A stretch of 29,174 bases of DNA. It comes from Bryobacterales bacterium. GTDB taxonomy: Bacteria > Acidobacteriota > Terriglobia > Bryobacterales > UBA6623. The stretch covers positions 1 through 29,174 of the forward strand of contig JAKZVK010000965.1 in assembly GCA_047516085.1 (NCBI GenBank), read 5' to 3'. Positions 1-29,174 of the stretch are shown in pieces. The notes below the pieces were generated by a model. The model was given only the letters and a program-made list of their open reading frames with translations. It was not told the DNA's origin and did not search any database. The first letter of the stretch is position 1, and each line of letters starts with the position of its first letter. Position numbers and translations under genes: made by a program.

Positions 1-1
1 G

Positions 2-292
2 GTCAGCGACAAGGGCATCGCGAGCTGCCTCAACGCCAAGACCGGCGAAGAGCTGTGGCGCGTGCGCCTGGAAGGTGAATACTCGGCCTCGCCCGTGCTC
101 GCGGGCAGCCGCATCTATTTCCTCAACGAGTCGGGCCTCACCACAGCCATCGCGCCTCGCCGCGAGTTCGAGAAACTCGCGACCAGCCAACTCGACGGAC
201 GCACCCTGGCCTCGATAGCCGTCGTCGACGGCGCCATCTACCTCCGCACCGACACGCACCTGTACCGAATCGAAGAGTTAGAGTCGCGCTAG
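2..292 (+). CDS. PQQ-binding-like beta-propeller repeat protein (BamB-like), 3' part only
   Basis: Frame is open from the window edge: VSDKGIASCLNAKTGEELWRVRLEGEYSASPV...IYFLNESG...IYLRTDTHLYRI; TAG at 290-292. Typical PQQ-propeller 'xxxTGExxW' and 'ASPV' motifs. Confidence 0.85.
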   Translation, partial: VSDKGIASCLNAKTGEELWRVRLEGEYSASPVLAGSRIYFLNESGLTTAIAPRREFEKLATSQLDGRTLASIAVVDGAIYLRTDTHLYRIEELESR

Positions 293-326
293 TCGCACCG
301 GCGTATTCGGCCCCGAAAGTGACCAA

Positions 327-1439
327 TCATCGGCGGTCGACCTTGATGAAGTCCCGGGTGACGGCCCGCAGATTAACGGCCCCGCACATGGCCATGTCTC
401 GGCCGAGTTCGGTTTGCAGAAGCTCGACCACCGTTTGAACGCCGCGGGCACCGTAAGCGGCGAGGCCCCACAGCGCCGGACGGCTGATCAAAACGGCGCG
501 GGCCCCCAACGCCAGAGCCTTCAGTACATCGCTGCCCCGCCGAAAGCCTCCGTCGATGAGAATGGGGACTTGTTCGCCCACGGCATCCGCGATCGCGGGC
601 AAGACGCTGATGGGCTCAGCCAAGCCCTCCACAAACCCACCGCCGTGGTTCGAGACGATGACGCCCTCGACGCCTCTCTCCACGGCCGTCTGCGCTTCCT
701 CAGCCGTCATGATGCCCTTGAGCAACAATGGCACGGCGATCTCCTGGCGGATCCGGTCGATGTAGTCCCAGTCCAAGGCGGGATGGCCCAACGCCGCCCG
801 ATCAGAAAGCCGAGGAGAGCCGCCTGAGCCGATGGGTGGGTGGGGCGTGCCCACCGTGATGCAGACCGCCTTGCATCCCGCTCGAACGGCCCGGCGGACC
901 CGGGCCATAAGGGCGTCCGCCTTCGGCTCCGGATACACCTGATACCAGAGAGGTGTCTGAGCCTCGGCGGCGACCTTCTCGATAGGGGTGTCGGAGCGGT
1001 CGGCCACCACCAGCGCAGCCTTCGCGCCCGCCGCGCCGCGGGCCATGGCCGACTCCCCCTGCGGATGGAACCGCCTCTGGTGGGACGCGGGTCCGACAAC
1101 GATCGGAGCGAACATCGTGTCTCCGAACAACTGGCTGCTCAGATCCATCTCCAAGCTGTTGACCATCAAGCGTGGCCGGTAGATGATTCGGTCGAACCCT
1201 TTGCGGTCGCCTCCGGCAATGGCCGCGAAGACGGCATCCTCGAGCTTGCGCTCGGCTACGGCTTCGAACTCGAGGGTGTTGATGAGTTCCTCGATCGGCG
1301 CAATCCGCCCCGGCGGCTCGCCGATGACGGGTTGCGCCTGCTGGGCCTTCAGCAGCGGGGACCCAGCGATCAACGAGCCGAAGCCGGCCAGAGCGCGGCG
1401 TCTGCTGAACAGGGGTCTGCTGAAGCGTCGCTGGCTCAA
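327..1439 (-). CDS. FMN-dependent alpha-hydroxy-acid oxidase family protein, divergent active site, Tat-like N-terminus
   Basis: WYQVYP, LLKGI, SNHGG, DGGFRRGSD motifs. Start reassigned to TTG at 1439, which overlaps the TGA of the upstream paralogue (TTGA 1439-1436). N-terminus SRRRALAGFGSLIAGSPLLKA. Confidence 0.85.
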   Translation of the reverse strand: MSQRRFSRPLFSRRRALAGFGSLIAGSPLLKAQQAQPVIGEPPGRIAPIEELINTLEFEAVAERKLEDAVFAAIAGGDRKGFDRIIYRPRLMVNSLEMDLSSQLFGDTMFAPIVVGPASHQRRFHPQGESAMARGAAGAKAALVVADRSDTPIEKVAAEAQTPLWYQVYPEPKADALMARVRRAVRAGCKAVCITVGTPHPPIGSGGSPRLSDRAALGHPALDWDYIDRIRQEIAVPLLLKGIMTAEEAQTAVERGVEGVIVSNHGGGFVEGLAEPISVLPAIADAVGEQVPILIDGGFRRGSDVLKALALGARAVLISRPALWGLAAYGARGVQTVVELLQTELGRDMAMCGAVNLRAVTRDFIKVDRR

Positions 1440-2641
1440 GGCAGGTCCGTCCTTACGAGGGTTCGGTCGATCGAAGCCAGGGTGGGCCGGCCGGTGTGCG
1501 CCATCGCCATCACCAACTCGGCTTGCAGGATTTCGAGAACCCGCTGCACACCCGGCGGCCCGAAGGATCCCAGACCCCAGCGCGGCACGCGGCCGAGGCA
1601 AACCGCCGAGGCGCCCAGCGCCAAAGCCTTGAGGATGTCGCTTCCACGGCGGAAGCCGCTATCGACCAACACAGGGATGCGGCCACCGACCGCGTTAACA
1701 ATCTCGGGTAAGACCTCCAGGCTTGAGGGACTGTAGTCCAACGCCCGCCCGCCGTGGTTGGAAACGACGATTCCGTCGAGCCCGTGTTCGACGCATCGCA
1801 GGGCGTCTTCGGCGGTGAGGATCCCTTTCGCCAGCATCGGCACATCGACCAGAGGACGTAGCTGGTCGAACAGCTTCCATTCGTACCACAGCCTGTGAGT
1901 CCGGACGCGATAGCGATTCACCTCCTGGACCCCGCGCGGGCGGGTCCGCCTGGGGCTCCGGCGACTCGAGAGATTTCGGTCGTGCAGCGGTCTCTCGTAG
2001 TACGCAGCCTCCTGATCCACGGTCACGACGACAGCTCGGCACCCCGCCGCTTGCGCCTTGTCGAGCCGCTCGCGGTTAGCCTCGATCTCCGGCGCGGGAT
2101 ACAGTTGATACCAAAGCGTGCCGCCGGCTGCTTGTTGGATTTTGTCGATCGGCATGCTGGCGACGTGGCTGACGATCATCGGTGTTTCGGCTGCCGCCGT
2201 GCTCCCCTCGTGGGTGCCCTCCTCACCGGTGGGGTGAAGGGCAACGTGACCCGCCGTGGGCGCCACGAGAATCGGGAAGCGAAGTTTGGTGCCAAGAATC
2301 TCCGTCGCCGTCTCGATCGAGCTGACATCGACCACCGCCCTCGGTAGCAGGTTGACCCATTTGAACGCCTCGCGGTTGCGACGCAGGGTGAACTCACCGC
2401 AGCTTCCGTAGGCCGTGTAGGTGTATGCCTGACGCGGCAGTTTCTCGTATGCGACCGCCTCGAAATCGAAAGCGTTGACAAGCTCGTCCATGCCGGGAAC
2501 GCGGCTGTGGTCGCGCAACGGATCCTGCTGCGAGTGGAGCAGGGGCGATCCCGCCAGGAAACCGGCCAACCCTCGTATCGCGCCACGGCGAGTAACGCCC
2601 TGTCGCCAGAGACGCTCGAGTTTTCCCACGAATCCTCCCAT
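1436..2641 (-). CDS. FMN-dependent alpha-hydroxy-acid oxidase/dehydrogenase family protein, Tat-like N-terminus
   Basis: APTA, WYQLYP, VTVD, LAKGI, SNHGGRALD, DSGFRRGSD motifs; GGAG SD upstream; N-terminus TRRGAIRGLAGFLAGSPLLHS. Confidence 0.92.
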   Translation of the reverse strand: MGGFVGKLERLWRQGVTRRGAIRGLAGFLAGSPLLHSQQDPLRDHSRVPGMDELVNAFDFEAVAYEKLPRQAYTYTAYGSCGEFTLRRNREAFKWVNLLPRAVVDVSSIETATEILGTKLRFPILVAPTAGHVALHPTGEEGTHEGSTAAAETPMIVSHVASMPIDKIQQAAGGTLWYQLYPAPEIEANRERLDKAQAAGCRAVVVTVDQEAAYYERPLHDRNLSSRRSPRRTRPRGVQEVNRYRVRTHRLWYEWKLFDQLRPLVDVPMLAKGILTAEDALRCVEHGLDGIVVSNHGGRALDYSPSSLEVLPEIVNAVGGRIPVLVDSGFRRGSDILKALALGASAVCLGRVPRWGLGSFGPPGVQRVLEILQAELVMAMAHTGRPTLASIDRTLVRTDLP

Positions 2642-2926
2642 CTCGTCTCCGCGTGGGGCTGGTCACCGTGGCGGAGAAGCCGTGCATACTGCCCGGCACG
2701 ATTGTAGCGCCGGTGGCGCTCTCGATGGGATGCACGCCTTGCACGGGGTTCCGAGCTTGGCTAAGATCCCCGCATGCTCTGCCGCCCTCTTTCCTGCGCA
2801 CCACGCTAGGCGCCGTTCCCGCGATTCTCTCCGCGCAATCGCGCTGTCCCAAGGCCGCCCAACACCCCGACCCAGTCGTTCCCGTCGTCGACCGAGATCA
2901 TCAGCCGTACGGGTACCTCACAGTGA

Positions 2927-3334
2927 GGCTGCGACGGCCGAGGACGCGGCCACGCCATCCCCGACGCGCAGATTGTGGACGAGCTGCTGAAGCTGCGCCA
3001 CGACGTGGACGTACGGTTCGTCTCCTACGGCACCGGCACCCGGACGCTGGAGGAGTTGGGCCACAGCCTTATCGACCTCGGTCTGCCCGATTTGGCAGCG
3101 TTGGGTGTGCCGTCGCTGACTATCACCGACGGCTTGAACAGAATTGACGACTGGTGCACCGCGCGCGTGCCGAGCAACGAGACGGTTTTCTCCCGCGAAA
3201 TCGGTCCTTCCACGCTGGCTGAGGGCCTTGCGGAGAAACGACTGGAGAGCCAAGTCTTGTCACCACCCGATCTGAGGTCAGAGACGGGCCTGGTCTTGAC
3301 GGCACAAAAGATAGGAGCACTCCTGGAAGCCTGA
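2927..3334 (+). pseudogene. Glycosyltransferase (GT-B fold) remnant with apparent large internal deletion
   Basis: Frame of ORF 2975-3334 read back to an in-frame TGA at 2924-2926 gives GRGRGHAIPDAQIVDELLK...VRFVSYGTG (GT-B N-terminal GxGH-type motif), joined near 3091 directly to LAALGVPSLTI (C-terminal-domain-like). No start codon precedes the motif. Confidence 0.5.
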
Positions 3335-3435
3335 GGGAGCCCGAGCCTCGTTGTCGATCGAGCCCACCCGCAGTGCGGAACTCTCCCTTGTGTATCTGCC
3401 CGAACTGAAGTTGGCTTTGGCCGGCGGTTGGACAG

Positions 3436-4710
3436 TCAACTCCGTCCGGAATTCTGTAAGGGCACCTTCCCAACGTGAACGGGACTCTTGAGGGCCCGGT
3501 CGAGAAGGTCCTTCCAATCCCGGCTGCCGTCGTTCGGGATCTCTCTCATGGAAACGCCGCGCGCAAAAGCCGGGAGATGCCCCTTCATGAAGTCGTGCAG
3601 CATCATGCGACCGTTGCCGTAGTAGCTCGTGCCGCCCTCGGGCCACTCGACGGCGAGCAACAGCGAAGCAGGCCGCGGCGGTTCGAGAGGAGGTGAATCG
3701 ATGCGATAGCGCTCGATCGCGTCCTCATCGAGATCCACACCCAAGCCCGGTCGATCGGGTACCGTGGCTGTGCCATCAGTCACTTCGATCCGCGGGCGGA
3801 TGAGCGCCGCGGCGAAGAGATGATGGAGGTTCACACATGGCCAGCGGGCATGGCTGAGTACCGAGGCCAAATGCAGACAGAAGGTCGCCGTGATCTCCGA
3901 ACCCACCATCTGGATCCAGAAGGGCTTGTCTGCTTCAGCGGCCTTGGCGGCGGATTCGAGGATCTCACCGACGCCACCGCCGATGACAAAGCCATCACAG
4001 ACATCGTTCTCGAGAGCCAGTTCGATCGGCGGGCTACCATAGTGGATCGCGACGGGAATCTTGGTCTTGCTCCGAAGCGCTCGGTACCCGGGGATGTCAC
4101 CTTGGGGGATGGGCGTCTCGTAGACACCCACAGTCCGGTAGCGTTCGAGATCAACGAGATGGGGTTCGGCTATTGCACTGTCGAGCAGCAAACAGTTGAA
4201 ATCAAGGCCAACCGAAAAGTCCTCAGGCAGGGACGAATCGAGCAGGCGGCACTGCTCGCGAAGATCAAACCAAGGCCGCGCCTTCGCCTTGAAGGAACGA
4301 TATCCGTTAGATAGGGCCTCCTGGCACTCGACCCGCCAGTCTTCGGCAGGCATCGCGCCGGCCCACCAGCTAAGCGCCACGCGATCGCGGCACTTGTCGC
4401 CCATCAGCCGGTGGACCGGCACTCCCTGCGATTTGCCGACCGCGTCGAGCAGGGCCATCTGTAGGCCCAGCCCGATCGAGTCGTCCCACAAGTACTTTGA
4501 CGCGTCCTCGCCCGTGATTCTGCGAATACTGGCCGAGTCAGAAGACCCCTCGCCAACTCCTACGACTCCGTTGGATAGGGTGACACGCCGAAGTGTCCGA
4601 AGCTCGCGGCCCAAGCCCTCACCTTGCTGACAGTGATGAAGACCAGCCCTCGCCTGCAAGGGTAAATTGAGCCATATGGTCTCGATACTATCGACGCTGA
4701 GTCGCTGCAT
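3436..4710 (-). CDS. Mandelate racemase/muconate lactonizing enzyme family (enolase superfamily) protein
   Basis: N-terminal capping domain (GVVGVGEG, ALLDAVGKSQGVPVHRLMG), KxK motif (FKAKARP), metal ligands LDFN and YETP. Confidence 0.88.
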   Translation of the reverse strand: MQRLSVDSIETIWLNLPLQARAGLHHCQQGEGLGRELRTLRRVTLSNGVVGVGEGSSDSASIRRITGEDASKYLWDDSIGLGLQMALLDAVGKSQGVPVHRLMGDKCRDRVALSWWAGAMPAEDWRVECQEALSNGYRSFKAKARPWFDLREQCRLLDSSLPEDFSVGLDFNCLLLDSAIAEPHLVDLERYRTVGVYETPIPQGDIPGYRALRSKTKIPVAIHYGSPPIELALENDVCDGFVIGGGVGEILESAAKAAEADKPFWIQMVGSEITATFCLHLASVLSHARWPCVNLHHLFAAALIRPRIEVTDGTATVPDRPGLGVDLDEDAIERYRIDSPPLEPPRPASLLLAVEWPEGGTSYYGNGRMMLHDFMKGHLPAFARGVSMREIPNDGSRDWKDLLDRALKSPVHVGKVPLQNSGRS

Positions 4711-4755
4711 GGAGCTGTGGCGCCAGACCTACACCCATTCTCCTTGCACCTCGGC

Positions 4756-5148
4756 TCAACAGTAAGGGACTGGACCCCAGATTTCCTTACTTATCAGCGC
4801 CGTGTCTTGCGGTCGATGTTCAGCCTCCCATTTGATCCGGCCGCTGGCGAGCTCGTCAACCAACCTAAAATTGTCCTCCGTGCCCTTAACCTGACAGGAA
4901 AACGGACTGTTGTCGACGACGTATTGAGGAGCTGTGGGTTCCCCTTCAAGCTTCTCGCTCGTCTCAGGAGCGATGTAAGTTATGGTGACCTTCAAATGTC
5001 GGGCCCGGAACTCAAAGTTCTCCCCTGCTTGCAGTAGGGGAAACGGTTCGCGCGCCGCATAAGAGACTTTGAGTTCGTAATTGCCCTCCTTCTTAAGGAT
5101 CGTCTGTTCGTGCCGATTAACCTGAACCACTGCTTCTCCTGGCATCAA
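4756..5148 (-). CDS. Hypothetical protein, 130 aa
   Basis: ATG overlaps the TGA of the upstream TPR gene (ATGA at 5148-5145), preceded by AGGAGGAG; no recognisable motif. Confidence 0.65.
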   Translation of the reverse strand: MMPGEAVVQVNRHEQTILKKEGNYELKVSYAAREPFPLLQAGENFEFRARHLKVTITYIAPETSEKLEGEPTAPQYVVDNSPFSCQVKGTEDNFRLVDELASGRIKWEAEHRPQDTALISKEIWGPVPYC

Positions 5149-7016
5149 TCTCCTCCTTGGAATAAAACGCCTGTGTGGCGCTGGAACTGCGAGCTTGAAC
5201 GAGTGCCACTGGCACTTGTGAAAAGCGGTCTAAACTCCGGCCTACGGCGAACGAGCGCTTCTGGATATCCCAGCGAGATAGCCTGCTCCATACGAGCCTG
5301 TGCCTCCGGCAGCTCGCCGATCGCCATATAGACCCGTGCGGCCTGAATCTGGGTCCTTGAATCATCGGGGGATAGCGCGAGTGCTTCGCGAATTCGATGA
5401 AGCGCCTCTTCCCTTCGGCCCAACCGCGCGGCATACCGAGCCCAGTAGGCGAGGTACGTCGGATTCCGAGGCGATTGTTTAAGCGCCTGCTCAAGAAGCC
5501 CAAGCGAACGCTCGTACGCGGTTTGCCAAGCGACTTGCTCTACTCCTATTGTGAAGTGAACGTCAGCCAGACCACCCCAGACCACATAGTCATCGTTGGT
5601 CACTGCCAAGGATTGCTCGTAGAGGTCAATGGCTTTGGCATAGTCGCCTTCCTCGAAGCTCAGGGATGCTAGGTTGAAGAAAGCTCGGTGCTGGTTCGGA
5701 TCCAGCTCCGCTGCGCGCCGGAACATCGCTTTCGCCTCCGCGAAATTCTCGCTGAAATAGAGCATCGTTCCGAGGTTGACGTATCCATGAACGTTATCCG
5801 GAGTCAGTCGAACAGCCTGCCGCATTTGGTCGGCTGCCTCCTGGTAGTGGCCCTGGCGATAATAGAAGAGTCCCAAGCGGTTGTAGCCGTCCCAATACCT
5901 TGGACGGATGCCAATGGCACGTCGGAGCGTGTTTTCGGCCTCTTCGGGGCGCCCGAAGGCTTCGTAGGCGCGCGCCAGACCGTGATGTGCCTCCACGTTC
6001 CGCGGATCCAGGTCCAGTGCTCGGTCAAAGTCGGCAACGGCTTCCCGATATCGGCCCTGCTCCGAGTGCGCATATCCCAGCGTGGCATGAACTTGCGCAA
6101 GACTTGGGTCGAGCTCCAACGCATGGTTGCAGTGTTCGATCGCCACGTCGGCAGCATCCAAGTGTTTCAGGTGCTTATAGCGATACCAATAGGCGCGGCA
6201 CAGACCGGCAAAAGCCGGCGCGAAGTCTTGGTCCTTCCTGCTCGCGCTCTCGAAGAGGTCAATGGCGGTATCGATGTTCTCGGGCCGATCGAAGCGCTGT
6301 AGGTAGCCCTGTCCCTGAAGAAGTAATTCGTAAATACCGGGGACAGTTGCAGCGTTGTCGTCGGCCGCGGTCAGAACATCGTCGCTCGCGTTCAGATCGA
6401 GTGCTTCGACCAAGCTTGCCACCACCCGCTGCTCCAGACCAAGAGGATTGGCTTCACTGCCCAAGATCTCCTGGGACCGCAATTGGGTGAGATCGACAGC
6501 ATCGACGACATTCAGAATAAGTCGAATACGTTTGTCGCTCTCTTGAACGCTACCGGTAACTACGAGCTGGGCGCCGAACTCGCGCTGTGCCTCGGCTGCG
6601 GAGTGAATATCCTTGCGGATCACTTCGCTCACAGGAGTGACAACCAGCGAAGTGTTCGATAGCTCCATTTCGGTCAGTCGGCTCGCCACAACTTCCATGA
6701 GTCCGTCGCAAAAGGCCTGTCGATCCGCAGTGCTGCCCGAACAGCGAAACGGTAAGACGACTACATGCTTCGTGCCGTTCGAGACCTGTGAACCCGTGGA
6801 CCAATGATCCCGAGTTGCCACGAGCGCCAGCACCGCCGAGAGCAACGCGGCCAGAAGCCCAGCCATCGCGCCCACAGGAAGCCGAAGACGATTCGCCTTC
6901 CCAGCCTCATCCTGTAAACGCGTACTAGGGTCCGTGATTGGGGCCAAATCGATCGAAAAATTGTTCGCTGTTCTCTGCTGGCCCCCGGAACCAGATTCAC
7001 GCGCCTGTTTCAATGC
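5145..7016 (-). CDS. Membrane-anchored TolB-like/TPR protein (C-terminal sensor module typical of Ser/Thr kinases), 5' end lost or cut by IS
   Basis: Hydrophobic segment AMAGLLAALLSAVLALV, TolB-like domain (VVVLPF...DGL...LVVTGSV), many TPRs. The listed start at 7070 lies inside the IS; the first host ATG is at 6866. Start uncertain. Confidence 0.8.
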   Translation of the reverse strand, partial: ALKQARESGSGGQQRTANNFSIDLAPITDPSTRLQDEAGKANRLRLPVGAMAGLLAALLSAVLALVATRDHWSTGSQVSNGTKHVVVLPFRCSGSTADRQAFCDGLMEVVASRLTEMELSNTSLVVTPVSEVIRKDIHSAAEAQREFGAQLVVTGSVQESDKRIRLILNVVDAVDLTQLRSQEILGSEANPLGLEQRVVASLVEALDLNASDDVLTAADDNAATVPGIYELLLQGQGYLQRFDRPENIDTAIDLFESASRKDQDFAPAFAGLCRAYWYRYKHLKHLDAADVAIEHCNHALELDPSLAQVHATLGYAHSEQGRYREAVADFDRALDLDPRNVEAHHGLARAYEAFGRPEEAENTLRRAIGIRPRYWDGYNRLGLFYYRQGHYQEAADQMRQAVRLTPDNVHGYVNLGTMLYFSENFAEAKAMFRRAAELDPNQHRAFFNLASLSFEEGDYAKAIDLYEQSLAVTNDDYVVWGGLADVHFTIGVEQVAWQTAYERSLGLLEQALKQSPRNPTYLAYWARYAARLGRREEALHRIREALALSPDDSRTQIQAARVYMAIGELPEAQARMEQAISLGYPEALVRRRPEFRPLFTSASGTRSSSQFQRHTGVLFQGGD

Positions 7017-7104
7017 ATAGGTAGTGGCAAAGAGGAATCCTCCCGGGGGCAAAATGCTGAGAGCGGCCACGCGGTCGGCTCAGAGCCAATCCCAGGAGGA
7101 TTCC

Positions 7105-8133
7105 ATGCCAGAACTCTACTACATCGGACTCGATGTCCATAAGAAAAGCATCAGCTTCTGCATCAAAACGGCGGACGGCACCCTCGTCGCCCGCGGCCAG
7201 GTCGCGGCCACTCGCGCCGCCCTGACCGCTTGGGCGTCAGCCCTCGAACGCCCTTGGGTGGGCGCGCTCGAAGCCACCCTGTTTACCGGCTGGATTTACG
7301 ATCACCTCCAGCCCTTCGCCCAGGAACTGCAAGTCGCACACCCGGCCATGCTCAAGGCCATCGCCTGCGCCAAGAAGAAGAACGACCGTCTCGACGCCAC
7401 CAAGATCTGCGACCTGCTGCGCTGCAACCTGCTGCCGCGCTGCTACGTGGCGCCGCCCGCCCTGCGCGAGTTGCGGCGCGTGCTGCGCTATCGCAATCTG
7501 CTGGTGGGCGAAGCCGTCCGCATGAAGAACAAAATCAGCGGGCTACTGATGGAAGTGGGCGAACCCTACGATGCCCGGCGGCTGCACGGGCACAACTATT
7601 TCTACTCCTATCTCGACAGCCTGCGCGACACGCCCGAGTCGGTGATCGAGCTGCTCGCCATCACCCGCGGCAGCCTGGAAATGTTCGATCGTTTGCAGCA
7701 GGAGTTACTGCGCGGATTGCGGCGCCATCCGCTGTTGCGGGAACGCGTCGAGTTGCTGCAGTCGATTCACGGCGTGGGGGAGGTGACGGCGTTGACCTGG
7801 GCGCTGGAGACCGTCGAGCCGGAGCGCTTCGGTTCGCTGGGCCAGGCGGTGAGTTACTGTGGGCTGTGTTCGGCACAGCGCGAGTCGGCCGGCAAGACGC
7901 AGCGGGGACCGCTGTCGAAGCAGCGCAACAAGCATTTGCAGCGGGTGCTGATCGAGGCGGCGAAACTGGCGCCGCGCTGGAACCCGCAACTGCACGACGT
8001 CCATGAGCGGGAGTTGACGCGCGGGTCTCGCAATCGCGCGACGTTGGCCGTGGCGCGCAAGTTGGTGGCGTATCTGCGGGCCGTGGACACCAGTGGCCGC
8101 GCGTTCGTGCCGCGGGTGGCGGCCGAGGCGTAA
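7105..8133 (+). CDS. IS110-family DEDD transposase/recombinase
   Basis: GGAGGA SD then ATG 7105; YIGLDVHK, LEAT, KNDRLDA (DEDD RuvC-like domain); C-terminal YCGLCSAQRESAGK with the conserved Ser; LIEAA and AVARKL motifs. Confidence 0.96.
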   Translation: MPELYYIGLDVHKKSISFCIKTADGTLVARGQVAATRAALTAWASALERPWVGALEATLFTGWIYDHLQPFAQELQVAHPAMLKAIACAKKKNDRLDATKICDLLRCNLLPRCYVAPPALRELRRVLRYRNLLVGEAVRMKNKISGLLMEVGEPYDARRLHGHNYFYSYLDSLRDTPESVIELLAITRGSLEMFDRLQQELLRGLRRHPLLRERVELLQSIHGVGEVTALTWALETVEPERFGSLGQAVSYCGLCSAQRESAGKTQRGPLSKQRNKHLQRVLIEAAKLAPRWNPQLHDVHERELTRGSRNRATLAVARKLVAYLRAVDTSGRAFVPRVAAEA

Positions 8134-8474
8134 CGAGAAGAATTTGTTTTTTTCTGTTAAAAGGAGAAACGAAGAGTTTTATCGACGCTGTGCGGTGTCA
8201 CGAGCGGCCCGCCGGTCCTCGCCTGTTGGGGACTACGCGAAGGAGTTTGCTGGGAGTTTCCTGGGAAATTTCTGATGCGTCCGTATCTCTGTTTCGAGGC
8301 CGGCGGGCCTGAAAACCCAAACTGAATCTTCCGCGACGGTCCCCGGCCGGTACGGTGGGGTGACCCGATGCGCGCACATGGATGTCTGGTCACGTGACTC
8401 GTTGACCTTGCGACTTGATTCGCAAAAACGCTCGGGCTGCGAAGCGTCACTGCTGAAGACAACGCCCCCGCTGA
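8134..8474 (+). ncRNA. Candidate bridge/seek RNA region of the IS110 element
   Basis: Long stem 8206-8221/8295-8309; stem GTGACC 8360-8365/GGTCAC 8388-8393 enclosing CATGGATGTC (8377-8386), identical to the right insertion junction 8519-8528. Transcript limits and strand not determined. Confidence 0.6.
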
Positions 8475-8522
8475 CGGGAGGATTCGGATGACTGCGTCCA
8501 TCCTTGACAGATACCTATCATG

Positions 8523-8569
8523 GATGTCCCCGACTTCCCCCGACTTCCCCGACTTCCCCCGACTTCCCC
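8523..8569. repeat. Short tandem repeat GACTTCCCC(C) x4 plus one degenerate unit
   Basis: Units at 8532, 8542, 8551, 8561 alternate 10/9/10/9 nt; GATGTCCCC at 8523-8531 is a degenerate unit adjoining the IS end. Confidence 0.9.
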
Positions 8570-8609
8570 GCGAATGGGCGGGTTGAGAAACTCACTCGTC
8601 GTTAGGCGC

Positions 8610-9794
8610 TCAAGCGTCTTCGGGCCAAACCGGCAGGTCCCAACGCGCCACACCCATGTGGTAGCGCTGGTGCCAGGGAAGACCGTAGGCGGCCCACTCG
8701 GGTCGCGTCGGGCCGAAGTAGTAGGCCGTGACAATCGAGCCGTCGTCGAGCTGCACGCTGGCGGGATACCCACAGTCGGTCTTGTGCCAATCGCGGTGTG
8801 GCGCTGATACCAGCACGACGGGATACGACCACGACTTGCCGGCGTCGCTGCTCATGCGCAACACCACGCCGAACAACCCGGGAATACGGCTCGTGAAGGA
8901 GCACAGAAGACGACCGTCCGCCAATTCCAACAGGTGCGCGTTCTCTTGCCCCTGGGGCGATAAGGGCTTAGGCGGCGACCAGGTTTTGCCCTCGTCGCCC
9001 GACTCGAACAGGACTTCGCCGCTGCCGTGTGGCAACACATCGTCCATGCGGTCGAGACAGCTCGTCCGCCCGACCGCCAACCAGTTGCCGGCACGGCGGC
9101 GGATGATGTGCGTCTCGCCGACTTCCGCCACAGCCCGCTCACCGCCCCAGGTGAGGCCCCCGTCCTCGCTGAAGAAGACGGCGGAGCGGCGTCCCGTCGG
9201 TGGCTTGTTCGTACCGATATACATCGGACAGACGAGCCGCCCGTCGGGCAACGGGAAGATGTCGCCATGGGGGACAAGCTTGATGTCGAGCAGGTCCCGC
9301 CGCCAGGTGTTGCCGTTGTCGCTCGAGAGGCAGCGCTGCAGTGGGAGAAAAGGTCTCTTCTGCCCCTCGTGGTAACCGCTGACGATGGCCACGAGGTCTC
9401 CATCCGCGTTCAGACCCACGGCGTGATTCATGCGAATCGCGTTGGGCTCCTCGGGATGATCGGTGATTTTGCTCCGCAGGACCCAGTTGACGCCACGATC
9501 CCGGCTGACCCACAGTTCGACGTCGCTATTGCTTCCGTACCCGTGGCTGGGGTGGTTGTAGACGGCCGCCGCCAGATCGCCATTCGGCAGCTTGGTGAGA
9601 TTGGGCCAGAGCCCCTTGCCATCGATGGCCACATGGAACTGCGCGCCGGGTAACAGTTGACAACCGTTAAGACCGCTGGCGGAAAAGGGTTTGCCTTCGA
9701 CCGTGGTGACGGCGGCGCCTCCAGCAACCAGCGAGCCGGCTAGAGCGACCGGGGCGGTCCGCAGTAACTCACGACGGCTTCTTCGGTGGGTCAT
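8610..9794 (-). CDS. BNR/Asp-box (sialidase-fold) protein with Tat signal
   Basis: Five Asp-boxes (SRDRGVNW, SSDNGNTW, SEDGGLTW, SGDEGKTW, SSDAGKSW), DCGYP motif, SRRELLR signal; AGGAGA SD. Confidence 0.9.
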   Translation of the reverse strand: MTHRRSRRELLRTAPVALAGSLVAGGAAVTTVEGKPFSASGLNGCQLLPGAQFHVAIDGKGLWPNLTKLPNGDLAAAVYNHPSHGYGSNSDVELWVSRDRGVNWVLRSKITDHPEEPNAIRMNHAVGLNADGDLVAIVSGYHEGQKRPFLPLQRCLSSDNGNTWRRDLLDIKLVPHGDIFPLPDGRLVCPMYIGTNKPPTGRRSAVFFSEDGGLTWGGERAVAEVGETHIIRRRAGNWLAVGRTSCLDRMDDVLPHGSGEVLFESGDEGKTWSPPKPLSPQGQENAHLLELADGRLLCSFTSRIPGLFGVVLRMSSDAGKSWSYPVVLVSAPHRDWHKTDCGYPASVQLDDGSIVTAYYFGPTRPEWAAYGLPWHQRYHMGVARWDLPVWPEDA

Positions 9795-10821
9795 GATGGT
9801 TCTCCTGAGATGTCCATTGTAGCTGGGACCTAGGTTTGGGGCCGCGGATTGCGCTGATTCTCAGTCCCCGAACTGCCACATCGGTAACCAAAAGGAGCAT
9901 CACGCAACCGGCAAGACCACGGCCGGCTGGAACGAATCGACGCAATCGCCCTACGGATCCGGCTGGGGCTGTGCGCAGGATGGTCGACTTGCCCGACTTG
10001 AGCTTGTCTTGCAGGTTCCGTAGATCGACGACCATGTCGCCGGCGTTCTGGTAGCGGTTGTCGATGTCTTTCGCGAGGCACTTGCCGACGATCCACTCCA
10101 GCTCCATCGGGACGCCCGTGCGCAGGGCCGTGATGGGCTCCGGATCCTCGTTGAGAATCGAGTAGACCGTCGCCTGGTCGTAGTGGCCCTTGAACGCTTG
10201 CTGCCCGGTCACCATTTCGTAGATCACCGCACCGAGAGACCAGATGTCCGAACGGTGGTCGAGGTCCATGCCTTGGGCCTGCTCGGGGGACATGTAGGCC
10301 ACTGTGCCCATCGTCTCGTCCATTTGAGTGAGCTTCGAGCGGTCGGTCAGCAGCGCCAGCCCGAAGTCCATGATGGTGACGAGTTGCTTCGAGCCCTCGC
10401 CGGTGACCATCAAGTTGGCCGGCTTGATGTCACGGTGGACGATCTTCTTTTCGTGCGCCGCCTGCAGGCCCTGAGCCGTTTGGATGGCGATGTCGAGCGC
10501 GTCCTTGAGCTTGAGCGGCCCGGCCTCGATCTTCGTTTCGAGGCTGTCGCCCTCGATGAAGGCCATGGCGATGAAGGTGCGTCCGTTGGCCTCGGCGATC
10601 TCGTGGACAGTGCAGACGTTCGGGTGGTTCAACGCGGCGGCGGCTTTGGCTTCCCGCACGAACCGTTTGCGAACTTCTTCATCGGAGACCAGATGGGGCG
10701 CGAGGAACTTTAGGGCTACGGGGCGTTCGAGGGAGGTGTCTTCGGCTTTGTAGACGACACCCATGCCGCCCTCACCGAGCTTGCCGGTGATCTTGTAGTG
10801 CGAAATGGTGGTGCCGATCAT
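9769..10821 (-). CDS. Hanks-type Ser/Thr protein kinase, C-terminally truncated
   Basis: LGEGGMGVVY, VALK, HRDIKPAN, DFGLA, GTVAYMSPE, DIWSLG. After the kinase domain the frame reads through the promoter and RBS of the next gene and overlaps it by 26 nt; no sensor domain. Confidence 0.92.
   Translation of the reverse strand: MIGTTISHYKITGKLGEGGMGVVYKAEDTSLERPVALKFLAPHLVSDEEVRKRFVREAKAAAALNHPNVCTVHEIAEANGRTFIAMAFIEGDSLETKIEAGPLKLKDALDIAIQTAQGLQAAHEKKIVHRDIKPANLMVTGEGSKQLVTIMDFGLALLTDRSKLTQMDETMGTVAYMSPEQAQGMDLDHRSDIWSLGAVIYEMVTGQQAFKGHYDQATVYSILNEDPEPITALRTGVPMELEWIVGKCLAKDIDNRYQNAGDMVVDLRNLQDKLKSGKSTILRTAPAGSVGRLRRFVPAGRGLAGCVMLLLVTDVAVRGLRISAIRGPKPRSQLQWTSQENHHDPPKKPS
9800..9821 (-). promoter_or_regulatory. 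Putative -10 (TACAAT) and SD (AGGAGA) of the BNR gene, inside the kinase ORF tail
   Basis: TACAAT at 9821-9816, AGGAGA at about 9806-9801, ATG at 9794. Confidence 0.45.
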
Positions 10822-11123
10822 TGTCGGACTGCCCCCTCGCGGACACGGCTTGGTTTGGCTGGGGCGGAGGCCGGATGCACCTCTGCTCTAGCGGCCTGCG
10901 GTAGATTCGTGAGCGGGGCGTGCCGGACCGCTCCCTCGCGGACACGGCTTGGTTGGGGCGGGGCGGAAGCCGGATGCACTTCTGCTCTAGCGGCCTGCGG
11001 TAGATTTGTGAGCGGGGCGTGCCGGACCGCTCCCTTACGGTCACGGCTCGGTTGGACGACACCCATGCCACCTTCACCGAGCTTGCCGGTGATCTTGTAG
11101 TGCGAGATGGTTTGACCGATCAT
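10818..11123 (-). pseudogene. Paralogous kinase N-terminus (23 codons) fused in frame to a REP-like tandem array
   Basis: MIGQTISHYKITGKLGEGGMGVV (11123-11055), then QPSRDRKGAV and two 33-aa repeats; its TGA overlaps the ATG of the kinase (10821-10818). Confidence 0.75.
10825..11054. repeat. 99-nt tandem array with three REP-like hairpin motifs (AGCCGTGxCCGxxAGGGxGCxGT on the minus strand)
   Basis: CGGAC anchors at 10825, 10924, 11023 (period 99); the two intervening segments are near-identical. Confidence 0.85.
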
Positions 11124-11179
11124 GGTATGCCCATTGAAACCTAGCCGTCCTGCCCACTCGCCTCGGAGCCCGACCCGCG

Positions 11180-11325
11180 ACTCAGAGCCGCGGGCGTGAG
11201 CCTGCGTTGAGCAACTTCAGGTGTCACTCGGAGCCGCTGTAACCTCGCCGGCAGCAAGTCTTGTTCCAGTGATACCCATCTTGGCGGCCCTATCTCAACG
11301 CAAGCTCACGCTTGCGGCTCTGAGT
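11180..11325. repeat. Inverted REP-like doublet
   Basis: ACTCAGAGCCGCGGGCGTGAGCCTGCGTTGAG (11180-11211) and the reverse complement of 11294-11325 match at 29/32 nt, 82 nt apart; each has a 7-bp hairpin closed by a GTGA loop. Confidence 0.8.
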
Positions 11326-11474
11326 GTCCGTGGCGGCAGCGAGGCTTCGCTCGAGCAAAAACTCGCGGGCCGCGCATCGCAAACCCCGCTAGTGGAATTG
11401 TACCGCCATGAGGAGGAGACGGTATCGCTTCCGTTGAGCGACCCCCTGAAGACCGGACTCGTCTGCCAGGGTCT

Positions 11475-12170
11475 TCATTTCTCAGGCGGCTGGATCTGCG
11501 TTACGTTCCCGGAATCAATACGAAACGTCCGGTCGCAACGCGCGGCGAAACCGACATTGTGAGTGGCGATCACCGCGGTGACTTGGTGGGTCCGAGGCAG
11601 GGAGATGATCAGATCGATGACCGCGTCCGCGGTGTGTTGGTCGAGGTTGCCGGTCGGCTCGTCGGCCAGTAGCAGCTTCGGCGAGGTAACCAGCGCCCGC
11701 GCGATGGCGACTCGCTGCTGCTCGCCGCCTGAGAGTTCCCCGGGCTGATGTTCAGTGCGATCGGCTAAGCCGACCTCCCCGAGCCAACGGCGGGCCTGTT
11801 TCTCGGCCTCACTGTGGTCCATCGCGCCGATCAGAAGCGGCATCATGACGTTCTCGATCGCGGTGAACTCCGGCAGCAAGTGGTAGCTTTGCCAGACATA
11901 GCCGATGCTGCGGTTGCGGAAGGCCGCCAGCGCCGTCTCGTCGTAGGAGGAGATCGGCAGGCCCTCGACATAGATCTCGCCGCCGGTCGAGACGTCGAGC
12001 GCTCCTAGCATATGCAGCAGCGTCGTCTTGCCGGCGCCTGATTCCCCCACCAGAGCCACCGCCTCGCCCGGATGCAGCTCGAAGCTCGCGCCCGAGATGA
12101 CCCTCAACTCCTCCACACCCGAGCGGTAGATCTTGCTGAGGTTTTCGACTCTGACGAGAGGCTCTGGCAT
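11475..12170 (-). CDS. lolD: ABC transporter ATP-binding protein, LolD-like
   Basis: [40 protein letters not shown]. Permease partner absent from the window. Confidence 0.85.
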
Positions 12171-12229
12171 GGGTTCGGTGGCGGGCGATTCGGAGTGGTA
12201 GACGGTTGCCGCGAAGGATGCGGGGCCTG

Positions 12230-12757
12230 CTACTGCGACAGTAGCTCAACAATTCGTTCCACGAGTGCTTCCGGCCCTTCGTCCGCATCCTCGACGGTGA
12301 ACTTCGCTTGCGCGTACTCGGCGCGGCGCGTTTCGTACAGTTCCTCGAAGGCGTTGCGATCTCTCGCCAATGGGCGATGAGCTTCGCTCGCGACGCGCTG
12401 CCAGAGCCTCTCGACCGGGCAGTCGAGCCAAATCGAGACGCCCTCGAGTGCTTCGCGATTGCTCGCATCCACAAAGGCGCCGCCACCCAGCGCCACAACG
12501 ACCGGACGTCCCTCACGGACCTGCTGCACCTGTTCGAGCAGCGCGCTACGCTCGAAGGCACGAAAGGCCGGTTCGCCCTGCGCCTCGAAGATCTCGGGGA
12601 TGCTCATGCCGGCGCGTTTTTCGATCTCGTCGTCGAGGTCCACGAACTCCCAGCCCAGCTTGCCGGCCAGCATCCGCCCGACGGTCGACTTGCCGCTGCC
12701 CATGAAGCCGACCAGGTAAACGCCGGGCGCGGCTTCGAGTTCGCTGATCAGTCCCAT
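12230..12757 (-). CDS. aroK: Shikimate kinase
   Basis: [35 protein letters not shown] motifs. Confidence 0.95.
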
Positions 12758-12758
12758 T

Positions 12759-13538
12759 CTAGGGGTTCATCCTCGCCATGCGGCCGTAGAGGAAGTGCGG
12801 GAACAAACGGGCCAAACCAACGAGCAGCCAGCCGATGCGGGGTGTGACGATGGTTCGTTTCCCTCTGCGCAGCCCGTCAAGAGTGGCTTGGGCGCACTCG
12901 TCCGCGGTGATCAAGAAGCGGCTTTGCCCGGCCACTTTCTCAGGGATGGTCCCCTGCAGCACGTTCTCGCGAAAAGGCGTATCTACGTAACCGGGACAGA
13001 CACACAACACCGAGATCCCGCGCTTGCTGAGTTCCATCCGCAGCCCGTCGGAGAAGGCGTTGAGCGCGTACTTCGACGCGGAGTAGAGCGTCAGCCACGG
13101 CAGCACGACCTTCCCGGCAATCGAGCTGACATTCACCACCGCCCCACCACGCGGGATCGCCGGGGCGAGACGCCGTGTCAACTCCACCGGCGCCAGGAAG
13201 TTCAACTCGAACAACCGGCGCACCTTCTCGGGCGACGAATCATACGACGGCGCGTAGAGGCCCACGCCGGCGTTGTTGATGAGAATGTCGATGCGGCCGA
13301 AGCGTTCTCGCACCTCGCCGCATAGCGCTTCTATCGATGCGGCGTCGCACAGATCGGCTGGACAGACGACCGCCTCGGCCGGCGACACCTCGGCCGCAAC
13401 CTGTTCGAGCCGCTCTTGTGCCCGCGCGGTCAGGATGAGCCGCGCTCCCTCGGCGCCCAGCCGGTGAGCCAGCGCCCGCCCGATACCCGACGACGCGCCG
13501 GTAATCAGAACCGTCTTGCCCGAAAAGCTCGTGATCAT
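12759..13538 (-). CDS. SDR family NAD(P)-dependent oxidoreductase
   Basis: [17 protein letters not shown]. Start reassigned to ATG 13538 because the longer ORF overlaps the divergent Lon-N gene. Confidence 0.92.
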
Positions 13539-13621
13539 GACGTGGGACGCCCTGCAGCGGTCCGTCCTGCAGATTCGGCCGTAGGGGGGGCGGCACACCT
13601 TCAGGGAAGCCATAATGTAGC

Positions 13622-14260
13622 ATGGCGACGCCGGACCTACTCCCGCTCTTCCCGCTCGACGTCGTTCTGCTGCCCGGCGTCCTGTTGCCACTTCATATCT
13701 TCGAACCGCGCTATCGCGAGATGATTGGCGAGGCGATCGAACGCAAAAGCACGTTCGGCGTCGTCCTGGTGCTCGACCAGAAACTGACTGCGGCCGGCTG
13801 CACGGCCATAGTCGAACGCGTCACCCAGCGCTACGACGACGGCCGCTTCGACATCGAGGCCCGTGGCGTGAGGAGGTTCACGATCGCCGAGATTGACCAA
13901 AGCCGTGCCTATCTGCAAGGCCGTGTCGAGTTCTTTGACGACGAACCGTCCCCGGAGCCTGACCCCGAGTTGGTCAGCACGGTGTCGACGCTGGCGCATC
14001 AGGTGATTGATCTCGAAGGCGGCACGCTGCCGCCTGAGTTGGCGGAGCTGACGCAGTCGGCCGAGCCGCCCGGCAACCTCAGCTTCATCGTGGCCGGGGC
14101 CATCCGGCTCGAACTCCCTTTCAAGCAGCGTCTATTGACCGAGCGATCCGAAAGTCAGCGTCTCAAACTGCTCGAAATGCACCTCCCGCAGTTGACTCAG
14201 GAACTTCGCACCACTCGCCGAGCCCAACGGTTGGCCGGTTCCAACGGGCATCCGGGCTGA
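13622..14260 (+). CDS. LON peptidase substrate-binding domain protein (stand-alone Lon N-domain)
   Basis: LPLFPLDVVLLPG...LHIFEPRYREM; DGRFDI...G.RRF; KQRLL. No ATPase or protease domain. Confidence 0.92.
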   Translation: MATPDLLPLFPLDVVLLPGVLLPLHIFEPRYREMIGEAIERKSTFGVVLVLDQKLTAAGCTAIVERVTQRYDDGRFDIEARGVRRFTIAEIDQSRAYLQGRVEFFDDEPSPEPDPELVSTVSTLAHQVIDLEGGTLPPELAELTQSAEPPGNLSFIVAGAIRLELPFKQRLLTERSESQRLKLLEMHLPQLTQELRTTRRAQRLAGSNGHPG

Positions 14261-14343
14261 TGAGGAAGCCCGGGGCGTGCCGGTCGGTCTTACGCCGTCA
14301 CCGGTCTTCCGGAAATCGTCAGAACGGGCTGCTACCCTGACAA

Positions 14344-16869
14344 ATGAGGCGCGCTAAACCGTTGGCGGTCACGTTCATAACGACCCTGATAGTTCTATGG
14401 TTGCTCCCGGGTACGGTGTACTCCCAGGAGCCGGCCTTTGCCATCGTCGGACAAGCCGTGATCGCGGGGCCCGACGGCGAGCGGTTGGGGGCGGTTGGCG
14501 CCGAGATGCGGCTTGAATCCGTTTCCGTTGCGGAAGCGGCGGAGGGGGAGTCGGAAGGATCGGGGCCGGCAGCGGTCCAAACGGACGAACTCGGGATCTT
14601 TCGTTTTGAGGGCGTTGTCCAGGGCTGCTATATCATCGTCGGCGCAGCGCCCGGAATGAGCGGCCAGAGCGAGATTCTTTGTCTGCCCGCGGAAGAACAG
14701 CCCTTACGCGTCGAGATTGAAATGCAAGTTGAGGTGGTCGTCGAATCGGTTGAGGTCACCGCGTCCGCGATAGCGATCGATCCCACCGAAACCTCTTCCT
14801 CCGGATCCGTGGGAGTCTCCACCCTCGACAACGCGCCGAAGGCGAATCGTAGTGTCGAGGACGTGATGCCGCTCATCCCCGGCGTCCTGCGAGGCCAAGC
14901 CGGCGAGATTAACATGAACGGCGTTCGCGCGTCGCAGAGCGGCTCGCAGTTGAACAACGTTGACATCACCGATCCGGTCGCGCGGACTTCTGAAATCGGC
15001 CTGCCGCTGAGCGTCATCTCAAACGTCCAAGTTCTTTCGACTCCGTACGACGCGCAATATGGCGGCTTTGTTGGAGCCGTGTCGACGGTCGAGACCCGCG
15101 CGGCCAACTTGTCGGATTTTCGGTTCGATCTGCAGAACTTCACCCCGCGCATCCGGCGCAGGGACGGCGCCATCATGGGGATCGAGTCGAGCACGCCGCG
15201 ACTCACGGTGAACGTTCCCTTCGGCGGAGGCCGGTTCGCGCTGCTGCACTCGACCGAGTACCAATTCGTCCGCGCCGACCAGGAAGACGCCAACCTGCCG
15301 CTGCTCGAGCGAGATGTGGAACGAGAGGCGTTGACGGTTTTCAACCAGTTCGATGCCCTTGTGACCGACCGCAATCGCGCGTCGGTGACGCTGCTGATCT
15401 ATCCCGAGAAGCTCAATTTTTTCGGCCTCAACGCCTTTACGCCGCAGGAATCAACGCCCGATCTGCGAAGGCGAGGGGTCTTGCTAACGCTGAAGGATAG
15501 TCACGAGTTCGAGTCCGGCGGGCTGCTGCTGTCGCACCTCTCCTACCAGGATCTCGATAGTGACGTGAAGCCGCTGAGTTTCGACCCGTCGGTGATCGGG
15601 CTCGAACGCGCGAGCGGAGCTTTTTTCAACCGCCAGGCCCGTAACACGATTCGCCGCAAGTTGTCGGAGCACTATCACTTCGCTCGCACCGGCAAGCACC
15701 AACTCAAGACGGGCGTCGAGTTGGGACTGGAGTCCTATAGCGGCGACCAGACGTTCAACTCGGTTAGTTGGCTCGGTGTTAGTGACCAGCCGGTTTCCGA
15801 GTTACGTTTTACTCCCTCGGCCACGGTGCGTGCGAATAAGAGCGACCTCTCCATGTTCTTGCAAGATCAGTGGTCGGCCTCCGAAGCGCTCACACTCGAC
15901 CTGGGTGCGCGGCTCGAACGGGACTCGATCGCTACCGACTGGAACCCCTCCTACCGAGCCGGATTTGCCTATGCCTTCGGGGGAGGGGCTCGCACGGTGC
16001 TCCGCGGCGGGGCTGGGCTGTTCATCGACCGTGTCAGCCTGCTTGTGCCTACCTTCGAATCGCTGCCGCAGCGCATCGAAACCCGTTACGGACCGGGAGG
16101 CGATGTCACCTCCGTGCGGCGGTTCATTCCGCGGATCGACGGCAGAATCCGCAATGCCAGGAGTTTGGGTTGGAGCCTGCAATTGGACCGCGAACTGATA
16201 GACAACTTGTTCCTTCGGGCCGGCTACCAGCAGCGAAGAACGACCCGTAACTTTCTGATCAACCCGACCATCCCCACCGACTCGAATGAGACGGACGGCG
16301 CTCTTACGTTGAGCAACGACGGACGGGATCACTATCGCGAGTATCAGGTTACGGTGCGCTACCGGCTCAGCGGTACCGGTCACGTGACCAGTTCTTATGT
16401 TCGCTCCTCGTCGGTCGGCGACTTGAATGACCTGGGCTCCATCTACGGACCGACGCCGGCTGCCCTGATTCGCCCCAACGAGCGGGCTCCGCTGCGATTC
16501 GACGTCCCGAATCGCCTTCTGACTTGGACGGAGTTCGGACTGCCTTTGGGCCTCACCGCCATTCCGGTATGGGAGCTGAGAAGCGGATTTCCTTATTCGA
16601 ACGTCAACGAGGAACGCGACTTTGTCGGCGCGCGAAACCGTGCGGGCCGTTTCCCAATCTTCAACTCGGTGGATTTGCAGCTCACCAAGAACGTGGTGAT
16701 CAAGTTCAAAGGCAAAGAGCGGCGCTTCCGCGCAGGCCTGCGGCTGTTTAACGTCTTGAACACCTTCAACCCACAGGATGTCCAAGCCAACCTGGCGAGT
16801 CCCTACTACGGAACCTTCTACCGCGGGGTGAAGCGAAAGATCCGAGCCGTGTTTGAGATCGGCAACTAA
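14344..16869 (+). CDS. TonB-dependent receptor with N-terminal CarboxypepD_reg-like domain
   Basis: Signal peptide, TDELGIFRFEG domain, plug region, beta-barrel strands, C-terminal aromatic strand (RAVFEIGN). Confidence 0.88.
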   Translation: MRRAKPLAVTFITTLIVLWLLPGTVYSQEPAFAIVGQAVIAGPDGERLGAVGAEMRLESVSVAEAAEGESEGSGPAAVQTDELGIFRFEGVVQGCYIIVGAAPGMSGQSEILCLPAEEQPLRVEIEMQVEVVVESVEVTASAIAIDPTETSSSGSVGVSTLDNAPKANRSVEDVMPLIPGVLRGQAGEINMNGVRASQSGSQLNNVDITDPVARTSEIGLPLSVISNVQVLSTPYDAQYGGFVGAVSTVETRAANLSDFRFDLQNFTPRIRRRDGAIMGIESSTPRLTVNVPFGGGRFALLHSTEYQFVRADQEDANLPLLERDVEREALTVFNQFDALVTDRNRASVTLLIYPEKLNFFGLNAFTPQESTPDLRRRGVLLTLKDSHEFESGGLLLSHLSYQDLDSDVKPLSFDPSVIGLERASGAFFNRQARNTIRRKLSEHYHFARTGKHQLKTGVELGLESYSGDQTFNSVSWLGVSDQPVSELRFTPSATVRANKSDLSMFLQDQWSASEALTLDLGARLERDSIATDWNPSYRAGFAYAFGGGARTVLRGGAGLFIDRVSLLVPTFESLPQRIETRYGPGGDVTSVRRFIPRIDGRIRNARSLGWSLQLDRELIDNLFLRAGYQQRRTTRNFLINPTIPTDSNETDGALTLSNDGRDHYREYQVTVRYRLSGTGHVTSSYVRSSSVGDLNDLGSIYGPTPAALIRPNERAPLRFDVPNRLLTWTEFGLPLGLTAIPVWELRSGFPYSNVNEERDFVGARNRAGRFPIFNSVDLQLTKNVVIKFKGKERRFRAGLRLFNVLNTFNPQDVQANLASPYYGTFYRGVKRKIRAVFEIGN

Positions 16870-17010
16870 GACGAGGCCGCGGTTTCCCGCGCAGCGCAAC
16901 CTGATGCATCCAACTACCGGTCCGAGCCCCGGCATGGGCGTTTGAGCCCTTCTGCTCTCATACCCGGCCGGTGCGCGAGACGAAGCAAATCCGCTCTCTT
17001 CGAGCCCCAC

Positions 17011-17107
17011 CAGGCGGGGCGGTGTGGCGCGGGTCCCCAGACCTGCCGTGTCGGTACTCTTACCGACACAGGTTTGCAGGCCCGCCTGCCCGCCGGAACT
17101 CCGGCGG
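17011..17107. other. Nested intergenic hairpins
   Basis: CAGGCGGG 17011-18/CCCGCCTG 17081-88; GTGTCGGTA 17048-56/TACCGACAC 17061-69; CCGCCGG 17090-96/CCGGCGG 17101-07. Confidence 0.6.
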
Positions 17108-17124
17108 AGCCCCTCGCGGCAAGT

Positions 17125-17133
17125 TGCTAAAAT
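17125..17133 (+). promoter_or_regulatory. Putative extended -10 promoter (TGcTAAAAT) of the aminotransferase
   Basis: TGn plus TAAAAT about 90 nt upstream of ATG 17222. Confidence 0.5.
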
Positions 17134-17221
17134 CGGGCGGGAGAGGCGGGATTCCTGTCTTTGACGGCGCGGGCCGGCTCCGCGCCAACGGCCGGTTCCC
17201 AATCCCGGAAGGTCATCCAAC

Positions 17222-18472
17222 ATGGCAGAAACCAACACGACTACCGCAGTCGCCACACGGCAGCGTTCGCAGCAGATGCTGGAGCGTGCCAAGCGCTCGC
17301 TCGCCAGCGGCGTCAGTAGCGCATTCCGGGCGAAGTCCGTGCCCCACCCTTTGTACTTCGACCACGGCGAGGGGCCGCGGCTGACCGACGTCGACGGCAA
17401 CAGCTACATCGACTACACGCTGGCCTGGGGTCCGCTGATCCTCGGGCACTCACACCCGGCCATCGCCGCGGCCGTCGAGGACACGCTGCGGCGCGGCTGG
17501 GACTACGGCGCGCAGCACGAGGGCGAGATCACCGTCGCCGAGCGGCTGGTCGAGCTCGTCCCGTGCGCCGACCGCGTGATCTTCAGCAACACCGGCACCG
17601 AGGCCGACCAGATCGCGTTTCGCCTGTCGCGCGCCTTCACCGGACGCAAGCGCATCCTCCGCTTCCAGAACCACTACCACGGCTGGATGGAGGCGCCGCC
17701 GGACACGATCTTCCTACCCTGGAACGACCTCGGCGCGGTTGAGCAGGCCGTCGCCGAGTCGGGCGACGAGATCGCGTGCGTGATTCTCGAACCGATCCTC
17801 TGCAACGGCGGCTGCATCCTGCCCGTGGACGGCTACCTGGCCGGGCTGCGCGAGATCACCGAACGCGCGGGCATCGTGCTGATCTTTGACGAGGTGATCA
17901 CCGGCTTCCGCGTGCACTTGAAAGGCGCGCAAGGTTTGTATGGAGTGACGCCCGACCTGGCGACGTTCGGCAAGGCGGTCGCAGGCGGCTTCCCGCTCAG
18001 CGTCATCGCCGGACGTTACGAGATCATGAAGCTGATCGAAGACGCCACGGTGTTGCACGGCGGCAGCTTCAACGGCAACCCGACCGTTCTCGCTGCCTCG
18101 GAAGCCACCCTGGCCGAGTTGTCGCGCGACGACGGTGCCGCCCTCAGCGCGGCGAACCGTCAGGGAGAACACCTGATGGAGGGCATCCGGCAGGCCGCCG
18201 CCGACGCCGGGGTGGACGTGACGGTCCGTGGGGTGGGCACGGTGTTCAAGCTGGTCTTCCCCGATGAAGGCGCGGTGACCGATTCTCGCGGGCTGACCGC
18301 CCCGCCCTCGGGTCGCTTGGGCGCCTGGCTCGAAGCCATGCTCGACAACGGGGTTTATCTCTTACCCGACGGGCGTTGGTACGTATCAACCGTTCACGGC
18401 GACGCGGAGGTTGACGAGACCCTACGAGCCGCTAGAGCGGCCCTCACGACGGTTGCCGAGCGTTTTCCCTGA
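17222..18472 (+). CDS. Class III PLP aminotransferase (glutamate-1-semialdehyde aminomutase-like)
   Basis: DVDGNSYID, NTGTEA, YHG, LIFDEVITGFR, ATFGKAVAGG, GSFNGNP. Not called hemL because the loop after YHG is missing. Confidence 0.9.
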   Translation: MAETNTTTAVATRQRSQQMLERAKRSLASGVSSAFRAKSVPHPLYFDHGEGPRLTDVDGNSYIDYTLAWGPLILGHSHPAIAAAVEDTLRRGWDYGAQHEGEITVAERLVELVPCADRVIFSNTGTEADQIAFRLSRAFTGRKRILRFQNHYHGWMEAPPDTIFLPWNDLGAVEQAVAESGDEIACVILEPILCNGGCILPVDGYLAGLREITERAGIVLIFDEVITGFRVHLKGAQGLYGVTPDLATFGKAVAGGFPLSVIAGRYEIMKLIEDATVLHGGSFNGNPTVLAASEATLAELSRDDGAALSAANRQGEHLMEGIRQAAADAGVDVTVRGVGTVFKLVFPDEGAVTDSRGLTAPPSGRLGAWLEAMLDNGVYLLPDGRWYVSTVHGDAEVDETLRAARAALTTVAERFP

Positions 18473-18518
18473 GGCGTGCTCGCCGCAAGCCGATTCTGCG
18501 GCTGAGCGGCCGACTCAG

Positions 18519-18546
18519 CTAGCCGATAATATACTTTATCGTCTAG
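18519..18546. other. 11-6-11 palindrome between convergent genes (dif-like geometry)
   Basis: CTAGCCGATAA-TATACT-TTATCGTCTAG; the arms are inverted at 10/11 positions. Confidence 0.45.
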
Positions 18547-18651
18547 TAAATCAAGAGGGAACACGGCCCTCGGAACCAACTAGATCTCAGAAGGAGTCAG
18601 CGGTCGCTCTACGATGTGGATCGAGCCCATGGACGCCGCTTTCTCAGCGGT

Positions 18652-20446
18652 TCAGTCTAGGTTTACCCGCTCGAAATGCACTTTGAGATCATCCTTGCTT
18701 CGGGAGAAACCTGTAACGGCACCCGTGGAGTCCCGCTCGAAAGTCAAACACCCCAACCGGCCCTGGAACACGTCAGGCAAGATCGGCTGTAACCGGCTGG
18801 GCTGCGATTGCCAGCGCCTAGTCACCAGCAGGCCGCCGTCTTCGACTGTGATGCGAAAGACGGCGTCTAGCTCGTCGCTGTAGTAAGCTCCGACATAGGC
18901 CCCGATCTCTTCCTGGGCAGGGGTGTAGGGCCTAAGTGGTTCGTAGCGGTCGTCCACTCCACCGTGCGTGAGGATGAGATCAAACAAGGGTCCGCCGTTA
19001 CGTGGTTCGAAGAAGACGCTGAGCGGGAGCGGCGGGAAGCCCGGCCGGACAAATCGACCGCTTCCGTGCGGGCGGAGTTCGATCTCATCATCCTCGGAAG
19101 AAGATGCTAGCTTCAACTTGCCGCGGCTCAGGACGATTGCGACGGCCATGCGACGCTCGCTCGACCAGTAGTTCCCCTCGTAGCGGGCGAGTTCGTCTTC
19201 GCCTTGCCCCCGAGGGGCAGGATCAACGTGCGTCTCAATGTGATCCGCCAAGTACCAGTCCGCTAGCTGCAAAGTAAGCGGTCTTGGATCGATTTTCCGA
19301 GAGTTACACAGACAAACCACACCGAAGCTTTGATCTGGAAAAAGCGCAGCCATGGAGCGATGTCTCCACCTGCCTGCGTGCCAAACCCTGCGAAGCCCCC
19401 GGTATTCGTCTACGTAGAGCCCAAAGGCGTAGGGCGTGCCCTCTCCCTGGGCAATCGGCGGCGCCATCTCGAGCATCTGTTCAATAAAAGCCACCCCTCC
19501 CAGGCGCGGCTCTTCAAAGTTGTTCAACCACAGGGCTAGAGCGGTTTCACAGATGACGTAAACCGCATCCGAAGATGCTTTCGCTATAAGCTAGCGCGTC
19601 GATGCTAGGCAGCCCCAAGAGTTGTCTATTCTATTCCTGAAAATGCTCTAGGTCCTCTACGGTCGTCCACAAGTTTGAATGGCCACCGTAATCTTGATTG
19701 TCAAGGATTCGTCGAAATCGTCCGGACGCTTCGTCCGTCCGGTAACCGCCGGCCCGATTGCGAATGATCTCGGCGTGGTCGTTGGAGAAATGCGTGTTCT
19801 TCATCCCAAGCGGTTCGAAGATGCGCTTCACCGTGAAGTCGCGCAGCGACTGCCCGCTCACTTTCTCGACGATCCAGCCGAGTGTGATGTAGTTGATGTT
19901 GGAGTAAACGAATCGTTCGCCAGGTGCGAAGCTGAGAGCCTTCTGGCGGACAAGCAGAGACATCACGTCGGCTGCGGTCAACAGATCCGGTTCCCTCCTA
20001 CCGGCAAGATCGAATAGATCGACGACTTCTGGCATTCCGCTCTGGTGGTGAATGAGATGTCGGATCGTGACCGGGTTCGCGTAATCGGGGAGCTGAGGCA
20101 GGTGTTTGCGAATTGGGTCGTCAAGCGATAGCTTTCCGTCTTGGGCCAACAGCACGATGGCGGCAGCCGTGAACTGTTTTGAGATCGAAGCTATATCAAA
20201 GACGGACTGAGGGCCGATGGCGACACCCTGCTCTAGGTCAGCGGCTCCATAGCCGCGTGTGTAGAGGGTCTCGCCATCTTGGATGATGGCGACGGCGCAG
20301 CCGGGGGAGTCGATCCTGTCCCATTTCGCGAACAGTCCGTCGACTTTCGCGCTGAGGTTGTTGTCGGATTGGCCAAGCAGGCTGCTAGCCAAGATACACG
20401 CCGAGATCGCTAGGGCAACGCATCGGCTAGATGGCGAACTGACCAC
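18652..20446 (-). pseudogene. Serine hydrolase (beta-lactamase/class C-like), interrupted by a 112-bp insertion
   Basis: SxxK (ASISK) and YSN in the 5' part, YAFGL and HAG in the 3' part. Deleting 19540-19651 restores one 560-aa ORF (...TTVED/LALWLNNF...). Confidence 0.92.
19536..19651. mobile_element. MITE-like insertion, CTAG-flanked, net 112 bp
   Basis: CTAG at 19536-39 and 19648-51; imperfect TIRs CTAGAGCggTTTCA / CTAGAGCatTTTCA; no coding capacity; removal restores the host frame exactly. Confidence 0.88.
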
Positions 20447-20522
20447 GACGACCGCATTCTACCGCTCTGCTGTTAGCTGTTGCGAAGGGTGTTTTATCAC
20501 CAGTAACGCAACGCACACCAGC

Positions 20523-20804
20523 TCAGACCAACTCCAACCGCACCTGACGCCCGCTCGCCGCGACCGCCTTCTGCAACGTCGCCAGAGAGACTGATCCGTT
20601 CTCGGGCTCCAGCAAGCGGTCCAGAGCGCTACGGCTGGTCTGCATCCGCCGCGCCATCTCGGTCTTGGAGAGGCCGTCTTGTTCCATGGCAGCATCCACC
20701 TGACGTGCCAGCACACGCTTGATCGCCCCGGCAGTCACTTCCTCCTGGATGCTCTCTTCGCGCAGCCAGTTGTCAAACGACGTTCCGATGTTCTTCTCAT
20801 TCAT
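20523..20804 (-). CDS. XRE-family HTH protein (antitoxin-like, orphan)
   Basis: MNEKNIGTSFDNWL...SKTEMARRMQTSRSALDRLL...SLATL; AGGAG SD just after the higA stop. Confidence 0.85.
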   Translation of the reverse strand: MNEKNIGTSFDNWLREESIQEEVTAGAIKRVLARQVDAAMEQDGLSKTEMARRMQTSRSALDRLLEPENGSVSLATLQKAVAASGRQVRLELV

Positions 20805-20817
20805 CGGTCCGGCTCCT

Positions 20818-21114
20818 TCACGCCGCCGGCCGCGTCTCGTAGCGCTCGACCTTGATCTCATCTTCGCGCGCTTGAGCCTGGGCGACATCGTAGGCGGCCT
20901 GCAGGCGTATCCAGGTTTCCGTCGTAGAACCGAAGGCCTTGGCGAGCCGGATCGCCATGTCACCCGACATGCCCGCGCGGCCATTGACCAGGTTCGAGAG
21001 CGCCTGACGGCTGACGCCGAGGACCTTCGCGCCTTCGGTCACGCTCAGGCCGAGCGGCTCCAGACAGGAAACACGCACGACTTTGCCGGGGTGCGGCGGG
21101 TTCTTCATCGGCAT
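20818..21114 (-). CDS. higA: HigA-family antitoxin (copy 1)
   Basis: [33 protein letters not shown]; AAAGGAG SD. Confidence 0.93.
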
Positions 21115-21131
21115 GGCGGTTTCTCCTTTCG

Positions 21132-21409
21132 TTAGTGGTAGTCGATCAACTGTACGTCGTAGACGTCCTCGCCTTCGAAGCGGAAGATGATGCGCCAGTT
21201 CGTCTTCACCGTCACCGACCAGTAGCCTTTCCGATCGCCCTTGAGTGCATGCAGCCGGTAGTTGGGAATGCGCAGCGCCTCGGGCGAGCTGGCGACATCG
21301 AGCTGAGCGAGCATTGCTTCCACCCGGTCTTGCAGATCGGGCCGGATCACGCTGCGGTCACCGCGCTCAAAAAACGCTTCAGGCCGCGATGGCGGAAGCT
21401 CCTGATCAC
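21132..21409 (-). pseudogene. higB: HigB-family toxin, frameshifted
   Basis: GTG 21409 gives the canonical MIRSFRHRGLKR N-terminus, but the body ([26 protein letters not shown]...LIDYH) is in another frame. One extra T in the T6 run (A6 at 21369-21374) restores a 92-aa ORF. Confidence 0.88.
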
Positions 21410-21415
21410 ACCCTA

Positions 21416-21444
21416 ACCGTAAAGTGTCTATCGACACTTGTCAA
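21416..21444 (-). promoter_or_regulatory. higBA promoter with operator palindrome
   Basis: TTGACA-17 nt-TACGGT; perfect IR AAGTGTC-4-GACACTT (21422-21439) between the boxes; GTG 6 nt after the -10. Confidence 0.8.
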
Positions 21445-21474
21445 AAGGAACGCATTCCTCATGACTGCCGGTCT

Positions 21475-21745
21475 TCACGCCGCCGGCCGCGGCTGGTAGC
21501 GTTCAACTTGGATCTGATGCTCACGGGCTTGGGCTTGCGCAAGATCGAAGGCCGCCTGCATGCTGAGCCAGCTTTGCGGCGTGAGCCGAACGCCTTCGAT
21601 AGCCGAATAGCCATTTCGCGGAGAGACGCCCGGCTTGCCGTTGATCAGGCGCGATAGGGCAGCCCGCTGACGCCAAGCACCTTGGCCGCTTCCGTTACCG
21701 ACAGGCCGAGCGGTTCCAGACAATCAACACGCACCGATAGACCGG
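21475..21745 (-). pseudogene. higA: HigA copy 2, 5'-truncated with several single-nucleotide indels
   Basis: Close nucleotide match to copy 3 (22875-23140) with three 1-nt indels seen by eye; lacks MPMKNPPHP. Confidence 0.88.
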
Positions 21746-21797
21746 TCACGCGAACCGATTCTCGTGATAAAGTAATTGATGACAAACGACTTGCGAA

Positions 21798-22031
21798 ATG
21801 AAAGCGATCTCACAAGAATGCGCGGAACGGGCCAGACAGATGGATGACGCTCTGGCCAGCGTGCGCATGGAAGGCCTTGAACCCTCCGACGAAGCCAAGG
21901 CGATCTTTGAGCGCCACGTCGACGGCGAGTTGACGGAGGCTGAGATGGGCGCAGCGATAGACGCTCTCCACGACCGGAAATATGGACCCGTACGTCTACC
22001 CAGGGACGAGCGTTCTCAGAAACCTGCGTGA
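21798..22031 (+). CDS. vbhA: VbhA/FicA-family antitoxin
   Basis: Inhibitory motif (S/T)xxxE(G/N) = SVRMEG; overlaps the downstream fic fragment. Confidence 0.85.
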   Translation: MKAISQECAERARQMDDALASVRMEGLEPSDEAKAIFERHVDGELTEAEMGAAIDALHDRKYGPVRLPRDERSQKPA

Positions 22032-22224
22032 CCTCCGCGGTCCCAAGGACCTCGCGGATTTCGAGGCCGACGCGACCGGGCGGCGGCTCAAGGAGCTGAG
22101 TAGCAAGCCGATCGGCGGTTCGTTCGACGCTAAACACCTGAAAGCCGTTCACGGTCACATCTTCCAGGACGTTTACGCCTGGGCGGGCCAGTTCCGAAAG
22201 CCTCTTGCGAATAGATACCAATAA
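21982..22224 (+). pseudogene. Fic-family toxin, N-terminal fragment only
   Basis: MDPYVYPGTSVLRN...HGHIFQDVYAWAGQFR, then an abrupt end at the parD upstream region; no HPFxxGNGR motif. Confidence 0.88.
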
Positions 22225-22241
22225 ATGGTATATGTTGGTAT
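22215..22241 (+). promoter_or_regulatory. Putative ParD operator (inverted and direct TGGTAT repeats)
   Basis: ATACCA-5-TGGTAT (22215-22231) plus a second TTGGTAT at 22235-22241 in an AT-rich patch upstream of parD. Confidence 0.55.
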
Positions 22242-22259
22242 ACACAGGGGTGTCCACCC

Positions 22260-22520
22260 ATGGCCAAGAACACCAGCATTTCGTTGGGCGACCACTTTGA
22301 AGGGTTCATCAGCGAGCAGATCAAACGCGGGCGCTACGGCTCGGCCAGTGAGGTTGTCCGCGCCAGCCTGCGCTTGCTCGAAGAGCACGAGCAGACGGTT
22401 CAGGCCGTGCGCCAAGCCTTGATCGAGGGCGAGGAAAGCGGCGACGCGGGCGAATTGAATATGGAAGCAATCAAGGCAAAAGCGAGACAGAAAGCAGGGT
22501 TGGCGCCCGCGAATGCTTAA
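22260..22520 (+). CDS. parD: ParD-family (RHH) antitoxin
   Basis: [10 protein letters not shown]...[19 protein letters not shown]...LIEGEESG. Confidence 0.93.
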
Positions 22521-22803
22521 AATCCTCAAGCATGCGCGCGCAGAAAACGACCTGATCGAAATCTGGATCTACAGCCACGAGCGGTGGGGAGAGGTCCAGG
22601 CTGAGCGGTATTTCGATGAACTCGAGAAGGGCATCAAACAGCTTGGCCGAAACCCCGAACTAGGCCAGCGGTGCGATCAGATCCGGGAAGGATACCGCTC
22701 GCTCCGGATCAACCGCCACATCGTCTACTACATCGTGACGCCGCCTGCTATTCACATCATCCGCGTGCTGCACGAACGGATGGACCCCGACCGGAATTCT
22801 TAA
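22513..22803 (+). CDS. parE: ParE-family toxin, intact
   Basis: [11 protein letters not shown]...WG..QA..Y, GYRS....H...[10 protein letters not shown]; 8-nt overlap with parD. Confidence 0.92.
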
Positions 22804-22861
22804 GCACGCTCTCTTCGTGCAGCCAGTTGTCACACGACGTTCTGATGTTCTTCTCGTTCAT
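22804..22861 (-). pseudogene. Truncated second copy of the XRE gene (first about 18 codons)
   Basis: MNEKNIRTSCDNWLHEES; similarity to copy 1 stops at about 22808, a few nt after the parE stop. Confidence 0.8.
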
Positions 22862-22874
22862 CGGTCCGGCTCCT

Positions 22875-23171
22875 TCACGCCGCTGGCCGCGGCTGGTAGC
22901 GTTCAACCTGGATCTCATCCTCGCGGGCTTGGGCTTGCGCAAGATCGAAGGCCGCCTGCATCCTGATCCAGCTTTGCGGCGTTGAGCCGAACGCCTTCGA
23001 TAGCCGAATAGCCATTTCCGGAGAGACGCCTGCCTTGCCGTTGATCAGGCGCGATAGTGCAGCCCGGCTGACGCCAAGCACCCTGGCCGCTTCCGTCACC
23101 GACAGGCCGAGCGGTTCCAGACAATCAACACGCACCGATCGACCGGGGTGAGGTGGATTCTTCATCGGCAT
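22875..23171 (-). CDS. higA: HigA-family antitoxin (copy 3, orphan)
   Basis: 98 aa, 22 differences from copy 1 by manual alignment; no higB upstream. Confidence 0.92.
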
Positions 23172-23298
23172 GGCAGTTGCTTGTTTCACCACGGGTAGTC
23201 GACCCGTTCGACCTCATACCCATCGCCCTTCCTGTCTGTTGTTAACGTTTCCTAGGGTTCCGCCGAAGACGGCGTCACCCCAGGCTAACATCCAACGC

Positions 23299-23638
23299 CG
23301 CTTCGCGGCTCTTGAGTGGTCGCAAGTCGCGACCGGTGCCGCCTTGACACCGACTCGGCCGATCGGCACAGTGGGACATGGTCAAGGCGAAGTCCCCGGC
23401 GTAGCGCTGCTCTCTGGCATCCTGCGCGGCAACAGGGCTGTTGAGGTCAACATTGGGATCATACGTGCCTTGGTGCGGCTGGGCGAGATGCTGGCCGGCA
23501 ACAAACAACTGGCCCGCAAGGTGAGCCAGCACGACGGTCAGATCGCCGTGCTGTTCCGAGCACGTCCAGAAACTGCTCGAACCGCCCGAGCCGAAGAAAA
23601 AGCGTCCCATCGGCTTTATCCGTCCGAAGGACGACTGA
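23299..23638 (+). pseudogene. ORF6N-domain protein remnant
   Basis: GVALLSGILRGNRAVEVNIGIIRALVRLGEML...; a frameshift near 23556 moves the typical tail LLEPPEPKKKRPIGF* into another frame; N-terminus missing. Confidence 0.75.
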
Positions 23639-23678
23639 GAACAACAGGACCCCATTCTTTGCCCCTTTTGGCCCAGAC

Positions 23679-24770
23679 ATGCTGAACTTCTACAGAAAGT
23701 ATCTTCTTCCTGGCTTTGTCTTTCAGTCGATTGTGATCGGCGGCGGTTATGGGACCGGCCGAGAGTTGGTCGAGTTCTTTCTCAGCGAGGGCCCCGCGGG
23801 CGGCTACCTGGGCATGCTCGTCGCCACGGTGGTATGGGCCGTCATCCTGGCGCTGGGCTTCGAGTTGGCCCGGCTAGGTCGGCACTACGACTACCGGACG
23901 TTTCTGAACTCCCTGCTGGGCCGCGGCTGGATGGTGTTCGAGGTGCTCTACGTGCTGTCGGTGATTCTGACGACGGCGGTGGTCGGGTCGGCGTCGGGAG
24001 AGCTGCTCAACGAAACCGTCGGCTGGCCTCGTATCGTCGGTACTCTCATCTTGATATCGCTTGTTGCTCTTTTCACCAGTTCGGGCAGCAGTCTTATCGA
24101 GAAGTTCTTTTCGGTCTGGTCGTTGGGGCTCTACGTTGTCTACTTTATCGTGATCGTGCTCGTTCTCAGGGAGTCGAGCGATGCGGTCTTCAGCAACATG
24201 ACGGTGTGGAAAGAAGGTTCGGGGTGGCTCCTGGGGGGGTTGAAGTACGGCGCCTACAACCTGGCCGCGCTGCCGGCCATGCTGTTCGCGCTGCGGCATC
24301 TCGAACATCGGCGTGAAGCGTTCGGCGCGGGAGCGTTGGCGGGATTGATTGCGATGTTCCCAGGTGTGCTGATCTACACGGCGTTTCTGGCCAACTATCC
24401 GGCCATTACGGAAGAGGCGATTCCGGCCAACTTCGTTCTCACCGGCCTGGGGATGCCGTGGTTCCAGACGTTCTTCCAAATCATTCTGTTCGGCACGTTC
24501 ATCGAGACGGGTACCGGCATGATCCATGGCTTCAACGAACGGATCGCCGGCGTCATGAAAGAGCGTGGCCGGACGATGTCAACCTGGCACCGATTGGGCG
24601 TTACGGCGGGTTTGCTGGTGGTGGCGATCTGGATGGCGGACCGCTTTGGGCTGGTCAAGCTGATTAGCGATGGGTACGGCTTGATTACCTATGGCTTTTG
24701 GGCCTTGTTCCTGTTGCCGATCTTGGTGATCGGGTCGTGGAGGATTTTTGGCAGAAGCCGGCCGCAATAG
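23679..24770 (+). CDS. YkvI-family multi-pass membrane protein
   Basis: SIVIGGGYGTGRELVEFF signature, about 10 hydrophobic segments, LFGTFIETG. Confidence 0.85.
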   Translation: MLNFYRKYLLPGFVFQSIVIGGGYGTGRELVEFFLSEGPAGGYLGMLVATVVWAVILALGFELARLGRHYDYRTFLNSLLGRGWMVFEVLYVLSVILTTAVVGSASGELLNETVGWPRIVGTLILISLVALFTSSGSSLIEKFFSVWSLGLYVVYFIVIVLVLRESSDAVFSNMTVWKEGSGWLLGGLKYGAYNLAALPAMLFALRHLEHRREAFGAGALAGLIAMFPGVLIYTAFLANYPAITEEAIPANFVLTGLGMPWFQTFFQIILFGTFIETGTGMIHGFNERIAGVMKERGRTMSTWHRLGVTAGLLVVAIWMADRFGLVKLISDGYGLITYGFWALFLLPILVIGSWRIFGRSRPQ

Positions 24771-24844
24771 GCGGTTTCCGCTGGGCAAATGACAACGACA
24801 TGGTTCATCCTTCAGAGGGTTAACGCCATTCTTGTGGCGGCCGA

Positions 24845-26083
24845 TCATCCGGTGGATGCTTCCACCTGCTTCATTACCCGTAGCGTGTTCCCACCCAGAA
24901 TCTTCTGAATATCGTCGTCACTGAATCCGCGCTCCTGCAAGCCGGCGATGAGATTGGGGATCTTTGAGATGTCCTCCATCCCCTCGGGCAACTGATCGCT
25001 CACGCCGTCGAAGTCCGATCCCATCCCAACGTGATCGAGGCCCGCCACTTTGGCGGCGTGTTCGAAGTGGTCCAGCAGCTTGGAGAACGGAACCCGGCCC
25101 ACGCGCTGGAGGCGTTCCTGGTCGATTTTACGTAGCTCAACGGACTGCTGCTTCTGGTCACCAGCATGCTGCTCGCGGACGGCGGCGGCTTTTGCGTCCA
25201 GATCCTTCAGAGCGCTCGTGAACGGGTTGCGCTCGTGGTCGAGGAAGCCGTTGAAGTAATTGATGTGAACGACGCCGCCGTTGTTGGCCAGCGCGCGCAG
25301 CATGTCGTCGGTCATGTTGCGGCCGTGATCGGCGATGGCGCGGCAGCAGGAGTGGGATGCGATGATCGGCGCGGACGATGTATCGAGGGCATCGTAGAAC
25401 GTGTCGTCTGAGACGTGTGAGATGTCGACCATCATGCCCAGCCGGTTCATCTCGTGCACGACCTCGCGACCGAACTCCGTGAGGCCCCGTGATTGCGGCT
25501 TCAGCGCGGCGCAATCGGCCCAAGGCGTGTGGCCGTTATGAGTGAGGGTGAGGTAGCGGACGCCCAGCTCGAAGAAGGTCCGCAGCACGCCAAGGCTGGA
25601 GTCGATCATGTGGCCGCCCTCGACCCCCATCAAGACGGCAATCTTGTTGTGTTGCTTGGCCGCGGCGATCTCGGCGCTGGTCGTTGCGAGCGCGAGATCC
25701 TCGGGGTGGCGGCGGACCTCGACCAGAACGTCGTCGATGATCTCGAGGGCCTTCTTGACCGAGGCGGTCGGGGAGCGCGCCGTGGCGCTGGTCCAGATCG
25801 AGAAGAAGATGCCCGTCACGCCGCCTTGCCGCATCCGCGGGATGTCGACTTGGCCATAGTCGTGACGCTCGCCGAGGTCGTACCCCTCGGCGCTGATGAG
25901 CATGGGCGTGTCGCAATGCAGATCGACGACGATCGAGCGTTCGAGCAGAGTTCTTTGTTCGATGTCGGCGGCCGGGGTGGCCGACCCAGCATCAGGCGAA
26001 CCAGGATCGGGCGACGAGCAGCCTACGCCGCCCAAAGCCACGCCAGCGGTGGCAAAGCCCCACTCTCTTCGCGTGAGCATCAC
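24845..26083 (-). CDS. Membrane dipeptidase (peptidase M19), Tat/lipoprotein-like signal
   Basis: DLHCDT, GVEGGH, DISH, ASHS, GSDFDG; N-terminus TRREW...LGGVGC. Start is GTG 26083 or ATG 26080. Confidence 0.93.
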   Translation of the reverse strand: MMLTRREWGFATAGVALGGVGCSSPDPGSPDAGSATPAADIEQRTLLERSIVVDLHCDTPMLISAEGYDLGERHDYGQVDIPRMRQGGVTGIFFSIWTSATARSPTASVKKALEIIDDVLVEVRRHPEDLALATTSAEIAAAKQHNKIAVLMGVEGGHMIDSSLGVLRTFFELGVRYLTLTHNGHTPWADCAALKPQSRGLTEFGREVVHEMNRLGMMVDISHVSDDTFYDALDTSSAPIIASHSCCRAIADHGRNMTDDMLRALANNGGVVHINYFNGFLDHERNPFTSALKDLDAKAAAVREQHAGDQKQQSVELRKIDQERLQRVGRVPFSKLLDHFEHAAKVAGLDHVGMGSDFDGVSDQLPEGMEDISKIPNLIAGLQERGFSDDDIQKILGGNTLRVMKQVEASTG

Positions 26084-26281
26084 CGCCTGATTATAGGCGA
26101 GGCCACTACTGTCCGGTTAAAAGTCGAATAGAAACAGTCTGGTTGGCGTCATCGAGTAAGTTTTGGTGTGAGTCGGACGCCTGCAAGGCCTGTAGAATGG
26201 GCGTTTTCTCAAATAGGGTAACGCTGAGAATCTGTAGGATTTGGTAGAGACTCGCTTCCAGGCCCAACCTCTTCCGCACGG

Positions 26282-26413
26282 GTTGCCGACTCGCTAGCGG
26301 AGCGGGACGGTTTTAGCAAGAGCAAGGGCCTGCTGCTTTGGCTGCGTCACTATCTCGAAGCCGAATCGGCCACACGCGCCTGGCCGAGAGCCTGGGTGAG
26401 GTTTGAACGACTC
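26282..26413 (+). pseudogene. Sulfotransferase-family protein, internal/C-terminal fragment
   Basis: VADSLAERDGFSKSKGLLLWLRHYLEAESATRAWPRAWVRFERL, recognised as the 3'-PB-adjacent region of the family whose N-terminus lies on the opposite strand. Confidence 0.7.
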
Positions 26414-26447
26414 TCGTCGTCGTCGGCCGAGGAGATGATTAAGCCGG

Positions 26448-26942
26448 TCAGAGCGGTACTGGGACAAGCTGGGCCAGTCGTTTTCTGGCTTCATCCGCCG
26501 GCCCTCCCAGGAAACACTGCTCGGGCAGCGGGCGAGGGTCACTCCAAGTTCGACCAATGGCGTGGAGAAACTCCTCATGAGTCTCAACAATCCCCCGTGG
26601 CACCCAATTCCCCTTTGGATTGTCTTTGCTCGGTGGGATCGGGTCTGATGGCAAACAGCATCGCAGGTTCATCAGAATACGCGTAACGGCCGACGTGCCA
26701 GTCCGGTGCATGCCCGCCACGACGATTCCTTCGTTCCCTTGGCTGGCTGGTTCAGGCCGGTCAACGTGATCGTCGGGGCGTGCTCCGTCAGCCCCGTTTT
26801 GAGGTGCCTTCGCGGACGGCAGAACCCTAACCTTCCCACGATCAGCGCTGCGACCACGCGGCATTAGTCCCCTAGTGCGGTCTACCATTCTCGTCGGCGC
26901 ACATGTCTCTTTGAGCGGCGGGCAACGCACAGCGTAGCGCAC
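26448..26942 (-). pseudogene. Sulfotransferase-family protein, N-terminal fragment
   Basis: IVVAGMHRTGTSAVTRIL (5'-PSB loop), DNPKG.W; ends about 90 residues into the domain. Confidence 0.8.
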
Positions 26943-26968
26943 TGAAAAGAACCCGGGCCATCACAGAG

Positions 26969-27160
26969 TTGCCCAATTCAAAGATGATCCTGAACGGGAG
27001 GAGTGTTTCCAATACAAGATGATCCTGAGAATACGGTGGTCGGGTCAGGGCACGCCGCGGGTGAATGCTAGCGAGTCACCATGCAGAATGCTCAAGGTCT
27101 CAGGCTGGGGCAGATGCGAGAGTTTATGGCTACCAGCGGCAGCCTCGCCTTCGGTGGTGC
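26969..27160 (+). mobile_element. Left end and first codons of an integrase-core (ISNCY-like) transposase element, remnant
   Basis: Tandem repeats CCAAT..AAGATGATCCTGA (AAGATGATCCTGA at 26981-93 and 27016-28), then ATG 27081 MQNAQGLRLGQMREFMATSGSLAFGG, which resembles from memory the N-terminus of these transposases. Confidence 0.55.
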
Positions 27161-27189
27161 CGGAACGATGCGGCCTTTGCTAAGCTGTC

Positions 27190-27536
27190 CTTGGCAGTTC
27201 ACCGAGGCGGCGGCTCGTTACTACCGCATGAAGGTCGACCCGGGCGTGGACGAGCGCCACGACGTCGACACATCGACCCGGGCGGCGACGCGCTGCATGC
27301 CTGAACTCATCTTGAACTTTGGCTCAGGCAGTTCGGTCATGCTTGCCATGGCTGCTTACAACTTGGCCTCCACCACAGTAAGACGCGCCACGCGTCGTGC
27401 GGAAGACCCAATCAAACAGCGTAACCCCTGGTATCTGTGCTGTGTCCGCGCCCTGCCCGCCGAGACGCGCAAGTACGTTCCGAAGATCGTTGCTGCCATC
27501 ATCATCGCACGCAACCTCGAACGCTTCGGCTTCTGA
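27190..27536 (+). pseudogene. Lytic transglycosylase (SLT, MltD-like) C-terminal fragment, degenerate
   Basis: WQF, VDERHD..STRAA, LAMAAYN, LPAETRKYVPKIVAAIII..N..FGF; catalytic ES motif and N-terminus absent. Confidence 0.8.
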
Positions 27537-27559
27537 GCGTGGCCGCTGCAGGCAAAGGC

Positions 27560-27853
27560 ATGAGCCCGACCCCTAGCTATGAGGAGCGACTCGCTGACGG
27601 GATCGTCCGCACTCTGAGGCCCCGCTCGGTGCGGGTGGTGGGCGGAGATGCGGATCGGCTTACCGCGTGCCTGCGGCAGAGGGGTGTCGAGGCCGCGGGG
27701 GCGCCGTTCCCATCGAAGCCAACCGGATCTGAGCCGGTGCCTCCGGCCTCGTTAGTGCTCTGGACCGAAGGAGGCTGCGAAGCGGGCGGCGTTACTTTGC
27801 AGGACGTAGTGGCTAGCCGCGCGCATTGCCGAACGGGCCGGGGTTCCGTTTGA
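27560..27853 (+). pseudogene. Possible methyltransferase-like N-terminal fragment
   Basis: LADGIVRTLRPRSV...LRQRGVEAAG resembles class I methyltransferase N-termini; weak. Confidence 0.35.
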
Positions 27854-28072
27854 AGCCGACGGCCTCGCCGAGTCGCCGGTCCCCGCGAATGACTTGGACC
27901 GTTTGGCGGATCACCTTTGGATCACCCGTGGGCAAGCCCTGGTCGTCTGTGGCGAGCAGGATGCCGCCGCGCAGGTGCTGTGCAACTTCATCAACCAACA
28001 GCTCGGCAGCTACGGTTCGACTATCGATCTCGAGCAGCCGTCTCGCCAGCGGCAGGGCAGTGACCGCGACCT
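27810..28072 (+). pseudogene. Internal fragment of a molybdopterin-oxidoreductase-like subunit (alternative complex III ActB-like)
   Basis: LDRLADHLWITRGQALVVCGEQDAAAQVLCNFINQQLGSYGSTIDLEQPSRQRQGSD, starting after an in-frame TAG (27807-09). Confidence 0.65.
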
Positions 28073-28665
28073 TCCTCGACCTGGCCAAGGAAACGGAAGC
28101 GACCAAGAAGCTCTACGGGCTCGATTCCGAAGACAAGCCGAAACGGCTGTACGGATTGCAGTGCCTGCGGGCGCGGCGGCTGGTCGAGTCCGGCGTGCGG
28201 TTCGTCGAGGTGACGTGCCCGAACCTGTTCGGCATGAACGGCACCTGGGATCAGCACACCGGTCTCAAGAAGGACCACGAAAAGAACGCCTTCGTCACCG
28301 ATCAGGCCATCGCGGCGCTGATCGAGGACCTCAAGTCACGAGGCCTCTTCGACCAGACGCTGCTGGTGTGGTCGGGCGAGTTCGGGCGCACGCGCGACAC
28401 CGGCAACGGCGACGGACGCGACCACCATCCATTCTGCTTCACGATCTGGATGGCCGGTGGCGGCGTCAAGGGCGGCGTCACCTACGGCGAGACGGACGAG
28501 TTGGGCGACCAAGTCGCGACCAACCCCGTCACCATCCACGATCTACACGCCACGATCCTGCACCTGCTCGGCCTCGACCACGAGAAACTCACCTACAACT
28601 TCGGCGGCCGCGAGCAGCGCCTCACCGACGTCCACGGCCGAGTCGTGCACGAGATTCTGGCCTAG
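28069..28665 (+). pseudogene. DUF1501-family protein, C-terminal fragment
   Basis: LYG...QCLRARRLVESGVRFV, WDQH, GEFGRT, GRDHH, WMAGGGVKGG..YGETDE, DLHATILHLLG.DH; 5' half missing. Confidence 0.9.
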
Positions 28666-29174
28666 AGCCCCCCGTCGATTGTGAGGTTCGGAAGTCGAAC
28701 TATCAGCGCTTTGACCTGTTCGCCCCTCACATTCGTGCTACTGAGGTCGAGCGACTGGAGGCTGGTGAGGCCTTGGAGTGGGGCCAGGTCTTCCACCGCC
28801 GTGCCCCTGATGTCGAGCGACTGGAGGCTGGTGAGGTCTTGGAGTGGGGTCAGGTTCGTCACCGCCGTGCGCCTGAGGTCGAGCGACTGGAGGCTGGTGA
28901 GGCCTTGAAGCGTGGTCAGATCCGTCACCAGCGTGAAGCTGAGGTCGAGCGACTGGAGGCTTGTGAGGTCTTGAAGAGGAGTTAGGTCCGTCACCTTGGT
29001 CTGCATGAGGTTGAGCGACTCGAGGCTGGTGAGGCCTTGAAGCGGGGTCAGGTCCGTCACGTTGGTCTGCATGAGGTTGAGCGACTCGAGGCTGGTGAGG
29101 CCTTGGAGTCGGGTCAGGTCCGTCACGTTGGTCTGCATGAGGTTGAGCGACTCGAGGCTGGTGAGGCCTTGGAG
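28662..29174 (-). CDS. Internalin-like leucine-rich repeat protein, 3' part
   Basis: 22-aa repeats LTPLQGLTSLESLNLMQTNVTD (66-nt period), C-cap VKALIVRLPNLTI; frame open to the window edge; stop overlaps the DUF1501 stop at a shared CTAG. Confidence 0.92.
   Translation of the reverse strand, partial: LQGLTSLESLNLMQTNVTDLTRLQGLTSLESLNLMQTNVTDLTPLQGLTSLESLNLMQTKVTDLTPLQDLTSLQSLDLSFTLVTDLTTLQGLTSLQSLDLRRTAVTNLTPLQDLTSLQSLDIRGTAVEDLAPLQGLTSLQSLDLSSTNVRGEQVKALIVRLPNLTIDGGL

What the first reader, a model, noticed from the sequence alone, without database searches (positions are those of the whole stretch)
8357..8393. IS110 3' non-coding region contains a stem-loop carrying a 10-nt copy of its own insertion site (readable bridge/seek-RNA target guide)
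Seen: stem GTGACC/GGTCAC encloses ATGC (8368-71) and CATGGATGTC (8377-86). The reconstructed empty site is ...TTTCAATG-CAT-GGATGTCCCC. The 10-mer equals core plus right flank exactly (8519-28). ATGC is the reverse complement of the left flank plus core (GCAT, 7015-18), giving a long direct guide and a short antisense guide in one loop. A specified 10-mer in about 390 nt is expected by chance at roughly 1e-3 or less; the 4-mer alone is not significant. Known: IS110/IS1111 recombinases use an element-encoded RNA that base-pairs with both target strands. Inference: a programmable recombinase whose target, CAT core and guide can be read from this one copy, with a long (about 390 nt) 3' NCR.
Basis: partly seen in the sequence, partly recalled or inferred. 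Interest (0 to 1): 0.75.

Follow-up and report, generated by a model that had tools for sequence, protein, structure and literature searches.

The report
Donor guide of an IS1111-type bridge RNA
The repeated 10-mer is real, but it is the part of a known kind of transposon-encoded bridge (seek) RNA that recognises the element's own right end; the guides that pick the insertion site lie about 90-150 bases upstream.

Summary
The element was delimited wrongly. Thirty-eight or more copies in two sister genomes and three empty sites show that it spans 7009-8527. It is flanked by (T)GT and inserted into ...C-TGT-CCCC..., so there is no CAT core. The second 10-mer is therefore the last 7 nt of the right end, the GT core and one flank base.

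Nineteen variants support a two-loop RNA of about 185 nt at 8207-8390 (38 pairs, 23 with compensatory changes). The 10-mer is the 3' strand of the second, donor-binding loop. It stays constant while targets change, and it changes together with the right end in four distant relatives.

The target guides are GTTGGGGAC (8225-33, antisense to GT+CCCCGAC) and CTGT (8289-92). Both covary with the flanks in permutation tests.

Verdict: an IS1111-type member of the IS110 RNA-guided transposase family in Bryobacterales (Acidobacteriota). It is a new member of a known kind. No direct evidence for the RNA was obtained.

The parts
7009..8527 (+). The insertion sequence: 1519 bp counting one copy of the shared TGT. 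TGT also stands at 7006-7008 on the left.
   Evidence: Flanks of 24 copies diverge at these points. Empty sites in G000 contigs C373, C103 and C586 match occupied sites in G002. RNA- and DNA-library contigs break at 7004 and at about 8536-8541.
7006..7008 (+). Left copy of the core: GT, usually with the T before it.
   Evidence: The empty site GCGCA-CTGT-CCCC becomes ...CTGT|TTCAATG...GGATGT|CCCC. Left junctions read CGT in G019 and in one G003 copy, so only GT is always shared.
7009..7016 (+). Right-donor segment (RD), the first bases of the left end: TTCAATGC.
   Evidence: Lies between the core and the subterminal repeat. Its TTCA covaries with the RDG: TTCA/UGAA, TTGA/UCAA, TTAG/UUAA.
7017..7023 (+). 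Left subterminal inverted repeat, ATAGGTA.
   Evidence: Reverse complement of 8512-8518. Kept across the family.
7018..7118 (+). 5' leader hairpin that pairs the ribosome-binding site (7094-7104) and the start codon region with 7034-7043.
   Evidence: Folds at -50.9 kcal/mol, z = -5.66, 0 of 200 shuffles as good. Its function is inferred.
7105..8133 (+). Transposase/recombinase gene, 342 aa.
   Evidence: Pfam DEDD_Tnp_IS110 plus Transposase_20. NCBIfam NF033542 'IS110 family RNA-guided transposase', 179.8 bits against a cut-off of 140. Weak similarity to ISCro4 (9t56) and IS621 (8wt6).
8207..8390 (+). Predicted bridge/seek RNA: helices P1-P6 and two internal loops.
   Evidence: RNAalifold on 19 variants. 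94.9% of cells paired against 81% in shuffles and 30-42% when partners are slid; 23 of 38 pairs show compensatory change. The ends of the RNA are not known.
8225..8233 (+). Right-target guide (RTG), GTTGGGGAC. It is antisense to core GT plus the right flank CCCCGAC (8526-8534), with one U.G pair.
   Evidence: 5' strand of the first loop. Covaries with the right flank in 15 guide types; 1 of 20000 permutations reaches the observed value with G.U pairs, 0 of 20000 with Watson-Crick pairs only. Its last two bases follow the core: AC/GT, UC/GA, CC/GG.
8284..8294 (+). Left-target guide strand. CTGT (8289-92) has the same sense as the left flank C plus core.
   Evidence: 3' strand of the first loop. 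Bases 5' of TGT match the left flanks in relatives (G033 GGTGAC, OZ252114 GTAGAC, L235 TCAAC). Permutations reaching the observed value: 5 of 20000 for positions -8 to -1, 0 of 20000 for -6 to -1. In this lineage only C-TGT is specified.
8318..8330 (+). Right-donor guide strand (RDG). TGAATC (8323-28) is antisense to the left-end start GTTTCA, with one mismatch.
   Evidence: 5' strand of the second loop. Relatives have TGAAAC. G009 has TGAAACATCC, a perfect complement of the circle junction. Three pair states covary with the left end.
8377..8386 (+). The left-donor guide (LDG) is ATGGATGT (8378-85), same sense as the right end plus core. C8377 is A in most distant relatives. C8386 matches the first flank base.
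   Evidence: 3' strand of the second loop. Identical to the right end in the great majority of family members examined; a few copies differ by one base. It changes with the right end in L215, L220 and L229 (ATAGATG) and in L241 (ATGGATGG).
8504..8509 (+). TTGACA in the right end, a candidate -35 of a promoter formed only in the excised circle (18 nt, then TTCAAT of the left end).
   Evidence: Read from the sequence. The hexamer, or a one-base variant, is kept in most of the family. Junction promoters are documented for ISEc11 (PMC11187229). Not tested here.
8512..8518 (+). Right subterminal inverted repeat, TACCTAT.
   Evidence: Reverse complement of 7017-7023.
8519..8527 (+). Left-donor segment CATGGAT plus core GT, the true end of the element.
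   Evidence: Partial tandem copies join ...GGATGT directly to internal sites.
8528..8569 (+). Right target flank, a 4.3-copy tandem array of CCCCGACTTC. Its first unit is the sequence read by the RTG.
   Evidence: Tandem Repeats Finder. Right flanks of other copies begin CCCC, often followed by GAC or AAC.

Best explanation
Window 7009-8527 is an IS1111-type insertion sequence of the IS110 family. Its 342-aa DEDD recombinase works with an RNA of about 185 nt encoded downstream of the gene (about 8207-8390). The RNA has two similar internal loops.

The first loop binds the target. Its 5' strand (GUUGGGGAC, 8225-33) pairs with the top strand of core GT plus the right flank CCCCGAC. Its 3' strand (CUGU, 8289-92) pairs with the bottom strand of the left flank plus core.

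The second loop binds the donor, meaning the joined ends of the excised circle. Its 5' strand (UGAAUC, 8323-28) pairs with core plus the start of the left end. Its 3' strand (AUGGAUGU, 8378-85) pairs with the bottom strand of the right-end tip plus core.

Recombination at the GT core inserts the circle into short C-TGT-CCCC sites, often in REP-like palindromes or CCCCGACTT arrays.

Shown here: the boundaries, the empty sites, the covarying helices, and covariation of all four guide strands with flanks or ends. Inferred: that the RNA is made, that it binds the recombinase, the circle intermediate and the junction promoter.
For: - Boundaries and core: 24 copies; three empty sites; 28 and 10 distinct insertions.
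- Protein family.
- Structure: (38 pairs, 94.9% paired, 23 pairs compensatory, 0 of 500 shuffles reach any of the five measures).
- RTG: (cognate 4.87 of 7 pairs, non-cognate 3.92; 1 of 20000 permutations with G.U, 0 of 20000 with Watson-Crick only). Searches give examples: G033 UUCGGUGAC with GT|CACCGA; G023 GGGUAGCGAC with GT|CGCTACC; G035 UUCGGGGAC with GT|CCCCGAA; L220 AAUUGGGGUC with GA|CCCCAATT; L241 UUUGGUGCC with GG|CACCAAA.
- Sister species: G002 has GUUGGGGAC, and A is the commonest base at flank position 5 (14 of 28). G003 has GUGGGGGAC, and C is the commonest there (6 of 10).
- LTG: (0 of 20000 permutations for -6 to -1).
- LDG: nearly invariant with the right end; four covarying relatives.
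- RDG.
- Guide order (the top-strand match lies 5' of the bottom-strand match) and the downstream non-coding region fit the published IS1111-type seekRNA (PMC11187229). The bridge RNA lies in the right end of IS1111 elements in PMC11208160.
Against: - There is no direct evidence that the RNA exists. Contigs from RNA libraries of three studies cover the element, but they cannot show strand, ends or true transcription.
- No sigma-70-like promoter was found, and there is no Rfam match.
- LDG covariation rests on about three lineages, and two relatives (L216, L235) show a single mismatch.
- In this lineage the RDG has one mismatch next to the core, and the left flank is specified only as C-TGT.
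- P4, which closes the donor loop, has only 3 pairs, and an alternative partner exists.
- The permutation tests do not correct for relatedness of the elements.
- Guide strings were extracted with patterns I wrote.
Confidence: 0.85

Rival explanations
1. One reading: the loop is the target-binding guide. CATGGATGTC copies a CAT core plus the right flank, and ATGC is antisense to the left flank.
For: The 10-mer does recur at the junction region. Its last base, C8386, matches the first true flank base in nearly every copy.
Against: Empty sites and copy comparison place 8519-8527 inside the element. The loop is unchanged in elements whose targets differ (G033, G023b, G010). ATGC is replaced in relatives that keep GCAT. 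The flank-covarying guides are elsewhere.
Confidence: 0.04
2. The two 10-mers are DNA sites rather than an RNA guide: a repeated recombinase-binding or end-mimic motif. The apparent guide role would be a by-product.
For: Both copies are almost invariant, so most of the family gives no covariation. At the DNA level the internal copy behaves as a recombination site: four G002 loci join a right end directly to the sequence that follows 8385. There is no direct RNA evidence.
Against: The internal copy sits in a loop framed by helices with compensatory changes. It occupies the same place as the strand in the first loop that covaries with targets. It changes in step with the right end in L215, L220, L229 and L241. 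This matches the published donor-loop logic.
Confidence: 0.08
3. A chance repeat with no function.
For: None beyond the short length of the motif.
Against: 0.11 matches expected in the window. Conserved down to 59-66% transposase identity across several phyla.
Confidence: 0.01

Closest known systems
IS1111-family seekRNA elements (ISEc11, ISKpn4, ISPa11; Siddiquee et al. 2024, PMC11187229)
   Same: - The non-coding region is downstream of the transposase gene.
- The transposase length (342 aa) is within their 330-350 aa range.
- There are subterminal inverted repeats.
- The segment complementary to the target top strand lies 5' of the segment complementary to the bottom strand, and the two overlap at the insertion point.
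- A TTGACA in the right end could form a junction promoter.
   Different: - The subterminal repeat is only 7 bp and lies 8 nt and 6 nt from the ends.
- The C-terminal motif reads GLCSAQRESAG rather than GL-P----S(T)G.
- That paper describes target matches in an RNA of 82-96 nt. Here a second, donor-matching loop is evident and the conserved RNA is about 185 nt.
- The host is Acidobacteriota.
IS621 bridge RNA (Durrant et al. 2024, PMC11208160; Hiraizumi et al. 2024, PMC11208158)
   Same: Two internal loops, one for the target and one for the donor. Each has one strand that pairs with the bottom strand of left segment plus core and one that pairs with the top strand of the right segment. Dinucleotide core. 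DEDD plus Ser recombinase.
   Different: The RNA is in the right end, not the left. The order of the strands within each loop is reversed. The core is GT, not CT. I found no covariation that would indicate handshake guides. Protein similarity is weak (E = 8e-8).
ISPpu9 and its Ssr9 RNA module (Pares-Guillen et al. 2025, PMC12288879)
   Same: An IS110-family element that targets REP-like palindromes, with extra copies of the downstream RNA module elsewhere in the genome without the transposase gene.
   Different: Ssr9 was reported as not required for transposition. Here the orphan copies are fragments of the guide RNA itself. Whether they move or act is unknown.

Membership tests
IS110 family RNA-guided transposases | DEDD (RuvC-like) N-terminal domain plus Transposase_20 C-terminal domain, above the curated cut-off | tested here: met
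   PF01548 and PF02371. NF033542 scores 179.8 bits against a cut-off of 140.
IS110 family RNA-guided transposases | Insertion without a long target duplication, at a short core shared by element and target | tested here: met
   Empty and occupied sites share only (T)GT.
IS110 family RNA-guided transposases | An element-encoded structured RNA whose loops match the target and the donor | tested here: met
   Structure. Target guides. Donor guides. Production of the RNA was not shown.
IS1111 group | The long non-coding region and the guide RNA lie downstream of the transposase gene | tested here: met
   5' non-coding part 96 nt (7009-7104), 3' part 394 nt (8134-8527). RNA at 8207-8390.
IS1111 group | Subterminal inverted repeats of 7-17 bp | tested here: met
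   ATAGGTA 7017-23 and TACCTAT 8512-18, 7 bp, the lower limit of the range. Conserved in relatives.
IS1111 group | The top-strand match lies 5' of the bottom-strand match in the RNA | tested here: met
   RTG 8225-33 precedes LTG 8289-92. RDG 8323-28 precedes LDG 8378-85.
IS1111 group | The transposase clusters with IS1111-type proteins and carries the GL-P----S(T)G motif | tested here: inconclusive
   The motif region reads GLCSAQRESAG. No phylogeny with ISfinder references was made.
IS1111 group | Circular intermediate with a junction promoter | not testable with these tools
   TTGACA-18 nt-TTCAAT would form on joining the ends. No circle-junction joint was seen in the contigs.

The most novel reading that the evidence does not exclude
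The transposase-less pieces seen around this family may be made by the recombinase acting on internal look-alike sites, including the DNA that encodes the donor guide. They may then persist or move as non-autonomous modules that supply or titrate guide RNA in trans.

The pieces are:
- 333-bp tandem modules holding the whole guide RNA plus the right end;
- 142-bp right-end tails joined exactly after the guide 10-mer;
- donor-loop-only orphans in this genome;
- solo right-end palindromes of about 30 nt, flanked by inverted target halves.
Probability: 0.2. Interest if true: 0.5.

Novelty: new member of a known kind. Interest (0 to 1): 0.3.

Why it matters
Bridge and seek RNAs of IS110/IS1111 elements are already described, so the finding adds no new principle.

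It does give a fully delimited Acidobacteriota lineage with more than 60 insertions in many species. In this lineage all four guide strands can be assigned, and natural retargeting can be seen. One example is a single U-to-G change between sister species that shifts the preferred flank.

It also shows that guide and target cannot be read safely from a single copy. That error turned a donor guide into an apparent target guide.

The short, degenerate target (C-TGT-CCC plus a few bases) and the tandem RNA modules may interest people who engineer these recombinases.

Tried and rejected
- Rfam 15 at E <= 1: only a chance microRNA match.
- Sigma-70 promoter scan of 6950-8600: none found.
- Empty site for the window's own locus: the left flank is absent from the three sister genomes, and the orthologous right-flank loci have other upstream sequence. 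Empty sites were taken from other insertions instead.
- Reads: only contigs were available. They cover 7004-8541 in RNA libraries of three studies but cannot show transcription, strand or ends, and they show no circle junction.
- An 11-bp inner repeat (GAATCCTCCC 7037-46 and its complement 8477-86) was first considered as the subterminal repeat. Its left arm is better explained as the arm of the leader hairpin that pairs with the ribosome-binding site.
- Handshake-type extension of the same-sense strands (UUC after CUGU, C after AUGGAUGU): the bases stay constant when the left end changes, so there is no support.
- Over-representation of TGTCCCCGAC in this fragmentary genome: not seen, 10 found against 22 expected.
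- My early guess that the host was a planctomycete was wrong. Record titles name Bryobacterales.

Full report
**Observation.** CATGGATGTC occurs twice in the window, at 8377-86 and 8519-28, against 0.11 matches expected from shuffles. The ORF between them encodes a 342-aa protein (7105-8133). It carries DEDD_Tnp_IS110 and Transposase_20 domains and matches NCBIfam NF033542, 'IS110 family RNA-guided transposase', at 179.8 bits against a cut-off of 140. It is distantly similar to the solved ISCro4 and IS621 recombinases.

**Boundaries.**
- The window's genome is a fragmentary MAG that holds one full copy of the element.
- Two sister genomes hold many copies: G002, whose record is titled a Bryobacterales MAG with about 30 or more copies, and G003.
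- In 24 copies the flanks diverge left of the bases C-TGT-TTCAATGCAT and right of CATGGATGT-CCC.
- Three G002 insertions have uninterrupted counterparts in the window's own genome. One example is GCGCA-CTGT-CCCCTCGC, against GCGCACTGT|TTCAATG...GGATGT|CCCCTCGC.
- The element is therefore 7009-8527, 1519 bp with one copy of the shared (T)GT.
- The window's pre-insertion site was ...CGCGCC-TGT-CCCCGACTT....
- Left junctions reading CGT in G019 and in one G003 copy suggest that the strictly shared core is GT.
- A 7-bp subterminal inverted repeat flanks the two tips: ATAGGTA at 7017-23 and TACCTAT at 8512-18.

**RNA structure.**
- The region 8290-8394 is conserved across genera.
- An alignment of 19 distinct variants of 8204-8421 gives a consensus of six helices.
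- On that structure 94.9% of cells pair, against 81% in column shuffles and 30-42% when partners are slid. Twenty-three of 38 pairs show changes on both sides, and no shuffle reaches any of the five measures.
- In window coordinates, P1 is 8207-21 with 8295-8308. It closes a first internal loop whose strands are 8222-33 and 8284-94, with P2 and P3 inside.
- P4 is 8315-17 with 8388-90. It closes a second loop whose strands are 8318-30 and 8375-87, with P5 and the variable hairpin P6 inside.
- The two loops have the same layout, including a shared GATGCG element.
It has 61% of cells paired, no compensatory change, and does no better than shuffles.

**Which strand reads what.** I fetched 91 further right ends from nine genomes of the family and parsed guides, ends and flanks.

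*First loop, 5' strand (right-target guide).*
- This strand ends in GGGAC and is antisense to core GT plus the right flank.
- It changes with the flank. Examples: G033 UUCGGUGAC with GT|CACCGA in 15 insertions; G023 GGGUAGCGAC with GT|CGCTACC; G010 GAAGGGGAC with GT|CCCCTT; G035 UUCGGGGAC with GT|CCCCGAA.
- Over 15 guide types, cognate pairs score 4.87 of 7 positions beyond GTC and non-cognate pairs 3.92. One of 20000 permutations reaches this with G.U allowed, and none with Watson-Crick pairs only.
- For the window the guide GUUGGGGAC (8225-33) pairs with GTCCCCGAC (8526-34), with one U.G pair.
- G002 has the same guide. Among its 28 distinct insertions, A is the commonest base at flank position 5 (14 of 28) and CCCCAAC-like flanks recur.
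- G003 has GUGGGGGAC, and C is the commonest base at that position (6 of 10).

*First loop, 3' strand (left-target guide).*
- This strand carries bases of the same sense as the left flank, followed by UGU.
- It covaries with the left flanks: 0 of 20000 permutations reach the observed value for positions -6 to -1.
- Clear cases are G033 GGTGAC, OZ252114 GTAGAC and L235 TCAAC.
- In the window's lineage only C-TGT is specified.

*Second loop (donor guides).*
- The second loop matches the element's own ends.
A few copies differ by one base. It holds even where targets differ.
- Transposase relatives at 59-66% identity in other phyla keep the architecture: Scalindua, Desulfobacterota, Geobacter, Sumerlaeaceae and Anaerolineales.
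- In these relatives the strand changes with the right end: AUAGAUGU with ...CATAGATG in L215, L220 and L229, and AUGGAUGG with ...CATGGATGG in L241.
- Two relatives show one mismatch.
- The first base of the 10-mer is A in most distant relatives, so the guide proper is 8378-85.
- The 5' strand (UGAAUC here, UGAAAC in others) is antisense to the start of the left end. It shows three pair states with it: UGAA/TTCA, UCAA/TTGA and UUAA/TTAG.
- In G009 this strand is a perfect 10-nt complement of the joined ends.
- The last two bases of the right-target guide follow the core: AC with GT, UC with GA, CC with GG.

**Comparison with known systems.**
- Published work places the guide RNA downstream of the gene in IS1111-type elements. 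It also places the top-strand match 5' of the bottom-strand match (PMC11187229) and describes separate target and donor loops (PMC11208160 and PMC11208158).
- The present element meets these features, has a 7-bp subterminal repeat and has a transposase of the typical length.
- Its C-terminal motif deviates, and no phylogeny was made.
- I file it as an IS1111-type member of the IS110 family, a new member of a known kind.

**Limits.**
- No tool showed the RNA itself. Contigs from RNA libraries of three studies cover 7004-8541, which is compatible with transcription but does not prove it.
- No promoter was detected, and Rfam has no matching family.
- The circle intermediate and the junction promoter (TTGACA 8504-09, 18 nt, then TTCAAT) are inferred by analogy with ISEc11.
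- The permutation tests treat guide types as independent although the elements are related.

**Other features.** Partial tandem copies, orphan donor-loop fragments and short solo right ends occur in this family. They are listed under things noticed in passing and were not explained.

Noticed in passing
G002/G003 loci L038, L046, L051, L057; L162-L207: Right ends (...GGATGT) are joined directly to internal positions of another copy. Each of these positions is preceded by GT in the intact element. The recurrent ones correspond to window 8196 (4 loci, giving 333-bp tandem modules that hold the whole guide RNA plus the right end), 7913 (2 loci) and 8386, directly after the guide 10-mer (4 loci).
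   Followed up: partly
G000 contigs C566 (L002 about 1500-1668) and C687 (L003 about 737-895): Two intergenic copies at 90-91% identity, equivalent to window about 8300-8476 (C566) and about 8300-8455 (C687), with no transposase nearby. They keep the donor-binding loop (one has CACGGATGTC) and have compensatory changes in hairpin P6. They lack the target loop and the right end.
   Followed up: partly
G000 contig C699 about 2890-2932; L071, L072, L079, L148-L150: Solo right ends of about 30 nt (ATCC-TTGACA...CATGGATGT). They are preceded by GGGGAC-like sequence, the reverse complement of the target right half, so the piece sits between inverted target halves. Their origin is unexplained.
   Followed up: partly
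window 7018-7118: The left-end leader folds into a strong hairpin (-50.9 kcal/mol, z = -5.66). It pairs the ribosome-binding site and the start region with 7034-7043. This probably blocks translation of read-through transcripts.
   Followed up: partly
window 8528-8569: A tandem array of CCCCGACTTC (4.3 copies) lies directly at the insertion point. Similar CCCCGACTT or CCCACTT arrays and AAAGTCG...CGACTTT palindromes flank other copies, so the element seems to favour REP-like repeats.
   Followed up: partly
L002 about 640-1500 and many G000 contigs: An unrelated repeat of about 480 bp, tandemly duplicated in C566 and present in dozens of contigs of this genome.
   Followed up: no
G000 contig C66 (L004 1160-1242): An 85% match to 92 nt of the transposase gene. 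It is probably a diverged second IS110-family copy in the same genome.
   Followed up: no
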